From: a virus
Taxonomy: Duplodnaviria; Caudoviricetes
Length of the DNA stretch: 52,887 nt
Strand: one strand, 5' to 3'
IMG/VR virus record: IMGVR_UViG_3300020596_000029
Span: 1-52,887 of that record
In this document: positions 1-52,887 of the stretch, one piece after another
Layout of the letters: each line of letters begins with the position of its first letter
How positions within the stretch are numbered: position 1 is the stretch's first letter
Position numbers and translations under genes: made by a program
Notes under the pieces: generated by a model
Told to the model about the DNA's origin: nothing
What the model saw: the letters and a program-made list of their open reading frames with translations, nothing else
Database searches by the model: none

Positions 1-441
1 GTATGCAGAGTGTTTCGCCAAGTGCCGCAACGCTATCAAGCGCGGCAATCCCAACGCTCGCGTTGTTCCGGCACCGTGCGCGCCCTACCATGCCAGCCCC
101 GTGAGTTGGCTAGACTATTGGCGCGACATGCTTGGCTATATCGCGGCGAATGGCGGCTGTGATGGCATTGCCGTGCACGCCTATACTCGGTCGAGCAACC
201 CTGCGGACATTGCCAGCAGTGCCAAGATGGGGCCGCCGCTTGAAAAAACATACAGCGGCTTTCGCACCTATGAGGATGCGCTGGACGCTGTGCCGATGGC
301 ACTCGGCAACTTGCCAGTATACATTACTGAGTTCAATGAGTTGCTTGACGGTGGATGGGATGACCGCAATACAGGCGTGGTGCAGGCGGCATACGAAAAT
401 GTCAACGAGTGGAACAGCCGGTCGGATAGGGAAGACCGCTT
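1..441. repeat. Terminal direct repeat, copy 1 (imperfect match to 52447-52887)
   Basis: Aligns without gaps to 52447-52887. About 30 substitutions, all within positions 64-328, mostly at third codon positions. Indicates circular closure of a ~52,446 bp unit. Confidence 0.95.
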
Positions 442-1813
442 GCCAATCCAATGCCTTGTCCTCTATCGCTGGCCCAAGTTCGACAGATGGTACATAGACG
501 GTAAGAACGGCGTCATTGACGACTTTCGCGCGGCGGTGGAGCGCGGCTACCTCTCGCCAACAGGAGCAAACGTTGTGAATACACACATCCCCGTCGTAAG
601 CCCCGGAAGCCCCGCACCACAGCCGAGCTTGCCGCCGCGCGGTTGGGACGAGCGATTGACGCAGCGCGGGGTGACTGTCGAGACGCCTCCTATTGCGCCA
701 GGGAAACAGTTCTGGCGAGTGGTCAAGGCGCGCTGGTATAACGAGGACGAAGCCGGGGGACGACACCATATTTACATTGAGACGTACAATCCGAATGGCA
801 ATCCTATGGCTGATGTGCCGTTTCGTGTTACGTGGCCCTCTGGAGAAACGCGGGGGCGCACGAATCTTCGAGAGGGGTTTGACGCTGCCAATTATCCTAT
901 GAGTAAATCACTCAATGAGTTTAGCGTGATGATTCGGCCCGATATTGACTTTCCCTCCGAAACGCTCAAGGGTATCGGCATGGGCGCGGATGGCAACAGT
1001 GGCATCCACACGTCAACGTCCGTCACGTTTCGGTTGGTGCGAATGCCACAGATCACGACTGGCAGCACTCCGGAAAAGCCGGACACCTCACTGCCGCCGC
1101 CCATCATGCAGCCGCCTGTTACGTTTTTCGTGTCGGTAAAGTTGGGTGCGAACGTCCGCACGCAACCCCTAACGGGCAGCATCGTGACGGCCATCCCGTT
1201 TGGCGAACAAGTTTCTGTCACCGGCTACGACGCCGTGCGCCAATGGGCCTATGTGCGATGGCAGGGCATCGAGGGCTACGTGCTGGCCGCGCTACTCAGT
1301 TCGCAACTGCCGAGCGTGGGGACAGGGCCGACACCTGCACAGCCGCCGCAGCCTGCACCAAGTGTAGATAGCTGGCAACGCAGTTTGGCCTTCATCAAAA
1401 AGTGGGAGGGCGATTGGGCAGACAATCCAAATGACCCAGGAGGAGCTACCCAAAAAGGTATTACCATCGGCACATACACCCGTTGGCGTGCAGCGCATGG
1501 GCAGCCCGCTCCGAGCAAAGATGACTTGCGGAACATCCCTGACGCCATTGTGGAGCAAATTTTCCGGGAGTGGTATTGGAATGAGTCAAAAGCCAACACG
1601 CTTGCATGGCCTATGTGCTTGGCGCAAATGAATATTGCCGTCAACGCTGGGCCTGGGCGCGCTATGCAGTTTTTGGCTGACAGTGGCGGTAACTTTCTGC
1701 TCTATAACGCAATCGCGTTGGAGTGGTACACAAAGATAGACGGCTGGAAGCATTTTAGTGCTGCGTGGGCGCGCCGATGTGCCGATGTGCTGCGCGAGGC
1801 AGCGGGCAAATGA
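2..1813 (+). CDS. Multidomain endolysin, C-terminal part (true start at 52121 across the junction, ~712 aa): clan-A-like glycoside hydrolase, middle domain, SH3b, GH108 lysozyme
   Basis: Frame is open from base 2. Motifs: AVHAY and YITEF (GH clan A-like nucleophile), ANVRTQP..WAYVRWQGIEGYV (SH3b), KWEGDWADNPNDPGGATQKGIT (GH108). Lies downstream of the holins on the circular map. Confidence 0.85.
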   Translation, partial: YAECFAKCRNAIKRGNPNARVVPAPCAPYHASPVSWLDYWRDMLGYIAANGGCDGIAVHAYTRSSNPADIASSAKMGPPLEKTYSGFRTYEDALDAVPMALGNLPVYITEFNELLDGGWDDRNTGVVQAAYENVNEWNSRSDREDRLPIQCLVLYRWPKFDRWYIDGKNGVIDDFRAAVERGYLSPTGANVVNTHIPVVSPGSPAPQPSLPPRGWDERLTQRGVTVETPPIAPGKQFWRVVKARWYNEDEAGGRHHIYIETYNPNGNPMADVPFRVTWPSGETRGRTNLREGFDAANYPMSKSLNEFSVMIRPDIDFPSETLKGIGMGADGNSGIHTSTSVTFRLVRMPQITTGSTPEKPDTSLPPPIMQPPVTFFVSVKLGANVRTQPLTGSIVTAIPFGEQVSVTGYDAVRQWAYVRWQGIEGYVLAALLSSQLPSVGTGPTPAQPPQPAPSVDSWQRSLAFIKKWEGDWADNPNDPGGATQKGITIGTYTRWRAAHGQPAPSKDDLRNIPDAIVEQIFREWYWNESKANTLAWPMCLAQMNIAVNAGPGRAMQFLADSGGNFLLYNAIALEWYTKIDGWKHFSAAWARRCADVLREAAGK

Positions 1814-1925
1814 GCATAAGCGCAGCAGTGCCAGGGTGCAGACGCGTAGCCTGTTGCGCGCTGGGGACTATGACAAACTGCAAACGGTTATCGCCGTGGG
1901 CTATACGGATTGAACGGAGGTTTTT

Positions 1926-2150
1926 ATGAAAGACAGTGGGTTCTGGGCGTCACTCTCGATAGGTGCGATTGTGACGATGAGTATCGCCTTCGCCCTTAAT
2001 CAGAACGAAGCGCAAGCGGCAACAAACAAGACTTTCCCGCTTTGCGAGCCGATTAACAGCGCGGCAACGATTATCGTGTACCGTTGCGAGCCAGATGATG
2101 GCGCGCCGTACTTGCTCAATAGCGTCGGATTTATGCTCCAAGTCGAGTAG
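1926..2150 (+). CDS. Small secreted or membrane-anchored protein
   Basis: GGAGG RBS, hydrophobic N-terminus with AQA cleavage-like site, two Cys. Confidence 0.6.
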   Translation: MKDSGFWASLSIGAIVTMSIAFALNQNEAQAATNKTFPLCEPINSAATIIVYRCEPDDGAPYLLNSVGFMLQVE

Positions 2151-2181
2151 CTTTTTTTTTGTATCGGGAAGGGGTCGGAAG

Positions 2182-3021
2182 ATGAAAAAATTAGTTATCG
2201 TAATTCTTGCCGTCGTTATAGCTCTGGTGATTGCACCCAACCCAAGCCATGCGGCTGACAGCGGGTGGATCACCACATGCAACTATTCACACTCGTTGCC
2301 CGACGACCCCATCGTTTCACCCAGCCAACCTGGCGCAGCGCACCTACACGACTTCGTAGGCGCGACCACCACCAACGCCGCGTCCACAGGAGAATCTCTT
2401 TTGGCGGGTGGCACAACGTGCCTCGTGCCGGGTGACAAGTCGGCCTATTGGGTTCCGGCACTTTACCGCAATGGGGTACGCCTTCTGCCACAGGGGACAA
2501 GCAAAAACGCTTTGTTCTACTACCGGCGTAAGGGCGCACCCGCCGGTGTAACCGTGCAGCCGTTCCCGCTTGGGCTGAAAATCATTGTCGGCAATGCAAA
2601 AGCCACGTCACCCGCTGAGAATCCGCAACTCGGCAGCCAGATTATTTGGAAGTGTGGGCCTGGCAGCGGAACGGATTTAGCCGCCCCACCTACGCAATGT
2701 AGCAGCGGCATCATGGTTGTGTCGTTGCAGTTCCCGAATTGTTGGGACGGAACAAATCTGGACAGCGCAGACCATCGCTCGCACATGGCCTATCCAAGTG
2801 GCAGCAGTTGTCCCGCGACACATCCTGTCGTGTTACCACGCATCGAATCGTTCTTCCGCTATAACGTCGGCACGGCACCCATCGGCACAATCACGCTGGC
2901 CAGTGGCCCGTACTATACGATCCACCAAGATTTCTTTAACGCCTGGGAGCCAGGCGTATTGCAGAGCTTGATTAACAAGTGCATAAATCCAGGCACCGAC
3001 TGTGGAACTAATCCAAATTAA
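2182..3021 (+). CDS. Secreted DUF1996-domain protein
   Basis: Signal peptide MKKLVIVILAVVIAL..SHA. Motifs DDPIV..HLHDFVG, DKSAYWVPALY, FPNCWDG, HQDFFNAW. Confidence 0.85.
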   Translation: MKKLVIVILAVVIALVIAPNPSHAADSGWITTCNYSHSLPDDPIVSPSQPGAAHLHDFVGATTTNAASTGESLLAGGTTCLVPGDKSAYWVPALYRNGVRLLPQGTSKNALFYYRRKGAPAGVTVQPFPLGLKIIVGNAKATSPAENPQLGSQIIWKCGPGSGTDLAAPPTQCSSGIMVVSLQFPNCWDGTNLDSADHRSHMAYPSGSSCPATHPVVLPRIESFFRYNVGTAPIGTITLASGPYYTIHQDFFNAWEPGVLQSLINKCINPGTDCGTNPN

Positions 3022-5033
3022 TGGCAATCGCGTTTGCGAATCTGGGCGCGTCGGCTAACCCGGACATTAACAACAGCACGGATGCAACTTCCTACGCTAA
3101 CACGTCATGGACGCCGCCAACGAGCGGTCTGATTCTGCTTTTTGTTAACTCAAGACGAGCGGCAGCGGTGGACACACCTACCGTATCCGGCAACGGCTTA
3201 ACTTGGGTACAAATTGGTACGACAATCACCCCTGGTTCCGGCTTGGCAGGGTCAGGCTTATCGCTTTTTGCTGCTGATGCCAGCGGCAGTACGGTAGGGG
3301 CGACGACCATTAGTTTCGGGGCCAACACCCAGCTACATTGTACAGCTAGTTTCTTTCATGCCGACGGCGTCGATCTGTCAGGCGGCGTAGCTGCCGCCCT
3401 TGTGCAATCCGTCACGGCGACGGACGGCGCTGTGGCAGGCACAACGGGAACTGTAACGCTGGCCGCTGCGGGCAATTCTAACAACCGTCCCGTAGCGGGC
3501 TTTTTGCACCTTACCAACGAAGTTCACACGCCGCGCGCCAACTGGACAGAAGCCGATGATTTGGGCGGTGCTGGCGGTGCGCGCGGCGTCGAGACGCAGT
3601 ACCGTAGTGACGCCTTCGAGACAACTGCCACCGCGACTTGGGCAACGTCAGCCGGCTGGTGTGGCATAGCCGCCGAACTCAAGGCGACGTTGGGCACAAG
3701 TTACAACCAGAGCGCGGGCGGAACCGTTACCCCCGCAGGCGCGATTAGCAAAGGTATCGCCAAGTTATTTGCAGGAACGTTAACGACCGCCGGTGCGCTG
3801 ATTCGCCTAGTCGCTAAGTTATTCGCGGGGACGCTAACGAGTAGTGGCACACTCATTCGCAACGCAGGCAAAACGCTTGCAGGCACTTTAACAACCAGTG
3901 GAATACTGAGTACGGCTCGAAGTTATGTGCGCTCCTTTGCTGGCACGTTGACGACAGCGGGAAGCCTAGTACGGGCAACGGCGAAGGCTTTGGCAGGCAC
4001 GCTAACGAGTAGCGGCGTTGTGACAAGAGTACGCGGTTATTTTCGCTCCCTTGCCGGAACGCTTACGAGTAGTGGCGCACTAAGCCGTAATGCAGCAAAG
4101 GCACTTGCTGGCACATTAACGAGTAGTGGCGCGCTTACTACCGCGCGCGGTTATGTGCGCTCACTCGCTGGGACGCTCACCAGCGCGGGCGCACTAAGCC
4201 GTAATGCAGCAAAGGCACTTGCTGGCACGCTCACCAGCAGTGGCGTTGTCACAACAGCACGCGCTTATGCCCGTTCACTTGCGGGTACGCTCACCACTTC
4301 CGGCGCATTGCTGCGTACCATCGCTAAGGGCCTTGCCGGAACACTAACGAGCGGCGGCGTTGTCTCAACCGCACGCGGTTACATTCGTTCCTTTGCAGGA
4401 ACGTTAACGAGTAGTGGCACTATCGCCCGCAGCATAAGCAAAGCATTTGGCGGGACACTCACCAGCGCAGGCACGATGGTTCGCAACATCGCTAAACTCC
4501 TGAGCGGCGTGTTAACGAGTGCGGGTGCGCTAAGTACAGAGTTGGCTGGCGGCTTTGCCCAAGCGGTGGGCGGCACGCTTACGCTGGCAGGCGCAATCAC
4601 GCGACAGACTAGCAAGAGCCTAGCAGGTACGCTCTCAAGCGCAGGCAACATCCTACGCGCCATCGCTAAGTCATTTGCTGGCACGTTGACGCCCAGCGGC
4701 ACATTGCAAACGGCGCGCACCTACATTCGCTTATTTGCCGGGACATTGACGACGGCTGGCACGCTGGCACGCAACACGGGCAAGACGCTCACGGGCGCGC
4801 TAGTTCCAAGCGGCGCAATTGCCAGAGCCATCAGCAAAGCCGTCGCGGGCGCGTTGTCGTTTATCGGTACGCTCGTTAGGACGTTGGCGGGTGGAAGTAC
4901 GGCACTGTTGGATGTCACACTCAGTGACAGTGCCGTGAATATAGTAAACCTAGTCGATAGCGCGGTGTACGCCGCGACGTTACAAAGTAGCGCGGTCTAC
5001 ACCGTGACCTTATCAGATACAACGAGGACATAA
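3021..5033 (+). CDS. Gly/Ala/Thr-rich repeat protein, probable virion appendage or fibre
   Basis: N-terminal beta-rich domain, then about 20 copies of (L/F)AGTLT(S/T)(S/A)G in 19-22 aa units. Start overlaps the DUF1996 stop. Confidence 0.6.
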   Translation: MAIAFANLGASANPDINNSTDATSYANTSWTPPTSGLILLFVNSRRAAAVDTPTVSGNGLTWVQIGTTITPGSGLAGSGLSLFAADASGSTVGATTISFGANTQLHCTASFFHADGVDLSGGVAAALVQSVTATDGAVAGTTGTVTLAAAGNSNNRPVAGFLHLTNEVHTPRANWTEADDLGGAGGARGVETQYRSDAFETTATATWATSAGWCGIAAELKATLGTSYNQSAGGTVTPAGAISKGIAKLFAGTLTTAGALIRLVAKLFAGTLTSSGTLIRNAGKTLAGTLTTSGILSTARSYVRSFAGTLTTAGSLVRATAKALAGTLTSSGVVTRVRGYFRSLAGTLTSSGALSRNAAKALAGTLTSSGALTTARGYVRSLAGTLTSAGALSRNAAKALAGTLTSSGVVTTARAYARSLAGTLTTSGALLRTIAKGLAGTLTSGGVVSTARGYIRSFAGTLTSSGTIARSISKAFGGTLTSAGTMVRNIAKLLSGVLTSAGALSTELAGGFAQAVGGTLTLAGAITRQTSKSLAGTLSSAGNILRAIAKSFAGTLTPSGTLQTARTYIRLFAGTLTTAGTLARNTGKTLTGALVPSGAIARAISKAVAGALSFIGTLVRTLAGGSTALLDVTLSDSAVNIVNLVDSAVYAATLQSSAVYTVTLSDTTRT

Positions 5034-5035
5034 TA

Positions 5036-5644
5036 ATGAACAGCATAGTAAACATGGCGGGTAATTTGGGATTCAAGGTGCAACGCGCACAGGGCGCTCC
5101 CCTCGCTTGGCGCATTCGTAACGCGCTGCGACCGAGCTTTTGGAGTGGATGGCTGGCTGTGCAAATGGCCAAAGCCTTTAGTGCGCTGACAGGCTTCCCC
5201 ATCCTTCACAGCCAGCTAGAAGTACAACTGCGCCGCAAGGACGGCAGCCGCGTCAACTACGGCGTGGTGGGCTATCGCGTCGTGACCACGGCCTTTGTCA
5301 CCTTCGTGGTGGATCAGTTGCAAACAGAAACGGCCGTCTTCGGTGACTTCAAATTTCACGACAGCGGCGTTGGCGTTACGGCGGAAAATGTAGCCAATAC
5401 CACGATGGAAACGACAGACGGCGAGGCGCGCGTGAGTGGTACGCAGACCGAGAGCGCAGCGACGATTTACCAAAGTGTCGGCACGATCACCTACACGACC
5501 ACGAAAGCCATAACCGAGCATGGTTTGTTCAACGACTTGACCGCTGGAACTTTAATGGACAGAACAGTATTCACGGCAATAAATGTGGTAAACACTGACG
5601 CCTGTACTTTTACGTACTCTCTGACTGTATCGGCTGGCGGATAA
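5036..5644 (+). CDS. Hypothetical virion-associated protein
   Basis: GAGGA RBS. C-terminal ITEHGLFN..GTLMDR..F..INV motif resembles phage fibre-attachment proteins. Confidence 0.55.
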   Translation: MNSIVNMAGNLGFKVQRAQGAPLAWRIRNALRPSFWSGWLAVQMAKAFSALTGFPILHSQLEVQLRRKDGSRVNYGVVGYRVVTTAFVTFVVDQLQTETAVFGDFKFHDSGVGVTAENVANTTMETTDGEARVSGTQTESAATIYQSVGTITYTTTKAITEHGLFNDLTAGTLMDRTVFTAINVVNTDACTFTYSLTVSAGG

Positions 5645-5659
5645 GTAAATGGGGGCAGC

Positions 5660-5956
5660 ATGGCAAACGGCTATACCGTAGGCGACCTCGTAAAGGTCGC
5701 AGCAATCTTTACCAACGCGGCAGGGACGGCGGTAGACCCCACTGCCGTTCTTGCCAAATACAAGACGCCGGCGGGCGTCATAACTACGCTCACCTATGGC
5801 GTGGACGCCGCGTTGGTGCGCGACAGCGCGGGCAACTATCACGTGGACATTAACGCCGCCTCAGAAGGTCGCTGGCGATACCGCTTTTACTCGACAGGCA
5901 CGGGCCAAGCCGCCAACGAGGAAGATTTCATCGTGTCGGGAAGCAGCTTCGATTGA
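5660..5956 (+). CDS. Small beta-rich (Ig-like) hypothetical protein
   Basis: In operon. Motifs VDPT..., GNYHVDI, GRWRYRF. Confidence 0.6.
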   Translation: MANGYTVGDLVKVAAIFTNAAGTAVDPTAVLAKYKTPAGVITTLTYGVDAALVRDSAGNYHVDINAASEGRWRYRFYSTGTGQAANEEDFIVSGSSFD

Positions 5957-6453
5957 TGCCAAACGTTTATTTGCCACAGGTGTTTGGCACCGGCCCCACC
6001 TCGCAAGGCGGCTTGTCTGTGGAGCGCGAGGTGTACGCCCTTATGGCCTCCCATGCCGAACAAGGGCGCGTCGGCATGGCATGGGACGACGCTCTTGCCG
6101 ACATTGCCCATTCGCGCGTGATGAGCCAAGCGCGCGACGGCTGGTCGGGGCATGTAGACCCACAGGGGCGTGGGCCTAATGCTTACTGTCGCATGGTAGG
6201 CTACCAACTTCCTGACTGGTATTTGCAGGATAACGACGCGAACAACATTGAGAGCATCGCAGATTCAGGAGACGGCAGCGTCGAAGGCGTGTGGGACTCG
6301 TGGCTCGGCTCAACTGGCCATCGTATGCACATTTTAGCGACAGACAGTTTTTACAAGGCGCAAACTCAGGTTGGCATTGCGTATTACTATCTGGCGACAA
6401 GTAAGCATTTGCACTACTGGTGCATTCTTAGTGCGCCGATGGTGGGGGAGTAG
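5953..6453 (+). CDS. CAP/SCP-domain protein
   Basis: WDDALADIA, GHVDP.G, ESIA, WLGSTGHRMHIL and QVGIAY match the CAP pattern. Confidence 0.8.
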   Translation: MMPNVYLPQVFGTGPTSQGGLSVEREVYALMASHAEQGRVGMAWDDALADIAHSRVMSQARDGWSGHVDPQGRGPNAYCRMVGYQLPDWYLQDNDANNIESIADSGDGSVEGVWDSWLGSTGHRMHILATDSFYKAQTQVGIAYYYLATSKHLHYWCILSAPMVGE

Positions 6454-6459
6454 GGGAGC

Positions 6460-7011
6460 ATGAGCGAGAAGATAAAGGCTTACGAAGTCGATTTGAACGA
6501 GTTGCGACCTGATCCAAGCAACGCCAATGCAGGGTCAGAACGTGGGCAACACATGATTGACGCCTCGGTGACTGAAACAGGGCTGCATAGAGGCGTTGCT
6601 GTAGACGCTAACGGCTATTTAGTGGCAGGTAACAAAACGCATCAATCGGCGATTGATGCAGGATTTAAGCGCGCCATTATTGTTGAGACTTCTGGCGATA
6701 CCCTAGTTGTCACCAAGAGACTTGACTTTGATTTGATGGATGCCGACCCAAACAACAAGGCAAGACGCGCCGCATATTTTGACAACAGAACTTCTGAAGT
6801 GTCTATGCAATGGAATGTCGAGCAACTGTTTGCCGACATGGGCGCGGGGCTTGACCTGTCGGGCATGTTTCGCGAGGACGAGCTAGACGCGATGCTGGCG
6901 GGGATGCAGGTGCCTGACTTTCAGCCTGTGGATGCAAGCGAACAGCCACGCCTTGACCAAAAGAAACCGATTGTCTGCCCGCATTGCGGCGAGGAATTCA
7001 CTCCAGAATGA
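6460..7011 (+). CDS. ParB/Srx-like N-terminal domain protein with C-terminal CxxC
   Basis: LRPDPSNAN, LVAGN, DNRTSE motifs and C-terminal CPHCGEEF. Confidence 0.75.
   Translation: MSEKIKAYEVDLNELRPDPSNANAGSERGQHMIDASVTETGLHRGVAVDANGYLVAGNKTHQSAIDAGFKRAIIVETSGDTLVVTKRLDFDLMDADPNNKARRAAYFDNRTSEVSMQWNVEQLFADMGAGLDLSGMFREDELDAMLAGMQVPDFQPVDASEQPRLDQKKPIVCPHCGEEFTPE
6832..6906. repeat. 75-bp exact direct repeat A, copy 1 (copy 2 at 8138-8212)
   Basis: GCCGACATGGGCGCGGGGCTTGAC...GCTGGCGGGGATG is identical in both ParB genes. Confidence 0.95.
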
Positions 7012-7694
7012 GCAAGGTAGAACTGCGCGTCGATTGGTGTAACCACGAAGCAGCTAAGTACGCTGTGGAGAAGTGGCACTATAGCTGCAGGATGCCTATG
7101 CCTCCAATACTCAAGATAGGTGCGTGGGAATGCAATCAATTCATTGGTGCGATTTTGTTCGCGCGGGGCAACACGCCGACGCTAGGTCATCGGTACGGAT
7201 TGAAAATGCTGGAAGTTTGCGAGCTGGTTCGCGTTGCCTTGACTAATCATGCTTCGCCTGCGAGTCAGATTGTGTCAGCAGCAATGAAATTACTAGAGCA
7301 TAGTAACCCAGGTTTGCGTCTGATTGTGTCTTTTGCAGACCCCGCGCAAGGTCATAACGGCGCAATCTATCAAGCGATGAATTGGGTATATACAGGCGAA
7401 AGCGAACCATCGTGGCAATGGTTGCACGAGGGGCGTTGGAAGCATAATCGAGAAATGACATCAGGTGCGTTTGGTGGAGCGCGAAAAGTCGCAGACTTAG
7501 CGGTGCTTACCAAGCGTCTGCCGCTTGGTAAGCACCGCTATCTCTACCCGCTTGACCGTGCCATGCGTAAGCAGATTGCACCACTCGCCAAGCCGTACCC
7601 GAAACGTTTACCCCGCGGGCAAAGTGTCGAAGGTGACACGTCCAACGACCAGTTGGAAGAGGCAGGTTCAATCCCTGCTGCCCGCTCTGAATGA
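7008..7694 (+). CDS. mom: Mom-family (GNAT-fold) DNA adenine hypermodification protein
   Basis: Motifs KWHYS, CELVRVAL, LIVSFADPAQGHNGAIYQAMNWVYTG, K.RYLYPL..PYPK. ATGA overlap with the ParB-like gene. Confidence 0.8.
   Translation: MSKVELRVDWCNHEAAKYAVEKWHYSCRMPMPPILKIGAWECNQFIGAILFARGNTPTLGHRYGLKMLEVCELVRVALTNHASPASQIVSAAMKLLEHSNPGLRLIVSFADPAQGHNGAIYQAMNWVYTGESEPSWQWLHEGRWKHNREMTSGAFGGARKVADLAVLTKRLPLGKHRYLYPLDRAMRKQIAPLAKPYPKRLPRGQSVEGDTSNDQLEEAGSIPAARSE
7615..7686 (+). tRNA. Non-canonical tRNA-Gly-like cloverleaf (anticodon ACC, no encoded CCA) overlapping the mom 3' end
   Basis: Acceptor stem GCGGGCA/TGCCCGC plus discriminator T. D arm GTGTC-GAAGGT-GACAC. Anticodon arm TCCAA-CGACCAG-TTGGA. 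Variable loop AGAG. T arm GCAGG-TTCAATC-CCTGC. Confidence 0.75.
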
Positions 7695-7751
7695 CTAATA
7701 AATTGGATATATTGCGCGATGGCTAGAGGCAACACAGATAAGTACACGATA
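7692..7751. repeat. 60-bp exact direct repeat B, copy 1 (copy 2 at 9325-9384); carries the start of terS
   Basis: TGACTAATAAATTGGATATATTGCGCGATGGCTAGAGGCAACACAGATAAGTACACGATA occurs twice. Confidence 0.95.
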
Positions 7752-7775
7752 CAAGCATGTCAAGAGGCCAAATGA
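7719..7775 (+). pseudogene. Truncated duplicate of the terS N-terminus (MARGNTDKYTIQACQEAK)
   Basis: First 11 codons identical to terS. Stop overlaps the ATG at 7772. Confidence 0.6.
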
Positions 7776-9331
7776 CTGAGAAGATAAGCAAGGCAAATTT
7801 AGCCGACATCCACTTCGATAAGTCGAACGCGAACAAGAGCAGCGAACGTGGGCGCGGCATGATCGAAGCGTCTATGCGTGAGTTTGGCTTTGCCGACGCC
7901 GGAACACTCGACCGAAATAATGTCATAATTGGCGGAAACAAGCGCACGGAGGTAGCGGGTGAAATTGCGCTAAGTGACGAGGCTATCATCATAGACGTGG
8001 ATGGCACGAAGCCTGTGTACATTCGGCGCAATGACCTTGACCTGAGCGACCCAGAGGATGACAGGGCGCGCAAACTTGCCTATGCGCTGAATCGCACAAG
8101 TGAAGTGTCTATGACTTGGGACACCGAGCAACTCCTAGCCGACATGGGCGCGGGGCTTGACCTGTCGGGCATGTTTCGCGAGGACGAGCTAGACGCGATG
8201 CTGGCGGGGATGATGCCTGAGCCTATGACCGACGCGGGCGCGCAGGTGGATAAGGCAGACGAGTTGCGCCAAAAGTGGGGCGTTGAGTTGGGCCAAATGT
8301 GGCAGCTTGGCGAGCATCGGCTGATCTGCGGCGATTGCACAGATGCCGAGGTGGTGGCAAGGGTGATGCAAGGCGAGAAGGCTGTTTTGTGCCACGCCGA
8401 TCCGCCATACGGCATGGGCAAGGAGAATGAGGGCATCGCCAATGACAACCTGTATCGCGAGAAGCTAGACGCCTTCCAGATGGCATGGTGGCACGCGTGC
8501 CGTCCTGCGCTTGAGGACAATGCCAGCGCGTACATTTGGGGCAACGCTGAGGGCCTGTGGCGACTATGGTATTGCAGTGGATTGCGCGACAGCGAACGAT
8601 TGACGTTCCGCAATGAGATTGTCTGGGACAAAGGCGGCGGTGGATTTGGCGTTGGGACTGAGGGGTTACGCTGCTATTTCCCAGAGGAGCATTGTCTGTT
8701 TTTTATGTTGGGCGAGCAGGGATTTAACAACAACGCCGACAACTATTGGGAGGGGTGGGAGCCGATACGCGCCTATTTGGACGACGAACGGCTCAAGATG
8801 GGGTGGAATAATAAATTTGTTGCCGATCTATTCGGTTTCCATCCGAGAATGGCAGATCATTGGTTCAATATTTCGCAATGGTCAATGCCGAAAGACGAAC
8901 AATATAAACGGATGCAACAAGCCGCACGCGGCGACGCCTTCAAGCGGGACTATGACGACCTCAAGCGGGACTATGACGACCTCAAGCGGGACTATGACGA
9001 CCTCAAGCGGGACTTCTACGCCACGCGTGCCTACTTCGACAACGCCCACGACAATATGACCGACGTGTGGCGTTTCAACCGCGTGCATAACGAAGATCGA
9101 TATGGTCACGCCACGCCCAAGCCCGTTGATATGATTGCGCGAGTCATCAAGAGTAGCACGCCAGAGGGGGGCATCGTTTACGTTCCCTTCGCGGGGACGT
9201 TGCCAGAGGTGATCGCCTGCGAGCAACTTGGGCGCAAGTGCCGAGCCGTGGAAATAAGTCCCGCCTACGTCGCCGTTGCCTTGCAACGCTTTGCTGATTC
9301 GACAGAAAAAACGTGTGTGCTAGTTGACTAA
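7772..9331 (+). CDS. ParB-like domain fused to an N6-A/N4-C DNA methyltransferase
   Basis: ParB-like N-terminus, HRLICGDCT, catalytic DPPY, HATPKP, and degenerate SAM-binding VPFAGT. Confidence 0.9.
   Translation: MTEKISKANLADIHFDKSNANKSSERGRGMIEASMREFGFADAGTLDRNNVIIGGNKRTEVAGEIALSDEAIIIDVDGTKPVYIRRNDLDLSDPEDDRARKLAYALNRTSEVSMTWDTEQLLADMGAGLDLSGMFREDELDAMLAGMMPEPMTDAGAQVDKADELRQKWGVELGQMWQLGEHRLICGDCTDAEVVARVMQGEKAVLCHADPPYGMGKENEGIANDNLYREKLDAFQMAWWHACRPALEDNASAYIWGNAEGLWRLWYCSGLRDSERLTFRNEIVWDKGGGGFGVGTEGLRCYFPEEHCLFFMLGEQGFNNNADNYWEGWEPIRAYLDDERLKMGWNNKFVADLFGFHPRMADHWFNISQWSMPKDEQYKRMQQAARGDAFKRDYDDLKRDYDDLKRDYDDLKRDFYATRAYFDNAHDNMTDVWRFNRVHNEDRYGHATPKPVDMIARVIKSSTPEGGIVYVPFAGTLPEVIACEQLGRKCRAVEISPAYVAVALQRFADSTEKTCVLVD
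8138..8212. repeat. 75-bp exact direct repeat A, copy 2
   Basis: Identical to 6832-6906. Confidence 0.95.
8940..9014 (+). repeat. 21-bp in-frame tandem repeat, about 3.5 copies (KRDYDDL)
   Basis: Unit TCAAGCGGGACTATGACGACC. Confidence 0.95.
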
Positions 9332-9384
9332 TAAATTGGATATATTGCGCGATGGCTAGAGGCAACACAGATAAGTACACGATA
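9325..9384. repeat. 60-bp exact direct repeat B, copy 2
   Basis: Identical to 7692-7751. Confidence 0.95.
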
Positions 9385-9753
9385 GAGCAAATTATTACCG
9401 CCATCAAGGGCAGTAGCGGTATCAAGATGACGATCATGCGTCGCCTTGATTGCAGCCGCAACACGGTGGACAACTACCTGCGTCGCTATGCCACGGCGCA
9501 AGCTGCCTACGACGAGGAGACGGAGCTGCCGCTTGACTTTGCCGAGTCGATTGTGATTAACGACATGGCGAACAATCGCAGTGTCGAAACGGCGAAATGG
9601 TATCTCAAGGCGAAGGGTAGAAGCCGCGGGTACACAGACCGCAGCGAGACGGAGCATAGCGGGACAATCGAGCATAAACATGTCACTGAACTTAGCGACG
9701 AAGAACTTTCCCGTATCGCCGCCCTTAGCGGCAGCGGAACTGCTAAGGCGTAG
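9352..9753 (+). CDS. terS: Terminase small subunit
   Basis: N-terminal HTH, KWYLK..G..RGY motif, overlaps terL. Confidence 0.75.
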   Translation: MARGNTDKYTIEQIITAIKGSSGIKMTIMRRLDCSRNTVDNYLRRYATAQAAYDEETELPLDFAESIVINDMANNRSVETAKWYLKAKGRSRGYTDRSETEHSGTIEHKHVTELSDEELSRIAALSGSGTAKA

Positions 9754-11152
9754 ACAAGCACGCCGCAACCTAATGGACTTCACCACCTACACGATGCCTG
9801 AGTTCGAGCGCAGTTGGCATCATGAGGTCATGTGCGAGTACCTAGACGCCTTTGTGCGGATTGACATTACGCGGCTGATTATCTCATTGCCGCCACGCCA
9901 CACCAAGAGCGAATTTGTTAGCCGTCGCCTGCCTGCGCTCATCTTAGGGCAAAACCCCGACGCGCCAATCATCGCCGCCAGCTATGGAGCCGACTTAGCG
10001 CGGCGCATGAATCGCGACGTTCAGCGCATTATGGATGATGCGCCCTATCGCCGTCTGTTTCCAGAGACAACGCTTTCGGGTGCCAATGTTCGCACCGTGG
10101 CCCAGGGGTCTTGGCTTCGCAATAGCGACATGTTTGAGGTAGTGGAATACAACGGCTATTACCGCGGGGCTGGTGTCGGGGGTGCCATCACAGGCATGGG
10201 CATGAAATACGGCATTATAGACGACCCAATCAAAAACAGGCAGGACGCCAACAGCCCCACCATTCGGCAAAAGATTTGGGACTGGTACACGTCTACCTTT
10301 CGCACGCGCCTAGCCCCTGGTGGGTGCATTTTGGTCACCATGACCCGTTGGCATCAAGACGATTTGGTTGGCCGTTTGCTCGCCCTGGCCGCCAGTGACC
10401 CAGACGCCGACCAATGGACGGTGCTAACGTTGCCAGCCATCGCCGAGGAACCGATAGCCGACTATGACAGGCGCGAAGTAGGCGAGGCACTATGGCCCAC
10501 ACGCTTCGACCTAGCCGAACTCAACAAGACGCGCGTCAGTCTGGGTAGCTACGACTGGAACAGCCTCTACATGCAACGGCCCGCCCCACCCGAAGGCGGC
10601 ATGTTTAAGAGGCAATGGTTTGATATTGTGGGTGCTGCGCCACGTAACGCGCAGCGAGTCAGGTATTGGGACAAGGCCGGAAGCGCGAGCAAAGGTGACT
10701 ACACCTGCGGCGCACTTCTGGCGAAGGATACCAACGGCACATTTTATATTGAGGACATTGTGCGTGGGCAATGGTCGGCACTTGAGCGTGAAACTATCAT
10801 CAAGCAAACGGCTGAAGTAGACGCCCAGCGCGGCGGTGTCGTTATTTGGCAAGAGCAAGAGCCGGGCAGTGGCGGCTTGGAAAGCGCACAATCCACCACG
10901 CGCAACTTGGCGGGCCATGTGGTGAGGACGGAGCGCGTGACAGGTGACAAAGAAACACGCGCCATGCCCTTTGCGGCACAGTGCGAAGCCATGAATGTAA
11001 AGATAGTGCGCGGCGAGTGGAATACAGCCTACCTGAACGAACTGGCTAGCTTTCCGTATGGAGCGCATGACGACCAGATCGACGCGTCGTCATGCGCATT
11101 TAACAAATTGGTTGTGCCGATGCGCCAACAGGTTCGGAGCAGAGAATATTAA
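9680..11152 (+). CDS. terL: Terminase large subunit
   Basis: Walker A LPPRHTKS, Walker B IIDDPIK, MTRWH, nuclease motifs YWD and HDDQID. Start codon uncertain. Confidence 0.95.
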   Translation: MSLNLATKNFPVSPPLAAAELLRRRQARRNLMDFTTYTMPEFERSWHHEVMCEYLDAFVRIDITRLIISLPPRHTKSEFVSRRLPALILGQNPDAPIIAASYGADLARRMNRDVQRIMDDAPYRRLFPETTLSGANVRTVAQGSWLRNSDMFEVVEYNGYYRGAGVGGAITGMGMKYGIIDDPIKNRQDANSPTIRQKIWDWYTSTFRTRLAPGGCILVTMTRWHQDDLVGRLLALAASDPDADQWTVLTLPAIAEEPIADYDRREVGEALWPTRFDLAELNKTRVSLGSYDWNSLYMQRPAPPEGGMFKRQWFDIVGAAPRNAQRVRYWDKAGSASKGDYTCGALLAKDTNGTFYIEDIVRGQWSALERETIIKQTAEVDAQRGGVVIWQEQEPGSGGLESAQSTTRNLAGHVVRTERVTGDKETRAMPFAAQCEAMNVKIVRGEWNTAYLNELASFPYGAHDDQIDASSCAFNKLVVPMRQQVRSREY

Positions 11153-12942
11153 TGATTGACATTAGCCGCTTATCACCACAGGAACTTGACCGCTTCTTGC
11201 ACCTTCAAGCCATTATAGACCGCCAGAAAGAGGCGCAGGATACGGTCAAGGAGTTGCGAAACTACTATTACGGCGCGCACCCTGTTTTGCTTACCACTCG
11301 ACAAAAGGAGTTTCTCGGTGCGCTCGTCAACCCCGACCAGTTCCGCTTTAGCCATAATCTTGTTCGCACCATTATCGACACCTTGCGCGAACGTCTGAAC
11401 GTGATCGGCTTTACGGTCAACGGCGCGGCGGCGGGTGATTTGGAGGATGACAACCCGACACCAGAAGCGCAACTCGCCGCGCTCAAATGGTCGTGGTGGA
11501 ATAGCAACCGTATGGACAGCCAGCAAATTAGGTTGCACCGCCGCGCGCTGCGCGATGGGGAAAGCTACGCCATTGTGGACTTCAGCACGGAAACGGGCAG
11601 GCCGCGTATCAGCCTGCACAAAGCAGATGACGGCAAGACAGGTGTCACCTTCCATCGTGACCCAACCGACAGCAATAAAGTGTTGTTCGCTGCACGCTAT
11701 TTTTATACCTATGACCCGTTGAAACCAGGCACAACGGGAATGGAGCGCAAGACCGTTTACCTGGCGAACGAGATTCGCAAATACATGAAGCGTGGCAGCG
11801 GTGATTGGGAACAGTATAGAGACCCTGAGGATAACGACGTTTGGCCTTTGCCGTGGCGCGACAATAACGGACAGCCGCTTGGCGTGCCTGTGTTTGAGTT
11901 TGAGAACCCAGGCGGAAGCGAAATGGCGCAGGTGATCGGCTTGCAGAACGCCGTCAACAAAGCATGGCTTGACGTAATTGCGGGTGCGGATAGCAGCGGC
12001 TTTCCGTTGCTTGTCACCGAGTACATGGGTGAGGGCGGGATGCCTGTGGTTAAAGATGACGACAATCTCGATGGCACCGACGAAGTACGGATGGCACCTG
12101 GGCGCATGATTGAAGTAGACAACGCCCGCGTGCATCGCATCGAAGCCTCTAGCCTATCGCCCATGCTGGAAGTCGTCTGGGCGTTGGTCGCAGCAATGGC
12201 GGGTGTGGCCCGCGTGCCACAGTACACCTTGCGTCCTGCGGGCGGCAACGATGTGCCAAGCGGCGAGGCACTCAAGATGCTCGAATCAGGGCTTGTCAAG
12301 CGCGCGCAGGAACGTCAATTGATTTACGGACAAAGCTGGGCGGATGTGATGATCATGTGTGTCAAGGTAGCGCGCACCTTTGGCAGCGAGAATGTACCCG
12401 AACTTGACAACGCCGATGTGGGCGTCGTCTGGGCGTCGGCGGAAGTAAGAAATGAGAAGGTGGACGCTGAAACCGCGGCCTTGTATAAAGGCTTGGGCAT
12501 GAGCGATGAATACGTGTGGGCGAAGGCGGGCGTAGAGCCGGAACAGATTGCAGCCTTCAAAGACAACGCACGCGCCGACCGCGCAAAAGATGTAGCAGCA
12601 ATTGCCGGGGCTCTCAAGACCAATGGAGTGAATAATCTTCCACAGACCAACCCGCAGGCATTTGGCAATGGTGGACAAAGCGCGGACGCATCGCCAGAGA
12701 ACCTTGCCAGCACGCAAGGATTGAACGGCATTCAGATTCGCGCCGCCGTCGAACTTCTGGCGCAAGTCACGAATGGCGAGATTGCGCCATCTATTGCGCT
12801 AGAGTTGATCGTGTCGTTGGGTATTGACCGCGCAAAGGCTGAAGCAATGGTCAACGAAGCGGGTAGTTTTGTCACGGTAAATAAGCCGCAAGTCCCTGTT
12901 ACGAATGTCAAGAATGAGAGGAATACAAATGGCACCGATTGA
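11152..12942 (+). CDS. Portal protein (SPP1 gp6-like) with C-terminal extension
   Basis: Follows terL. Motifs YYYGAH, ALRDG.SY, PSGEALK. Confidence 0.9.
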   Translation: MIDISRLSPQELDRFLHLQAIIDRQKEAQDTVKELRNYYYGAHPVLLTTRQKEFLGALVNPDQFRFSHNLVRTIIDTLRERLNVIGFTVNGAAAGDLEDDNPTPEAQLAALKWSWWNSNRMDSQQIRLHRRALRDGESYAIVDFSTETGRPRISLHKADDGKTGVTFHRDPTDSNKVLFAARYFYTYDPLKPGTTGMERKTVYLANEIRKYMKRGSGDWEQYRDPEDNDVWPLPWRDNNGQPLGVPVFEFENPGGSEMAQVIGLQNAVNKAWLDVIAGADSSGFPLLVTEYMGEGGMPVVKDDDNLDGTDEVRMAPGRMIEVDNARVHRIEASSLSPMLEVVWALVAAMAGVARVPQYTLRPAGGNDVPSGEALKMLESGLVKRAQERQLIYGQSWADVMIMCVKVARTFGSENVPELDNADVGVVWASAEVRNEKVDAETAALYKGLGMSDEYVWAKAGVEPEQIAAFKDNARADRAKDVAAIAGALKTNGVNNLPQTNPQAFGNGGQSADASPENLASTQGLNGIQIRAAVELLAQVTNGEIAPSIALELIVSLGIDRAKAEAMVNEAGSFVTVNKPQVPVTNVKNERNTNGTD

Positions 12943-13378
12943 GTTGATCAAAGGCAGTAGCCGGCAAACAGTCTATTCAGAGCCGAAGGCAGACGCGCTT
13001 GTAGCCGATGGCTGGCAGCGCGTGCGCGACTTGCCGCCAGAGCAGCAGCGCGAGTTAGCCGACTTGCCGCCGTCCCCCTGGAATGGCTACGAAGACATGC
13101 GCGTTGAAGAAGTCCTAGAGAGAGCAAAGGGCTTGCCGCCTGAGCAGATTAAGCAGATCGTCACCTATGAGAGCGCAACAAAGGGGCGCGTTAGCGTCGT
13201 CAACAAGCTGACGGGCAACAATGCGTCACAGGCGCAAGTTGAGGAACAGCCGCCAGTGACGGTGGAAACGGTCAAGGAAGGAGAATTGCAGACCGTCGAA
13301 ACCGTTGAGATTGTGGCGACTGAGGATGCGTCTGCAACACGTAAGCGTGGAGTGCCACGGGGAACCACGAGCGAATGA
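12929..13378 (+). CDS. Hypothetical head-module protein
   Basis: GAGGA RBS. Small helical motif PWNGYEDMRVEEVL..YE..KGRVSV. Confidence 0.6.
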   Translation: MAPIELIKGSSRQTVYSEPKADALVADGWQRVRDLPPEQQRELADLPPSPWNGYEDMRVEEVLERAKGLPPEQIKQIVTYESATKGRVSVVNKLTGNNASQAQVEEQPPVTVETVKEGELQTVETVEIVATEDASATRKRGVPRGTTSE

Positions 13379-14913
13379 ACCCACTTTTAAGCGCGCTTGT
13401 CCAGGCTGGCTTAATGACGCCCGCAGACGCGGCGCGCCTCAATAGGCAAATCAACACAACCGCCGCACGCGAATACGCGGAAGATGAAATGCTACGTGCC
13501 TTTCAAGGCGGGCTTGCTTCACAGCGTGATCGCCTTGTGGACGCGGTGCGAGGCACAGACGGCCTATTGAGTATCGCACAGCAAAACAGGCTGTGGCAGG
13601 GAGAAAACGCGCGGCTATGGGCGAGTGTACGTGAAACGGTGCTAGACGTGGCCAGCGAACGGGCCGTATTAGCCACTGCCAGCGCGGGCGATGTTTCGAT
13701 GTGGGAACTTGTCAACGAGCAAGTTGTCGAGTACGCAGATACCTATTATCTGAGCGACGCCGCCAATGACGTTGGCAGCATACCCAACTTGAACCAGACG
13801 AGCAGAACCCGTTTTACGCGTGCCTTTGTCGATTGGCAACGGGGCGAGTTGGAAACGGCGGGCTTTGCCGATGGCTTGCCGAATTTGATTCGCAGCTTAG
13901 AAAATATATTTGGCGCAAGTCGGGCAGAGGCGATTGGCGTCACTGAGACGACGCGCCTGTTTTCCTATGCCGAGCTTGCCGCGGGCCATGCGAACCCGTT
14001 CATCGAAGGCTGGCTATACAACACGGCGAATGATAGTTATGTTAGCGACTTGTGCCGTCCTGCGAATCAGTCGGTAATGATGAAGGGGCAAAACACGTTT
14101 CCCGATGGGCTGGGGCCGCCACCGCGCCATGTTCGGTGCAGATCATTTATCACCTCCATTTCACAAGGTGCATTGGACGTACTGCGAGCGCAGGGATTGA
14201 TTAACGATAATCCACAGCCGTCTAGTCGCGGCGCGCGTTCCGCACCAGTCGAGGTGGAATCACCCGCCTTTGTGACGGTGACGCCTGTGGCCGAGCCTGT
14301 GGTGGCGCAAGGGCCAAAACCCCTTGTTACTGGTGACCAAGAGTTCAAGCCATTCAGTGAGACGAGATGGCAAAGCGCGGATCATATCGAGTTAAATAAG
14401 CGCAGCGAAGCATGGGCAAACACGCTGAATGACGAGCAAAAGGCGAGTGTCACTGAATGGACACGCTCATGGAGAATCACTCGCGAGAATATCGCCAACG
14501 GCAACATCGGGCCGGATGAACAAAGATTATTGGACGCATTAAAATCTGCGCCCAAGATGGAGGGGATCGTCTATCGGGGCATCAATCCTGGCGGCTCGTT
14601 TCAATCCGTACAAGACGTTCTCGACACATACAGGCGGGGTGTTGGCACAACAATCGAATGGGACACGCTAAATTCAACCAGTATTCTTCCAGATACGGCG
14701 GCGGCATTTGGTAACACTGTATTTGAGGTCAAGACCAAAAATGCGCGTTACATCAATTCGTTGAGCAAATACTATGGCAAACCTGACGATGAATTTGAGG
14801 CGGTCATTATGCCAAATGCCAAATTAAAGATCGCTAATGTGGGCCGCGCCCCCGTTGAGTTCCTGGATGGGCCGCAAGAGCGTTGGATCATTCAACTGGA
14901 GGAAGTGGAGTAA
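13375..14913 (+). CDS. MuF (SPP1 gp7-like) head protein fused to a C-terminal ADP-ribosyltransferase toxin domain
   Basis: MuF motifs [30 protein letters not shown]. Pro-rich linker. R-S-E ART motifs VYRG, NSTS, EFE. Confidence 0.85.
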
Positions 14914-15107
14914 TGGACGAGAAGATGGTCTCCGATGGGCGGCATGAGCGCTTTTTATCAAGCTGCCCGAATTGCAAACATAAGCACAAGGATGCGGCGA
15001 CGTGTGATGCTTTCCCGCGTGCGATTCCGGCTGTGATTTTGTCAGGTGGGAACGATCACAAGCAGCCCTACCCAGGCGATGGGGGCATAACGTTCGAGGC
15101 GATTTGA
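14913..15107 (+). CDS. Small Cys/His protein, candidate immunity for the MuF-ART
   Basis: TAATG coupling to the toxin stop. Motif [28 protein letters not shown]. Confidence 0.65.
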
Positions 15108-15250
15108 GTGGGTCTCGCTGTCTCACGATACATTCTGTCGATTGCAGTCGCGATCACGTTGGCGTCACTAGCACCCATGTTGGTGGCTAGTTCCTTGATT
15201 TGGCGCAATGTCATGTCAGTTAGGCGGTAGGAGGTTACTTTGCGGGTCAT
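15068..15250 (-). CDS. Ribbon-helix-helix regulator
   Basis: [27 protein letters not shown] pattern. Confidence 0.65.
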
Positions 15251-15293
15251 GGATTTTGTAGGCAGTTTTGACGACATGCCCAGGTCGATTAGG

Positions 15294-15506
15294 CTAGCGG
15301 AGCGTAATAAGCCCGTCAGCGTGAACAACCGCGTCATCTTCCCACTCCCACTCCATCTCGATTTGAGAGGAATTGAGCGTGAGCGGAGTACCAGCGTCAA
15401 GCACGCTTGCTGTAACAACCCAGGCGTACCCGTCGCGCTGCTCAATGACACGAACACGAATAGATGTAGAGAGAAATCCAACCACACCATAAGCGATTGC
15501 GTACAT
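15294..15506 (-). CDS. Small hypothetical protein (moron)
   Basis: Downstream of a consensus promoter; beta-rich 70 aa. Confidence 0.55.
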   Translation of the reverse strand: MYAIAYGVVGFLSTSIRVRVIEQRDGYAWVVTASVLDAGTPLTLNSSQIEMEWEWEDDAVVHADGLITLR

Positions 15507-15580
15507 AGGAAGCCCCTTTCAGGCTATCCAGGTATCCCCCTGGCGGGGCGGCGCATGATGCGCTGTGCGGCTTCCTATTC

Positions 15581-15611
15581 ACATTGTAATACTATAGTAT
15601 TACAATGTCAA
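15581..15611 (-). promoter_or_regulatory. Sigma70 promoter TTGACA-N17-TACAAT overlapped by a perfect 28-bp palindrome
   Basis: ACATTGTAATACTATAGTATTACAATGT (15581-15608) is self-complementary. Confidence 0.85.
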
Positions 15612-15669
15612 GCATCAATTTACGGCATCCAGTTTGAGCCGCTAGACAAAGCGCAGGAGGCTGACGCCA

Positions 15670-16083
15670 ATGGCTGAAATCACCATAACCGTTGACGCTC
15701 GTGCCGTACAGCAACTACTCGACCGCGCACCGCAAGCGTTAGAGACTGCCATTCGCGGCAGTCTCGAAGATTCGTCTACCCTATTCCGTGCAACGATGCA
15801 ACGCTACCCGGCCCCGCCGCCAAACAGCAGTTATAGACGCACCGGCACATTGGGTAGGTCTTGGTCAGTCAAGCCGATTTCGCGCACGGCAAGCGGCTGG
15901 AGTGTTGTCATTGGCAGCAATGGCAATATGGCACCATACAATAGAGCCGTGCAGAAACGAAGCGAGCAAGCTAGGATTCACCGCGGTCGCTGGGTCACAG
16001 CCGAAACCGCAACGGAGCAAAGCGCGTCGCAGATTCAGCGTTTTGTAGACGCGCGCATTCGCGCGGCAATGGCGGGGGTGTAA
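15670..16083 (+). CDS. Neck or tail-completion protein (HK97 gp10-like)
   Basis: YRRTGTLGRSW motif, AGGAGG RBS. Confidence 0.65.
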   Translation: MAEITITVDARAVQQLLDRAPQALETAIRGSLEDSSTLFRATMQRYPAPPPNSSYRRTGTLGRSWSVKPISRTASGWSVVIGSNGNMAPYNRAVQKRSEQARIHRGRWVTAETATEQSASQIQRFVDARIRAAMAGV

Positions 16084-16275
16084 GTGGAGAGCAAGACGCC
16101 GTATGAAGTGATAGAAGCCAACCTATTGCAAACGTCGCGCAATTCATGTACAATAGAGCAGGATCAGCTTTGTGCGCCACTTGACTTGTTCCAGATAGAG
16201 CGCATGTTGATTCCGTTCCTGAATCAGATTCGCAAGGCGCAAGGCAAAAAGCCGGTGATTGTACCAAAGGGCTAG
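16084..16275 (+). CDS. Small hypothetical protein
   Basis: Abuts the previous gene and precedes a terminator. Confidence 0.45.
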   Translation: MESKTPYEVIEANLLQTSRNSCTIEQDQLCAPLDLFQIERMLIPFLNQIRKAQGKKPVIVPKG

Positions 16276-16329
16276 TTAACACCTAACCAAATATTGCACT
16301 AGCCCCACTTAAACGGCTACAAGTTTAAC

Positions 16330-16373
16330 AGCGGCGAGATCGACCTTAACGGGTCGGCCTCGTTGCTTTTTTT
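16330..16373 (+). terminator. Intrinsic terminator or attenuator ahead of the scaffold-capsid genes
   Basis: AGCGGCGAG..CGACC-TTAACG-GGTCG..CTCGTTGCT followed by a T run. Confidence 0.7.
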
Positions 16374-16397
16374 ATTGGTTTTTTCAGGAGCCTACCA

Positions 16398-16538
16398 ATG
16401 GCCGCAGACGATTACCACCGACCTAGCAGGCCAAAGGGGGACACCAAGAACGTGTTTCCCTTCAACGTGAAAAAGACCCAGCCACCACCACCGCCGGCGA
16501 CGCTGACACCATCGCAGCCGGTTGACTATAACGAATAG
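16398..16538 (+). CDS. 46-aa Pro-rich peptide (absent from the ORF track)
   Basis: AGGAG RBS. MAADDYHRPSRPKGDTKNVFPFNVKKTQPPPPP... Confidence 0.45.
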   Translation: MAADDYHRPSRPKGDTKNVFPFNVKKTQPPPPPATLTPSQPVDYNE

Positions 16539-16564
16539 CAGGTTTTAGTAAAGGACTGAGCTAG

Positions 16565-17188
16565 ATGCTTATCAACAGCAAATTGAACTGGCGTGATGCC
16601 GTTTTATTTGAAGCGGAGTTAGGAGGCGGAGCCTCAACTGACAACGCGAGCGACACAGCAGCGGCAACAGGTGTGATACCAACGCCCGCAGAGCTGGTTG
16701 CAGAGTTAGAGCGAACCAAAGCCGCATTGAAGGCCGCCAACAGCGAGGCGCAACAACGCCGCCTCAAGTTGGATGCCATCGAAAAAGCGGACAAAGAACG
16801 CGAAGAGAAGGAGTTGAGCGAGGCACAAAAGGCGAACAAGCGGATGCAAGAGGCAGAGGATGCTTACAAGGCACTCGAAGCTAAGCACCGTACATCGGCA
16901 ATCAACAGTGCCGTAAAAGTAGCCGCGATGGCTGCGGGCTTTGCTGATTCAGATGACGCCGTGAAACTAGCCGACCTTTCTGGTGTGCAAGTTGGGGACG
17001 ACGAAGTAGTGGTGGGTGCCAAAGAAGCAGTTGCGAAACTTGCTACAGCCAAGCCGCACCTACTCGCGCCGACACGTCTCAACGCACCAAACATCAACGC
17101 CACAGGTGGTGGCGCACCTCGCTCGCTGACGGTCGAAGACCTGAAGCAACAGCGGCGAGACACGGACACGATTTATCAACCATTTTAG
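16565..17188 (+). CDS. Capsid scaffolding protein
   Basis: Charged coiled coil, ELSEAQK and KPHL motifs, position before the capsid genes. Confidence 0.8.
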   Translation: MLINSKLNWRDAVLFEAELGGGASTDNASDTAAATGVIPTPAELVAELERTKAALKAANSEAQQRRLKLDAIEKADKEREEKELSEAQKANKRMQEAEDAYKALEAKHRTSAINSAVKVAAMAAGFADSDDAVKLADLSGVQVGDDEVVVGAKEAVAKLATAKPHLLAPTRLNAPNINATGGGAPRSLTVEDLKQQRRDTDTIYQPF

Positions 17189-17197
17189 AGGTGAGAC

Positions 17198-18118
17198 ATG
17201 GCTTTAATCACACGGGCCACAACTGCCAGCATGGATGCGTCCACTGGTATGTTTGCGCCGCAAATCACGGGGCTTGTCGCCGGAGAAGTGCTTGACGTAG
17301 CGTCCCCTTGCTACATCAAGACCAGCGACGGCAAAGTTTATATGTCAAACGCCACCGGCGCCAACGAAGCCGCCGAGGTAGCGGGCTTCAATGCGCGTGC
17401 TGTCGCCGCGGCAGACCAGCCGGTGACGCTCTTCGGAGTCGGCGCGCGTTTTAGCTATGGTACTAGCCTCACAATAGGCAATATCCTGTATGTTGGTGCC
17501 ACGGCGGGCCGGCTGGATACAGTCTCGACTACGGGCGACGCCTTTGGCATTGCACAAGTCATCACTGCCACAGATATTGTTATCCTTAACTGTATGCCGC
17601 GCTTGACCAGTGCCACAGTGGGCGCCAACACCATCACGACCACCGAACTGGCTGATGATGCGGTTGCCACGGCCAATATCTTGGACGCCAACGTGACGGC
17701 GGCCAAGCTCGAAGTAGGAGCGGCAACCGACGGTATTACCGGGTTACAAGTGCAATTCGCAGCCAATGTCAACGTGATTGGCGCAGTTCCGGTACTGCAC
17801 CGGGTGACTGTCGCCGATGGAGCTACAGCCGATGTCGATGTGGTACTGACTCACAAAACACTAATCATTGATGTTTGGTTGGTCAAGACTGCGGCGGCGG
17901 GTGGCGCGAGCGATACTATCACCGTCAAAAACAGTGCCACGGCGATTACCGACGCCATTGACATCAACGTGGCAGATAAGGTCGTCAAGCGCGCCGGCAC
18001 GATCGACGATGCACAGAACGCTATTGCTGCCGCCGGAACATTGCGCGTCACGCGAACGAAGGCATCCGCAAATAACGTCGCCTGTGAAGTTTATGTACTC
18101 GGTCTCCGGGTGGCATAG
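17198..18118 (+). CDS. Capsid decoration/cement protein with C-terminal extension
   Basis: Between scaffold and capsid genes. AGE.L...PCYI..DGKVY motif; Ala/Thr-rich. Confidence 0.6.
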   Translation: MALITRATTASMDASTGMFAPQITGLVAGEVLDVASPCYIKTSDGKVYMSNATGANEAAEVAGFNARAVAAADQPVTLFGVGARFSYGTSLTIGNILYVGATAGRLDTVSTTGDAFGIAQVITATDIVILNCMPRLTSATVGANTITTTELADDAVATANILDANVTAAKLEVGAATDGITGLQVQFAANVNVIGAVPVLHRVTVADGATADVDVVLTHKTLIIDVWLVKTAAAGGASDTITVKNSATAITDAIDINVADKVVKRAGTIDDAQNAIAAAGTLRVTRTKASANNVACEVYVLGLRVA

Positions 18119-18132
18119 GGAGATAACATAAT

Positions 18133-19188
18133 ATGACAACTGGAACACATGATATTAGTACCCTTCTGGCTTCACGCGATACAAGCGCAGCCGAGTTTGG
18201 GCTGAACAATATTCTGCCTATCATCAACGGGGAACTAGCGCGCCACAATGCCATTGTGACGACGCTCGTCAACGATTTGGCAACATTCACCACCGACCGC
18301 CAGCGAAAATACGGGATTTCCGTCGCGGGCGATATGCACGAAGTGGACGAGTACGGGCGCGCACCAACCCAAGTGTCAAAGCCTGGGGCAACGGTGGGTT
18401 TCCCGCTGAAAATGTTCCAATACGCGCTTGGCTGGACACGAAAATGGTTCGAACTGCATACGCCTGCGGATATGGTGATTGCGGTTCAAGGCGGTGAGCG
18501 CGCTCATTTACGCATGTATTCGCGAGAAATCAAGCGCGCGTTTCTGCTTTCCGGTAATTACACCTGGGACGATTTCCTGGTGGATGGCGTAGACCTGGCT
18601 GTCAAACGCTTGGTAAATGCTGACAGTGCACCAATCCCTGAAGGGCCAAACGGCGAAACGTTCACCGCATCCACGCACACGCACTATGTGGGAGAGGCAT
18701 CGTTGCTCGCGTCCTTTGTCACCGCAGAGATTTCCAACGTGCTTGAGCATGGGCATGGCAACATGATCAGGATTGCCATTTCCGCGACAGACGAAGCAGC
18801 GTTCCGTGCCTTGACAGGCTTCGTGGCCTACACAGACCCGCGTTTGACTATGTCAACCGCAGCCGACTCACTTTCGACACGGCTCGACATCACGCGCGCC
18901 AACAACCGAGCTATCGGTATCTTCGGGGCCGCTGAAGTGTGGGTCAAGTCGTGGATGCCTGCCAGTTACTTGTTCTTCTGGGACGCAGGCAGTGACAAGC
19001 CGCTTGTGATTCGCCAACGAACTAGCACATCGATGCAAGGCTTGCGTATCGCTGGCGCGCTTGACGCCTTCCCGCTCTATGCTGAATACATGGAATCAGA
19101 GTTCGGCGTAGGTGTGAATACGCGCACCAATGGTTCAGTGCTTTACACTGGAAATGCCACATATTCTGACCCTACGGTGACTAGCTGA
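18133..19188 (+). CDS. Major capsid protein
   Basis: 351 aa, expected position, strong RBS, C-terminal EFGVGV. Confidence 0.75.
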   Translation: MTTGTHDISTLLASRDTSAAEFGLNNILPIINGELARHNAIVTTLVNDLATFTTDRQRKYGISVAGDMHEVDEYGRAPTQVSKPGATVGFPLKMFQYALGWTRKWFELHTPADMVIAVQGGERAHLRMYSREIKRAFLLSGNYTWDDFLVDGVDLAVKRLVNADSAPIPEGPNGETFTASTHTHYVGEASLLASFVTAEISNVLEHGHGNMIRIAISATDEAAFRALTGFVAYTDPRLTMSTAADSLSTRLDITRANNRAIGIFGAAEVWVKSWMPASYLFFWDAGSDKPLVIRQRTSTSMQGLRIAGALDAFPLYAEYMESEFGVGVNTRTNGSVLYTGNATYSDPTVTS

Positions 19189-19273
19189 GTATAATATAGT
19201 TCCGTTATGACAATTTAGTTCACATAACACAAACGATGCAACGCGAGTTGCTTGCATAGAATAGGAATAGATC

Positions 19274-19657
19274 ATGGCAGAAACCGCAGAAGGCGGAGTC
19301 TATAGAAACGCATCAGGCGTCGGGTATCACGATGCCAACGGCAAGCCCGTTGAGGCGGGCAAGGTCAGCGAGGCAAAAGAGATGCAGCGCAAAGAGTCGC
19401 AAACCAAAATGGCGACCTTGACACCGATTCCTTCGCAGTCCAGCGAGGCATTGGCTGCCGCCATGCGTAGTTTGCTTGTGCCGCAACAGCCAACAAGCGC
19501 GCCTAATACCAACAATGCGCCTGAAACCAACGCGGACACAGGCGACTTGACGCCTGAAACCAACGCGGACACAGGCGACTTGACGCCTGAAACCAACGCG
19601 GACACAGGCGACTTGACGCCTGAAACCGAACGGCGTGCGCGTAATCGACAGGGTTAA
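19274..19657 (+). CDS. Hypothetical protein with TPETNADTGDL repeats
   Basis: AGGA RBS; directly after the capsid gene. Confidence 0.6.
   Translation: MAETAEGGVYRNASGVGYHDANGKPVEAGKVSEAKEMQRKESQTKMATLTPIPSQSSEALAAAMRSLLVPQQPTSAPNTNNAPETNADTGDLTPETNADTGDLTPETNADTGDLTPETERRARNRQG
19518..19627 (+). repeat. 33-bp tandem repeat, about 3.3 copies
   Basis: Unit CGCCTGAAACCAACGCGGACACAGGCGACTTGA, no spacers. Confidence 0.95.
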
Positions 19658-19659
19658 TC

Positions 19660-20133
19660 ATGTACGGCGACCTGGATGGCGTGAGCGCACTACTGCCGAG
19701 CATTGGCGAATACTCGTCTACCTCGACACCGACTGAGGCGCAGGTCTATACATGGCTAGATGAGGCCAGCGCACTGATTAATGGTGCGCTGGCTGGTGCT
19801 GGCTATAGCATTACCGTTGCTGGAGATGCCTTGATTCTGCCTGTTCTAAGCGGCATGACGCAGCTCTATGCCGCGGCGAATGTGTTGCAGGCACGCGGCT
19901 TGGATAGCACCAGCGGCGGCGACGAAAACAAGAGTGAGCTAATGTTTAGACGCTTCTACGCTCAACTCAAGTTATTCGGCGGTGGCAACCTGGACTTGCT
20001 CGGCGTGACCGTGTTGGCTTCGGTGGCGAGTGCCAATAGCCGTCGTATGCGCACGCGACAAACGCGGCGCATTGATGGCTACAGCGCGACCTACGAAGGC
20101 AGCGCGACAGCTTATGAGTATCCAAGCGAATGA
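19660..20133 (+). CDS. Head-tail adaptor
   Basis: Position; MYGDLDGV..ASALING.L..AGY pattern. Confidence 0.65.
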   Translation: MYGDLDGVSALLPSIGEYSSTSTPTEAQVYTWLDEASALINGALAGAGYSITVAGDALILPVLSGMTQLYAAANVLQARGLDSTSGGDENKSELMFRRFYAQLKLFGGGNLDLLGVTVLASVASANSRRMRTRQTRRIDGYSATYEGSATAYEYPSE

Positions 20134-20600
20134 CATCCGTTACCGACGTTGCAACCCAACTCAAAGCGATTCTTGCCGTGCTTGCCGATGTGGACGAAAG
20201 CAGCCTGAGCAGCTATACGCCTGCCATCAAGACGCAAAAGATTGCGCTGCTGATTGTGCCGTTTGAACAAAGCGGCATGATGAGCTACGCCGGAACAGGC
20301 AAGCATAGCCTTGTTCACGCTCATCGCATCTCTTGCGAGTTTTGGGTAAAAGTCGATACGGGCAACGTGGCCGCGGCGGTGGAGCGTGGGCGTGACATCT
20401 GCTTGCAGGCCATGCGTCTGATTGCCGCCAACCCCACGCTCAACGGCTCGGTGCTGCAAGTCGGCTCATCGCTGTTGGGTAATCAAGGGCGCATCGGGGA
20501 GTACAACATTCTCCCTCGCTATGAAGAACGGGGACAAATCCCCTATATCATCGCCCGGCTTTTTGTGCCTGTTGAACTTAGAGAGACAGCCGCCTGGTAG
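20130..20600 (+). CDS. Tail terminator/completion protein
   Basis: Position before the tail tube gene; NPTLNGSV motif. Confidence 0.6.
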   Translation: MTSVTDVATQLKAILAVLADVDESSLSSYTPAIKTQKIALLIVPFEQSGMMSYAGTGKHSLVHAHRISCEFWVKVDTGNVAAAVERGRDICLQAMRLIAANPTLNGSVLQVGSSLLGNQGRIGEYNILPRYEERGQIPYIIARLFVPVELRETAAW

Positions 20601-20619
20601 CAGGCGCAGGAGATAAGCA

Positions 20620-21984
20620 ATGGCTTCAACAAACGAACGCGCGAGCGTATTTCAAACTGTAAAGATTGCCGTTGAAACGACAGCGGGGACACCGCCTAGT
20701 AGCGGCTACAAAAAGTTAACCGCGCTCGGCTTTAGTCCCACCATCAACGCGACCGTTCAATCATTCCGTCCTGCGGGGCAGAAGTACACGACTGTCACCG
20801 CGCTAAATCGCGAAGATACAACTTGGTCATTGGACGGCTTGCCGACTTACACCGAAATTGTCTACCCGCTCAGTAGCGTGTTGACGGAAGCATTGATAAC
20901 CGCGGCGTCTGGCACCACAAGCGCGGCGGCGGGTAGTCGCCTGATGGGTGCAGACGGCACACATTGGTTCTTCAAGCCAAGTGCGGTGGATGCAGACGCG
21001 CCTGTATCGTTCACCGCTTACAAAGGCGGTATCACCGCCGCCGAGCGTGCGTCGTTCCTGCGCGTGGGTGACTTAACCATCACCTACAATCGCAGCGATT
21101 CCAGCTTGAGCGGCTCGGCTATGTCGCGCCAGTTGGAAATAGATCAGGCCATGCCGGGCAATGAAGTGCAGCAAATCGCGGTCAACGCCACGGGTGGCAC
21201 TTATACCGTTAGCTACGCCGGGCAGACTACCAGCGCGATTGCTTACAACGCAAGCGCGGCTACCCTTCTCGCGGCACTTGAGGCATTGAGCAACATTCCG
21301 AACGGTTCTCTGCGTGTGACGCAGACTGTCGCGGTGAGTCCTGCCTTTACCTACACAATCGAGTTCGGCGGGTCACTTGGCGAAACCAACGTTGCTGCGG
21401 TGACAACGGGTGTGGGCAGCTTGACGGGTGGCACGGCTGCCGCGGTGGTGACGACCGTTACCGGGGGCGCAGCCGTTAGCTCGATTGCGCTTGTGCCGAT
21501 TCTGCCTACACAGGTCAGTATCTATGCCTTTGCCACTGCGCCTGCGAGTATTAGCGATACGACAAACGAGACAAGCACCTACCGTCTCAGTGACGTGATG
21601 GAAGCGGTGTTCAGCGTGTCGAGTCGTTACGGCCCGTACTATACGTTGGACGCCTCACAAAGCAGCTTTGGGGCAATGGTGGAAACGCCGCCCACCATGC
21701 AACTCACCACGAAAATGCAAGCCAATACCGAAGGCTTGGCTTATCTGACCACGCTTCGCAATGGCGGCACGGTCTACTTCCGCATCAAAGCGGTGGGCGC
21801 AACCATCTCAAGCGCAGAAGAATACGAGTACGTAATGGACTTTGCGGGCAAGGTAAGCGCAGCCAGCGAACTCGCCGACAGTGATGGTGTTTACGCCGTT
21901 ACCTGGACATGGGACGCCGTGCCGACTTTGACGGGTGGCGGGCCTTTGGAAATTGCCGTTGTCAACAATGTTACCGCTTTGTAA
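20620..21984 (+). CDS. Major tail tube protein with inserted domain
   Basis: KIAVETTAGT start; internal NEVQ..GGTYTVSY..AIAYNASA..ALEAL insertion. Confidence 0.8.
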   Translation: MASTNERASVFQTVKIAVETTAGTPPSSGYKKLTALGFSPTINATVQSFRPAGQKYTTVTALNREDTTWSLDGLPTYTEIVYPLSSVLTEALITAASGTTSAAAGSRLMGADGTHWFFKPSAVDADAPVSFTAYKGGITAAERASFLRVGDLTITYNRSDSSLSGSAMSRQLEIDQAMPGNEVQQIAVNATGGTYTVSYAGQTTSAIAYNASAATLLAALEALSNIPNGSLRVTQTVAVSPAFTYTIEFGGSLGETNVAAVTTGVGSLTGGTAAAVVTTVTGGAAVSSIALVPILPTQVSIYAFATAPASISDTTNETSTYRLSDVMEAVFSVSSRYGPYYTLDASQSSFGAMVETPPTMQLTTKMQANTEGLAYLTTLRNGGTVYFRIKAVGATISSAEEYEYVMDFAGKVSAASELADSDGVYAVTWTWDAVPTLTGGGPLEIAVVNNVTAL

Positions 21985-21993
21985 GGAGAAATT

Positions 21994-22446
21994 ATGCCAG
22001 TTGAACTAAGTGATCTGCTCAGTAACAAGCGATGGATCGGGGTAGAAATGGGGGGGCATGTAATTAGCGTGGCCTATAGGCCCGGAGCTACCAGCTTGCG
22101 CCGTCAGGCAGAATTACAGCGGCAAATGCGCCAATTGCAAGCCGCCGAGAACGTAGACGAAGTCGTGATCGTGGACAGCGTAGCGAGTGTTTTCTGTGAA
22201 ATTGTCTGCGATTGGGATTTGACCGAGAACGGGAGATCCCTGCCCGTCAACGCCGAATCGGTGGGCAACCTTCCCGGAATTATCTACAACGCCATCATGG
22301 ATGCCATTAACAGCGATGGCAAAACGCAGGATGACGAAAAAAAACGATTGAACGCGACCTCCGTCGCTGGCTTACCACACGAGGTCAAACAGGTTCCTGC
22401 CCTGAATGGTATCCCCTTCTCCGAGCCGCGCGGTACTTGGGCGTAG
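21994..22446 (+). CDS. Tail assembly chaperone (gpG-like)
   Basis: Between tube and tape measure genes; VCDWDL motif. Confidence 0.8.
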   Translation: MPVELSDLLSNKRWIGVEMGGHVISVAYRPGATSLRRQAELQRQMRQLQAAENVDEVVIVDSVASVFCEIVCDWDLTENGRSLPVNAESVGNLPGIIYNAIMDAINSDGKTQDDEKKRLNATSVAGLPHEVKQVPALNGIPFSEPRGTWA

Positions 22447-22550
22447 CACCGTGGGAGATGCCCGACCAATCATCCGCATGGATGGAGTGGGCATTGATTG
22501 CCGAGAATGTTGAAACTGAAAGCAGCGGCAATCGTTCCGGTGTCACGTAA
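22336..22550 (+). other. -1 programmed frameshift site A-AAA-AAA (22338-22344) and gpGT extension
   Basis: The -1 frame reads TIERDLRRWL..WYPLLRAARYLGVAPWEM..WMEWAL.. to TAA at 22548-22550. Confidence 0.8.
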
Positions 22551-22790
22551 TCAGTCAGCAAATCGTCCACTGGTATCGCGTTTATGCCAGATTATTGGAT
22601 GTTTGCAGATGGGACACATCTTCCTAAAGGGCCAAACGAAGGCGCGCTTGAACATGTCGACCCAAAGGCGAAAAGGCGAAACAAGACAGCCACGCATGGA
22701 AGATTCGGTGCATCGTGAACAATCTCGGCATTTTTGTTTTGGTGCCATTGTGGGGGGTCCTTTGATGGGCATTGAATATCGCGTTTTCAT
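22551..22790 (-). CDS. Small Cys-rich moron protein, antisense within the tail operon
   Basis: CRDCSRC and CPICKH motifs; fills the gap between chaperone and tape measure genes. Confidence 0.5.
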   Translation of the reverse strand: MKTRYSMPIKGPPTMAPKQKCRDCSRCTESSMRGCLVSPFRLWVDMFKRAFVWPFRKMCPICKHPIIWHKRDTSGRFAD

Positions 22791-22820
22791 TGTAACAAAA
22801 GCCGAACGGAACGCAACCCA

Positions 22821-25800
22821 ATGCCAGATGTAAATATCCTAATCAACGCGACAGATAAAGCATCTGGGCCGCTAAAGTCAGTCGGCGGTGAAGTTGACAA
22901 CCTCAACAACAAAGCCAAAAACGCCGCGAGTAGTGGCCTAGCATCGCTTGCGGGTGCGCTCGGCACTGCAATTGCTGTGGGTGCGGCGACAGGCGTTGTG
23001 GCGCTGGTAGGGCTTGGCGGCGCTGTAGCTGTAACGGGCATTGCATTCGACAACATGAAAGAGCAAGCCCAGATTGCCTTCACAACGATGCTGGGCAGTG
23101 GCGCGCAAGCCAAAGCTTTTCTTGATGATTTGCAGAAATTTGCCGCCAAAACCCCGTTTGAATTCCCAGAATTAGTATCAGCCTCGCAACGCATGTTAGC
23201 GATGGGCTTTGCGGCTGAGGACGTGCTGCCTACCCTGACGGCGATTGGTGACGCCGTGGCGGGGCTTGGTGGCTCAAGCGAAATGGTGGGGCGTGTCACA
23301 ACTGCCCTGGGCCAAATGCAAGCAAAAGGCAAAGCGTCCGGTGAGGAAATGATGCAACTTACCGAGGCGGGTATTCCTGCCTGGAAGTTTTTAGCCGACG
23401 CCATTGGCACCAACGTTGCCGGGGCAATGAAAGCCGTCACGGCGGGGACAGTCAGTGCTGACGTTGCCATTGGCGCATTGGTCGCGGGCATGAACGCCAA
23501 GTTTGGTGGCTTGATGGAAGCGCAGTCCAAAACTTTTGGTGGAATGTTGTCAACCATCAAAGACACATTTAGCCAGGTAAGCGGCCAGGTAATGCAGCCG
23601 CTCTTCGAGCAACTCACGCGCGGACTTGCAATGGTTGTTTCGTGGACAAGCAGCCCCGCGTTTACCTCTGGCGTAGCAGCACTTGTGGGGTGGATGGAAA
23701 AGGCGGGCGTGGCGGCAGAGCGGTTTTTCGATCATATTAGTGCAGGGCTTTCGCCTATCGACGCGCTCAGTAACGCTTTTGCGCTTGTGCTGCCTGATAG
23801 TTTATTTGCTATCTGGTGGAGATTTACCGAGATTCTTAAAGGCACTACGCGCTTTGTTCAAAGCTTGTTCGGCGAAGTCAAACGTTTTGAAGATGACTCG
23901 CCGATGATGGGCTATTTACTCGACCTGGGCGACCGCGTCCGTGAGGTGTTTGGTTACTTCGTGGATTGGCTCGGGCGAGCGGCCAAAGCGACATGGGATT
24001 ATGCCCAGCGCGTGTTACCTCCCTTCATCGAGGTTCTGGTCAAAGTGTGGGACGGCTTAGTTTTTGGTGCCGACATGATTGGAAAATTCATCGCCTCGCT
24101 CGCGAAAACTTTTATGCCTGTTAGCGCAGCTATAGCCAAATTCGGCGGCTTTGAGGACATCTTGAACGCGGTGGTAGCGGTGCTTGGCTACTTCGTGTTG
24201 ACAGCCATCCCGCCGCTGATTGCGGGCCTTGTCTCGTTCCTGGCACCCATCGCGGGCGTGATTGCAGCGGTGACGGCCTTGCGCTGGGCGTGGGAAAACG
24301 ACTTTGGGCGGATACGCTCCTACACACAGGAGACGGTCAAGAGAATTTCAGACTGGTTTTTCAAAGAGTCTGGCATCTGGAAAGGCACCTGGGAGGAAAC
24401 AGTCGAGTATATCACCTGGTACGTGGAGCGCGGCTGGAAGATCGACCTGTTCAATGCCACGGTGGGCAACTGGGCAAACATTCGTGAAAAATTGAAATTC
24501 CACTGGCGGATAATGCGCGACACGCTGATCGCGTGGACGAATGAAACCATACAGGACATTGTAGGATGGAAAGACAGAACAGTCCACGCTTTTTTTGAGT
24601 TGGGAAGGAATATTTCAGACGCTTGGAGAGACTGGACAGGGCCGACAGTTCATGATCTTGAAGTATGGGCCGTCGTAACGCAGTCGAGAATTAAGCATTG
24701 GATTGATTGGGGAATCAAGTATTTTAATGATTTCAAGACTGACGCCGTTGCGGTGTTTGACGCTGTCCTGGGCTGGTGGGATGACAACATTCAGCCGTGG
24801 CTAGACGCGGGGCGCGATGTAATTCAGGGGCTTTGGGACGGCATACGCGACAAGTGGACTGACCTCTCGTCTTGGTTTAGCGGCGTTTGGGGTGACTTGT
24901 CCGACCGCTTCAAACGCTTTTTTGGCATCGCATCGCCATCAACTGTCTTTTACGGATACGGTAAAAACTTGATGGAAGGTTTGGGCGAGGGCATCCGCGC
25001 CTACGCCAGCGTGCCGATTTCGTACATGGAAAGCGTAAGCAATAGCTTGACATCGCAGATGGATCGGCTTAAAGGCGCGGTGGTGCAGAATGTATTTGAC
25101 CTCAAAAACGCCGTCAAACAATTTAACCTTGACCCGGCAACCGTGCCTGTGTCGTGGGGTGGCACCTTGCAGCCTGGGCAGGGTATCAATAATCTGCCCA
25201 TCCACACCAACCCCACCGCCATCACCCCTGTTGTGTCAACAACGCCCATCAGCACCATCGGCAGTGCCGTGGGTGGCAATCTTGCCACAACGGGCAGCAG
25301 CCAAAACCTATTGGGTGGCATCAGCGTAGGCAGCGCCAACATTCAGGGCGCGGTCGATAGTGCGGCGGCGTCTGCCAACAAAGTCAAGGATTTCATCGCG
25401 GGCCTGGGCGACTTCCTCATGGCGACGGTAGACAACCGCACCATGTCCAGAGTATTTCAAACGCTTGACGCTAATCTGACAGGCATCAACGATTTGCGTG
25501 CAGCGGATGCCAGTATCGGCCAAACAATGGCAAGCATCCTGGGCGTTGACACGCTGTATGGGCGACTGACTGACAGCGTTCAATTGGTGATGGATAAAAT
25601 CACGGCGGGTACCGACATCAACAAAGTCAAAGAACTTTTGCAGTCGGCTGTTACATTTCGTGAGTTAGCCAACTTCCATTCCACCACCGACTACGCCAAC
25701 GTACTTCCGACCGATACGCGGCTGACAGGTGGCACGGCAAGCGCGCCGGGTACGGTCAATAACTTCAACATCAACCTCGCGAGTGGGGCCAGCGCGAGTG

Positions 25801-25859
25801 ACGATCTGCGTAGTACGTTTAATTTGCTCAATAGCCTGTACGGAACGGCACCCGCATGA
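22821..25859 (+). CDS. Tape measure protein
   Basis: 1012 aa. FAAKTPFEF, ALGQMQAKGK, GIASPS motifs; Trp-periodic helical region. Confidence 0.95.
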   Translation: MPDVNILINATDKASGPLKSVGGEVDNLNNKAKNAASSGLASLAGALGTAIAVGAATGVVALVGLGGAVAVTGIAFDNMKEQAQIAFTTMLGSGAQAKAFLDDLQKFAAKTPFEFPELVSASQRMLAMGFAAEDVLPTLTAIGDAVAGLGGSSEMVGRVTTALGQMQAKGKASGEEMMQLTEAGIPAWKFLADAIGTNVAGAMKAVTAGTVSADVAIGALVAGMNAKFGGLMEAQSKTFGGMLSTIKDTFSQVSGQVMQPLFEQLTRGLAMVVSWTSSPAFTSGVAALVGWMEKAGVAAERFFDHISAGLSPIDALSNAFALVLPDSLFAIWWRFTEILKGTTRFVQSLFGEVKRFEDDSPMMGYLLDLGDRVREVFGYFVDWLGRAAKATWDYAQRVLPPFIEVLVKVWDGLVFGADMIGKFIASLAKTFMPVSAAIAKFGGFEDILNAVVAVLGYFVLTAIPPLIAGLVSFLAPIAGVIAAVTALRWAWENDFGRIRSYTQETVKRISDWFFKESGIWKGTWEETVEYITWYVERGWKIDLFNATVGNWANIREKLKFHWRIMRDTLIAWTNETIQDIVGWKDRTVHAFFELGRNISDAWRDWTGPTVHDLEVWAVVTQSRIKHWIDWGIKYFNDFKTDAVAVFDAVLGWWDDNIQPWLDAGRDVIQGLWDGIRDKWTDLSSWFSGVWGDLSDRFKRFFGIASPSTVFYGYGKNLMEGLGEGIRAYASVPISYMESVSNSLTSQMDRLKGAVVQNVFDLKNAVKQFNLDPATVPVSWGGTLQPGQGINNLPIHTNPTAITPVVSTTPISTIGSAVGGNLATTGSSQNLLGGISVGSANIQGAVDSAAASANKVKDFIAGLGDFLMATVDNRTMSRVFQTLDANLTGINDLRAADASIGQTMASILGVDTLYGRLTDSVQLVMDKITAGTDINKVKELLQSAVTFRELANFHSTTDYANVLPTDTRLTGGTASAPGTVNNFNINLASGASASDDLRSTFNLLNSLYGTAPA

Positions 25860-26770
25860 GTTACACCGTAGAGATTATCCGCGGCAGCACAACATACAAT
25901 CTGTCGAATGGCGCGCCCTATTGGTCGCTGACGTTGACGGGCATTGGATTACCCCCCATTCGCCTCATCAAAGAGCGCGGGCCACAGCAGCACGGCTCCA
26001 CCGTGGTAGGTCATCTTCTTGATGAGCGACTCATCAATTTGGCACTGCTCATCAAGGTGGCTACCGAGGCACTTTCCGACCAAGCCCGCGACGACCTAGC
26101 GGAAATACTCAAGCCAGTTGACGACTTGCCGTGCAAGATACGCATCACGCGCGAGGATGGTACGCAGCGGCAAATCGACGCCTATACCGTAGGCACGGTG
26201 GACTTCCCCAACACGCAACAAGACCGCTTTGCCGGAACGCAAATGGTGATCGCTCAGTTTGAGGCACCTGACCCCATCCCGTATAACCCGGCGCTGAACA
26301 ACATTGTCTTTACGGTGGTTAGCGGCGGCGCGGCCCCTGGCGGCTACACGGTTCCGCTGTTTATCCCGATGATTTACGCCGTGGGCAGCAGCATAAACGA
26401 CGTAGAGAATCTTGTCTATGTAGGAAAAAGGGAAACATTTCCCATTATCTTTGTGACTGGCCCCGCTGTCAGTTTGGTGATCACCAACGAAACAACAGAC
26501 CAAATACTAGATTTCACAGGTCATACCATCGCGGCGGGCGTCACCTATGCCATTGATTTGCGTTACGGCTACAAAACTATCACAGACCATCTTGGTGTGC
26601 GGCAAAATGCTGCGCTGACTGATGCGAGCGACCTGGTGACATGGAGCATTGTACCAACGCCCACCGCGCCAGGTGGCGTGAATGACATACGAGTTAACGT
26701 GCCTTCCGGCGCAACCGTAGACACAAAAATACGCGTAGAATACTATGATAGATACCCATCGTTGGGATAA
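25856..26770 (+). CDS. Distal tail protein (Dit)
   Basis: Follows tape measure. G.G.PP, APDP, PII.VTGP motifs. Confidence 0.8.
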   Translation: MSYTVEIIRGSTTYNLSNGAPYWSLTLTGIGLPPIRLIKERGPQQHGSTVVGHLLDERLINLALLIKVATEALSDQARDDLAEILKPVDDLPCKIRITREDGTQRQIDAYTVGTVDFPNTQQDRFAGTQMVIAQFEAPDPIPYNPALNNIVFTVVSGGAAPGGYTVPLFIPMIYAVGSSINDVENLVYVGKRETFPIIFVTGPAVSLVITNETTDQILDFTGHTIAAGVTYAIDLRYGYKTITDHLGVRQNAALTDASDLVTWSIVPTPTAPGGVNDIRVNVPSGATVDTKIRVEYYDRYPSLG

Positions 26771-26779
26771 GAGGCAATT

Positions 26780-28069
26780 TTGGCTGAATTAAGCATACTC
26801 TGGGAAACAGTTTCGGGAACGGGTGACAGCAGCACATCGGGTTATACAGACACTTTGATGTTTCAGCTTTTTCGCTCACTGTTTTCGCGTACTGCCAACC
26901 TGGGCGGCGTCACTCCTGACTTTCAAAACGAGTTAGCGGTAACGGGCGCGTCATCACCTGTCGCCGTGAACACAGGCGCAGGGCTTGTCTATGGCATACC
27001 CTATTTCAATAGTGCCAGCGTCAACGTCGTCATCGCCACGCCAGGCGCCAGCACGCGCGTTGATCGCATTGTGCTGCGTGCGAGTTGGGCGGCTAAGACG
27101 GTTCGTATCACGAGAATTGCAGGCACGGAGGGTGCGGGCGCTCCTGCTATGACGCAGATAGGCGGCACGACCTGGGATATACCACTAGCCACAGTGAGTA
27201 TTACCACGGGTGCCGTAATCACCGTTACTGATGGCCGTGAGTGGTTAGATGGCGCGGGCGACGGCACGATTGACAGCACAAAGCTCGCAACGGGGGCAGT
27301 GACCACCGCCAAGATTGCAGCAAGCGCGGTTGGAGCATCTGAACTCGCAACGAGCGCAGTAACCACCGCCAAGATTGCAGACGATGCTGTCACCGCCGCC
27401 AAACTTTCAAACATGGCTCAAGATACTATCAGGGGGCGCATTACAGCTAGCACAGGCGACCCAGAGGATTTGTCTGCTACCAACGTTCGCACGATCATCA
27501 ACGTCGCCAACGGAGCAGACGTTACTAGCGCCACAAATATCGCCAGTTCTGTCGTTGGGTCAAGTGCCAAGACAACGCCAATCGATGCAGACTCCATCGC
27601 ATTGATTGACAGCGCAGCCAGCAACGCGCTCAAAAAAGTGACGATTGCCAATTTGCGCTTGGTCACGGCTACGGCAGCAAAAGCATCTTTTACGCCAACC
27701 TATCTGGTGGCAGGATCAGAGACGGGTGTAACGTACGGCCTCCGGAACGGACAATATCTCGTTTCGGGCGAAATGGTTTTTGTTAGCATTCACATGGAGC
27801 TGACCAACAAAGGGGCAGGGTCGGGTGCTATCACCATCGGTGGTTTGCCATTTTCCGTTGTATCTCCTGCCGCGTCGATGGCGGTAAATTGGCATTTAGG
27901 CACGACGAGCCTTGTACACATGAGCGGGTTAGTTTTGGTATCCGGCACGACAATAACCCTGTATGGCATGACCGCGGCGGCGACAAGTTCGCTAACCTCT
28001 ATTCAAAATTCGGATATGTCCAATACTTCCCGGCTTTATATTTCAGGATCATATTTCAAGGCAGCATAA
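26780..28069 (+). CDS. Minor tail/baseplate fibre protein
   Basis: RVDRIVLR and IPLA motifs; AVTTAKIA repeats. Confidence 0.7.
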   Translation: MAELSILWETVSGTGDSSTSGYTDTLMFQLFRSLFSRTANLGGVTPDFQNELAVTGASSPVAVNTGAGLVYGIPYFNSASVNVVIATPGASTRVDRIVLRASWAAKTVRITRIAGTEGAGAPAMTQIGGTTWDIPLATVSITTGAVITVTDGREWLDGAGDGTIDSTKLATGAVTTAKIAASAVGASELATSAVTTAKIADDAVTAAKLSNMAQDTIRGRITASTGDPEDLSATNVRTIINVANGADVTSATNIASSVVGSSAKTTPIDADSIALIDSAASNALKKVTIANLRLVTATAAKASFTPTYLVAGSETGVTYGLRNGQYLVSGEMVFVSIHMELTNKGAGSGAITIGGLPFSVVSPAASMAVNWHLGTTSLVHMSGLVLVSGTTITLYGMTAAATSSLTSIQNSDMSNTSRLYISGSYFKAA

Positions 28070-28072
28070 CGC

Positions 28073-29194
28073 ATGACCACCTCCTACATCGTTCGCATCC
28101 GCAACCGCGCCGGCGTGCGTCAATACGACGTGACCGACTTTCTCGCGCTCAACTACAGTAAAGTCGTTAACGATGTAGGCATGTTGCGCGTTGACTTGGC
28201 GGGCAATCATCAGGCAATTGCCGCGCTTGAAAAGGACGGCCAGATTGAAGTGTGGCGTTATGACGACGCAGAAGGCATCGCGCCCTACTGCGACTTCTAC
28301 GGCCTCTATCGTGACCGCGACCGACGCACGCCCACCGATTCCAAAAACGGAATATTCACCCTGAAATGCGTGTCCCAACTGCACTTCCTCAAGCGCGCGC
28401 TGATTGCCTTTTATGCAGGCACGAACCTACGCAACGATTTCACGGCTGTGGTGGCTGAAACCGTGATGAAACTCATGGTGCGCTATAACGCAACGGTGGA
28501 TGCCACCACTGCCAATAGCCGCCGACGAACGGTGGGTACATGGTCAACAAATATCAGCTATGCCGCTGATACGGCCGCGGGCGCGAGTATTACAAAAGCC
28601 TTTGCCCACCTAAACTTGCTCGAAGCCTTGCAGGAAGTAGCTTTGCTGGGCGGTCTTGATTTTGATTTGGTCAAGACGGGTTTGCAGACGTGGCAATTTC
28701 GCACCTACGCGCTCTTGGGAGTTGACCGCACGGCGACGGTGAAGTTCAGCATGTCATGGGGCAATATGGAGAATCCATCTTTAACGGGGGGCGGCTTGGA
28801 CGAGGCGACAGTTGCCATTGTGGGGGGTGAAGGCGAGGAGGCGGCGCGCGCTTTTGCCATACGTACAGGGCCGAATTATGTCGCTAATTACAATGACATC
28901 GAGGTCTTTGTCAACGCCGCGCAACAGGTTAGCGGCTCGCTTAATGCCGCTGGAGACGCACGGCTAAAAGAATTGCGCTCCCGTGAAGATTTCGTCTTTG
29001 ATACATTGCAGGGGGGGGCATATCGCTATGGGCGCGATTACTGCGCGGCGGGGGCTATGGGTGACAAGGTGACGGTGACTTACGCCGAGGCATCTGTCAT
29101 CAAGAAAATTCGCGGCGCGCATGTTGCGGTTGCGACTGCGGCAGGCGGGCAAAAGGCTGAACAAATTCGCTTGGACATGGTGACGGCTCTATGA
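28073..29194 (+). CDS. Tail hub protein (ReqiPepy6 gp37-like)
   Basis: N.VG, VGGEGE..AR and YRYGRDY..GD.VTV motifs. Confidence 0.75.
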   Translation: MTTSYIVRIRNRAGVRQYDVTDFLALNYSKVVNDVGMLRVDLAGNHQAIAALEKDGQIEVWRYDDAEGIAPYCDFYGLYRDRDRRTPTDSKNGIFTLKCVSQLHFLKRALIAFYAGTNLRNDFTAVVAETVMKLMVRYNATVDATTANSRRRTVGTWSTNISYAADTAAGASITKAFAHLNLLEALQEVALLGGLDFDLVKTGLQTWQFRTYALLGVDRTATVKFSMSWGNMENPSLTGGGLDEATVAIVGGEGEEAARAFAIRTGPNYVANYNDIEVFVNAAQQVSGSLNAAGDARLKELRSREDFVFDTLQGGAYRYGRDYCAAGAMGDKVTVTYAEASVIKKIRGAHVAVATAAGGQKAEQIRLDMVTAL

Positions 29195-30672
29195 CGCCTC
29201 AGGAGGAAACGCTGTTTCGGCAGTTGATCCAGGAAATAGCCCGCATCAAGAAAGTTATTGGTGTTACGGATACCCTGGAAATGGTAGCGAGTACCTACAC
29301 AGACGAGCAGGCTCAGGACGCCGTGGGCACTATCCTCACGGACACCACGACGATAGACTTTACCTACGTCGACGCAACGCCTGGAATCGTCGCCTCTGTC
29401 AAAACTGATTCCATCGACAATACGCTTTTGGCGAACATGGCGGCAGACACGATTAAGGGGTACGCTGGCATAGGCACAGGTGACCCAACCGATCTGACGG
29501 CAACGCAAGCCAGAACCATCCTCAACGTTGCCAGTGGTGCCGATGTAACAGGCACGGCCATCACCGCACTGGCGGCAAAGGTAACGCCCGTTGATGCCGA
29601 CGCGGTGGTCATCACCGACAGCGCAGCAGCTGACGCGCCGAAACGTACACTGTGGAGCAACATAAAGGCGACGCTAAAAGCCTATTTCGACCCGTTGTAT
29701 GTGCAACTTGCGGGTGTAGCGGGTGGGCAGCGAGTGACGGGGATTGCTTCGACAGGGATTGCGCTGGAGGCGTATCGCAACCTTGTGGCGGCATCGACGG
29801 ATTCGCCTGTGTTTCAAGTTTACCAAGATCATGCCAGCGATGATCAGCCGGTGGCTGTGTTCAGACAGGATGGCAGCGGCAATATCATTGAGGGCTACAA
29901 TAACGCTGGTGCTAAGGTGATGTGGAATGAGCAGGGTTCGACGTACAGCATCCTGAAAACTGATGCGAGTACGTTGGGGACTTCGGCTTTTTCTGGATTT
30001 GGCACGGCCACCGATCAGGGGCGCATTGAGTATAGTGCCTATGGGTCTGCGCTTAGTGGCTCACATTTTGGGCAGACGCGTGCGGGGGCTGGCATTTTTC
30101 GCACAGTGGACTTGACCAAGTTTTTGCTTGGCACGTTTGACTCTGCGCCTGTCATTTTTGGCACCAATAACACGTTTGCCGGGGCAATTTCGACGGCGCA
30201 GGACTGGGGCATTGGCGTGCTGGCTCCCGCCGCAAGGCTAGACGTACTACAGCTGACGCTTGGAAGCGCAGTACAGAAGTTGGCTTCAACCGCTACGAAT
30301 GACGACCCGTCCGAAATTGTCTATCAAAACCGCGTTGCTACTACCGATGCCACAGTCACCACACTGCACACTTTTACGATTCCCGCCTCAACTACCTACG
30401 CGATTCGTGCCACAGTGGTGGCGAGGCGCACAGGGGGAGTATCGGGCGCAGCGGAAGACGGTGCGTTTTATACACTTGAGTCTGTATACAAAAATGTAGC
30501 GGGTGTGGCGACCATTATCGGGGCAGCGGTTTACACAGCAAAAGAGTCTGTCGCAGGATGGGATGCCGTCTTCGATGTGACGGGAGCGACCGTACGGGCC
30601 AGGGTAACTGGGGCTGCAACTACGTCAATTACCTGGCACGTGACCGCTAAAGTGAACATGGTCAGCACATAG
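29191..30672 (+). CDS. Tail fibre / receptor-binding protein
   Basis: E.AQDAVG motif. Shares the TGDP.DL.AT..RTI.NVA segment with 26780-28069. GIG..P.ARLDV motif. Confidence 0.7.
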   Translation: MTPQEETLFRQLIQEIARIKKVIGVTDTLEMVASTYTDEQAQDAVGTILTDTTTIDFTYVDATPGIVASVKTDSIDNTLLANMAADTIKGYAGIGTGDPTDLTATQARTILNVASGADVTGTAITALAAKVTPVDADAVVITDSAAADAPKRTLWSNIKATLKAYFDPLYVQLAGVAGGQRVTGIASTGIALEAYRNLVAASTDSPVFQVYQDHASDDQPVAVFRQDGSGNIIEGYNNAGAKVMWNEQGSTYSILKTDASTLGTSAFSGFGTATDQGRIEYSAYGSALSGSHFGQTRAGAGIFRTVDLTKFLLGTFDSAPVIFGTNNTFAGAISTAQDWGIGVLAPAARLDVLQLTLGSAVQKLASTATNDDPSEIVYQNRVATTDATVTTLHTFTIPASTTYAIRATVVARRTGGVSGAAEDGAFYTLESVYKNVAGVATIIGAAVYTAKESVAGWDAVFDVTGATVRARVTGAATTSITWHVTAKVNMVST

Positions 30673-30682
30673 GGAGGCAACA

Positions 30683-30952
30683 ATGGCGGGTAATATAAGC
30701 ATAACGATAGGGAGCAATACCTTCACGTTGCCACTGGCCGCAACGAACGCTCAGATAGGCTCGGCCCTCACGCGTTACGCGCGTAGCCTGGGCATCTCCA
30801 CCGCTGGCACGAACGCCGAGAGCATGACGGCTATCCTGGAACACATACGCGACGACATTAGACGCCGCTCTAAAGACGCGCAACTGGCGGACATCGAAGC
30901 GGCACAGGATGCTGCCAACCAAGCGACTGTCGATGCAGACAATCCGTTGTAG
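30683..30952 (+). CDS. Small fibre-associated protein
   Basis: GGAGG RBS; last late gene. Confidence 0.6.
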   Translation: MAGNISITIGSNTFTLPLAATNAQIGSALTRYARSLGISTAGTNAESMTAILEHIRDDIRRRSKDAQLADIEAAQDAANQATVDADNPL

Positions 30953-30953
30953 G

Positions 30954-30986
30954 GCCAACGCCGGGTTGGCTAGCCCCGGCGTTGGT
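30954..30986. terminator. Hairpin at the convergence of late and early transcription
   Basis: CCAACGCCGGG/CCCGGCGTTGG 11-bp stem with no clear U tract. Confidence 0.55.
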
Positions 30987-31034
30987 GTGCGGCTATTCGA
31001 TTGCGCCATGCTCAGGGCGTTGCTGTGTTCTGTG

Positions 31035-31241
31035 CTATTCCTCACCGCCAGTGAGGTTCTCGACGATGATGTCGATTGCCTCCTGCTCGGTGAGGCAGTT
31101 GACCGTCTCGTCGTTGCAGGCGACCCAGAATTTACCCTCCAGGTCAAGCCCCACCATCAAGTCTCCGCCAATTAGACGGCCTATTGTGTCGGCGCGCTCT
31201 ACAGATTCCTCTGCTATTCTGCGTGCTTGTTGCTCGTTCAT
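31035..31241 (-). CDS. Hypothetical early protein
   Basis: GAGGAG RBS; acidic 68 aa. Confidence 0.7.
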   Translation of the reverse strand: MNEQQARRIAEESVERADTIGRLIGGDLMVGLDLEGKFWVACNDETVNCLTEQEAIDIIVENLTGGEE

Positions 31242-31285
31242 GGTTTTTGTCTCCTCTTGTGCATGTGGTTGATTGCGCTAGTTGA

Positions 31286-31624
31286 TTACTCGTCGGCTAC
31301 CTCGATGGCTTCCAAGTGGTCAGCTACCTGTCGCCATGTTGTGCCGATGCCCCGGAAACTATGGGCGGGGCCGGCGTCTAAGCGGTAGAATCCCTTGATG
31401 CCGTTGGTTTCCAGTAATCCTACGTCGCTGCGGTTGGCAGCAACCCATTGTTGGAGCCACGATTGCGTGATACTGCGGGGTTGATTGTTGTTCATGTTCA
31501 TGTTCTCCTCTTGGGTGACAAGTGTGTCTAGCAGTTCTATCATCGTGACTTCGTAGCGTGCTGCTAGTACCTTGAGCCGTCGTCGTGTGCTGTCCAGTAC
31601 TTTGATGGTGGTTACGTCGTTCAT
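31286..31624 (-). CDS. RHH-like protein in frame with a second domain that has its own RBS (internal start 31501)
   Basis: AAGGAG RBS. TTIKV..STRRRLKVLAA..TMIELLD. Internal GAGGAGAACATG. Confidence 0.6.
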   Translation of the reverse strand: MNDVTTIKVLDSTRRRLKVLAARYEVTMIELLDTLVTQEENMNMNNNQPRSITQSWLQQWVAANRSDVGLLETNGIKGFYRLDAGPAHSFRGIGTTWRQVADHLEAIEVADE

Positions 31625-31815
31625 TTGTATTCTCCTTCGAGTTCGCGCATGGCTGCGACGGCATCCCGGCGGAAGGCCGCCAGCTTGTCGCCGAGCTTGA
31701 GCGTGAACGATTTTGGCTTTGGCCCGGCACCGGGGCGCGAGCCACCGTTGTTTGTGCGCTGGTCGGCGGCGCGCACTTTGGGTCGCGCGCCGCCGTGGTT
31801 GGAAGATGCGTTCAT
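31621..31815 (-). CDS. Small basic protein with GGARP/GGSRPGAGPKP motifs
   Basis: ATGA overlaps on both sides. Confidence 0.6.
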   Translation of the reverse strand: MNASSNHGGARPKVRAADQRTNNGGSRPGAGPKPKSFTLKLGDKLAAFRRDAVAAMRELEGEYK

Positions 31816-32087
31816 CGGTTTTCCACTGCGTCAAAAAAGTCAGAGAAAAGTTGCGCCTCCGCCTTTGGGCTTGTTTTCGGCATGGCGTTGAATTCGTCCT
31901 CGGTCATCGGGCGAATCTGACAGAACCAAGACATGCCCTCTGGGCCATTCATCTTCTTGACCGAATCGACCACAAACCATTCGTCGGTCTTGTGTGACTG
32001 GTAGAAGTCTCCAGCCGAAATGCTCTTGTGATGCCAGTGACCGTTTATGATGGTGCCATCTGCCGATTGGTAATATCCGGGTCTCAT
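31812..32087 (-). CDS. Hypothetical early protein
   Basis: GAGGAG RBS directly after hammerhead 1. Confidence 0.7.
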   Translation of the reverse strand: MRPGYYQSADGTIINGHWHHKSISAGDFYQSHKTDEWFVVDSVKKMNGPEGMSWFCQIRPMTEDEFNAMPKTSPKAEAQLFSDFFDAVENR

Positions 32088-32102
32088 TGTGTTTCTCCTC
32101 TA

Positions 32103-32157
32103 GGTGTTTCGGCCTTCGTTCCGGCCTTCGTCAGTAGCGCCGATTGCGCTAGACACC
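32103..32157 (-). ncRNA. Type III hammerhead ribozyme 1
   Basis: GGUGUC^UAGCGC-AAUCG-GCGCUA-CUGACGA-A-GGCC-GGAACGAA-GGCC-GAAA-CACC. Confidence 0.9.
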
Positions 32158-32183
32158 GAGCAGTTTTGCGACTTGCCCAGGTC
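32157..32183 (-). ncRNA. H-type pseudoknot motif, copy 1
   Basis: GAC-CUGGGCA-AGUC-GCAAAAC-UGCUCG. Confidence 0.7.
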
Positions 32184-32190
32184 GGCGTGA

Positions 32191-32733
32191 TTATTTGGCT
32201 TCAGCAACGATCTCGTTTTTGTTGTCAACGATTACGTCCGTACCATCGCGGTGAGTTTCGGTGAACTCAGCATCCCAGCCATTTTCTTGCGCCAGTTGTA
32301 TCAGGTCTGCGACGGTGGTTTCGGCTGCCTCGTTGCCGTAACGGTCGTTGACGATTGTGTAGATTTTTATTTCTTCTTCGATTTCGCGCATGGCGGCGAT
32401 GGCGTCACGGCGATGGCTCTCGTAGTCTGCGTCATTGCCCAACCGCACACTGTAATCTGCAATGCGCTCGCGCACGTCGCCGATGTCAACGCCCAGCTTG
32501 GTAGCCAGTGCCTCGACCTCTGCGTCGGTGGCCTCGCTGTCACTGATATATCTGGCCCACCAGTCGTAGGTGTGCTGGCTGGCGATGTAGGCGTTTTCTT
32601 CCTCCGACCAGACAAACTGGCCGTCGCTGAGTGCGCCTGTGTTGCCAATGAGGTCGGCGACCCAATTGACGCCGTTGTCGCTAATGATGGTCAGGTCTGT
32701 GCGCTCGTTGGTTTCTGTGATGATGATGTTCAT
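32191..32733 (-). CDS. Acidic hypothetical early protein flanked by hammerheads
   Basis: AAGGAG RBS; 180 aa. Confidence 0.8.
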   Translation of the reverse strand: MNIIITETNERTDLTIISDNGVNWVADLIGNTGALSDGQFVWSEEENAYIASQHTYDWWARYISDSEATDAEVEALATKLGVDIGDVRERIADYSVRLGNDADYESHRRDAIAAMREIEEEIKIYTIVNDRYGNEAAETTVADLIQLAQENGWDAEFTETHRDGTDVIVDNKNEIVAEAK

Positions 32734-32753
32734 TTTGGTTCTCCTTTTGGCTA

Positions 32754-32807
32754 GGTGTTTCGGCCTTCTGGCCTCATTCAGCGCCGGTCAATTTCCGGTC
32801 AGACACC
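32754..32807 (-). ncRNA. Type III hammerhead ribozyme 2 (core variant CUGAAUGA)
   Basis: GGUGUC^UGACCGG-AAAUUGA-CCGGCG-CUGAAUGA-GGCC-AGAA-GGCC-GAAA-CACC. Confidence 0.8.
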
Positions 32808-32833
32808 GAGCAGTTTCGCGACTTGCTCAGGTC
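32807..32833 (-). ncRNA. H-type pseudoknot motif, copy 2
   Basis: GAC-CUGAGCA-AGUC-GCGAAAC-UGCUCG. Confidence 0.7.
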
Positions 32834-32840
32834 GATTTAA

Positions 32841-33173
32841 CTAAACCAGTTTTTTGTTCTTGAGGTCGTCAATCAATTTTGACGCCTCGACGGAGGTGAG
32901 TCCGCGAGCAACCATCGCTCGCAAATTGTGGATGGCCTCGAAGGCCTGAGCCTTCAGCGTTGAAAGAGTAATCGGATTGCGACGAAGGCGAATGTTCAGA
33001 AGTTCAGCGTACCACAGCGAGACCTGGCCCTCAAGCATTTGGATTTTCACTTCGGACCCTCCGTTCTGGCGTAATTCCTCAATTGTGACTTCCAGTCCAG
33101 CGAAATAGGGAGCCGATTCGATTCCGTCAATCATGCTGTTGATATAGTCGAGTTGCTTCTGTGTGGCGGTCAT
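32841..33173 (-). CDS. Hypothetical early protein
   Basis: AAGGAG RBS; AT.KQLDYI..LT..EASKLID.L motif. Confidence 0.75.
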   Translation of the reverse strand: MTATQKQLDYINSMIDGIESAPYFAGLEVTIEELRQNGGSEVKIQMLEGQVSLWYAELLNIRLRRNPITLSTLKAQAFEAIHNLRAMVARGLTSVEASKLIDDLKNKKLV

Positions 33174-33219
33174 TTTGTTTCTCCTTTTGGCTAGTGGTTC
33201 GTTTGTCGTCCTTGATACC

Positions 33220-33256
33220 ATTCTACCACAAGTCAGACCCGATTGCAATAGGCAAA
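33220..33256 (-). promoter_or_regulatory. Early promoter TTGCAA-N17-TAGAAT, extended -10, upstream TTTGCCTA
   Basis: Read directly on the minus strand. Confidence 0.7.
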
Positions 33257-33304
33257 GTGACGAGTTTTGAATATTCGTTGCTGTGCGTTGGACGATGCCA
33301 AACC

Positions 33305-33820
33305 CTATCTGCGGCTAGTCCCCTGCCCTGGCCGCTGCGTGAGTGTGGCGCGAGTGTCGAAAAATAGCGACAGTGGCGCACGCTTCGCGGGGTTGTTGTA
33401 GCCCCATTTGCCACCCACCCAATTGTAGCTAAGTTTCCCCCATTTGGGTTCGCATTCGTAGTAGCACCACGCAAAGTGGATGCCATCCATGCCGCTTGAC
33501 GCTACCAGGTGCGCGTAGTTAGCCCACGGATGCCGTTCCCATTCAGGCGGGAACGTGTGCATCCAGTCAGCCGCGACAGGGGTCGCCGCGTGCTGTGCGA
33601 CTGCGAGGGCATCGCTCACCTCCTGTTTGTCCATCGCTTCTACGCACTTGGGGCAGTAGTCGCGCCGTATCGCCCCCTTCCAACCGCCACCCACTATGCT
33701 CCGCACCCATCCTGTGCGTTTCGCCTCTGTCCTTGCCGCCCGTGGCGACAACTCGTGCGCGGCAAAGTGTACCGCGCCGCACTTGTCGCAACTTACTCGG
33801 TAGCCACGCTCAAGAGCCAT
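33305..33820 (-). CDS. Hypothetical protein with CxxC pairs
   Basis: CDKCG...YCPKC; part of an overlapping gene chain. Confidence 0.6.
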   Translation of the reverse strand: MALERGYRVSCDKCGAVHFAAHELSPRAARTEAKRTGWVRSIVGGGWKGAIRRDYCPKCVEAMDKQEVSDALAVAQHAATPVAADWMHTFPPEWERHPWANYAHLVASSGMDGIHFAWCYYECEPKWGKLSYNWVGGKWGYNNPAKRAPLSLFFDTRATLTQRPGQGTSRR

Positions 33821-34154
33821 CGCCCACCCCCTTCCATCCCGCCGGCAGCGCGTCCAACCAGGTGCGCACCGTCAAATAGTCGTCGTGCAGTTGATCCGGC
33901 ATGTTGCCAGCATCGTCGCCGAACATCCCCGCCAACCGATTCAGCACGCGATCCATGGCATCGGCTGCGTCTTTTGGCACACTCACCACCTCGCGCTCAG
34001 TGGCGCGGCAGAGGCGCACGTCACTAGGCAGAGTGTCTCCCCAAACCCCAAAATCTTCACTGACAAACATAGAGATTTCGGTGTAGTTCTCGACAGAGAT
34101 TTCGGAGAAACTACCCTGTTCGATTGGCTGCCACGTCGTCACTGTTGCCATCAC
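33810..34154 (-). CDS. Hypothetical protein
   Basis: Overlapping gene chain with RBS. Confidence 0.6.
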   Translation of the reverse strand: MMATVTTWQPIEQGSFSEISVENYTEISMFVSEDFGVWGDTLPSDVRLCRATEREVVSVPKDAADAMDRVLNRLAGMFGDDAGNMPDQLHDDYLTVRTWLDALPAGWKGVGDGS

Positions 34155-34513
34155 GCCACCCCCTCATTTTCTTCCGTGCCATCCAAACAATCGACGCACA
34201 TTGGTTGCCACTGCCCGCGTTGCGCCTCGTCGAGCTGTGCGCGCAGGCTGTCGAGCTTGGCTTCGTAAATTTTGCAATACATCTCCGCAAGGCTGGTCGC
34301 TTGCAGAACTTCAATGTACGGCTCATTTTCTTTGAGGTAGCCCTTTGGCGTTTGGCAATTGATCATGTCTCTACGCACACGTTCACTCGAAACCAACGGC
34401 TCCACCGCTTCGCGTGCTGCCTTGTAGCCCTCGCTGTAGCCTAGTCCCCGTTCATAGTGGAGAGCATCATTCAACTCCTGTTGCTCGGTCATTGTGTCAA
34501 TCCCTGCAACCAT
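34151..34513 (-). CDS. Hypothetical protein
   Basis: Gene chain; alternative start at 34492. Confidence 0.55.
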   Translation of the reverse strand: MVAGIDTMTEQQELNDALHYERGLGYSEGYKAAREAVEPLVSSERVRRDMINCQTPKGYLKENEPYIEVLQATSLAEMYCKIYEAKLDSLRAQLDEAQRGQWQPMCVDCLDGTEENEGVA

Positions 34514-34556
34514 ACGAAGCCTGGGTGCGTGGCGTCTAGTCGGCTATGGTGGGTGA

Positions 34557-35297
34557 TTAGGCTTCGATGGGCGTCGCATCTTGCGCGACTTGCACGAGGC
34601 GGTCTTGAAATTTCTTGTCAAGCCCTTTGATGAGTTTTTTGGCTTCCGCGTCATAGAGTTGGTTTATTGTGTTTCGCGCTCCCTGGCTGCACCACTCGGC
34701 ACTCTTAGCTTTGTTCGCTTCCCATTCGCCGTCACCCGGATATGCGAGCATCCCCAGCCGGTTGATTTCCTTCAATTGGTCTGCGTTCGCACGCGCTCGC
34801 GTTGACGCTGGCTCCTCAATAGGCTTGCTCGCGGCCTTTGCCTGTTGCGGCTTGGCAGCATCCTGCGCGGCTTCTGTTTCGTGTTCGCCGTCCTCATTGC
34901 CTACCCCTACATTGAGGAGCTTGGCGATGAAATACTTATGGCCGCTGGTAATAGCTTTGTACATCGCTTTGTCAGGTACAAAAAAGTCTGAACCACGACC
35001 TGCCCAAAACGCCATGAGTTCGCTTTCCCCGTCCATGATAAGCATCTCGAAATTGACGATGGCGTCATAACGCGTCTTGGCCTTGCCATAGCCATCAGTA
35101 TAGGAGATTTCCGTCACCGACTCATTAACGATGCGTGGCAGTATGACAATGCCCTGATTACTCAACGCGTCCCCGGCACGTTGCAGAATCTTATCAGCCG
35201 AAATGTAGGAGTAGTTTTGCGCCGTATTTATCTTGTCTGGCATCAAAGCACCGACGGCAGTTGAGGCGGCGGCAAGTTTTGCAATAAGTGTGTTCAT
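34557..35297 (-). CDS. ERF-family single-strand annealing protein
   Basis: NYSY.S...I, G.G.D...DKA.YKAIT.G.KY, ED.E motifs. Confidence 0.85.
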   Translation of the reverse strand: MNTLIAKLAAASTAVGALMPDKINTAQNYSYISADKILQRAGDALSNQGIVILPRIVNESVTEISYTDGYGKAKTRYDAIVNFEMLIMDGESELMAFWAGRGSDFFVPDKAMYKAITSGHKYFIAKLLNVGVGNEDGEHETEAAQDAAKPQQAKAASKPIEEPASTRARANADQLKEINRLGMLAYPGDGEWEANKAKSAEWCSQGARNTINQLYDAEAKKLIKGLDKKFQDRLVQVAQDATPIEA

Positions 35298-35300
35298 CGT

Positions 35301-35453
35301 CTACTTCTCCTTGTCCTTTTTGGGTGCCGGCTTGGTTGCCTGCGTTTGATTGTCTGTCGGTGGACGTGGTGCCGGTGCCATCCTGATGGCTATGAAGTCG
35401 GCAAACACTTTGCCCGTGCAAAAAATGCGCTTGCCCTGCGATTCGTTTGTCAT
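35301..35453 (-). CDS. 50-aa hypothetical protein (absent from the ORF track)
   Basis: GGAGG RBS and TAATG coupling; MTNESQGKRIFC... Confidence 0.45.
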   Translation of the reverse strand: MTNESQGKRIFCTGKVFADFIAIRMAPAPRPPTDNQTQATKPAPKKDKEK

Positions 35454-35704
35454 TACCAACCTCCAAACGCGTGGTATGCACAGTCGAGCATGTCATCCTC
35501 ATATTCAACCGCGGCAGCAATTGCCTCGGTGGTGTCCTTCCACGCGCATATGTACCGTTCGATGTTCTCTGTCTTCCAGAACCATTCAAGCGGCTGGCAT
35601 TCTAGGCCAAGTCGCGCGTCGAGCATTGCGATTTCCTCAGGCGAGGCAAAGTCCATTTCTTCGGGCATAGCGTATGTTTCGGTGTTGACCTGTGTAGCGT
35701 TCAT
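35453..35704 (-). CDS. Acidic hypothetical protein
   Basis: 83 aa, very acidic. Confidence 0.6.
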   Translation of the reverse strand: MNATQVNTETYAMPEEMDFASPEEIAMLDARLGLECQPLEWFWKTENIERYICAWKDTTEAIAAAVEYEDDMLDCAYHAFGGW

Positions 35705-35788
35705 AGTGTAAAATTATCCCTGTCTGAGTAAATGGTAAAAGTAGTTGCAGTGGGGGCCAGGGTGTTAGCGCACTCCTGGCCCTTCGTT

Positions 35789-36058
35789 TTACGCCGCCTG
35801 TGCTGCCTGATAACGAGCTAGATAGTCGGCTCTCTGAATTTCATGCAGATGTGGATGTGTGGACAGTAGCAGCAAGTCGGCTGCTCCAATGTGTGAGCAG
35901 CCAATTGCATAGCTGCGTCTCAGTGCCTCGGTTTGTGCCTTCGTCGGCCTGGCGTACATGCCAGATGCTTGGCGTCGCTTGCGCGTTGCCGTGGCAAGCC
36001 GGGTGTGAAAGTCGCGCTGCGTTGGTGCGTCGGTGGTGGTAGATGCTGCGTGTGTCAT
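35789..36058 (-). CDS. Hypothetical protein
   Basis: AAGGAG RBS. Confidence 0.6.
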   Translation of the reverse strand: MTHAASTTTDAPTQRDFHTRLATATRKRRQASGMYARPTKAQTEALRRSYAIGCSHIGAADLLLLSTHPHLHEIQRADYLARYQAAQAA

Positions 36059-36100
36059 GGTGCTGGCTCCTTTGCGTGTGATTGTTGGTGTCGTGGTTGA

Positions 36101-36268
36101 CTACTCAAAAAACTTGTTGACATCGCAGGTGACGAATTGCTGAACGTAAACGAGCGTGGCGGTTTCGCCTTCCGTGTTATAGATGTTCAAAGCGTGCTTA
36201 TAAATCTTGTGATTGAAAATGCGCTTGATAGTGGATAGTACAGGTGTGTTGACGGCGGTGTGTTTCAT
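36101..36268 (-). CDS. Hypothetical protein
   Basis: AGGAG RBS before MKHTAV. Confidence 0.6.
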   Translation of the reverse strand: MKHTAVNTPVLSTIKRIFNHKIYKHALNIYNTEGETATLVYVQQFVTCDVNKFFE

Positions 36269-36279
36269 CTTTGTGTCTC

Positions 36280-36537
36280 CTATGCTAATTTCTGGAAATT
36301 TGCGATGAACTTCCATTCGTTCGTTTCCTCCGCCCAGTGGCATCCTGCGCCGTCCCATGTGCCGTTTTGGTTGTCTACGCTGAAGTCACGCGTGATGGCG
36401 TCGATGTGGCGGTACTGGTTGCCGTGTCGCCCTTTCTCCCACTTCAGCGAGACAGAGAGGACGATGTAGACGACACCGTATTCGTTTTTGTATTGCTCCC
36501 CCTTTTTGACTATCGGTTTCTCGCTGATGACGTTCAT
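36280..36537 (-). CDS. Hypothetical protein
   Basis: GAGGAG RBS. Confidence 0.7.
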   Translation of the reverse strand: MNVISEKPIVKKGEQYKNEYGVVYIVLSVSLKWEKGRHGNQYRHIDAITRDFSVDNQNGTWDGAGCHWAEETNEWKFIANFQKLA

Positions 36538-36548
36538 GTGTGGCTCCT

Positions 36549-36575
36549 CAAGCAGTTTTGTGACTTGCTTAGGTC
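36549..36575 (-). ncRNA. H-type pseudoknot motif, copy 3 (no hammerhead), abutting the SD
   Basis: GAC-CUAAGCA-AGUC-ACAAAAC-UGCUUG, with a compensatory A-U replacing G-C. Confidence 0.7.
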
Positions 36576-36589
36576 TGGTAGTGGGTGGG

Positions 36590-36838
36590 TTAGTTGGCGG
36601 CTTTGATTGCGACGTTCCAGGCTTTGCGATTCGGCCAGATAATGCAGTCAGCGAGTTCGCAGGCGAGATACTTGTTGTTGTGGGGATTGACGCCCGCGCC
36701 CGCCACTACGAATTCGCGGTCATCAACCTTCGTGATGCTAAAGCCAGCGAGGGCGGCGGTTTGGCCGATGCTCATGCGGGCGTCTAGGTGATCAGCGACT
36801 TTGTGTGCGTGTGCGTTGCTGCGAATGGTGGTGGTCAT
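36590..36838 (-). CDS. Hypothetical first early protein
   Basis: AAGGAG RBS before MTTTIRS. Confidence 0.7.
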   Translation of the reverse strand: MTTTIRSNAHAHKVADHLDARMSIGQTAALAGFSITKVDDREFVVAGAGVNPHNNKYLACELADCIIWPNRKAWNVAIKAAN

Positions 36839-36886
36839 TGTGTGGCTCCTTGTGCGAATGTGGTGGCGTGTGCTGCTTATGCGTCC

Positions 36887-36933
36887 ATTGTAGCACGTAT
36901 GTAGCACCATGTCAATAGGCAAAATAGGCAAAA
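36887..36933 (-). promoter_or_regulatory. Early promoter TTGACA-N17-TACAAT with tandem TTTTGCCTA upstream
   Basis: Read directly; GTGCTACA occurs twice. Confidence 0.85.
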
Positions 36934-37133
36934 TACCTATGAGTTTTTAAGGGGTGGCGTATCGGCCTGTGGTGTGGTATCGTCTATGAGGGTAGATCGT
37001 CTGTTGCCGGTGTGGATGCCGGCAACAGACTAAGCCATCGGCAGTGGAGTGCCAACAGCCTGACGCTATTATAGCACGCGTCTCTGTTGCGTCTCTGTTG
37101 CCAGCCGGTAATAGAGCGTCGTGGAGGGCGCGA

Positions 37134-37964
37134 ATGATGGAAGCAAAACCGAGGTACAACTACATTGCCGCGCTGGAAGATTTAGCACCGCCGCCGGCGC
37201 AAGTTGAAATGCAACACGTTGCGCCACACCCCGTCATCGAAACCAATCTAGGCTTTGTGCTGACTGTTGCAAATCTATTAATAACCGCGATCATAATCAC
37301 GGCCATGATGCTGGACGGCACGCAGGCGATGAGCGCAATCATTGCGGGCAGCATCTACTTTGCCGTGACTATGACGGGCTTTTCGTTGGTGGTAACGGGC
37401 GCGCTATCTGCCATCGTTGCATCAACGGCTCATGAGCGCACCGAACGCCAGCGCATAGAGTCGTATGAGGTGCTAGGCGCGTTGGCTATCGAATGGCGGC
37501 GCGATGTGGAGCGCAATCGCACTATTGAGATGCAAGCGCAGGCCATGCCGATGCAACTCACGCGCCGCATCGCTGCACTGGAAACTGAGCTATTGCAACG
37601 CGCCATAGCCGTAGACCCCCTGCACACCCCACACACGTTTGTCACGGCTTACAGCAACGTTTCCACCGCAGCGCACAGTGACATGGGGCCGCAAGTGGAT
37701 ACAAGCGCACAGGAGGCCGTGGCGTGGCTATCGTCTCTGTACAATGACTTGGGTGGCCCTGATCCAAAGAAGCTGCAACTCGTCGGGGAGCCTACCAGTA
37801 TCGGCCGCTTGCGCGTGCGGATGCTGGGCAGCAATCGCGGCGGCGGCACGCGTGAGGCCGGCTTGTTTTTGCTGCATAATGGCGCAATCAAAAAGGTTGC
37901 TGGCGGTTATCAGTTGCAACTAAGTGCCTTCCCTCACCGGGAATCGCTAAGAAATTTATTGTAG
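37134..37964 (+). CDS. Membrane protein with two TM segments
   Basis: GGAGG RBS; two hydrophobic helices followed by a coiled coil. Confidence 0.7.
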   Translation: MMEAKPRYNYIAALEDLAPPPAQVEMQHVAPHPVIETNLGFVLTVANLLITAIIITAMMLDGTQAMSAIIAGSIYFAVTMTGFSLVVTGALSAIVASTAHERTERQRIESYEVLGALAIEWRRDVERNRTIEMQAQAMPMQLTRRIAALETELLQRAIAVDPLHTPHTFVTAYSNVSTAAHSDMGPQVDTSAQEAVAWLSSLYNDLGGPDPKKLQLVGEPTSIGRLRVRMLGSNRGGGTREAGLFLLHNGAIKKVAGGYQLQLSAFPHRESLRNLL

Positions 37965-38059
37965 CTACGCCCTTGTATGTGGGTGGTGTGGAGGGTGGTC
38001 AGTACACCCACACCCACCTCACCGTCGGGGGAGTGGGGGAGACAGCTTGCGTAGTCTTA

Positions 38060-38095
38060 TTGCCTGTTGACACAACGCCTCTCATGTGCTACGAT
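38060..38095 (+). promoter_or_regulatory. Promoter TTGACA-N17-TACGAT preceded by TTGCCTG
   Basis: Read directly. Confidence 0.7.
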
Positions 38096-38135
38096 TATGC
38101 CATAGCGAAAATAAGTTTATATCATGGAGGTTTTG

Positions 38136-38342
38136 ATGAGCAATGACGCAATGCTTCGCGTAAAGATGAGCAAAGACAAGCTTAACTCGCTGTCTGGCAT
38201 GGCACAACGGTACGGCTGCAACAACATGAGCGATTATGTGCGGATGGCTCTGGACTATTTCGCGCAGCATCAGCCGCCAGTCGTGTGGTTGCCGAACCGT
38301 GACACCACCGACCGCGAGCTAAACGAAAAGGCGACGCGATGA
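38136..38342 (+). CDS. CopG/RHH-like regulator
   Basis: LRVKMS....L..MA..YG..NMSDYVRMAL; GGAGG RBS. Confidence 0.7.
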   Translation: MSNDAMLRVKMSKDKLNSLSGMAQRYGCNNMSDYVRMALDYFAQHQPPVVWLPNRDTTDRELNEKATR

Positions 38343-38421
38343 CACTCTTTTGGATAGCGATGGCCGTGAGCTTTTGCGCGACGCTGCTGCTATGGGCGTG
38401 CGTGCGCTTGGGGGGTGACGA

Positions 38422-39105
38422 GTGAACGCGATAGCTACCTTGTTTGAGTTAGACGCACCCGCGCCGAGCCATCCCGCCAAATACACGGACGCCCTACTCG
38501 TCACGATGGCGCAGATGTTGCGCGGCAGCACGCGTATCCTTGACCCCTTTGCAGGGACGGGAAAATGTTTTTTGCTTGAAAGATTCCTCCCTGATTGCGT
38601 GGTTTCTGGCGTTGAGATCGAGGAGGAATGGTGTCTTATCAACCCGCGCACAACGCTCGGCAACGCACTGCACTTGCCGTGGCCTGATGACACGTTCGAC
38701 GCCGTAAATACCAGTCCCGTATATGGCAACCGCATGAGTGACACCTTTGTGGATGGTTCCAAGCGCATGACCTATACCGCGCGGTTAGGGCGCAAACTAC
38801 ATCCTGATAACGCGGGGCAACTGCAATGGGGGCCGAAGTATCGCGAATTTCATACGCTTGCGTGGACTGAAGCGCGGCGCGTGCTGGTCGCGAGCGGCGC
38901 GTTTGTTCTCAATGTGAAAGATTTTATTCGGGATGGGAAACGCGTTGAAGTTACGGATTGGCATATCGAATGTTTAGAATCGCTTGGCTTTCGCCTGCTG
39001 CAACACGAGCAGATTGTCACCCCGTCGCACCGTTACGGGGCCAACAGTGAGGCGCGTATGCCTTACGAAAGCATTATCCTGTTCCGCTTGGAGCCGACGC
39101 AATGA
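38422..39105 (+). CDS. Amino-type DNA methyltransferase
   Basis: ILDPFAGTG (SAM-binding), GVEIE, catalytic-like TSPVY. Confidence 0.75.
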   Translation: MNAIATLFELDAPAPSHPAKYTDALLVTMAQMLRGSTRILDPFAGTGKCFLLERFLPDCVVSGVEIEEEWCLINPRTTLGNALHLPWPDDTFDAVNTSPVYGNRMSDTFVDGSKRMTYTARLGRKLHPDNAGQLQWGPKYREFHTLAWTEARRVLVASGAFVLNVKDFIRDGKRVEVTDWHIECLESLGFRLLQHEQIVTPSHRYGANSEARMPYESIILFRLEPTQ

Positions 39106-39275
39106 CAGCCGACACCCTGTACATCATCGGCGTAGGGATGCTTGGCGGCGCAATGGCCGTCGTCGGCATGTGGGGGCGAACATGTCCAGGTTGCAAGGGA
39201 CGTCGCGTAAAACATAACACTGATGGCACGGTTGGCGAGTGTGGCGAGTGTGGCGGGACGGGAGAGGTGGAGTAG
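39102..39275 (+). CDS. 57-aa TM plus DnaJ-type zinc-finger peptide (absent from the ORF track)
   Basis: ATGA overlap; CPGCKG...CGECGGTG. Confidence 0.55.
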   Translation: MTADTLYIIGVGMLGGAMAVVGMWGRTCPGCKGRRVKHNTDGTVGECGECGGTGEVE

Positions 39276-39368
39276 GCACACACACAACGCTACGTTCACG
39301 CGTGCGGGGCGGTGCAAAGCCGCCAGCGTCGTATGGTTTTCATTTTTGCATTCAGAAAGGGGCACTCA

Positions 39369-39728
39369 GTGAAAAATAAGTTTGTAGTACGACAGGGCGA
39401 TATTTGCTTGATTCGCACGGACAATGTTCCCGCCAATCTCGTTCGCAAGCCGACCGAAGACAGCGCGGTGACGGTCGGCTTTGGCGAGGTAACGGGCCAC
39501 CACCACTCCATACAGGACGCCGTATGGTATGTCGCACCCGAAACAACGGTTGAGGATTTGCATCAGTTCGCGCTGGGCAACGGCACTGTACCCGTTTTTG
39601 TGGTGCTGGACGAAGCGAGTGTTTTGACGCACCAGGAACACGCGCCGATCTCTTTGGACGCGGGCGTGTGGCGCGTGCTACGTCAACGAGAGTACACACC
39701 TGAGCGTGTTTTGTCCGTGCGCGACTAG
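39369..39728 (+). CDS. His-rich small protein, partner of the DUF6745 gene
   Basis: RQGD, GEVTGHHH, HQEH and RQREY motifs. Confidence 0.75.
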   Translation: MKNKFVVRQGDICLIRTDNVPANLVRKPTEDSAVTVGFGEVTGHHHSIQDAVWYVAPETTVEDLHQFALGNGTVPVFVVLDEASVLTHQEHAPISLDAGVWRVLRQREYTPERVLSVRD

Positions 39729-39789
39729 CCCGCCTCGGTGAGAGGTATTGCTACCTCTCACCGTTATTCACCTTCCAGTGGAGAAAATT

Positions 39790-40872
39790 ATGCAAAAGAT
39801 CACAAAACTTACCGCAGAGCAGGAGTCGTTGTTGCCCGCGTGGGCAGATAAATGGACAAGCATTGGCCTATCATGCGAGCCGTTGAATTATGACGCCGCT
39901 GTAGATGCGGCGAAACGAGCTTATGCCGCCGCCAGTCTCCCCGCACCCGAACGCTTTGTCGTGTGCGACGGGCCTTTTAGTGGCGCAATTGTCGCCGCAA
40001 TTCTAATGACGGGTATCCCAGCCGGCGTTCGGGCCAGCGTTCGGGCCGGCGTTCGGGCCAGCGTTGGGGCCAGCGTTCGGGCTGGCGTGTTGGACAGCGT
40101 TGGGGCCAACGTGTGGGACAGCGTGTGGGATAGTGTTCGGGACAGCGTGTGGGATAGTGTTCGGGCTGGCGTGTGGGCCAGCGTTCGGGACAGCGTTCGG
40201 GACAGCGTGTGGGATAGTGTTCGGGCTGGCCTTCGGGATAGCGTTTATGGCGCGCATGATGCACATTGGCTCGGCTTTTATGATTTCTTCCTCTCTAATT
40301 GCGGATTGGCTGAACAAGTCGCCCCGTTGCAACCGCTGATTGATCTGGCCTCGCATTGCGGCTGGTGGAGTCCATACGCCAATGTATGCATCCTCCAGCA
40401 TCGCCACTGTGAGTTGCACCGTGACCCTGAGGGTCGATTGCACAATGCCAATGGCCCTGCCGTACTCTATCGCGACGGATGGGGCGTTTGGGCTTGGCAT
40501 GGCGTTCATATTCCCATCGAAAAAGCGTGGATTATCGACGATCCGAATCGCATTGATGTGGCAGCCATTGATGGCGAGCGTAATGCCGAAATTCGCCGCG
40601 TGATGCTGGAACTTTTTGGCCATGATAGATACATTGTTGAGAGCGGCATGAAGCCAGTTCAGACAGACACATATGGCGAATTGTTTCGGCGTGAAATTGC
40701 AGACGACGAGCCTCTGTGTATGGTGCGCGTGGTCAACAGCACGCCCGAATCAGATGGCGAATTGAAAAAATATATGTTACGCGTACCGCCCACCATGCAG
40801 ACGGCACACCAGGCGATTGCATGGAGCTTTGACATGTCTGCGGCCGAATACGCACCAATGGCAGAGTCGTAA
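39790..40872 (+). CDS. DUF6745-like protein with tetrapeptide repeats
   Basis: xSV(R/W) repeats; [35 protein letters not shown] motifs. Confidence 0.75.
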
Positions 40873-41126
40873 AAGCACCACACAGCGCAGGGACACGCCC
40901 GATGCCAGCCGCAACGCTGGCGCGCCACTTCAGCCACTTCGCAGCCGCGCACAGTTCGGGGGTCTCCTTTCGTACCTCGTTAAATCAGCGGCAAGCTGCC
41001 CCTCATTAGTGACTGGTGAAAGGGTCAACAGCAGCAGCGGGAACTCCTTTGGGTGTGTGAAGACGGTGGCATATGCGAGTGTGCCACCGTCGCACGCAAA
41101 TTGTAGACAGAAAGGGTGGGCAGCAC

Positions 41127-41348
41127 ATGAGCGACGAACACGTTGACGACTTCCGCGAGCTAGAGGACTTCTGGCCTGACATGGATGGCCTAGCTGACGG
41201 CGTGGACATATTCCTGGCGCAGTACGGGCCACCCACAGGCGACGAAGATGCTGCCTACCTCACAGCGCAGGCCGGCAGCATCAGCAGCCTGTGCAACGAT
41301 TATGCCACGGCAATGGCACTAGGCAACGGAAGCGGGGCGGAAGGATGA
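41127..41348 (+). CDS. Acidic hypothetical protein
   Basis: In operon. Confidence 0.5.
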   Translation: MSDEHVDDFRELEDFWPDMDGLADGVDIFLAQYGPPTGDEDAAYLTAQAGSISSLCNDYATAMALGNGSGAEG

Positions 41349-41581
41349 CGACAAAGCGCAATTTCAACCGTTTACGCGGTGCGATTGACGCCCGCAATTC
41401 GCAGTGGCTTGAGGACATGGAGCCTGACATCGCCTCGGCTTTACGCCAGGAGATAGACGACGGTGCCAGCCTAGACGAGGTGGAAAGATTCGCCGTTGAA
41501 CTGAGCGGCGAACGCGACAGATTCGCCCGCAAGTTGACCAGCGCAGCTAGGCACCTCGCGAGCGTGCAGGCGGGGCGTTAG
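41345..41581 (+). CDS. Hypothetical protein
   Basis: ATGA overlap. Confidence 0.55.
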   Translation: MTTKRNFNRLRGAIDARNSQWLEDMEPDIASALRQEIDDGASLDEVERFAVELSGERDRFARKLTSAARHLASVQAGR

Positions 41582-41591
41582 TTGGTGACGG

Positions 41592-41783
41592 TCACGACTT
41601 GGGCGGAAGTGCAGCAGGCAATTTAGTGCCTTGAGGCAACTGAGTCAAGGCGTACAATTCCAACGCTTCAAGCAACTGGTTATTCAGTGATCGCTTATTG
41701 TCCCTAGCGATTTTAGTCAGAATTTCATGGAATGCTTCGGTAGTGCGAATCATAATTCGCTTCTCTTTTAGTCCGTCACTCAC
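41592..41783 (-). CDS. Arc-like RHH repressor
   Basis: IMIR....HE.L..IA..NKRSLNNQL..AL; AAGGAG RBS. Confidence 0.8.
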   Translation of the reverse strand: MSDGLKEKRIMIRTTEAFHEILTKIARDNKRSLNNQLLEALELYALTQLPQGTKLPAALPPKS

Positions 41784-41797
41784 TGGATTTCTCCTTA

Positions 41798-41878
41798 TTG
41801 ACTTGGCAACAAAATGTTGCTATAATGTTGCAGCAGCTTAATGTTGCAAGTTTAGCACGCAGACGATACAGGTGTCAA
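41798..41878. promoter_or_regulatory. Face-to-face promoters with ATGTTGC operator repeats
   Basis: Plus strand TTGACT-N17-TATAAT (41798-41826). Minus strand TTGACA-N18-TAAACT (41878-41849). Inverted repeat GCAACA-AAA-TGTTGC. Confidence 0.75.
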
Positions 41879-41882
41879 GGGG

Positions 41883-43850
41883 ATGGACATGCGAACCTTA
41901 CGCAGTAAGAAATTAAGGGCCGCACTCTATTACAGTCAGGGCGGCAAATGCGCCATATGTGGCGGCGAATTACCAGAGGATTGGCACGCTGATCATATCG
42001 TACCGTGGATGGTCACAAAGCGCACGAATGTACACGAAATGCAAGCGTTATGTCCCAAGTGCAACTTGGGGAAAGGTACGAAAATGCTCAGAAAGCATCA
42101 AGCGGAGATGGAGAGTCACGTCAAGAGTCTTGTCTCAGGTCTTTCTACAAAGAAGAAAATCCTCGTCTATTGCACGCCGGGCGGCGGCAAGAGCGCATTG
42201 CCTGCAATCATGATGAAGTACCTGGGCGAGATGCTACCCGACGAACGAAATTACCGCATTTGCTGGCTTGTGCCACGGGATTCCCTGCGCGATCAGGGCG
42301 AATGGTCATTCGTTGAACTCAAGTCCATCGTTGGGCATCATTGTGAAATTCGCGCGGCTGGCAACGATTTCAATCCTGCGCGCTCGACGATGGGATACGT
42401 TATCAATTACCAGTCTTTGTCTGCTAACCCAGACCTACACCGAGATAACTTCGAACTCGCTAAACAGCGAAATCACCCCTACATTCTCTTCCTTGACGAG
42501 TGCCACCATATCCCAGCACCCAACGAGGATGTAGACGATCCAGAGGAAAAAGCATACTACAAGGCAGTCGCCCCCCTCGTGGAAAAGTGCGACATTCTTG
42601 TAATGGCGACTGGAACGCTAGAGCGTCACGACAAAAAGAAGATCGCTTTCCTTCCCTACACTGGATCGGCTGGCGGAGAATGGGTAGACCTGAAATCAAA
42701 GGACTGGCACGTTATTCGATACACGCGGAAGGATGCGCTAGAGGAAGGCGCAATCGTACCGTTACACATGACCTACGCGGATGGTGCCGCGGTCTGGACT
42801 TCGGCAACGGGCGAAGAAATCTCAGTAGAAAGCATCGCGGAGATGGAGAGGCGTTATCAGGCTCCTGCTCTGCGCACATCTTTGGAAACGGAATATGCTT
42901 ATGCGTTACTCGATAAGTGCATACAGCATTGGCATTCATACAAGTTGAATGTTTATAGCAAGGCTAAGTTACTGATCATAGCTCCTGGCGTGCAGGTAGC
43001 CCGGTCATATTTTAAGCACATTCGCGGTTCGGGGCTTTCCTGCGAGATAGCAGTATCTGCCGATGGCGATGATGCCAAGATAGCCATCAATCGCTTCAAG
43101 GGCAAAGCAAGACCCCATTGTGACATCCTGGTAAGCGTCGCTATCGCGTACGAAGGATTAGATGTAAAGGAAATTACGCACGTTGCACTATTGACTAAAT
43201 ACCGTAGTAAGCCCTGGATTGAGCAAGCGATTAGCCGAGCAAACCGCGCCTCAGAAGGCAAGAGTCACGGCTATATCTACGCGCCAGACGACCCTTCATT
43301 ACGTGCCATTCTTGACGAGATTGAACGCGAACAACAGGGTGTAGTGATTGCTAAGCGGGAAGGGCCACGAGGGACAGTTCCAGATGTGCCGCCGCCGCCA
43401 CGTGTTGAAATTAGTCCCATTGGTAGCGAATTGACCGGGGCTAGAGCGGGCGATCTTGATGGCACGATGAGGACAACTTACGAAGAAGATGCCTTTTTGT
43501 CTGAGCGAATGAAACAGTTTGGCTTGCACGGTAGCACGATCCAACTCAAGCAACTTCTTACTGACATCGGTGTGAGCGAACTGATGCCTGTCAATGGCAA
43601 GGGCAATACAAGCCAGTCCGTATTGCCGCCAGTATCGGTAAGAGAAAAAAAGATTAAAGACAACATATTGGCCTATGTCAAATCTATTGCGAAAGGCGAA
43701 CCAGAAATTATCAAACAGGTACGATTGGCGGCCAAGAATAAATTTGGGCCAATCGACTATCTTGATTATGAAGGATTACGTGAACAGTGGGCATGGCTTC
43801 AAGCAACCTATCCTGGCGGAGTGACCTATGAACCTATTGCTGAACACTAA
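41883..43850 (+). CDS. HNH nuclease fused to an SF2 (DExH) helicase
   Basis: HNH motifs CAICG..HADHIVP..N..ALCPKCN. Helicase motifs TPGGGKS, LDECHH, ATGT, EGLDV, Q..SR.NR. Confidence 0.85.
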   Translation: MDMRTLRSKKLRAALYYSQGGKCAICGGELPEDWHADHIVPWMVTKRTNVHEMQALCPKCNLGKGTKMLRKHQAEMESHVKSLVSGLSTKKKILVYCTPGGGKSALPAIMMKYLGEMLPDERNYRICWLVPRDSLRDQGEWSFVELKSIVGHHCEIRAAGNDFNPARSTMGYVINYQSLSANPDLHRDNFELAKQRNHPYILFLDECHHIPAPNEDVDDPEEKAYYKAVAPLVEKCDILVMATGTLERHDKKKIAFLPYTGSAGGEWVDLKSKDWHVIRYTRKDALEEGAIVPLHMTYADGAAVWTSATGEEISVESIAEMERRYQAPALRTSLETEYAYALLDKCIQHWHSYKLNVYSKAKLLIIAPGVQVARSYFKHIRGSGLSCEIAVSADGDDAKIAINRFKGKARPHCDILVSVAIAYEGLDVKEITHVALLTKYRSKPWIEQAISRANRASEGKSHGYIYAPDDPSLRAILDEIEREQQGVVIAKREGPRGTVPDVPPPPRVEISPIGSELTGARAGDLDGTMRTTYEEDAFLSERMKQFGLHGSTIQLKQLLTDIGVSELMPVNGKGNTSQSVLPPVSVREKKIKDNILAYVKSIAKGEPEIIKQVRLAAKNKFGPIDYLDYEGLREQWAWLQATYPGGVTYEPIAEH

Positions 43851-44478
43851 ACCGCTAGACGAACTTGGCGACCTCACTGCGCCGATTGGATCACGGAAAT
43901 GGCTGCTTGGTGTCGCGAACGAGATTCGCAAGACGCTCTACGACAAAGAGCAAACAGGGCGACGCCTACAGGACCTAATAGAAGTATTTAAGGAACACGC
44001 TGGCTGGCAGGAGTTTGGCTATTTCACTTGGGAAGAATACTGCACCAAGCGTTTGCAGACTGAGCCGGAGAAGGTTGACACAGAGGCCACGCTACGCGAG
44101 AAGGCGGGCGGAGTACCGGGCAATGTAAATAATCCAACAGGGAATAACCAATACAAGAGAGTGGATGATTCTGATAATTATCAGAATCATCCTGCGGAAG
44201 AAGGCAAGCGACAAAAGTCCTTAGGCGAGTTAGCCGGCACATCGGCTGCGTACACGCTTGCGCGGCTAAAGCGCGATGAACCGTCCCTATACGAGCGAGT
44301 CAAGCGCGGTGAATTGTCTGCCAATGCCGCGGCGATTGAGGCCGGATGGCGCAACCCCAAGACGCGCTACAGCCTTCCAGATGACCCACAGGCGGCGGGG
44401 CGGTACTTGGCGGAGCGCGTGGATCGTGAGTGGTTCGATATGTTGATTGATACCTATTACAAGGCGATTTCGGAATAG
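43828..44478 (+). CDS. Hypothetical DNA-associated protein
   Basis: TWEEYC, GNNQY and RLKRD.P.LYE.V..GELSA.AAA motifs. Confidence 0.7.
   Translation: MNLLLNTKPLDELGDLTAPIGSRKWLLGVANEIRKTLYDKEQTGRRLQDLIEVFKEHAGWQEFGYFTWEEYCTKRLQTEPEKVDTEATLREKAGGVPGNVNNPTGNNQYKRVDDSDNYQNHPAEEGKRQKSLGELAGTSAAYTLARLKRDEPSLYERVKRGELSANAAAIEAGWRNPKTRYSLPDDPQAAGRYLAERVDREWFDMLIDTYYKAISE
44163..44192. repeat. Perfect 30-bp intragenic palindrome
   Basis: GGATGATTCTGATAATTATCAGAATCATCC. Confidence 0.95.
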
Positions 44479-44480
44479 CT

Positions 44481-45413
44481 ATGAGCGTCAAAATGACAGC
44501 GCGTGTGTGGGCAATCGAAGATGAGGAACTCAAGGACGCGCGCCTACTCACGCTGCTGTCATTAGCGGACTATGCCAACAGCGACGATCTGAGTTGGCCT
44601 TCCGTGCCTACACTCGCCAAGCGCACGCGCATCAGCGAGCGACAGATTCAGCGCAGTATCCATTGGCTAGAGCAAGCCGCCTACATCAAAATCACCGAAA
44701 AGGGCAACGGTCGCGGTCGCGTGACAACTTACAAGCTACTTGTAAAGGGTGACATTAGCGACATAAAGGGCGACACCATGACACCCTTTAGCGAAGAATT
44801 GACACCCGTTGACAGCATAAAGGGTGACATTAGCGACATAAAGGGTGACATTGGCGAAGAAATTCAGTCATACGTGCGAATTGAACCATTAACAACAGAA
44901 CCATTAAGAGCTAAGGGAACTAAAAGCATTGTGGCTGACGCCACACCCGCCCCGCCAGTTGCCCCCGTTGTCACCGTTTTGGAAAAACCAAAAGGCAAGC
45001 GCACAGCCAAACCAAAAGAACCCCCCCACACTTCCGAAATTACCCCCCGTGAGCCGAGCGAGTGGCAAGAGTTTGTCGGTGCATTTTGCTGGTTATGTCA
45101 CGCGCACAAGGAGGTAGGCACTTTGACGAAGGAGCAGAGAGGCGCGTTGTTGGCAGAGGCGAAGGTGGTGCATGACGACGGTTACGACACGGATAATTTG
45201 CGCGAATGGTACAAGTCTATTTGGCTTCAAAGTTGGCAGTGGAAGAAAGACCGAAGCCGCCCCAAGCCAGCCGATGTGCGCTCTAGCATAGCCCAGCTAC
45301 GAGCCGAGACACCAGAGGGCTTTGAAGTTTCACCTGTGTTGAACGGCAACCATTCCACCAACAACGGTATCAATGCGGTACTTGCTTACAGGGAAAGACG
45401 AGGCTACCAATGA
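44481..45413 (+). CDS. Replication initiator (N-terminal winged HTH)
   Basis: LL.LADYAN...WPS..TLA.RT..SERQIQR; contains iterons. Confidence 0.85.
   Translation: MSVKMTARVWAIEDEELKDARLLTLLSLADYANSDDLSWPSVPTLAKRTRISERQIQRSIHWLEQAAYIKITEKGNGRGRVTTYKLLVKGDISDIKGDTMTPFSEELTPVDSIKGDISDIKGDIGEEIQSYVRIEPLTTEPLRAKGTKSIVADATPAPPVAPVVTVLEKPKGKRTAKPKEPPHTSEITPREPSEWQEFVGAFCWLCHAHKEVGTLTKEQRGALLAEAKVVHDDGYDTDNLREWYKSIWLQSWQWKKDRSRPKPADVRSSIAQLRAETPEGFEVSPVLNGNHSTNNGINAVLAYRERRGYQ
44743..44852. repeat. Replication origin iterons
   Basis: TAAAGGG(T/C)GACA at 44743, 44764, 44818 and 44839, plus an inverted near-copy at 44779-44790. Confidence 0.8.
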
Positions 45414-45820
45414 ACGAGATCGAGAAGGTCGGCAAGCAGGGATTGGCTTGGAATGGGCGGCGCATCAAGAGTACCGACGATGAGATTAGTCGGATTCTTG
45501 GCCCAATGTTTGTTCTGTTTTCGCAAGCCAAAATTACGGAAGAAATGGTCGCCGTTTACGTGATGATGCTGCGCGACATTGAGCCGCAAGCGTTGGCAGC
45601 GGCGGTACTCAAGGCAATGAACGCGTGCAAGTTTCTGCCTACTGTTGCCGAGATTCGCGAGCAGTTGGGCGCACGGGTGCCAGGCCCAAGCAGCGACGTT
45701 GATTTGACCAAACTCAAGCCAGTACCTAGCAAAATGTTTCACCTTGACCCAGACGAGGATAGACGGCAGCGTATGGCGCAATTGCGACGCACCGAGAAAT
45801 GGAACCGCTACTATGCGTGA
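45410..45820 (+). CDS. Helicase loader/inhibitor-like protein
   Basis: Follows the initiator; KFLPTVAEIRE motif. Confidence 0.65.
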   Translation: MNEIEKVGKQGLAWNGRRIKSTDDEISRILGPMFVLFSQAKITEEMVAVYVMMLRDIEPQALAAAVLKAMNACKFLPTVAEIREQLGARVPGPSSDVDLTKLKPVPSKMFHLDPDEDRRQRMAQLRRTEKWNRYYA

Positions 45821-46202
45821 CATTCACGGACGTTATCCCGATGTTTTGACAATTGCTACGAGTGGCCCCGCCTGGGCGAAGGGGTGCGATGCCTGCAAGT
45901 ATGGCATCGTTGCGTCACCCGAAGTCACCGGAGCCGTTGAGTTCTACCTAGAGCGCGTCGTGCAAGCCGTTGACGGCGATCTCACCTTCTGCACCTGCAA
46001 GGCGGGGCAAAGATACCGCGTGTCGCTGCTGAACCGTCACCGCAAGCTACTTGCGGATGCCAAAAAGGATGGGCGCATGACTGAGGCGGTAAGCAACAAG
46101 TCGCATCCGGACATTGAAAATGCGCGCGCGGCCATGTTGGAAAGCCACGGCAAACTGAACAAAGAACCCACGATCCATTTTGAGAAGAGTGCGCCGGCAT
46201 GA
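45813..46202 (+). CDS. Zn-binding hypothetical protein
   Basis: CDAC..G...FCTC.AG motif. Confidence 0.6.
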   Translation: MRDIHGRYPDVLTIATSGPAWAKGCDACKYGIVASPEVTGAVEFYLERVVQAVDGDLTFCTCKAGQRYRVSLLNRHRKLLADAKKDGRMTEAVSNKSHPDIENARAAMLESHGKLNKEPTIHFEKSAPA

Positions 46203-46396
46203 GCGACACAAAAATCAGAACGCTTACTGCGCTCACGGGTACGCCAGTGACGAAAATGACCATCGTGCAGCTTTTGCGCGGCATGGCGACGGTCTGCCTG
46301 TTGCCGCCTGATTCGGAGTCGGTTGACCGTGCGGCTGTGTTTTCCAGCATAATGCTTGAGGCGGCGCGGCGCGACGGGGACAAGGTGACGCCGTGA
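46199..46396 (+). CDS. Hypothetical protein
   Basis: 4-nt overlaps with neighbours. Confidence 0.5.
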   Translation: MSDTKIRTLTALTGTPVTKMTIVQLLRGMATVCLLPPDSESVDRAAVFSSIMLEAARRDGDKVTP

Positions 46397-46593
46397 GCAT
46401 TATCTACCGCGACGTTGTGCAGTACGATTATGAGCTAGATGAGCTAGACCCGCGTGTCATCCTGGTCAAGCGCGAGGGACAGGACGCCTACTGGCGCATG
46501 TGGGGAACGTTCAGTACGCCTCGCCAGGCACGGCGCGTTCTGGGGCTGCTCAGGCAAGGCACGCAAACAGAGCAAGGGGAGGTGCGGCCGTGA
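46393..46593 (+). CDS. Hypothetical protein
   Basis: 4-nt overlaps with neighbours. Confidence 0.55.
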   Translation: MSIIYRDVVQYDYELDELDPRVILVKREGQDAYWRMWGTFSTPRQARRVLGLLRQGTQTEQGEVRP

Positions 46594-47072
46594 GCAAGTT
46601 CAGCGAGCGAGAATTGACGACGCTGTTACGTGCCAACCCCGAAATTGTCATAGACGGCACGGCACCGGTGCAGCGACTGGTCGAGGCTGTCACGCCTGCC
46701 AAACGCGCAGAGCCGGAGCATCTTATGCAAATTGCAATCATCGCAGAATGCGGCAGACGTGCCGAGCATGACCCGCGGTATAGACTTTTGCTAGCAATTC
46801 CCAATGGAGGCCATCGCAGCAAGCGCACGGCGGGCAAGCTCAAGGCGGAAGGAGTGCGAGCCGGAGTGCCAGATTTATTTTTACCCGTCGCAGCGCATGG
46901 GATGCACGGAATTTGGCTCGAACTCAAGTGCGAAAAAAACAAGCCATCCGTCGCCCAAGCTGCCTGGGCGAAGGCACTCAGGGAACAGGGCTATTGTGTT
47001 GAGGTGGTCTATGACCACCCGCAGCACGCGCTTAATTTGATTGCGTGGTATCTGTCGGGGGGCCAGCAATGA
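46590..47072 (+). CDS. VRR-NUC nuclease
   Basis: IPNGG.R..LKAEGV.AGVPDL..LELK..Q..W...L..QGY. Confidence 0.9.
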   Translation: MSKFSERELTTLLRANPEIVIDGTAPVQRLVEAVTPAKRAEPEHLMQIAIIAECGRRAEHDPRYRLLLAIPNGGHRSKRTAGKLKAEGVRAGVPDLFLPVAAHGMHGIWLELKCEKNKPSVAQAAWAKALREQGYCVEVVYDHPQHALNLIAWYLSGGQQ

Positions 47073-47755
47073 GCATCTACGAAACGACTAGCGGCAGAGC
47101 ATTTGCCAACGACCCAGATTTCGACGGCATGACAGGCCGCGTGACCTATCAGCGCACCGTCACGGGCATGACGCTGGATGGTTGGAAAGTGCGGAACACA
47201 ATCAGCTATGTGGACATCGGCAGAGCCGCGCACGTTGACGCCGTTGACCCGGAGGCGGCCCTTGTGCCTGAGAGATTCCCCTATGCCACCGCCACCGCCA
47301 CCGCCTTAGCAGATGGCAAGCGTAAAGCGGCTGCCGAGCGCGTCATTACATTGCGTGGGCAGGTGGAGGCGTGTTTGCGTGAGCATGGGCCGCAATCGGC
47401 TTATGCCATTGCCACGAAGCTGGAAGATGGCGGAAAGCGGCGCGTTCTGGACTGTTTGCGCCGCTTTCCGGATCGCTTTTTTTTCCACGGCGGGCAATTC
47501 CAGATTTGGAGTCTGATTGGGCAGGAATGGACGCCGCCCCAAGTTAAGAAAATTAGCAACACCATGCGCGCCATTCGCGCCGCGCTGGAAGAGCATGGGC
47601 CACAGACAGTGGGCGATTTAGCCAAACGGCTAGGCACTTACCAGTCCACCGTGCAAAAGAGCATGGCGCGCCATGCTGAGTGGTTTCGTGTGGTCGAGAT
47701 ACGCAAAGGTGTTGGCAACGCGCCGAATACAAGGGTGTGGGGATTGGCCGCATGA
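47069..47755 (+). CDS. Protein with tandem winged-HTH domains
   Basis: Two L.EHGPQ...(I/L)A..L repeats. Confidence 0.65.
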   Translation: MSIYETTSGRAFANDPDFDGMTGRVTYQRTVTGMTLDGWKVRNTISYVDIGRAAHVDAVDPEAALVPERFPYATATATALADGKRKAAAERVITLRGQVEACLREHGPQSAYAIATKLEDGGKRRVLDCLRRFPDRFFFHGGQFQIWSLIGQEWTPPQVKKISNTMRAIRAALEEHGPQTVGDLAKRLGTYQSTVQKSMARHAEWFRVVEIRKGVGNAPNTRVWGLAA

Positions 47756-48009
47756 GATACGCGCTCAAGCTCACCAGCCGTCAACGCGTCGTGCGCTTTA
47801 TTCAAACATTTTGGTCTGAGTTCCACTACGCTCCTACTGTACAGGAGGTTGCCAACGGGCTTGGCCTCGGCAGCCGCAATGCTGCGATCTACCATATCAG
47901 AGCATTGCGTGCGCTAGGAACTGTCGAGTGGACAGAGGGCGACAACAGAACAATCAAGCTAAAGGAGGTTAAGCCGTGGCGAATTGGGACAACGAATCTA
48001 CAAAAGTAG
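47752..48009 (+). CDS. LexA-type DNA-binding domain only
   Basis: LT.RQ.V..FI....YAPTVQEVA..LGL.S..A..YHI.AL...G; no peptidase domain. Confidence 0.8.
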   Translation: MRYALKLTSRQRVVRFIQTFWSEFHYAPTVQEVANGLGLGSRNAAIYHIRALRALGTVEWTEGDNRTIKLKEVKPWRIGTTNLQK

Positions 48010-48185
48010 TTCAGGAGGATATGCAAGCCATTTTCGACAGGGGCATGGTCGAAGGCTATGAGTACACAGGACGCTTCAACCCCGACTTTTTCAGCAAGCC
48101 GTACTACCTGCTTAAGCCTAGCGAGCGCGGCTTTATTTTTGGCTATGAGGTGCGGAAATTAGAGAGGGAGGAGGAATCCTCATGA
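47976..48185 (+). CDS. Hypothetical protein
   Basis: AAGGAGG RBS. Confidence 0.6.
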   Translation: MANWDNESTKVVQEDMQAIFDRGMVEGYEYTGRFNPDFFSKPYYLLKPSERGFIFGYEVRKLEREEESS

Positions 48186-48661
48186 GGCACAGTTGGGACG
48201 AGGGCGATATGTTCATGGGTACAATCGTTAGCGAGTGCCTGGCCTGTGGTGGCTATCGCACTCGAAAACGCTTGGCGAATGTTGACTTTATCAACACGGG
48301 TACAATTTCCATCGACATGGTGGGCAAAACAAATAAGGGATGGACACTTGACGAAGGTACGCCACGTAGTTGCCCTGGCAAAAGAATTGAGGTCAAGCGC
48401 ATGAGTGACATGACTGTTTACAGCCACAGAAATGGTGAATCGGACGAACCAAAAGTAGCAGGATGGTATTGGTTTGACGGCGTCACATTATTTCCACCGC
48501 AAGAATATATAAAACGGCCCGTTCTGGTTGAACGAGAAGATGATGAGCTAGGTTCTAAATATTGGTATGGTGCAACTGAGGACGCGGACGATGCGTGCGC
48601 TGATGGCTGGCTAGAAGGCCACTGGTGGGGGCCAGTTCATGCCCCCTGGGTGAGCGCATGA
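48182..48661 (+). CDS. Hypothetical protein
   Basis: Overlapping gene chain. Confidence 0.55.
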   Translation: MRHSWDEGDMFMGTIVSECLACGGYRTRKRLANVDFINTGTISIDMVGKTNKGWTLDEGTPRSCPGKRIEVKRMSDMTVYSHRNGESDEPKVAGWYWFDGVTLFPPQEYIKRPVLVEREDDELGSKYWYGATEDADDACADGWLEGHWWGPVHAPWVSA

Positions 48662-48927
48662 GCGACACAATCACACCTGGCCCGTGGCACGCGTGCAAAG
48701 AGGGGCATTGCCCGTGCGGCATGATCTGGGCAGCAGACGGCAACACGCAAATAGGCGTGGTCTATGGGCCGTCACACGCGGGCGACGGTTGCGAGACAGG
48801 GCCAGAGTTCGTGCCGAGACGCGCAGAACAAATCGCTAACGCCAAACTGATTGCGAGCGCGCCCACGATGGCCGCACGTATTGTAGAACTAGAGCAGCAG
48901 TTGAGCGAATTTTTAGGCGAATTATGA
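48658..48927 (+). CDS. Hypothetical phage protein (TPGPW...ANA.LIA.AP family)
   Basis: Common phage motif. Confidence 0.7.
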   Translation: MSDTITPGPWHACKEGHCPCGMIWAADGNTQIGVVYGPSHAGDGCETGPEFVPRRAEQIANAKLIASAPTMAARIVELEQQLSEFLGEL

Positions 48928-49211
48928 GCCAGCCCGCAAACTATTTTTCCCACGCTACGGCGCGACCTATCCTGTGCCTGCTCGTGGACGATTACGTTTT
49001 CGAGGTAGGCGAGCCGAATTGCAAGCCGCGCACGCGCTATCATGGCGTGTTCGTGCCACTGGGTGAGGAAAAGCCTACCCTGTCCGCATTTTATGACGAG
49101 GTGTGCGACCGCGCCGAACAGAACATGGCAAGCACAGGCACAGTTAGCGGCGCACACTGGAATGCAATGCGTGTCATTCTGGCGGCAAAAGGCATTGAGG
49201 TGACGAGGTGA
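48924..49211 (+). CDS. Hypothetical protein
   Basis: Overlapping gene chain. Confidence 0.55.
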   Translation: MSQPANYFSHATARPILCLLVDDYVFEVGEPNCKPRTRYHGVFVPLGEEKPTLSAFYDEVCDRAEQNMASTGTVSGAHWNAMRVILAAKGIEVTR

Positions 49212-49214
49212 GAG

Positions 49215-49478
49215 ATGCCGACTGAAAAGTCTATTGAAGCGCGAACGATGATAACAAGGCTTTACTGCGATTGCGGCGGCGAAATGTTGCCCACGGGCCT
49301 GGCATTGACTAGCTATCCGCCACAGTACCCGCACCGTTGCCAGTTGTGCGAAAAACAAACGACGCGCATTGATGTTTACCCGCGGGTCGAATATGCGCCG
49401 GTCGAGAGTGTATCCAACCTTGAGGCAGAGGTAGCGCGACAGCGGGCGCGGCTGGATGTAATGGAGGGCGGCAAGTGA
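49215..49478 (+). CDS. Zn-ribbon protein
   Basis: CDCGGEM...L.SYPPQYPHRC..C motif. Confidence 0.7.
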   Translation: MPTEKSIEARTMITRLYCDCGGEMLPTGLALTSYPPQYPHRCQLCEKQTTRIDVYPRVEYAPVESVSNLEAEVARQRARLDVMEGGK

Positions 49479-49528
49479 AAAGCCTATTGCTAAAGCGGGG
49501 TTTATCGTGTACTATGGAGGTAGAGCGC

Positions 49529-49732
49529 ATGGACGCAACATCGGAGATTGACGCAATCTTACAGCAGGTACAGAGCGAGTTGCAGGCAATGCTCGCACAC
49601 GGCGAGACTGGGGCTGTCACCGTGTACGTCGGCGGACACCAGTTGCAGCTTGAGGCGCATGTCAAGCGCAAGCTGGAGCCGGTGCGACTTGTCAAGCGGC
49701 ACATGCCATTCATTACACGTGTCGAAGAGTAG
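49529..49732 (+). CDS. Small hypothetical protein before the late leader
   Basis: GGAGG RBS. Confidence 0.55.
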   Translation: MDATSEIDAILQQVQSELQAMLAHGETGAVTVYVGGHQLQLEAHVKRKLEPVRLVKRHMPFITRVEE

Positions 49733-49781
49733 CACGTAGTCTGTACAGCACAACCACAAAACAATAGGCCGCTCATTTATT

Positions 49782-49825
49782 GGGGGTCAAGCCGGAAATC
49801 CGTTTCCGCTTGGCTCCCTTTTTTT
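49782..49825 (+). terminator. Intrinsic terminator or attenuator ahead of the lysis/late genes
   Basis: GGGGGTCAAGC-CGGAAA-TCCG-TTTCCG-CTTGGCTCCC followed by T7. Confidence 0.75.
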
Positions 49826-49847
49826 GTTGGCACAACGAAAGAACATT

Positions 49848-50375
49848 TTGGCAACCAAACCTATTCCCGAAGTCAAAGTCGTCGCAATTGAACCAAAATT
49901 GGTGACGGACATTGCAGCGACGCTGACAACGCCAGGTGCGACGCCAAAGGGTGAGCCGCCGCCGACAATACCGACGACGCTTCTGTCGGAACTGTCAACG
50001 GCTATACCCCTACCCATTCCCGTCACCGCGCCGGAACCGCTACCCGTGACCGTAGTGGACAGCGCGCCCGTGCCGCCTCCCGTGCTGGTCACGAAAGGCG
50101 ACGGGGTGACACTCCAGCCGACCACGACGGAGCAAGCTGATAAAGTTGTCGAGCGTCAGTCCAGGGTTTCGATGTTGTGGGAAATTTCTCAAGCCACTAT
50201 CAGCATTTCAATCACCTTTGCGGTGATTTACTGTGCGATCAATAAAATTCAATCTAGCATGATAGAGAATGCTTTCTTTCTTCTGGCAGCTTTCTACTTC
50301 CATAGAACCAACGCGACCGCCATAGGTGGCACGGGAGCGAAGGCGAATGAACAGTACAATGGCAGGATGCTGTAG
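49848..50375 (+). CDS. Pro-rich protein with two C-terminal TM segments (holin-like)
   Basis: Hydrophobic C-terminus; start uncertain. Confidence 0.55.
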   Translation: MATKPIPEVKVVAIEPKLVTDIAATLTTPGATPKGEPPPTIPTTLLSELSTAIPLPIPVTAPEPLPVTVVDSAPVPPPVLVTKGDGVTLQPTTTEQADKVVERQSRVSMLWEISQATISISITFAVIYCAINKIQSSMIENAFFLLAAFYFHRTNATAIGGTGAKANEQYNGRML

Positions 50376-50382
50376 GCAGGAG

Positions 50383-51042
50383 TTAAATGTGTTTCCAAGT
50401 CTTTCGATGTACAACAGCCCAAACACTTTGCGATGTAACCCCGTAGCATCTGGCGATGTCTTTTTGGGGTTCGCCCTTATCGTGCCTGGCACGAATCTCA
50501 AGAACTTTTTCGGCGGTGAGCTTGGCAAGATGTTGACGCTCGCCTTTTGCATTTCGTGTGTGGTCGGCTCTGTCCTTTGCGTACATATCGTCCACGTTCT
50601 CCTGTTGCGTACCAGGCAACAAATGCGCGGGATTCGTGCAATTTCTCACGTCACAGCGATGGAGAACTTGCAATCCGTTTGGGATAGGGCCATGCGTAAT
50701 TTCCCATGCAATGCGATGAGCCAAGTTGCTTCCTGTTCCGAAGGACGTAAAGTGTCCATAGCCGTTGACCATTGTGTGGCCAGTCCACAGCCAACACGCA
50801 GTTCTGAGAACGGGATGGATGGGGCCGTTCTTGTCCACCCTATCCCAGAAGCGTTGCTCATAGGGACGGCGGATGCTATGCCCAGACATAAAGCGTTGGG
50901 GCTGACCCTTGACATGGTTCCATTCGGGGCGTGTGCGCTTGGCTATCGTCGTCTTTTGCCCGCAGCCACATTTGCAGCAACCGTATTCAATTTCGTTAAA
51001 AGTAAGTTGGGGTTGCACAAATTCTGGGGTATGCTTGCTCAT
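50383..51042 (-). CDS. Free-standing HNH homing endonuclease
   Basis: AGGAGG RBS. CKCGCG, CWLWTG..GYG..AHR.AW..V.H.CD...C.NP.HL..GT..EN motifs; C-terminal HTH. Confidence 0.9.
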   Translation of the reverse strand: MSKHTPEFVQPQLTFNEIEYGCCKCGCGQKTTIAKRTRPEWNHVKGQPQRFMSGHSIRRPYEQRFWDRVDKNGPIHPVLRTACWLWTGHTMVNGYGHFTSFGTGSNLAHRIAWEITHGPIPNGLQVLHRCDVRNCTNPAHLLPGTQQENVDDMYAKDRADHTRNAKGERQHLAKLTAEKVLEIRARHDKGEPQKDIARCYGVTSQSVWAVVHRKTWKHI

Positions 51043-51173
51043 GCTGATTACCTCCTATTAGGTATCGGCCAAGCCAGGGACACTGTCGAGGTGTCGCCTG
51101 GTATTTTCGCGTGTTCGTACACGAGTAGTATAGCACATTTGAGCGCAAAATCCTATAAGGCAGGCCGCATATT

Positions 51174-51299
51174 ATGAGCCAGTCTACAAAAGATTGGCTC
51201 TTGGCCGTGCTGTTTATATTTGCCCTAGCCATCCTCATCATCGTCGTACAGCAATTTTTGCAACTGAACGATTTGTCGCAATGGGTGTACAGGCAGTAG
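51174..51299 (+). CDS. 41-aa single-TM peptide (absent from the ORF track)
   Basis: MSQSTKDWLLAVLFIFALAILIIVVQQF... Confidence 0.55.
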   Translation: MSQSTKDWLLAVLFIFALAILIIVVQQFLQLNDLSQWVYRQ

Positions 51300-51327
51300 A
51301 GGCCGTTAGGCCGCGAAGGAGCATAAC

Positions 51328-51501
51328 TTGGGCGACCCTATTTCATTACTCATTTATCTGCTGGTACTTGTTCTCGTCTGCTACGTCCTTTTTTGGATAC
51401 TCGGCCAGATTCCCATGCCGCAGCCGGTGCGCGTGGTCGTGACCGGCGTGATTGCGCTGATTGCGTTGGTGTACCTACTCAGGCAAGCGGGATTGCTGTA
51501 G
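51328..51501 (+). CDS. 57-aa two-TM protein (absent from the ORF track)
   Basis: AAGGAG RBS, TTG start. ISLLIYLLVLVLVCYVLFWILGQIPMPQPVRVVVTGVIALIALVYLL. Confidence 0.7.
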   Translation: MGDPISLLIYLLVLVLVCYVLFWILGQIPMPQPVRVVVTGVIALIALVYLLRQAGLL

Positions 51502-51504
51502 ACA

Positions 51505-51822
51505 ATGGATGATATGAGTTTTATTCAATGGCTTGTCGCCCAGACAGGCCTAACGGGAATTGCGGCACTCTCGATGTGGATCATGAAGACGATGAATGAA
51601 CAGGCAGTTGTACGACGGACTGAGGATATGAACAGAGAACTAGCGCGGCATGAGGAGTCGCTTTCTCGCGAGCGCGAAAACTCCGAAATTCACCGTGAGG
51701 ACAAGCGTACGCTGCTTGACGTGGTGCGCGCCAATACTGATAGCAACGCGCGCCTGACGACGATTATCGCGAGTTTCGACCGGCACATTTACCCCGGGGG
51801 GAATGGAGAAAAGCGATCATGA
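51505..51822 (+). CDS. TM plus coiled-coil lysis-cassette protein
   Basis: N-terminal hydrophobic segment and charged helix. Confidence 0.65.
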   Translation: MDDMSFIQWLVAQTGLTGIAALSMWIMKTMNEQAVVRRTEDMNRELARHEESLSRERENSEIHREDKRTLLDVVRANTDSNARLTTIIASFDRHIYPGGNGEKRS

Positions 51823-52118
51823 ATGAAAGCAAACTAATTTGGGTCTTACAAAGCAGAAAATTCTGGGCGGCGGTCATTGGCCTTGTTGCTATCTTTTACA
51901 CAGCATGGCAGAGCGGCGGCGGCGTAGACCCTGACACGTTAGTCAATGCCATTCTAGGCATCGTTGCAGCATTTATGACCGCAACTGCGCTTGAGGATGG
52001 CTTGAGCAATCGCAACGCGACGACCACGACGTTGAGTACGCCGAGTGATAGCGTGCAGATACGCACAGGCGATAGCACCACAACCACGCAGCCGATAACG
52101 GGCGGGAGCAAGCCGTAA
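51819..52118 (+). CDS. Holin
   Basis: SRKFWAA motif, two TM segments, directly before the endolysin. Confidence 0.8.
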   Translation: MNESKLIWVLQSRKFWAAVIGLVAIFYTAWQSGGGVDPDTLVNAILGIVAAFMTATALEDGLSNRNATTTTLSTPSDSVQIRTGDSTTTTQPITGGSKP

Positions 52119-52120
52119 GC

Positions 52121-52887
52121 ATGAAAAGTCTGCTTTACGGCCTGCATGACATAGAAGCCGCCCCCCATGTTCCGCGGGGGGGATGGTGCGTTGACGTGGT
52201 TGCCCTGTCTGAGAATCCGCAACCTACTGACTATACAGCCCTAAGAGCCGATGTGAATTGGATAGTTAGATTGTCGTGGGGCTACGGCTCGACAGGCACA
52301 ATTCCGATGCCAAGTGGCTATCAGAACTTCGCGAACGCCTGCGCCAACTATGTAGCCAAGAGCCAGGGTGCAAACATTTGGATCATCGCTAACGAGCCTA
52401 ACGGCGAATGGGAGCGGCCTCACGGCACTTACATCACGCCTGCAATGTATGCAGAGTGTTTCGCCAAGTGCCGCAACGCTATCAAGCGCGGCAATCCCAA
52501 CGCTCGCGTCATCCCCGCACCGTGCGCGCCCTACCATGCTAGCCCGTCAAACTGGCTAGACTATTGGCGCGACATGCTTGGCTATATCGCGGCGAATGGC
52601 GGCTGTGACGGTATCGCCGTACACGCCTACGTGCGGTCTAGCAACCCTGCGGATATTGACAGCGGTGCCAAGATGGGGCCGCCGCTCGAAAAAACATACA
52701 GCGGCTTTCGCACCTACGAAGACGCGCTGGACGCTGTGCCGATGGCGCTCGGCAACTTGCCAGTATACGTTACGGAGTTCAATGAGTTGCTTGACGGTGG
52801 ATGGGATGACCGCAATACAGGCGTGGTGCAGGCGGCATACGAAAATGTCAACGAGTGGAACAGCCGGTCGGATAGGGAAGACCGCTT
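52121..52887 (+). CDS. Endolysin, N-terminal part (runs off the end and continues at the window start)
   Basis: MKSLLYGLHD..WIIANEPN..AVHAY..YVTEF; no stop codon. Confidence 0.85.
   Translation, partial: MKSLLYGLHDIEAAPHVPRGGWCVDVVALSENPQPTDYTALRADVNWIVRLSWGYGSTGTIPMPSGYQNFANACANYVAKSQGANIWIIANEPNGEWERPHGTYITPAMYAECFAKCRNAIKRGNPNARVIPAPCAPYHASPSNWLDYWRDMLGYIAANGGCDGIAVHAYVRSSNPADIDSGAKMGPPLEKTYSGFRTYEDALDAVPMALGNLPVYVTEFNELLDGGWDDRNTGVVQAAYENVNEWNSRSDREDR
52447..52887. repeat. Terminal direct repeat, copy 2
   Basis: See 1-441. Confidence 0.95.

What the first reader, a model, noticed from the sequence alone, without database searches (positions are those of the whole stretch)
7008..7694. 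Mom-like DNA hypermodification gene carries a built-in, non-canonical tRNA-Gly
Seen: just after the conserved Mom end (PYPK), bases 7615-7686 fold into a full cloverleaf in which all four stems are perfectly Watson-Crick paired and the T loop is canonical (TTCAATC). It keeps the established bacterial GlyRS identity set: G1-C72, C2-G71, G3-C70, C35, C36 and discriminator U73. It breaks features expected of translating tRNAs: A at position 8, G at 33 (no U-turn), a 5-bp D stem, the rare ACC anticodon and no encoded CCA. Established: Mu Mom makes N6-carbamoylmethyl-adenine. From memory, and needing verification, recent biochemistry implicates Gly-tRNA(Gly) as the donor. Inference: the phage co-encodes a dedicated, ribosome-excluded glycyl donor, or a substrate mimic by which Mom regulates its own mRNA. 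The last ~25 codons may be only a read-through of this RNA.
Basis: partly seen in the sequence, partly recalled or inferred. Interest (0 to 1): 0.9.

Follow-up and report, generated by a model that had tools for sequence, protein, structure and literature searches.

The report
Mom gene with its own tRNA-Gly
A phage DNA-modification gene (mom), whose enzyme family is known to take glycine from charged tRNA-Gly, ends in a glycine-tRNA-like RNA gene, and the same pairing recurs in over a hundred related phages, which suggests the phage brings its own glycine carrier.

Summary
Window 7615-7686 (+) is a 72-nt cloverleaf with four fully Watson-Crick stems, anticodon ACC, G33, A8, U73 and no encoded CCA. 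It lies inside the last 26 codons of a Mom (PF25680) ORF.

It is not chance. A covariance model built without the window's clade finds this one site in the whole window, at 78.8 bits; the next best scores 12.6.

An equivalent element abuts the mom 3' end in 111 of 125 distinct homologous loci, with extensive compensatory changes. Two forms occur: a full cloverleaf and a form without a D arm.

The family keeps the bacterial GlyRS determinants: G1-C72, C2-G71, U73, C35 and C36. It does not keep features needed for decoding: U33, loop size, position 34, the T-loop UUC or the D arm.

The peptide read from the element is not conserved and is predicted disordered.

Published work shows that Mu Mom uses Gly-tRNAGly as donor. 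I found no paper noting a mom-linked tRNA.

Best reading (about 0.6): a phage-encoded glycyl carrier for Mom that is largely insulated from translation. Expression, charging and use by Mom are untested.

The parts
6460..7011 (+). ParB-like gene directly upstream; its stop overlaps the mom start (ATGA).
   Evidence: 183-aa ORF. PHROG 620, ParB-like partition protein, E 2e-17. The same ParB-like/Mom order is annotated in cultured phages.
7008..7694 (+). mom ORF (228 aa, stop at 7692-7694). The Mom core occupies about 7020-7604 and ends with PYPK.
   Evidence: Pfam PF25680 at E 1e-43, residues 5-199. PHROG 1384 at E 3e-50. The HMM core ends at nt 7604. R75 and S86 align with Mu R111 and S124, which PMC13219725 reports as essential. 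AlphaFold mean pLDDT is 81.8.
7605..7691 (+). C-terminal tail of the ORF (residues 200-228). It is probably only a translation of the linker and the tRNA-like element.
   Evidence: pLDDT is below 50 for residues 202-228, with no secondary structure. Mu Mom ends at the aligned PYPK. Across loci the element lies in all three phases, and the ORF stops before or inside it in 28 of 101 cases.
7615..7686 (+). tRNAGly-like RNA gene, 72 nt from G1 to discriminator U73; no CCA is encoded (CUG follows).
   Evidence: ARAGORN calls tRNA-Gly(acc). The MFE fold is the cloverleaf, z -4.49. R1 scores 82 bits. The independent model R3 scores 78.8 bits, E 7e-17, and this is its only significant hit in the window.
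7646..7652 (+). Anticodon loop C32 G33 A34 C35 C36 A37 G38; the anticodon ACC is at 7648-7650.
   Evidence: Read from the sequence and from ARAGORN's anticodon position 34. Across the family C35 and C36 are each kept in 82 of 89 elements, while U33 is kept in only 42 of 89 and position 34 is free.
7662..7678 (+). T arm: GCAGG, loop UUCAAUC, CCUGC.
   Evidence: Across the family, T-loop positions 54-56 are UUC in only 37 of 98 elements and UGC or UGU in 34 of 98.
7757..9331 (+). Next gene downstream: a ParB-like N-terminal domain fused to an N6/N4 DNA methyltransferase. It is a second DNA-modification gene in the same cluster.
   Evidence: Pfam PF01555 at E 4e-26. PHROG 498 at E 1e-71 and PHROG 620 at E 4e-16. 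The scan listed no promoter-like site on the + strand and no terminator-like site between 7000 and 7757; the counts for 5500-9500 equal the shuffled expectation.

Best explanation
The window carries a two-part DNA-hypermodification module.
- Part one is a Mom-family GNAT enzyme.
- Part two is a tRNAGly-derived RNA gene, overlapping the enzyme gene's last 26 codons on the same strand.

Proposed mechanism:
1. The RNA is transcribed with mom.
2. The host tRNA-processing enzymes cut it out: RNase P at G1, and a 3' endo- or exonuclease after U73.
3. The host CCA-adding enzyme supplies CCA. Half of the family encodes CCA itself.
4. Host GlyRS charges the RNA with glycine, because the RNA keeps the bacterial tRNAGly determinants.
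5. Mom consumes the charged RNA as the glycyl donor for N6-adenine modification of phage DNA.

The family has lost constraints that matter only for decoding. The window's copy has G33, A34 and A8. Elsewhere there are 5-8-nt loops, non-UUC T loops, a bulged A in the T stem and loss of the D arm. It therefore probably acts as a private pool of activated glycine that EF-Tu and the ribosome use poorly.

What is shown and what is inferred:
- Shown here: the structure, its conservation and covariation, its tight linkage to mom, and the pattern of conserved versus relaxed positions.
- Shown by others: Mu Mom needs Gly-tRNAGly.
- Inferred: transcription, processing, charging, use by Mom and exclusion from translation.
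For: Linkage to mom
- Of 141 loci searched, 125 are distinct, have the Mom core end and have at least 120 nt downstream.
  - 87 have an R1 hit on the mom strand starting -3 to +57 nt from the PYPK codon; most start at -1 to +10.
  - 2 more (L012, L096) have the hit after the second of two mom copies.
  - 22 more carry the short form found by R2.
  - Total: 111 of 125.
- ARAGORN on 153 loci called 27 tRNAs. 22 are tRNA-Gly and all 22 lie at the mom 3' end.
- The reverse test used RNA-only patterns in viral contigs.
  - The short-form pattern matched 105 stretches, of which 80 became loci.
  - 69 of those 80 have a full Mom core ending just upstream and 8 have a partial Mom match.
- In the complete genomes of Arthrobacter phages Martha and Wyborn and Microbacterium phage Appa, the mom-adjacent element is the only RF00005 hit over the cut-off.

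Selection acts on the RNA
- Alignment A3 (87 distinct rows): 93.5% of cells paired, and 18 of 21 pairs with double changes.
- 501 double-change cells against 128 +/- 9 in shuffles, and at most 67 for slid partners.
- Alignment A5 was made by MAFFT only and holds the short form: 98.1% paired, and 61 double-change cells against 14.7 in shuffles.

Conserved positions match the GlyRS determinants
- Positions 1-3 are GCG in 105 and GCC in 5 of 110, the latter with a compensating GGC.
- The discriminator is U in 107 of 110.
- C35 and C36 are each present in 82 of 89.
- PMC10464925 names G1-C72, C2-G71, C35, C36 and U73 as the eubacterial determinants (passages read).
- U73 is found in 231,855 of 232,109 bacterial tRNAGly genes and protects Gly-tRNAGly from DTD (PMC6097841).

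Decoding features are relaxed
- U33 in 42 of 89; position 34 is U 39, A 35, C 10, G 5.
- 14 of 103 distinct elements have loops of other sizes.
- A8 in 53 of 64 long-form elements.
- T-loop UUC in 37 of 98.
- RF00005 accepts 7 of 20 representative elements.

A trans-acting product is likely
- The element lies on the opposite strand in Appa and Warren.
- It lies after the mom stop codon in 5 of 101 loci.

Biochemical logic
- Mu Mom uses Gly-tRNAGly of any isoacceptor but not Gly-tRNAAla (PMC13219725, section 10).
- The window's Mom keeps the residues that align with Mu R111 and S124.

Precedent
- Staphylococcal non-proteogenic tRNAGly supplies the Fem transferases, binds EF-Tu weakly and has UGC or UGU in the T loop (PMC7826273, passages).
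Against: - There is no expression, processing or charging evidence of any kind.
- The window's copy has a canonical T arm and perfect stems, so nothing in it directly predicts weak EF-Tu binding.
- Cutting the RNA out at G1 would leave mom mRNA without a stop codon in 96 of 101 loci.
  - That is costly unless each transcript is either translated or processed, or unless the cut is itself regulatory.
- The mom frame stays open through the element more often than the other two frames do: 73 of 101 against 83 of 202 (the lineages are not independent). The donor model does not explain this.
- L. plantarum GlyRS was reported to need the arms and the whole L shape (PMC10464925). Charging of the D-arm-less form is therefore doubtful.
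- Mu Mom works with host tRNAGly alone. Twelve cultured-phage Moms lack the element, eleven of them with 24-36% identity to the window's Mom and phiEf11 at 44%. So do 14 of the 125 loci. A dedicated RNA is therefore not required for Mom chemistry.
- The figure of 111 of 125 describes the Mom subfamily nearest the window: the best 80 of 567 viral relatives plus 53 genome loci. It does not describe all Mom proteins.
Confidence: 0.6

Rival explanations
1. The element acts in cis as part of the mom transcript. It could be an RNase P or 3'-processing site that truncates or stabilises the message and so limits production of Mom. It could instead be a tRNA mimic bound by Mom or GlyRS for feedback control. 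In this reading its value lies in regulation, not in donating glycine.
For: - The element overlaps the coding sequence and starts -3 to +10 nt after PYPK in most loci.
- The scan listed no + strand promoter-like site and no terminator-like site between mom and the element or the next gene.
- Excision at G1 would remove the stop codon in 96 of 101 loci.
- The mom frame is open through the element more often than the other frames, 73 of 101 against 83 of 202. This hints at an interplay between translation and RNA folding.
- Mu mom is annotated with a dedicated translational regulator, Com, so tight control of Mom has a precedent.
Against: - RNase P needs neither C35, C36 nor U73, yet these are the best conserved bases outside the stems.
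- In Appa and Warren the tRNA-Gly lies on the opposite strand and cannot be part of mom mRNA.
- In 5 of 101 loci it lies after the stop codon.
- CCA is encoded in 55 of 110 elements, which points to a free, chargeable 3' end.
- This reading can coexist with the donor model.
Confidence: 0.2
2. It is an ordinary phage tRNA-Gly used in translation. It would boost the supply of tRNAGly that Mom drains, match codon usage, or replace host tRNAs attacked by defence nucleases. It sits next to mom by linkage only.
For: - Some family members look like normal tRNAs. L035, L038, L096, L016, L019, L010 and the Appa element pass Rfam's tRNA threshold at 31-51 bits.
- Several have U8, U33 and a UCC or CCC anticodon.
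- Phage-encoded tRNAs that counter tRNA-targeting defences are known (PMC12409363; abstract start seen in the search listing).
Against: - The window's copy has G33, A34 and A8, and fails RF00005.
- Across the family U33 is kept in only 42 of 89 elements, and loops of 5, 6 and 8 nt occur.
- 13 of 20 representatives fail RF00005.
- Twenty-two of the 125 loci carry the short form that only model R2 detects, and the 22 sequences of alignment A5 show that the D arm is absent.
- It is the only tRNA-like gene in the window and in three complete phage genomes, and it is always Gly.
Confidence: 0.12
3. It is a remnant with no present function: a decayed tRNA, an integration (att) site copy, or a chance cloverleaf inside a coding tail.
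For: - Temperate phages often carry tRNA gene fragments at att sites (established knowledge, not tested here).
- Rfam's tRNA model does not accept the window's element.
- Two loci (L184, L242) show decayed copies.
Against: - All four stems are intact and compensatory changes are abundant.
- The element occupies a fixed position against mom in 111 of 125 loci spanning many bacterial phyla and one archaeon.
- The whole tRNA is present, not only a 3' half.
- In the two decayed loci, mom is truncated together with the element.
- R3 scores 78.8 bits at E 7e-17.
Confidence: 0.03

Closest known systems
Non-proteogenic tRNAGly isoacceptors (NP1-NP3) of Staphylococcus aureus and S. epidermidis, which supply FmhB, FemA and FemB
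   Same: - Extra tRNAGly species that keep GlyRS recognition and U73.
- They are poor partners of EF-Tu and the ribosome, and they feed an aminoacyl-tRNA-dependent transferase outside translation.
- Their T loop carries UGC or UGU instead of UUC (PMC7826273). The same change occurs in 34 of 98 mom-linked elements.
   Different: - They are cellular genes of one bacterial genus and serve cell-wall synthesis. They are full cloverleaves with U33 and a UCC anticodon.
- The present family is viral or proviral and physically fused to the gene of the presumed consumer enzyme. It varies at positions 33 and 34, and a sizeable minority (22 of the 125 loci by R2-only detection) lacks the D arm.
- The window's copy has UUC and a regular T stem (G49-C65, C50-G64, A51-U63), so only A51-U63 matches the staphylococcal weak-binding set.
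- No common descent is implied.
Bacteriophage Mu Mom, a GNAT enzyme that uses Gly-tRNAGly to make N6-carbamoylmethyl-adenine (PMC13219725)
   Same: - Same protein family: PF25680 at E 1e-43; 28% identity over 207 residues, E 6e-19.
- R111 and S124 of Mu align with R75 and S86 of the window.
- Both end their conserved core at PYPK.
   Different: - Mu has no tRNA-like element (best R1 score 6.5 bits, filters off) and relies on host tRNAGly.
- Mu mom is controlled by Com, whereas the window's mom follows a ParB-like gene.
- The text I read describes Mom as harvesting a host resource and says nothing of phage-encoded donors.
Phage-encoded tRNA genes
   Same: A tRNA-shaped gene in a phage genome, transcribed from phage DNA and dependent on host processing and host synthetases.
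   Different: - Usual phage tRNAs are canonical decoders, often clustered, and explained by codon usage or escape from tRNA-targeting defences.
- This one is single, always Gly, glued to one enzyme gene, overlaps that gene's coding sequence and is relaxed at positions needed for decoding.
Aminoacylatable 3' tRNA-like structures (TLS) of plant positive-strand RNA viruses
   Same: A viral RNA element that imitates a tRNA and can be charged by a host synthetase while attached to a message.
   Different: - Those are 3'-terminal parts of RNA genomes with pseudoknotted acceptor arms, they accept Val, His or Tyr, and they serve replication or translation (abstracts in the search listing).
- This one is a DNA-phage gene with an ordinary 7-bp acceptor stem and glycine identity.

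Membership tests
Mom protein family (PF25680) | Match to the family profile above the curated cut-off | tested here: met
   149.8 bits against a cut-off of 27.1, E 1e-43, residues 5-199 aligned to profile positions 1-202 of 202. PHROG 1384 at E 3e-50.
Mom protein family (PF25680) | Residues reported as essential in Mu Mom (R111, S124) | tested here: met
   BLASTP aligns window R75 with Mu R111 and window S86 with Mu S124. R75 is invariant in the 12-sequence alignment A1. That these residues are essential comes from the abstract of PMC13219725.
Mom protein family (PF25680) | Glycyl transfer from Gly-tRNAGly to adenine N6 in dsDNA | not testable with these tools
   Shown for Mu Mom and two metagenomic homologues (PMC13219725). 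Not shown for this protein.
Bacterial tRNAGly (substrate of GlyRS) | Cloverleaf with a 7-bp acceptor stem, D, anticodon and T arms | tested here: met
   MFE cloverleaf, ARAGORN call, and R3 alignment with no non-standard pairs.
Bacterial tRNAGly (substrate of GlyRS) | Identity determinants G1-C72, C2-G71, C35, C36 and U73 | tested here: met
   All are present in the window. Across the family: GCG or GCC start in 110 of 110, U73 in 107 of 110, and C35 and C36 each in 82 of 89. The determinant list is from PMC10464925.
Bacterial tRNAGly (substrate of GlyRS) | Purine at position 4 with pyrimidine at 69, preferred by L. plantarum GlyRS | tested here: met
   The window has G4-C69. The family is mixed: GC 34, CG 32, UA 14 of 87.
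Bacterial tRNAGly (substrate of GlyRS) | Actual glycylation by GlyRS | not testable with these tools
   Needs an in vitro or in vivo charging assay.
Canonical elongator tRNA (Rfam RF00005; decoding on the ribosome) | Score at or above the Rfam gathering threshold of 29 bits | tested here: not met
   No RF00005 match in the window. The best + strand match from the tRNA clan is tRNA-Sec at 20.8 bits, E 0.18. Among 20 representative mom-linked elements, 7 pass.
Canonical elongator tRNA (Rfam RF00005; decoding on the ribosome) | U33 and U8 | tested here: not met
   The window has G33 and A8. Across the family U33 occurs in 42 of 89 and A8 in 53 of 64 long-form elements. That U33 and U8 are near-universal in decoding tRNAs is established knowledge, recalled and not tested here.
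Canonical elongator tRNA (Rfam RF00005; decoding on the ribosome) | T loop with U54-U55-C56 and a 7-nt anticodon loop | tested here: met
   The window has UUCAAUC and a 7-nt loop. Across the family UUC occurs in 37 of 98, and 14 of 103 elements lack a 5-7-5 anticodon hairpin.
Non-proteogenic tRNAGly (staphylococcal type) | Weak EF-Tu T-stem set (A49-U65, U50-A64, A51-U63) and UGC or UGU in the T loop | tested here: inconclusive
   The window has G49-C65, C50-G64, A51-U63 and UUC, so it matches only at 51-63. Across the family UGC or UGU occurs in 34 of 98. An invariant bulged A lies between positions 63 and 64 in the 22 sequences of alignment A5. The feature list is from PMC7826273.
Non-proteogenic tRNAGly (staphylococcal type) | Low affinity for EF-Tu and the ribosome, and preferential use by the transferase | not testable with these tools
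   Needs binding and kinetic assays.
Non-proteogenic tRNAGly (staphylococcal type) | Membership of the staphylococcal lineage | not tested
   PMC7826273 states that the lineage is present only in staphylococci. No tree of tRNAGly genes was built here. I treat the likeness as functional analogy, not common descent.
tRNA-derived phage attachment site | A partial tRNA (usually the 3' part) at a prophage end, next to an integrase | tested here: not met
   The whole cloverleaf is present and always abuts mom, inside the gene cluster. Neighbouring genes are ParB-like and methyltransferase genes. Integrase proximity was not searched systematically.

The most novel reading that the evidence does not exclude
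The mom-linked RNAs are a widespread family of virus-encoded, non-proteinogenic glycyl carriers.

- The family includes natural D-arm-less 'mini-tRNAs' of 65-69 nt with an encoded CCA and a conserved bulged A in the T stem.
- Host GlyRS charges them and Mom consumes them, while EF-Tu and the ribosome ignore them.
- The RNA is embedded in the mom reading frame. Its excision by RNase P therefore cuts the stop codon off the mom message, so each transcript yields either enzyme or donor.
- That arrangement would couple and self-limit the two halves of a DNA-hypermodification system.
Probability: 0.3. Interest if true: 0.92.

Novelty: new variant of a known kind. Interest (0 to 1): 0.85.

Why it matters
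- The tRNA dependence of Mom was established by biochemistry on one phage, Mu, which has no tRNA of its own. This finding gives independent genomic support: evolution has repeatedly kept a glycine-identity tRNA-like gene welded to mom.
- It also suggests something the published account does not consider, namely that many phages supply their own donor instead of only harvesting the host's.
- If true, this would be the first viral counterpart of the staphylococcal non-proteogenic tRNAGly.
- The family is a natural experiment on what a tRNA must keep in order to be charged and used by a transferase when decoding no longer matters. That includes a minimal form without a D arm.
- For annotation:
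  - The elements are missed in the Arthrobacter phage Martha and Wyborn records.
  - Mom CDSs are extended through them.
  - Rfam's tRNA model rejects 13 of 20 representatives.
- The idea can be tested directly in cultured, harmless systems: Arthrobacter sp. ATCC 21022 phages and Microbacterium foliorum phages.

Tried and rejected
Steps that failed or gave little:
- A strict peptide regex used to anchor the Mom C-terminus missed most loci. I replaced it with an HMM of the Mom core.
  - That anchor mis-assigned L012 and L096, which have two mom copies, and L071.
- The first short-form DNA pattern had a wrong fixed spacer and found nothing. The version with a variable gap found 105 stretches.
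- I tested a 50-64 G.A mismatch in the T stem against a bulged A.
  - The bulge fits better: 98.1% against 92.2% of cells paired.
  - In the bulge model, pair 43-58 shows GC in 20 sequences and AU in 2.
  - I dropped the mismatch model.
- A FastTree of 121 Mom cores:
  - Twelve of the element-less loci sit next to each other in the leaf order.
  - The 65-70-nt and longer elements are intermixed.
  - I examined no support values and draw no conclusion about gains or losses.

Readings considered and rejected:
- A conserved peptide tail: the element lies in three phases, the ORF stops before or inside it in 28 of 101 cases, and AlphaFold predicts disorder.
- An att-site remnant: see the membership test.
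- The minus-strand Rfam match to Plastid-ycf2 (31.1 bits, below its threshold of 65.7). I took it, without testing, to reflect the reverse complement of a tRNA-shaped sequence.

Exceptions to the Mom linkage among pattern matches:
- L177 is an 18-mer match with no cloverleaf.
- L184 and L242 carry a truncated mom together with a truncated element.
- L208 carries a complete element after a methyltransferase-like ORF, with no Mom in the 14-kb locus.

Not seen or not done:
- Supplements of PMC13219725 are closed. The authors annotated more than 8,000 contigs with Prokka (section 38), so tRNA calls next to mom may appear there.
- No metagenome-contig scan was run.
- Complex prediction was not used, because the partner in question is an RNA.

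Basis for saying the link is not in print:
- Searches; the pair 'Mom-like' plus 'tRNA-Gly' returned 0 papers.
- Reading of PMC13219725, the 2023 preprint (passages) and PMC7824862 (passages).
- The library lacks most subscription journals.


Full report
**What is in the window.**
- Window 7008-7694 (+) is a 228-codon ORF. Residues 5-199 match the Mom family (PF25680, E 1e-43; PHROG 1384).
- A ParB-like gene (6460-7011) precedes it. A gene for a ParB-like domain fused to an N6/N4 DNA methyltransferase (7757-9331) follows it.
- No + strand promoter-like site and no terminator-like site was listed between these genes.
- The window is a linear viral record of 52,887 bases, estimated 71% complete.

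**The tRNA-like element.**
- ARAGORN finds one tRNA in the window: tRNA-Gly(acc) at 7615-7687 +.
- The 72 nt from 7615 to 7686 fold into a cloverleaf in which every stem pair is Watson-Crick. The energy is -35 kcal/mol and z is -4.49; none of 200 shuffles folds as well.
- Read from the sequence:
  - G1-C72, C2-G71, G3-C70 and A8.
  - A D stem of 4-5 pairs.
  - Anticodon loop C32 G33 A34 C35 C36 A37 G38.
  - T loop UUCAAUC.
  - Discriminator U73, followed by CUG rather than CCA.
- Rfam's general tRNA model does not accept the element.

**The element is not a chance fold.**
- I built a covariance model (R3) from 20 mom-linked elements of other clades, leaving out the window and its close relatives.
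- Run over the whole window, both strands, without filters, it gives one significant hit: 7615-7687 +, 78.8 bits, E 7e-17. The next best is 12.6 bits, E 0.69.

**The pairing of mom with a tRNAGly-like element is widespread.**
- Loci came from three searches:
  - 21 from viral contigs.
  - 53 from one genome per prokaryote species.
  - The best 80 of 567 viral relatives found with a Mom alignment.
- ARAGORN on the 153 loci called 27 tRNAs. Twenty-two are tRNA-Gly (acc, tcc or ccc) and all 22 lie at the mom 3' end.
- Model R1 was built from 16 of these. It gave 50 and 53 hits in two searches.
  - All hits were on the mom strand.
  - All but six (three true tRNAs, a short partial match in L011, a second copy of the L091 element near the other end of its contig, and a further hit in L012 that follows the second of two mom copies) lay at the end of the mom match.
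- I anchored each locus on the end of the Mom core (the PYPK codons) with an HMM. Of 141 loci searched, 125 are distinct and have the core end plus at least 120 nt downstream.
  - 87 have an R1 hit starting -3 to +57 nt from the core end, most at -1 to +10.
  - 2 more (L012, L096) have two mom copies, with the hit after the second.
  - 22 of the remainder carry a shorter element that R1 misses. Model R2, built from a MAFFT-only alignment of that form, finds them.
  - The total is 111 of 125.
- Fourteen loci have nothing. These are L036, L040, L045, L046, L048, L050, L053, L058, L060, L062, L063, L064, L068 and L073, and most are actinomycete genomes.
- This count describes the Mom subfamily nearest the window, not all Mom proteins.

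**Cultured phages.**
- Eleven phages whose Moms share 24-36% identity with the window's Mom lack the element:
  - Mu, FSL SP-031, pPM_01 and LMTA-57.
  - AS-sw, JD024 and Alsa_3.
  - Stickynote, SplendidRed and Cassita.
- Enterococcus phage phiEf11 (44% identity) lacks it too.
- Carriers:
  - Arthrobacter phages Martha and Wyborn. The element is unannotated there and overlaps the end of the Mom CDS (65.5 and 66.3 bits).
  - Salinibacter phage B2_17, where a tRNA-Gly is annotated 33 nt after the gene.
  - Microbacterium phages Appa and Warren, where an annotated tRNA-Gly(ccc) lies directly after mom but on the opposite strand.
- In the complete genomes of Martha, Wyborn and Appa, this is the only RF00005 hit above the cut-off.

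**The reverse test points the same way.**
- A degenerate pattern taken only from the RNA of the short form matched 105 stretches of viral contigs, of which 80 became loci.
  - 69 have a full Mom core ending just upstream.
  - 8 have a partial Mom match.
  - 3 have none.
- Of those three, two are loci in which mom and the element are truncated together. One (L208) has a complete element after a methyltransferase-like ORF.
- An 18-base stretch of the window's D arm matched 9 contigs. I examined 8 of them.
  - 6 carry Mom.
  - 1 lies at a contig end.
  - 1 is not an element.

**Selection acts on the RNA, not on the peptide.**
- On the 87 distinct rows of the R1 alignment:
  - 93.5% of cells form standard pairs.
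  - 18 of 21 pairs show changes on both sides.
  - There are 501 double-change cells, against 128 +/- 9 in shuffles and at most 67 when partners are slid.
  - This alignment was fitted to the model and so leans towards it.
- The short-form alignment was made by MAFFT alone. It gives 98.1% paired, and 61 double-change cells against 14.7 in shuffles.
- The element lies in all three phases relative to the mom frame: 45, 30 and 26 elements.
- The mom ORF stops before the element in 5, inside it in 23 and after it in 73 of 101 distinct cases.
- Mu Mom ends exactly at the aligned PYPK.
- AlphaFold models the window's Mom confidently up to residue 201. Residues 202-228 have pLDDT below 50 and no secondary structure. 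The element begins in codon 203.
- The tail is therefore best read as a translation of the RNA gene.
- One observation remains unexplained. The mom frame is open through the element more often (73 of 101) than the other two frames (83 of 202), although the lineages are not independent.

**What is conserved and what is not.**
- Conserved, among 110 elements:
  - Positions 1-3 are GCG in 105 and GCC in 5, the latter with a compensating GGC.
  - The acceptor stem has 7 of 7 pairs in 107.
  - The discriminator is U in 107. It is A in the single archaeal locus (L042, Methanobacterium).
  - CCA is encoded in 55.
- Conserved, among the 89 distinct elements with a 5-7-5 anticodon hairpin:
  - C35 and C36 are each present in 82.
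  - A37 is present in 61.
- Not conserved:
  - U33 is present in only 42 of those 89 (G 24, C 13, A 10).
  - Position 34 is U 39, A 35, C 10, G 5.
  - Another 14 elements have loops of other sizes, all containing CC.
  - Position 8 is A in 53 of 64 long-form elements.
  - T-loop positions 54-56 are UUC in 37 of 98, UGC or UGU in 34, and something else in 27.
- The short form (65-69 nt plus CCA), as seen in the 22 sequences of alignment A5:
  - It replaces the D arm with a linker of about 12 nt.
  - It has an invariant bulged A between positions 63 and 64.
- Rfam's tRNA model accepts 7 of 20 representative elements, at 31-51 bits.
- The retained positions are the published eubacterial GlyRS determinants: G1-C72, C2-G71, C35, C36 and U73 (PMC10464925, passages).
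- U73 is nearly unique to bacterial tRNAGly and shields Gly-tRNAGly from the deacylase DTD (PMC6097841, passages).
- The relaxed positions are ones that matter for decoding. That statement rests on established knowledge and was not tested here.

**Connection with known biochemistry.**
- Silva et al. (PMC13219725) show that Mu Mom transfers glycine from Gly-tRNAGly to adenine N6 in dsDNA.
- All three E. coli isoacceptors serve, and mischarged Gly-tRNAAla does not. R111 and S124 are essential (abstract and sections 10 and 14).
- The window's Mom has R75 and S86 at the aligned positions.
- The parts I read describe Mom as exploiting a host resource. They do not mention phage-encoded or adjacent tRNAs. 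The supplements could not be read.
- The 2023 preprint (passages) and the jumbo-phage survey PMC7824862 (passages) do not mention them either.
- Four searches found no paper making the link.

**Best explanation and its weak points.**
- Most likely (about 0.6), the element is a phage-encoded glycyl carrier. It would be co-transcribed with mom, matured by host tRNA-processing enzymes, charged by host GlyRS and consumed by Mom. Having lost decoding constraints, it would be largely invisible to EF-Tu and the ribosome.
- The closest precedent is the staphylococcal non-proteogenic tRNAGly that feeds the Fem transferases. There EF-Tu otherwise sequesters the donor (PMC7826273).
- Weak points:
  - There is no expression or charging evidence.
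  - The window's T arm is canonical.
  - At least one GlyRS needs the whole L shape, which casts doubt on charging of the short form.
  - Mu and other Moms manage without the element.
  - Excision at G1 would leave mom mRNA without a stop codon in 96 of 101 loci.
- That last point, together with the excess of open frames, keeps a cis-regulatory role alive (about 0.2). It could coexist with the donor role.
- Use as an ordinary translational tRNA (about 0.12) fits some near-canonical members but not the window's copy.
- A functionless remnant (about 0.03) is contradicted by the covariation and the linkage.

Noticed in passing
window 7498-7540: A near-perfect inverted repeat of about 19-20 bp with a 4-nt loop lies inside the mom coding region. 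It produced below-threshold matches to several microRNA precursor models on both strands. Its meaning is unknown.
   Followed up: no
window 6460-7011 and 7757-8230: The ParB-like protein upstream of mom and the N-terminal part of the methyltransferase downstream share a ParB-like domain. Both contain an identical stretch of about 25 residues (ADMGAGLDLSGMFREDELDAMLAGM), so mom and its tRNA-like gene sit between two copies of a duplicated segment.
   Followed up: no
window about 8940-9010 (within 7757-9331): The methyltransferase ORF contains three tandem copies of a seven-residue unit (KRDYDDL) between its two methylase blocks. This gave a weak leucine-zipper (HALZ) match, below the cut-off.
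   Followed up: no
L155 2107-2178 (Arthrobacter phage Martha, NC_041932 46356-46426); L167 1301-1372 (phage Wyborn): These cultured-phage records carry an unannotated tRNA-Gly-like gene that passes Rfam's tRNA threshold (36.2 and 42.4 bits). It overlaps the annotated end of the Mom or 'acetyltransferase' CDS and is the only such hit in each genome.
   Followed up: yes
L154 2156-2228 and L169 1356-1428 (Microbacterium phages Appa and Warren): The annotated tRNA-Gly(ccc) lies 33 nt after mom but on the opposite strand, convergent with mom.
   Followed up: partly
L042 2603-2680 (Methanobacterium ferruginis chromosome): An archaeal genome carries a Mom homologue (45% identity) with the element. 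Its discriminator is A rather than U, and ARAGORN miscalls it as tRNA-Val. A73 is the usual partner of the dimeric GlyRS type found in archaea (PMC3990555; abstract start in the listing). This is a single case.
   Followed up: partly
L012 2384-3692 (also L013) and L096: These loci have two mom copies in tandem, and the tRNA-like element follows only the second. In L012 the first copy appears frameshifted.
   Followed up: partly
L208 (reverse strand, about 9100-9330 of the reversed locus): A complete short-form element follows a 332-aa methyltransferase-like ORF rather than mom. The 3' half of a second element lies just upstream, and there is no Mom match in the 14-kb locus.
   Followed up: partly
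L029 2571-2644 and 2662-2729: A tRNA-Met follows the mom-linked element after 17 nt. In at least one genome the element is therefore part of a small tRNA cluster.
   Followed up: no
L091 19-90 and 2175-2246: The same element appears near both ends of a 2,277-nt viral contig, which suggests a terminal repeat or a circularly permuted assembly.
   Followed up: no

Follow-up and report, generated by a model that had tools for sequence, protein, structure and literature searches.

Two variant type III hammerhead ribozymes lie between the cistrons of an early operon, read leftward, on an uncultured siphovirus-like phage contig, and from their sequence, fold and relatives it is probable that they self-cleave the operon transcript into gene-length mRNAs. 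Each abuts a conserved pseudoknot, which is the one new thing at this locus and a candidate new RNA family as judged by covariation. Both the pseudoknot and the earlier description in print of such an arrangement had been overlooked in the first reading of this DNA. The analysis concerns the whole stretch of 52,887 nt (hereafter, the window), which belongs to a virus record of 71% completeness (CheckV). The minus strand is the coding strand for all genes between about 30.7 and 37.2 kb, and both hammerhead motifs are found on this sense strand. A blastn search in distant mode of positions 31000–35000 against the GenBank phage set gave no DNA match. The features of the locus are the following:

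36549 to 36576, minus strand: third pseudoknot, without hammerhead, whose 3′ end overlaps the Shine-Dalgarno (SD) sequence GAGGAG of the ORF starting at 36536
33220 to 33248, minus strand: sigma-70-like promoter, TTGCAA-17-TAGAAT, TG-extended (9/12 consensus matches only)
32841 to 33173, minus strand: upstream ORF, 110 aa, stop codon TAG at 32843..32841
32807 to 32834, minus strand: pseudoknot A, CGAC-C-UGAGCA-A-GUCG-CGAAAC-UGCUCG (sequence and family covariation)
32754 to 32807, minus strand: hammerhead A, type III, predicted cleavage 32802/32801 (sequence, fold and covariance models)
32191 to 32733, minus strand: bracketed ORF, 180 aa, acidic, ATG at 32733, SD AAGGAG at 32746..32741, stop codon TAA at 32193..32191
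32157 to 32184, minus strand: pseudoknot B, CGAC-C-UGGGCA-A-GUCG-CAAAAC-UGCUCG (sequence and family covariation)
32103 to 32157, minus strand: hammerhead B, type III, predicted cleavage 32152/32151 (sequence, fold and covariance models)
31812 to 32087, minus strand: downstream ORF, 91 aa, ATG at 32087, SD GAGGAG at 32100..32095
30849 to 30868, minus strand: terminator-like site, possible operon end (consensus scan only)

The putative promoter would drive the operon holding both hammerheads, although the call is weak on its own since the scan returned 4 sites compared with 3.7 expected by shuffling. Downstream of it, the site at 30849..30868 is the sole terminator-like site on the minus strand, none occurring before 30868. 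A stretch of 1.4 kb thus holds the promoter, three small genes, two core variants and a pseudoknot fused to each ribozyme. The upstream protein has no PHROG match and only a sub-threshold match to Pfam DUF3072, while the bracketed 180-aa protein has neither a Pfam nor a PHROG family and gave no usable match in the ESM Atlas. An ArdA-like role for the latter, considered by analogy with the Agrobacterium tumefaciens array mentioned below, found no support.

The two copies share the same order of elements, namely GGUGUC, stem I, an 8-nt core, a GGCC stem II and GAAACACC. In copy A, the cleavage-site residue C17 is 32802, stem I (UG(A)CCGG/CCGGCG) has one bulged A and is closed by a U-G pair, the core CUGAAUGA spans 32781..32774, and stem II is GGCC-AGAA-GGCC followed by GAAACACC. 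In copy B, C17 is 32152, stem I (UAGCGC/GCGCUA) is perfectly paired, the core consists of CUGACGA plus an extra A (32134..32127), and GGCC-GGAACGAA-GGCC again precedes GAAACACC. Both contain GAAA and then CACC, which pairs with GGUG. The three-way junction is the minimum-free-energy fold of both 68-nt stretches, with stems I and II loop-closed and stem III open. G12, A13 and A14, the A15.1-U16.1 and G10.1-C11.1 pairs, the GUC triplet and the other catalytic core bases are all intact in A and B. Sequence, fold, GUC site, core and stems therefore confirm the two sense-strand type III hammerheads described in the earlier note, as well as its remark that stem I is wholly different between the copies and yet paired in both. 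The one-base core insertion that it reported is also real in each copy, the core strand being 8 nt long instead of 7 (CUGA-A-UGA in A, CUGACGA-A in B) with all named core bases present; the site of insertion, however, differs, as the extra base follows A6 (or stands at N7) in copy A and lies between A9 and G10.1 in copy B. Watson-Crick complementarity between loops 1 and 2 amounts to 2 nt in A and 3 nt in B. As a sign of a loop-loop pseudoknot this is uninformative, because among 36 distinct members of the class the complementarity is 1 nt in 1, 2 nt in 11, 3 nt in 15, 4 nt in 8 and 5 nt in 1, i.e., 3 nt or less in 27. The coordinates also bear out that each hammerhead ends just upstream of an SD sequence, AAGGAG for A and GAGGAG for B, and that the 650-nt piece delimited by the predicted cuts contains the SD together with the entire 180-aa ORF.

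A pattern comprising the core, stem II and GAAAC matches the window twice, compared with no match in 100 dinucleotide shuffles. The Rfam search proposed in the earlier note gave a divided answer: RF00008 is the sole family found around each copy and its full model (1–54) is aligned in both, but the scores in 101-nt scans, 22.2 bits for A (E = 0.006) and 27.7 bits for B (E = 1.7e-4), are below the gathering cut-off of 48.5 bits. Nothing reached the gathering score in a scan of the whole window, nor E ≤ 10 in a scan of 951 nt; the related hammerhead of contig L002 is also under the cut-off (35.6 bits). A set of 16 further phage hammerheads, from which the window, its relatives and L002 were excluded, served to train a covariance model (R2). 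Run on the whole window with filters off, R2 aligned both copies over its positions 1–55, with scores of 49.2 bits for B (E = 2.5e-11) and 24.0 bits for A (E = 2.5e-4); the next-best match had 12.3 bits. Part of these scores is built in, since the pattern by which the training sequences were picked derived from the core, stem II and GAAAC of the window itself; it did not include stems I and III, GUC or G8/A9. No third hammerhead was found in the window with R2 or with a further model, R1, filters off.

Comparison with other sequences places A and B in a covariation-supported class of phage hammerheads. Across 38 distinct sequences, 93.7% of the cells are paired, as opposed to 64.1% in shuffles and 34–46% with slid partners, and 12 of the 15 pairs change on both sides. 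An NGA core with one extra base after A9, as in copy B, is present in 22 of 25 distinct type III hammerheads; this base is U in 18 cases, A in 3 and G in 1. The copy A core, CUGAAUGA set directly against stem II, occurs in 13/15 distinct aligned sequences, 12 of which are unrelated to the window and differ in stems I, II and III; in this alignment 95.8% of the cells are paired (65.4% in shuffles), and many of these hammerheads have an SD and ATG directly downstream. The recurrence of the copy A variant in at least 12 other independent sequences suggests that it is selected. Each of the two core variants is found in many further hammerheads, from viruses and metagenomes, whose stems covary, and the retention of all core bases in independent variants argues for selection on the catalytic core and not on the helices alone. 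The copies are also kept in related contigs, where the same sequences flank unrelated genes. The A module is identical (54/54 nt) in L001, which has three copies, in L003 and in L004, and the B module is identical in L004; the ORFs flanked in L001 encode 102 and 134 aa and have no BLASTP link (E ≤ 1e-5) to the 180-aa ORF of the window. Finally, phage hammerheads show a modest enrichment of stable hairpins immediately on their 5′ side (z ≤ −1.5 in 18/55 versus 10/52 control windows; Mann-Whitney p = 0.035).

The pseudoknots A and B each begin 6 nt past the stop codon of the upstream ORF and share one nucleotide with the adjoining ribozyme (G32807 in A, G32157 in B). They are of the H type, with strands in the order S1a-S2a-S1b-S2b, and both helices display compensatory changes. 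When the scan left both strands free, S1 was perfectly complementary in 44 of 54 distinct matches, with 9 triplet combinations; a formal count over 52 rows gave 90.8% paired, compared with 79.7% in shuffles and 22–35% with slid partners. Double changes that preserve pairing include GAAUA/UAUUC and AAACA/UGUUU, and AAC/GUU in S1. The motif is highly conserved in sequence and present in dozens of unrelated phage contigs, and a pattern scan of genome contigs returned 6 matches, all in metagenome-assembled genomes. Rfam has no family for it around copy A or B at E ≤ 10, and at gathering score 20 pseudoknot loci (140,674 nt) contained only two tRNAs; likewise, searches of titles and abstracts and for exact strings, in literature other than subscription journals, did not find the motif. 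At 63 other pseudoknot loci, R2 detected a single weak and non-adjacent hammerhead match (L152, 26.5 bits).

Other identities of this element were considered and rejected. One frame reads D-L-S-K-S-Q-N-C-S, and the three common variable sites of the pseudoknot are third codon positions in it. A coding segment is nevertheless contradicted by stop codons that precede the element closely in this frame in the window, by the lack of a consistent start, and by the double changes, which preserve pairing but alter residues. A readthrough or frameshift signal is contradicted by the spacing to the stop codon, which varies between 6, 7, 8 and 9 nt so that no reading frame is kept. The ideas of an integron attC site, a CRISPR-repeat mimic or a mimic of tmRNA or 16S were set aside, as no feature that would define any of them came to notice.

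Hammerheads flanking single genes are known from the prophage arrays of Perreault et al. 2011 (PMC3088659), in which polycistronic constructs of about 2 kb were reported to be cleaved in vitro and the A. tumefaciens array in vivo. Common to those arrays and the present locus are several sense-strand hammerheads in intergenic spacers, the bracketing of single phage genes of varying identity, and the proposal that long phage transcripts are thereby split into mRNAs of gene length, together with the idea of a circular product. Here, unlike in the arrays as described in the main text of that study, both cores have a one-base insertion and a conserved pseudoknot is fused to each ribozyme; furthermore, our phage is an uncultured siphovirus-like contig. 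CUGA-A-UGA of copy A can be read as the A6a variant (insertion after A6) of the same study, where the example measured had low activity, whereas the variant of copy A is the recurrent one described above. As for copy B, its extra A is placed exactly as A10 of the CChMVd(+) hammerhead, between A9 and G10.1, where it causes a moderate loss of rate (De la Pena and Flores 2001, cited via PMC3705267). Replacement of this A10 by U is reported to raise the rate 3–4 fold (PMC3705267), and among the extra bases of the phage class U is the most frequent (18/22). CChMVd, however, is a viroid replicating as circular RNA in chloroplasts, while copy B is encoded by the DNA of a phage, within an operon.

In the reading that we consider probable, the host polymerase would transcribe the leftward operon from the sigma-70-like promoter and each ribozyme would cut after C17, during or after transcription, thereby dividing the polycistronic RNA into gene-length mRNAs. 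The upstream product would end with the compact pseudoknot and GGUGUC bearing a 2′,3′-cyclic phosphate, likely a barrier to 3′ exonucleases. The downstream product would start with a 5′-OH and the folded ribozyme body, the SD following 7 nt (A) or 2 nt (B) further on. Copy B is expected to cleave faster than copy A, whose insertion after A6 is of a type measured elsewhere as slow and which may be slow to cut or need particular conditions to do so. To this extent the self-processing into monocistronic units suggested in the earlier note stands, in that the hammerhead folds are sited where cleavage would yield gene-length units, with support of a comparative nature. A similar position is used in RiboJ-type insulators, engineered hammerheads just upstream of the RBS whose cleavage gives a standard 5′ end; the phage ribozymes, by contrast, are natural, and the 5′ pseudoknot would stay on the upstream product. 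Counted against self-cleavage were the sub-cut-off Rfam scores, the A6a type, the bulge and U-G pair in stem I of copy A, the short loop-loop pairing and a competing hairpin. The latter comes from nearest-neighbour folding of element plus ribozyme, which cannot model the pseudoknot and in both copies favours by 3.6 kcal/mol a GACCU/GGUGUC hairpin that excludes stem III.

This hairpin, stabler than the ribozyme fold in nearest-neighbour terms, is among the observations that would suit a fold kept without useful cleavage in vivo, either as structured spacers (mRNA stabilizers, translation insulators or protein-binding sites) or as decaying relics; sub-threshold Rfam scores for both copies and cores which both deviate from CUGANGA, one of them of the A6a type found slow in vitro (PMC3088659), point in the same direction. 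We regard such an explanation as unlikely, considering that the catalytic core bases, both named pairs and GUC are intact in the two copies, that both variant cores recur independently with core bases kept and stems covarying, and that the CChMVd hammerhead is active with its extra base after A9 (PMC3705267). Since the alternative hairpin also excludes stem 1 of the pseudoknot and lies 3.6 kcal/mol below the ribozyme-forced fold, pseudoknot and hairpin could instead compete and gate cleavage, so that processing would depend on a factor, on a ligand or on whether the upstream gene is translated: the ribozyme would fold only if pseudoknot stem 1 forms, or if the hairpin is melted by a ribosome that terminates 6 nt upstream of the element. 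In favor of gating, the pseudoknot is a real, covarying and highly conserved motif; it is followed by a U-run in 7/77 contexts and by an SD and start codon in 24/77, resembling one sensor with several expression platforms, and a stop codon lies 6–9 nt before its GAC in 27 of the 58 contexts with an assignable upstream ORF. On the other hand, the hairpin could be due to chance, because GAC/GUC complementarity is near-automatic and just two further pairs are needed; the L002 hammerhead has the same GGUGUC without a pseudoknot, and in most other contexts the flank downstream offers GACC no pairing partner. Moreover, the motif, at 28 nt, would be smaller than any aptamer known to us. Gating of this kind therefore appears rather improbable to us. 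We would give as little credence to its broadest form, in which the pseudoknot would be a new widespread class of phage cis-regulatory RNA that senses a ligand, a protein or the ribosome and acts through a U-run terminator, an SD or a hammerhead, both ribozymes then being natural allosteric or translation-coupled hammerheads that switch with an inhibitory hairpin on the cleavage-site strand.

The earlier note further proposed that the piece from 32801 to 32152 is joined head to tail, by RtcB or reverse ligation, into a translatable circle, as retrozymes are. Hammerhead cleavage leaves 5′-OH and 2′,3′-cyclic phosphate ends, which are the substrates of RtcB. The note was right that the junction would rebuild a hammerhead: since GGUGUC/GAAACACC is common to both copies, the rejoined piece would recreate copy A exactly. 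The three identical copies of L001 would in the same way yield two units, of 534 and 522 nt. A 650-nt circular mRNA nonetheless found no support and seems to us very improbable. No RtcB is encoded in the virus record, at its 71% completeness, and in a partition-function fold of the piece the 3′ GGUGU pairs with the 5′ ACACC with a probability of only ~0.06, against 0.5–0.7 for local pairing into the adjacent upstream element. Furthermore, the conserved pseudoknot beside the 3′ end fits a linear, protected end, and the ORFs between the ribozymes terminate at ordinary stop codons and are not the same from one relative to another. For prophage arrays, circular or spliced products were considered and neither was reported as detected (data not shown in Perreault et al. 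2011; PMC3088659). Retrozymes, as described by Cervera et al. 2016 (PMC4918200), are non-coding retrotransposons with hammerheads in LTRs of ~350 bp, for which circles were shown. The present locus resembles them in having a pair of direct type III hammerheads around a unit in the range of ~600–1000 nt, whose ends could be ligated once both sites were cut, but differs in that the unit is a protein-coding cistron. In place of LTRs, the repeat shared by A and B is only the pseudoknot-plus-hammerhead module of ~80 nt, and the core between the repeats is the 180-aa ORF with its SD.

Cleavage of the early transcript into gene-length mRNAs remains the reading that we favor. A phage gene flanked by ribozymes is an arrangement already known from other phages, so the general picture is unchanged, and what the many hammerheads of phage and bacterial DNA do is still described as an open question in a review (de la Pena 2017). 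The locus offers a compact test bed, with two natural core variants, each ribozyme fused to a pseudoknot, within 1.4 kb. Should the pseudoknot shield the 3′ end or control cleavage, this would explain how cuts in the transcript may raise, instead of destroying, the expression of both neighboring genes.

A gene block on the minus strand at ~30.7-37.2 kb, consisting of an Erf-like recombinase and small ORFs without a family match, resembles a leftward early operon in its layout. Because a sigma-70-like promoter lies at 33248..33220 and the only terminator-like site of this strand at 30868..30849, the predicted transcript would carry, in order, a 110-aa ORF, copy A, a 180-aa ORF, copy B, a 91-aa ORF and more small ORFs. 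The features are as follows.

Features of the minus strand (promoters and terminator from consensus scans only)
36915..36887, minus: sigma-70-like promoter
36576..36549, minus: pseudoknot, third copy, without a ribozyme and directly before a Shine-Dalgarno (SD) sequence
34557..35297, minus: Erf-like recombinase
33248..33220, minus: second sigma-70-like promoter
32834..32807, minus: pseudoknot on the copy A side
32807..32754, minus: copy A, GGUGUC / UGACCGG-AAAUUGA-CCGGCG / CUGAAUGA / GGCC-AGAA-GGCC / GAAACACC
32184..32157, minus: pseudoknot on the copy B side
32157..32103, minus: copy B, GGUGUC / UAGCGC-AAUCG-GCGCUA / CUGACGAA / GGCC-GGAACGAA-GGCC / GAAACACC
30868..30849, minus: terminator-like site
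15287..15259, minus: pseudoknot, fourth variant copy, CGAC-C-UGGGCA-U-GUCG-UCAAAAC-UGCCUA

The record itself (52,887 bases, classed as linear, CheckV completeness estimate 71%) also encodes an SPP1-type portal, a tape-measure protein, a GH108 lysin, a DNA methylase and an HNH-helicase. A 300-nt direct repeat of 91% identity is found at both ends (1-300 and 52447-52746); a diverged terminal repeat or two variants assembled together may account for it. Two identical 60-nt direct repeats (7692-7751 and 9325-9384) lie almost exactly at the two ends of the DNA methylase ORF (7772..9331) and may be the edges of a mobile or duplicated cassette. An array with 114-nt periodicity (3774-4783) lies inside the large ORF 3690..5033, three exact 33-nt-spaced repeats (19518-19627) in or beside ORF 19274..19657, and ~17 tandem copies of a 12-nt unit (GCGTTCGGGCCA-like; 39989-40280) within ORF 39790..40872, which has a DUF6745 match in its C-terminal part.

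The three-way junction is the minimum-free-energy fold of both hammerhead stretches, and the window holds two matches to the pattern of core, stem II and GAAAC, versus none in 100 shuffles. As the earlier note had described, the stem I sequences of the two copies are unrelated and both pair, and each motif stands just upstream of an SD (7 nt from the ribozyme 3′ end in copy A, 2 nt in copy B). The one-base insertion that it saw in each core is likewise present, giving 8 nt instead of the consensus 7, at differing positions: after A6 in copy A (CUGA-A-UGA) and between A9 and G10.1 in copy B (CUGACGA-A). Its observation of two sense-strand type III hammerhead motifs is confirmed, and the ribozyme call is further supported by comparison with other viral and metagenomic sequences.

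The Rfam search recommended in that note gave a divided answer: in scans of 101 nt the type III family RF00008 was the only one reported, with full-length alignments, and the scores of 22.2 (copy A) and 27.7 bits (copy B) lie below the cut-off of 48.5. The whole window gave no match at the gathering score, and a 951-nt stretch gave none at E<=10. Comparative data constitute much stronger evidence. In exact-pattern IMG/VR scans, the copy A module recurs with 54/54 identical nucleotides in three other loci (three copies in L001, one each in L003 and L004), and L004 also holds the copy B module; a variant in L002 shares stem III but differs in stems I and II, and its core is CUGAUGA+U. A relaxed scan returned at least 118 stretches, from which a script recovered at least 25 distinct type III hammerheads; among the matches listed, the NGA core is followed in 22 of 25 by a single additional base ahead of stem II (U 18, A 3, G 1). 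A covariance model (R2) was trained on 16 of these, excluding the window, its relatives and L002. Applied with filters off to the whole window, it gave 49.2 bits (E=2.5e-11) for copy B and 24.0 bits (E=2.5e-4) for copy A, part of these scores being built in because the training set was chosen by the window-derived pattern of core, stem II and GAAAC; no further match exceeded 12.3 bits. Searching 100 sources with R2 gave 40 matches, whose alignment has 93.7% of cells paired, versus 64.1% when shuffled and 34-46% with slid partners, a large margin over the controls in an alignment which, being fitted to the model, favours structure. Both sides change in 12 of the 15 pairs. Tandem type III hammerheads around small genes, spaced by a few hundred nt, are common in this class, since several other viral contigs hold two or three copies: L079 (1-55, 494-547, 820-874), L037 (2809-2865, 7866-7920), L008 (9398-9452, 10016-10069) and L001.

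The unusual cores have counterparts elsewhere. The extra A of copy B matches that of the CChMVd(+) hammerhead, where, according to the review PMC3705267, the added A10 slows cleavage only moderately and U in its place speeds it up. The core of copy A corresponds to the 'A6a' insertion, for which an excerpt of Perreault et al. 2011 (PMC3088659) gives a low activity, and copy A is probably the slower ribozyme of the two. Scans aimed at A-type cores gave L245 from viral data and 66 stretches from metagenomes. Once these were aligned to R2, CUGAAUGA directly abutted stem II in 13 of 15 distinct sequences, 12 of these being unrelated to the window, with differing stems I, II and III; 95.8% of the cells are paired versus 65.4% when shuffled, and SD and ATG directly follow several of these hammerheads. 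The A-type core is thus a recurrent natural form. As both core variants are matched or recurrent elsewhere, we regard copies A and B as genuine members of the ribozyme class.

The earlier note missed the element that precedes each hammerhead. The 26-28 nt immediately 5′ of the ribozymes are 94% identical between the copies and, judged by covariation, form a 28-nt H-type pseudoknot, S1a (CGAC)-C-S2a (UGAGCA)-A-S1b (GUCG)-CRAAAC-S2b (UGCUCR). The fourth copy, with a U as loop 2 and a loop 3 lengthened by one base, starts 6 nt after a TAG, just upstream of the ATG at 15250, in a patch of small minus-strand ORFs amid plus-strand structural genes. Scans with parts of the element left free recovered it in dozens of unrelated viral contigs of widely differing base composition, and the consensus across the copies and loci L124-L244 is S1 CGAC/GUCG, loop-1 C, S2 YRAGCA/UGCUYR and an A-rich loop 3. 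When neither S1 strand was fixed, the S1 triplets were perfectly complementary in 44 of 54 distinct matches, in nine combinations (GAC/GUC 23, AAC/GUU 9, AUC/GAU 5, UGC/GCA 2, five others 1 each), and the loop-1 C was invariant in all 44 though its position was not fixed in the scan. Counted formally over 52 rows, including ~10 likely chance matches, 90.8% are paired versus 79.7% shuffled and 22-35% with slid partners. The S2 triplets are GCA/UGC 23, GUA/UGC 15, AUA/UAU 2, GUA/UAC 1, ACA/UGU 1 and non-complementary 2, so that compensatory changes are seen in both helices of the predicted fold. An upstream ORF could be assigned in 58 of 77 distinct contexts, 27 of them with the stop codon 6-9 nt before the GAC of the motif; usually, the pseudoknot starts a few nucleotides past a stop codon. 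What comes after it in the 77 contexts is a U-run in 7, an SD and start codon no further than 36 nt away in 24, and a hammerhead in 5, these last all belonging to the phage group of the window. The flanking proteins are unrelated across contexts. No matching Rfam family was found, exact-string and keyword searches of the literature returned nothing, and only 6 species-representative genomes, all metagenome-assembled, contain the element.

Fold, core, class membership, conservation beside unrelated genes and operon context are established for both copies. Self-cleavage after C17, at the predicted sites 32802/32801 and 32152/32151, would split the polycistronic RNA into mRNAs of gene length: the piece upstream of each cut would carry at its 3′ end the pseudoknot and six further nucleotides, terminated by a cyclic phosphate, and the piece downstream would start with a 5′-OH, followed by the folded body of the ribozyme and, shortly after it, the SD. 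The earlier proposal that the early transcript processes itself into single-gene units is well supported by sequence comparison, and the predicted cuts would give a 650-nt piece with SD and complete 180-aa ORF, as that note had said of its ~650-nt fragment. The same processing role was proposed for prophage hammerhead arrays, and an excerpt of Perreault et al. 2011 (PMC3088659) reports cleavage in vitro for three of them and in vivo for one.

One complication is that folding without pseudoknot terms favours by 3.6 kcal/mol a hairpin between GACCU of the element and GGUGUC, which excludes stem III because GGUGUC is then paired with GACCU. Such a hairpin might trap the 5′ product once the cut is made or gate the cut itself, or it might be an artefact of a folding that leaves out the pseudoknot; the complementary stretch is short, and part of it (GAC against GUC) arises almost automatically. 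As for the circular mRNA suggested in the earlier note, its argument that the junction of the back-joined 650-nt piece would rebuild a hammerhead is correct, but the circle itself found no support and we consider it very improbable. No RtcB was found in the record, itself 71% complete; the predicted junction-helix probability in the 650-nt piece is ~0.06, versus 0.5-0.7 for the 3′ end pairing locally, and the conserved structure beside this end fits a protected linear end. That prophage arrays might yield circular products was raised earlier by PMC3088659, which states a negative result only as data not shown.

The ribozyme and processing reading is thus well supported by comparison. Phage hammerheads may more generally be built with a structured element at their 5′ edge, because a markedly stable 36-nt upstream segment accompanies 18 of 55 distinct ones versus 10 of 52 control windows, a weak trend (p=0.035, mononucleotide shuffles). 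The hammerhead pair is an already-known type of arrangement, of which the window adds another case; the pseudoknot fused to it is the most original item and merits a follow-up of its own.
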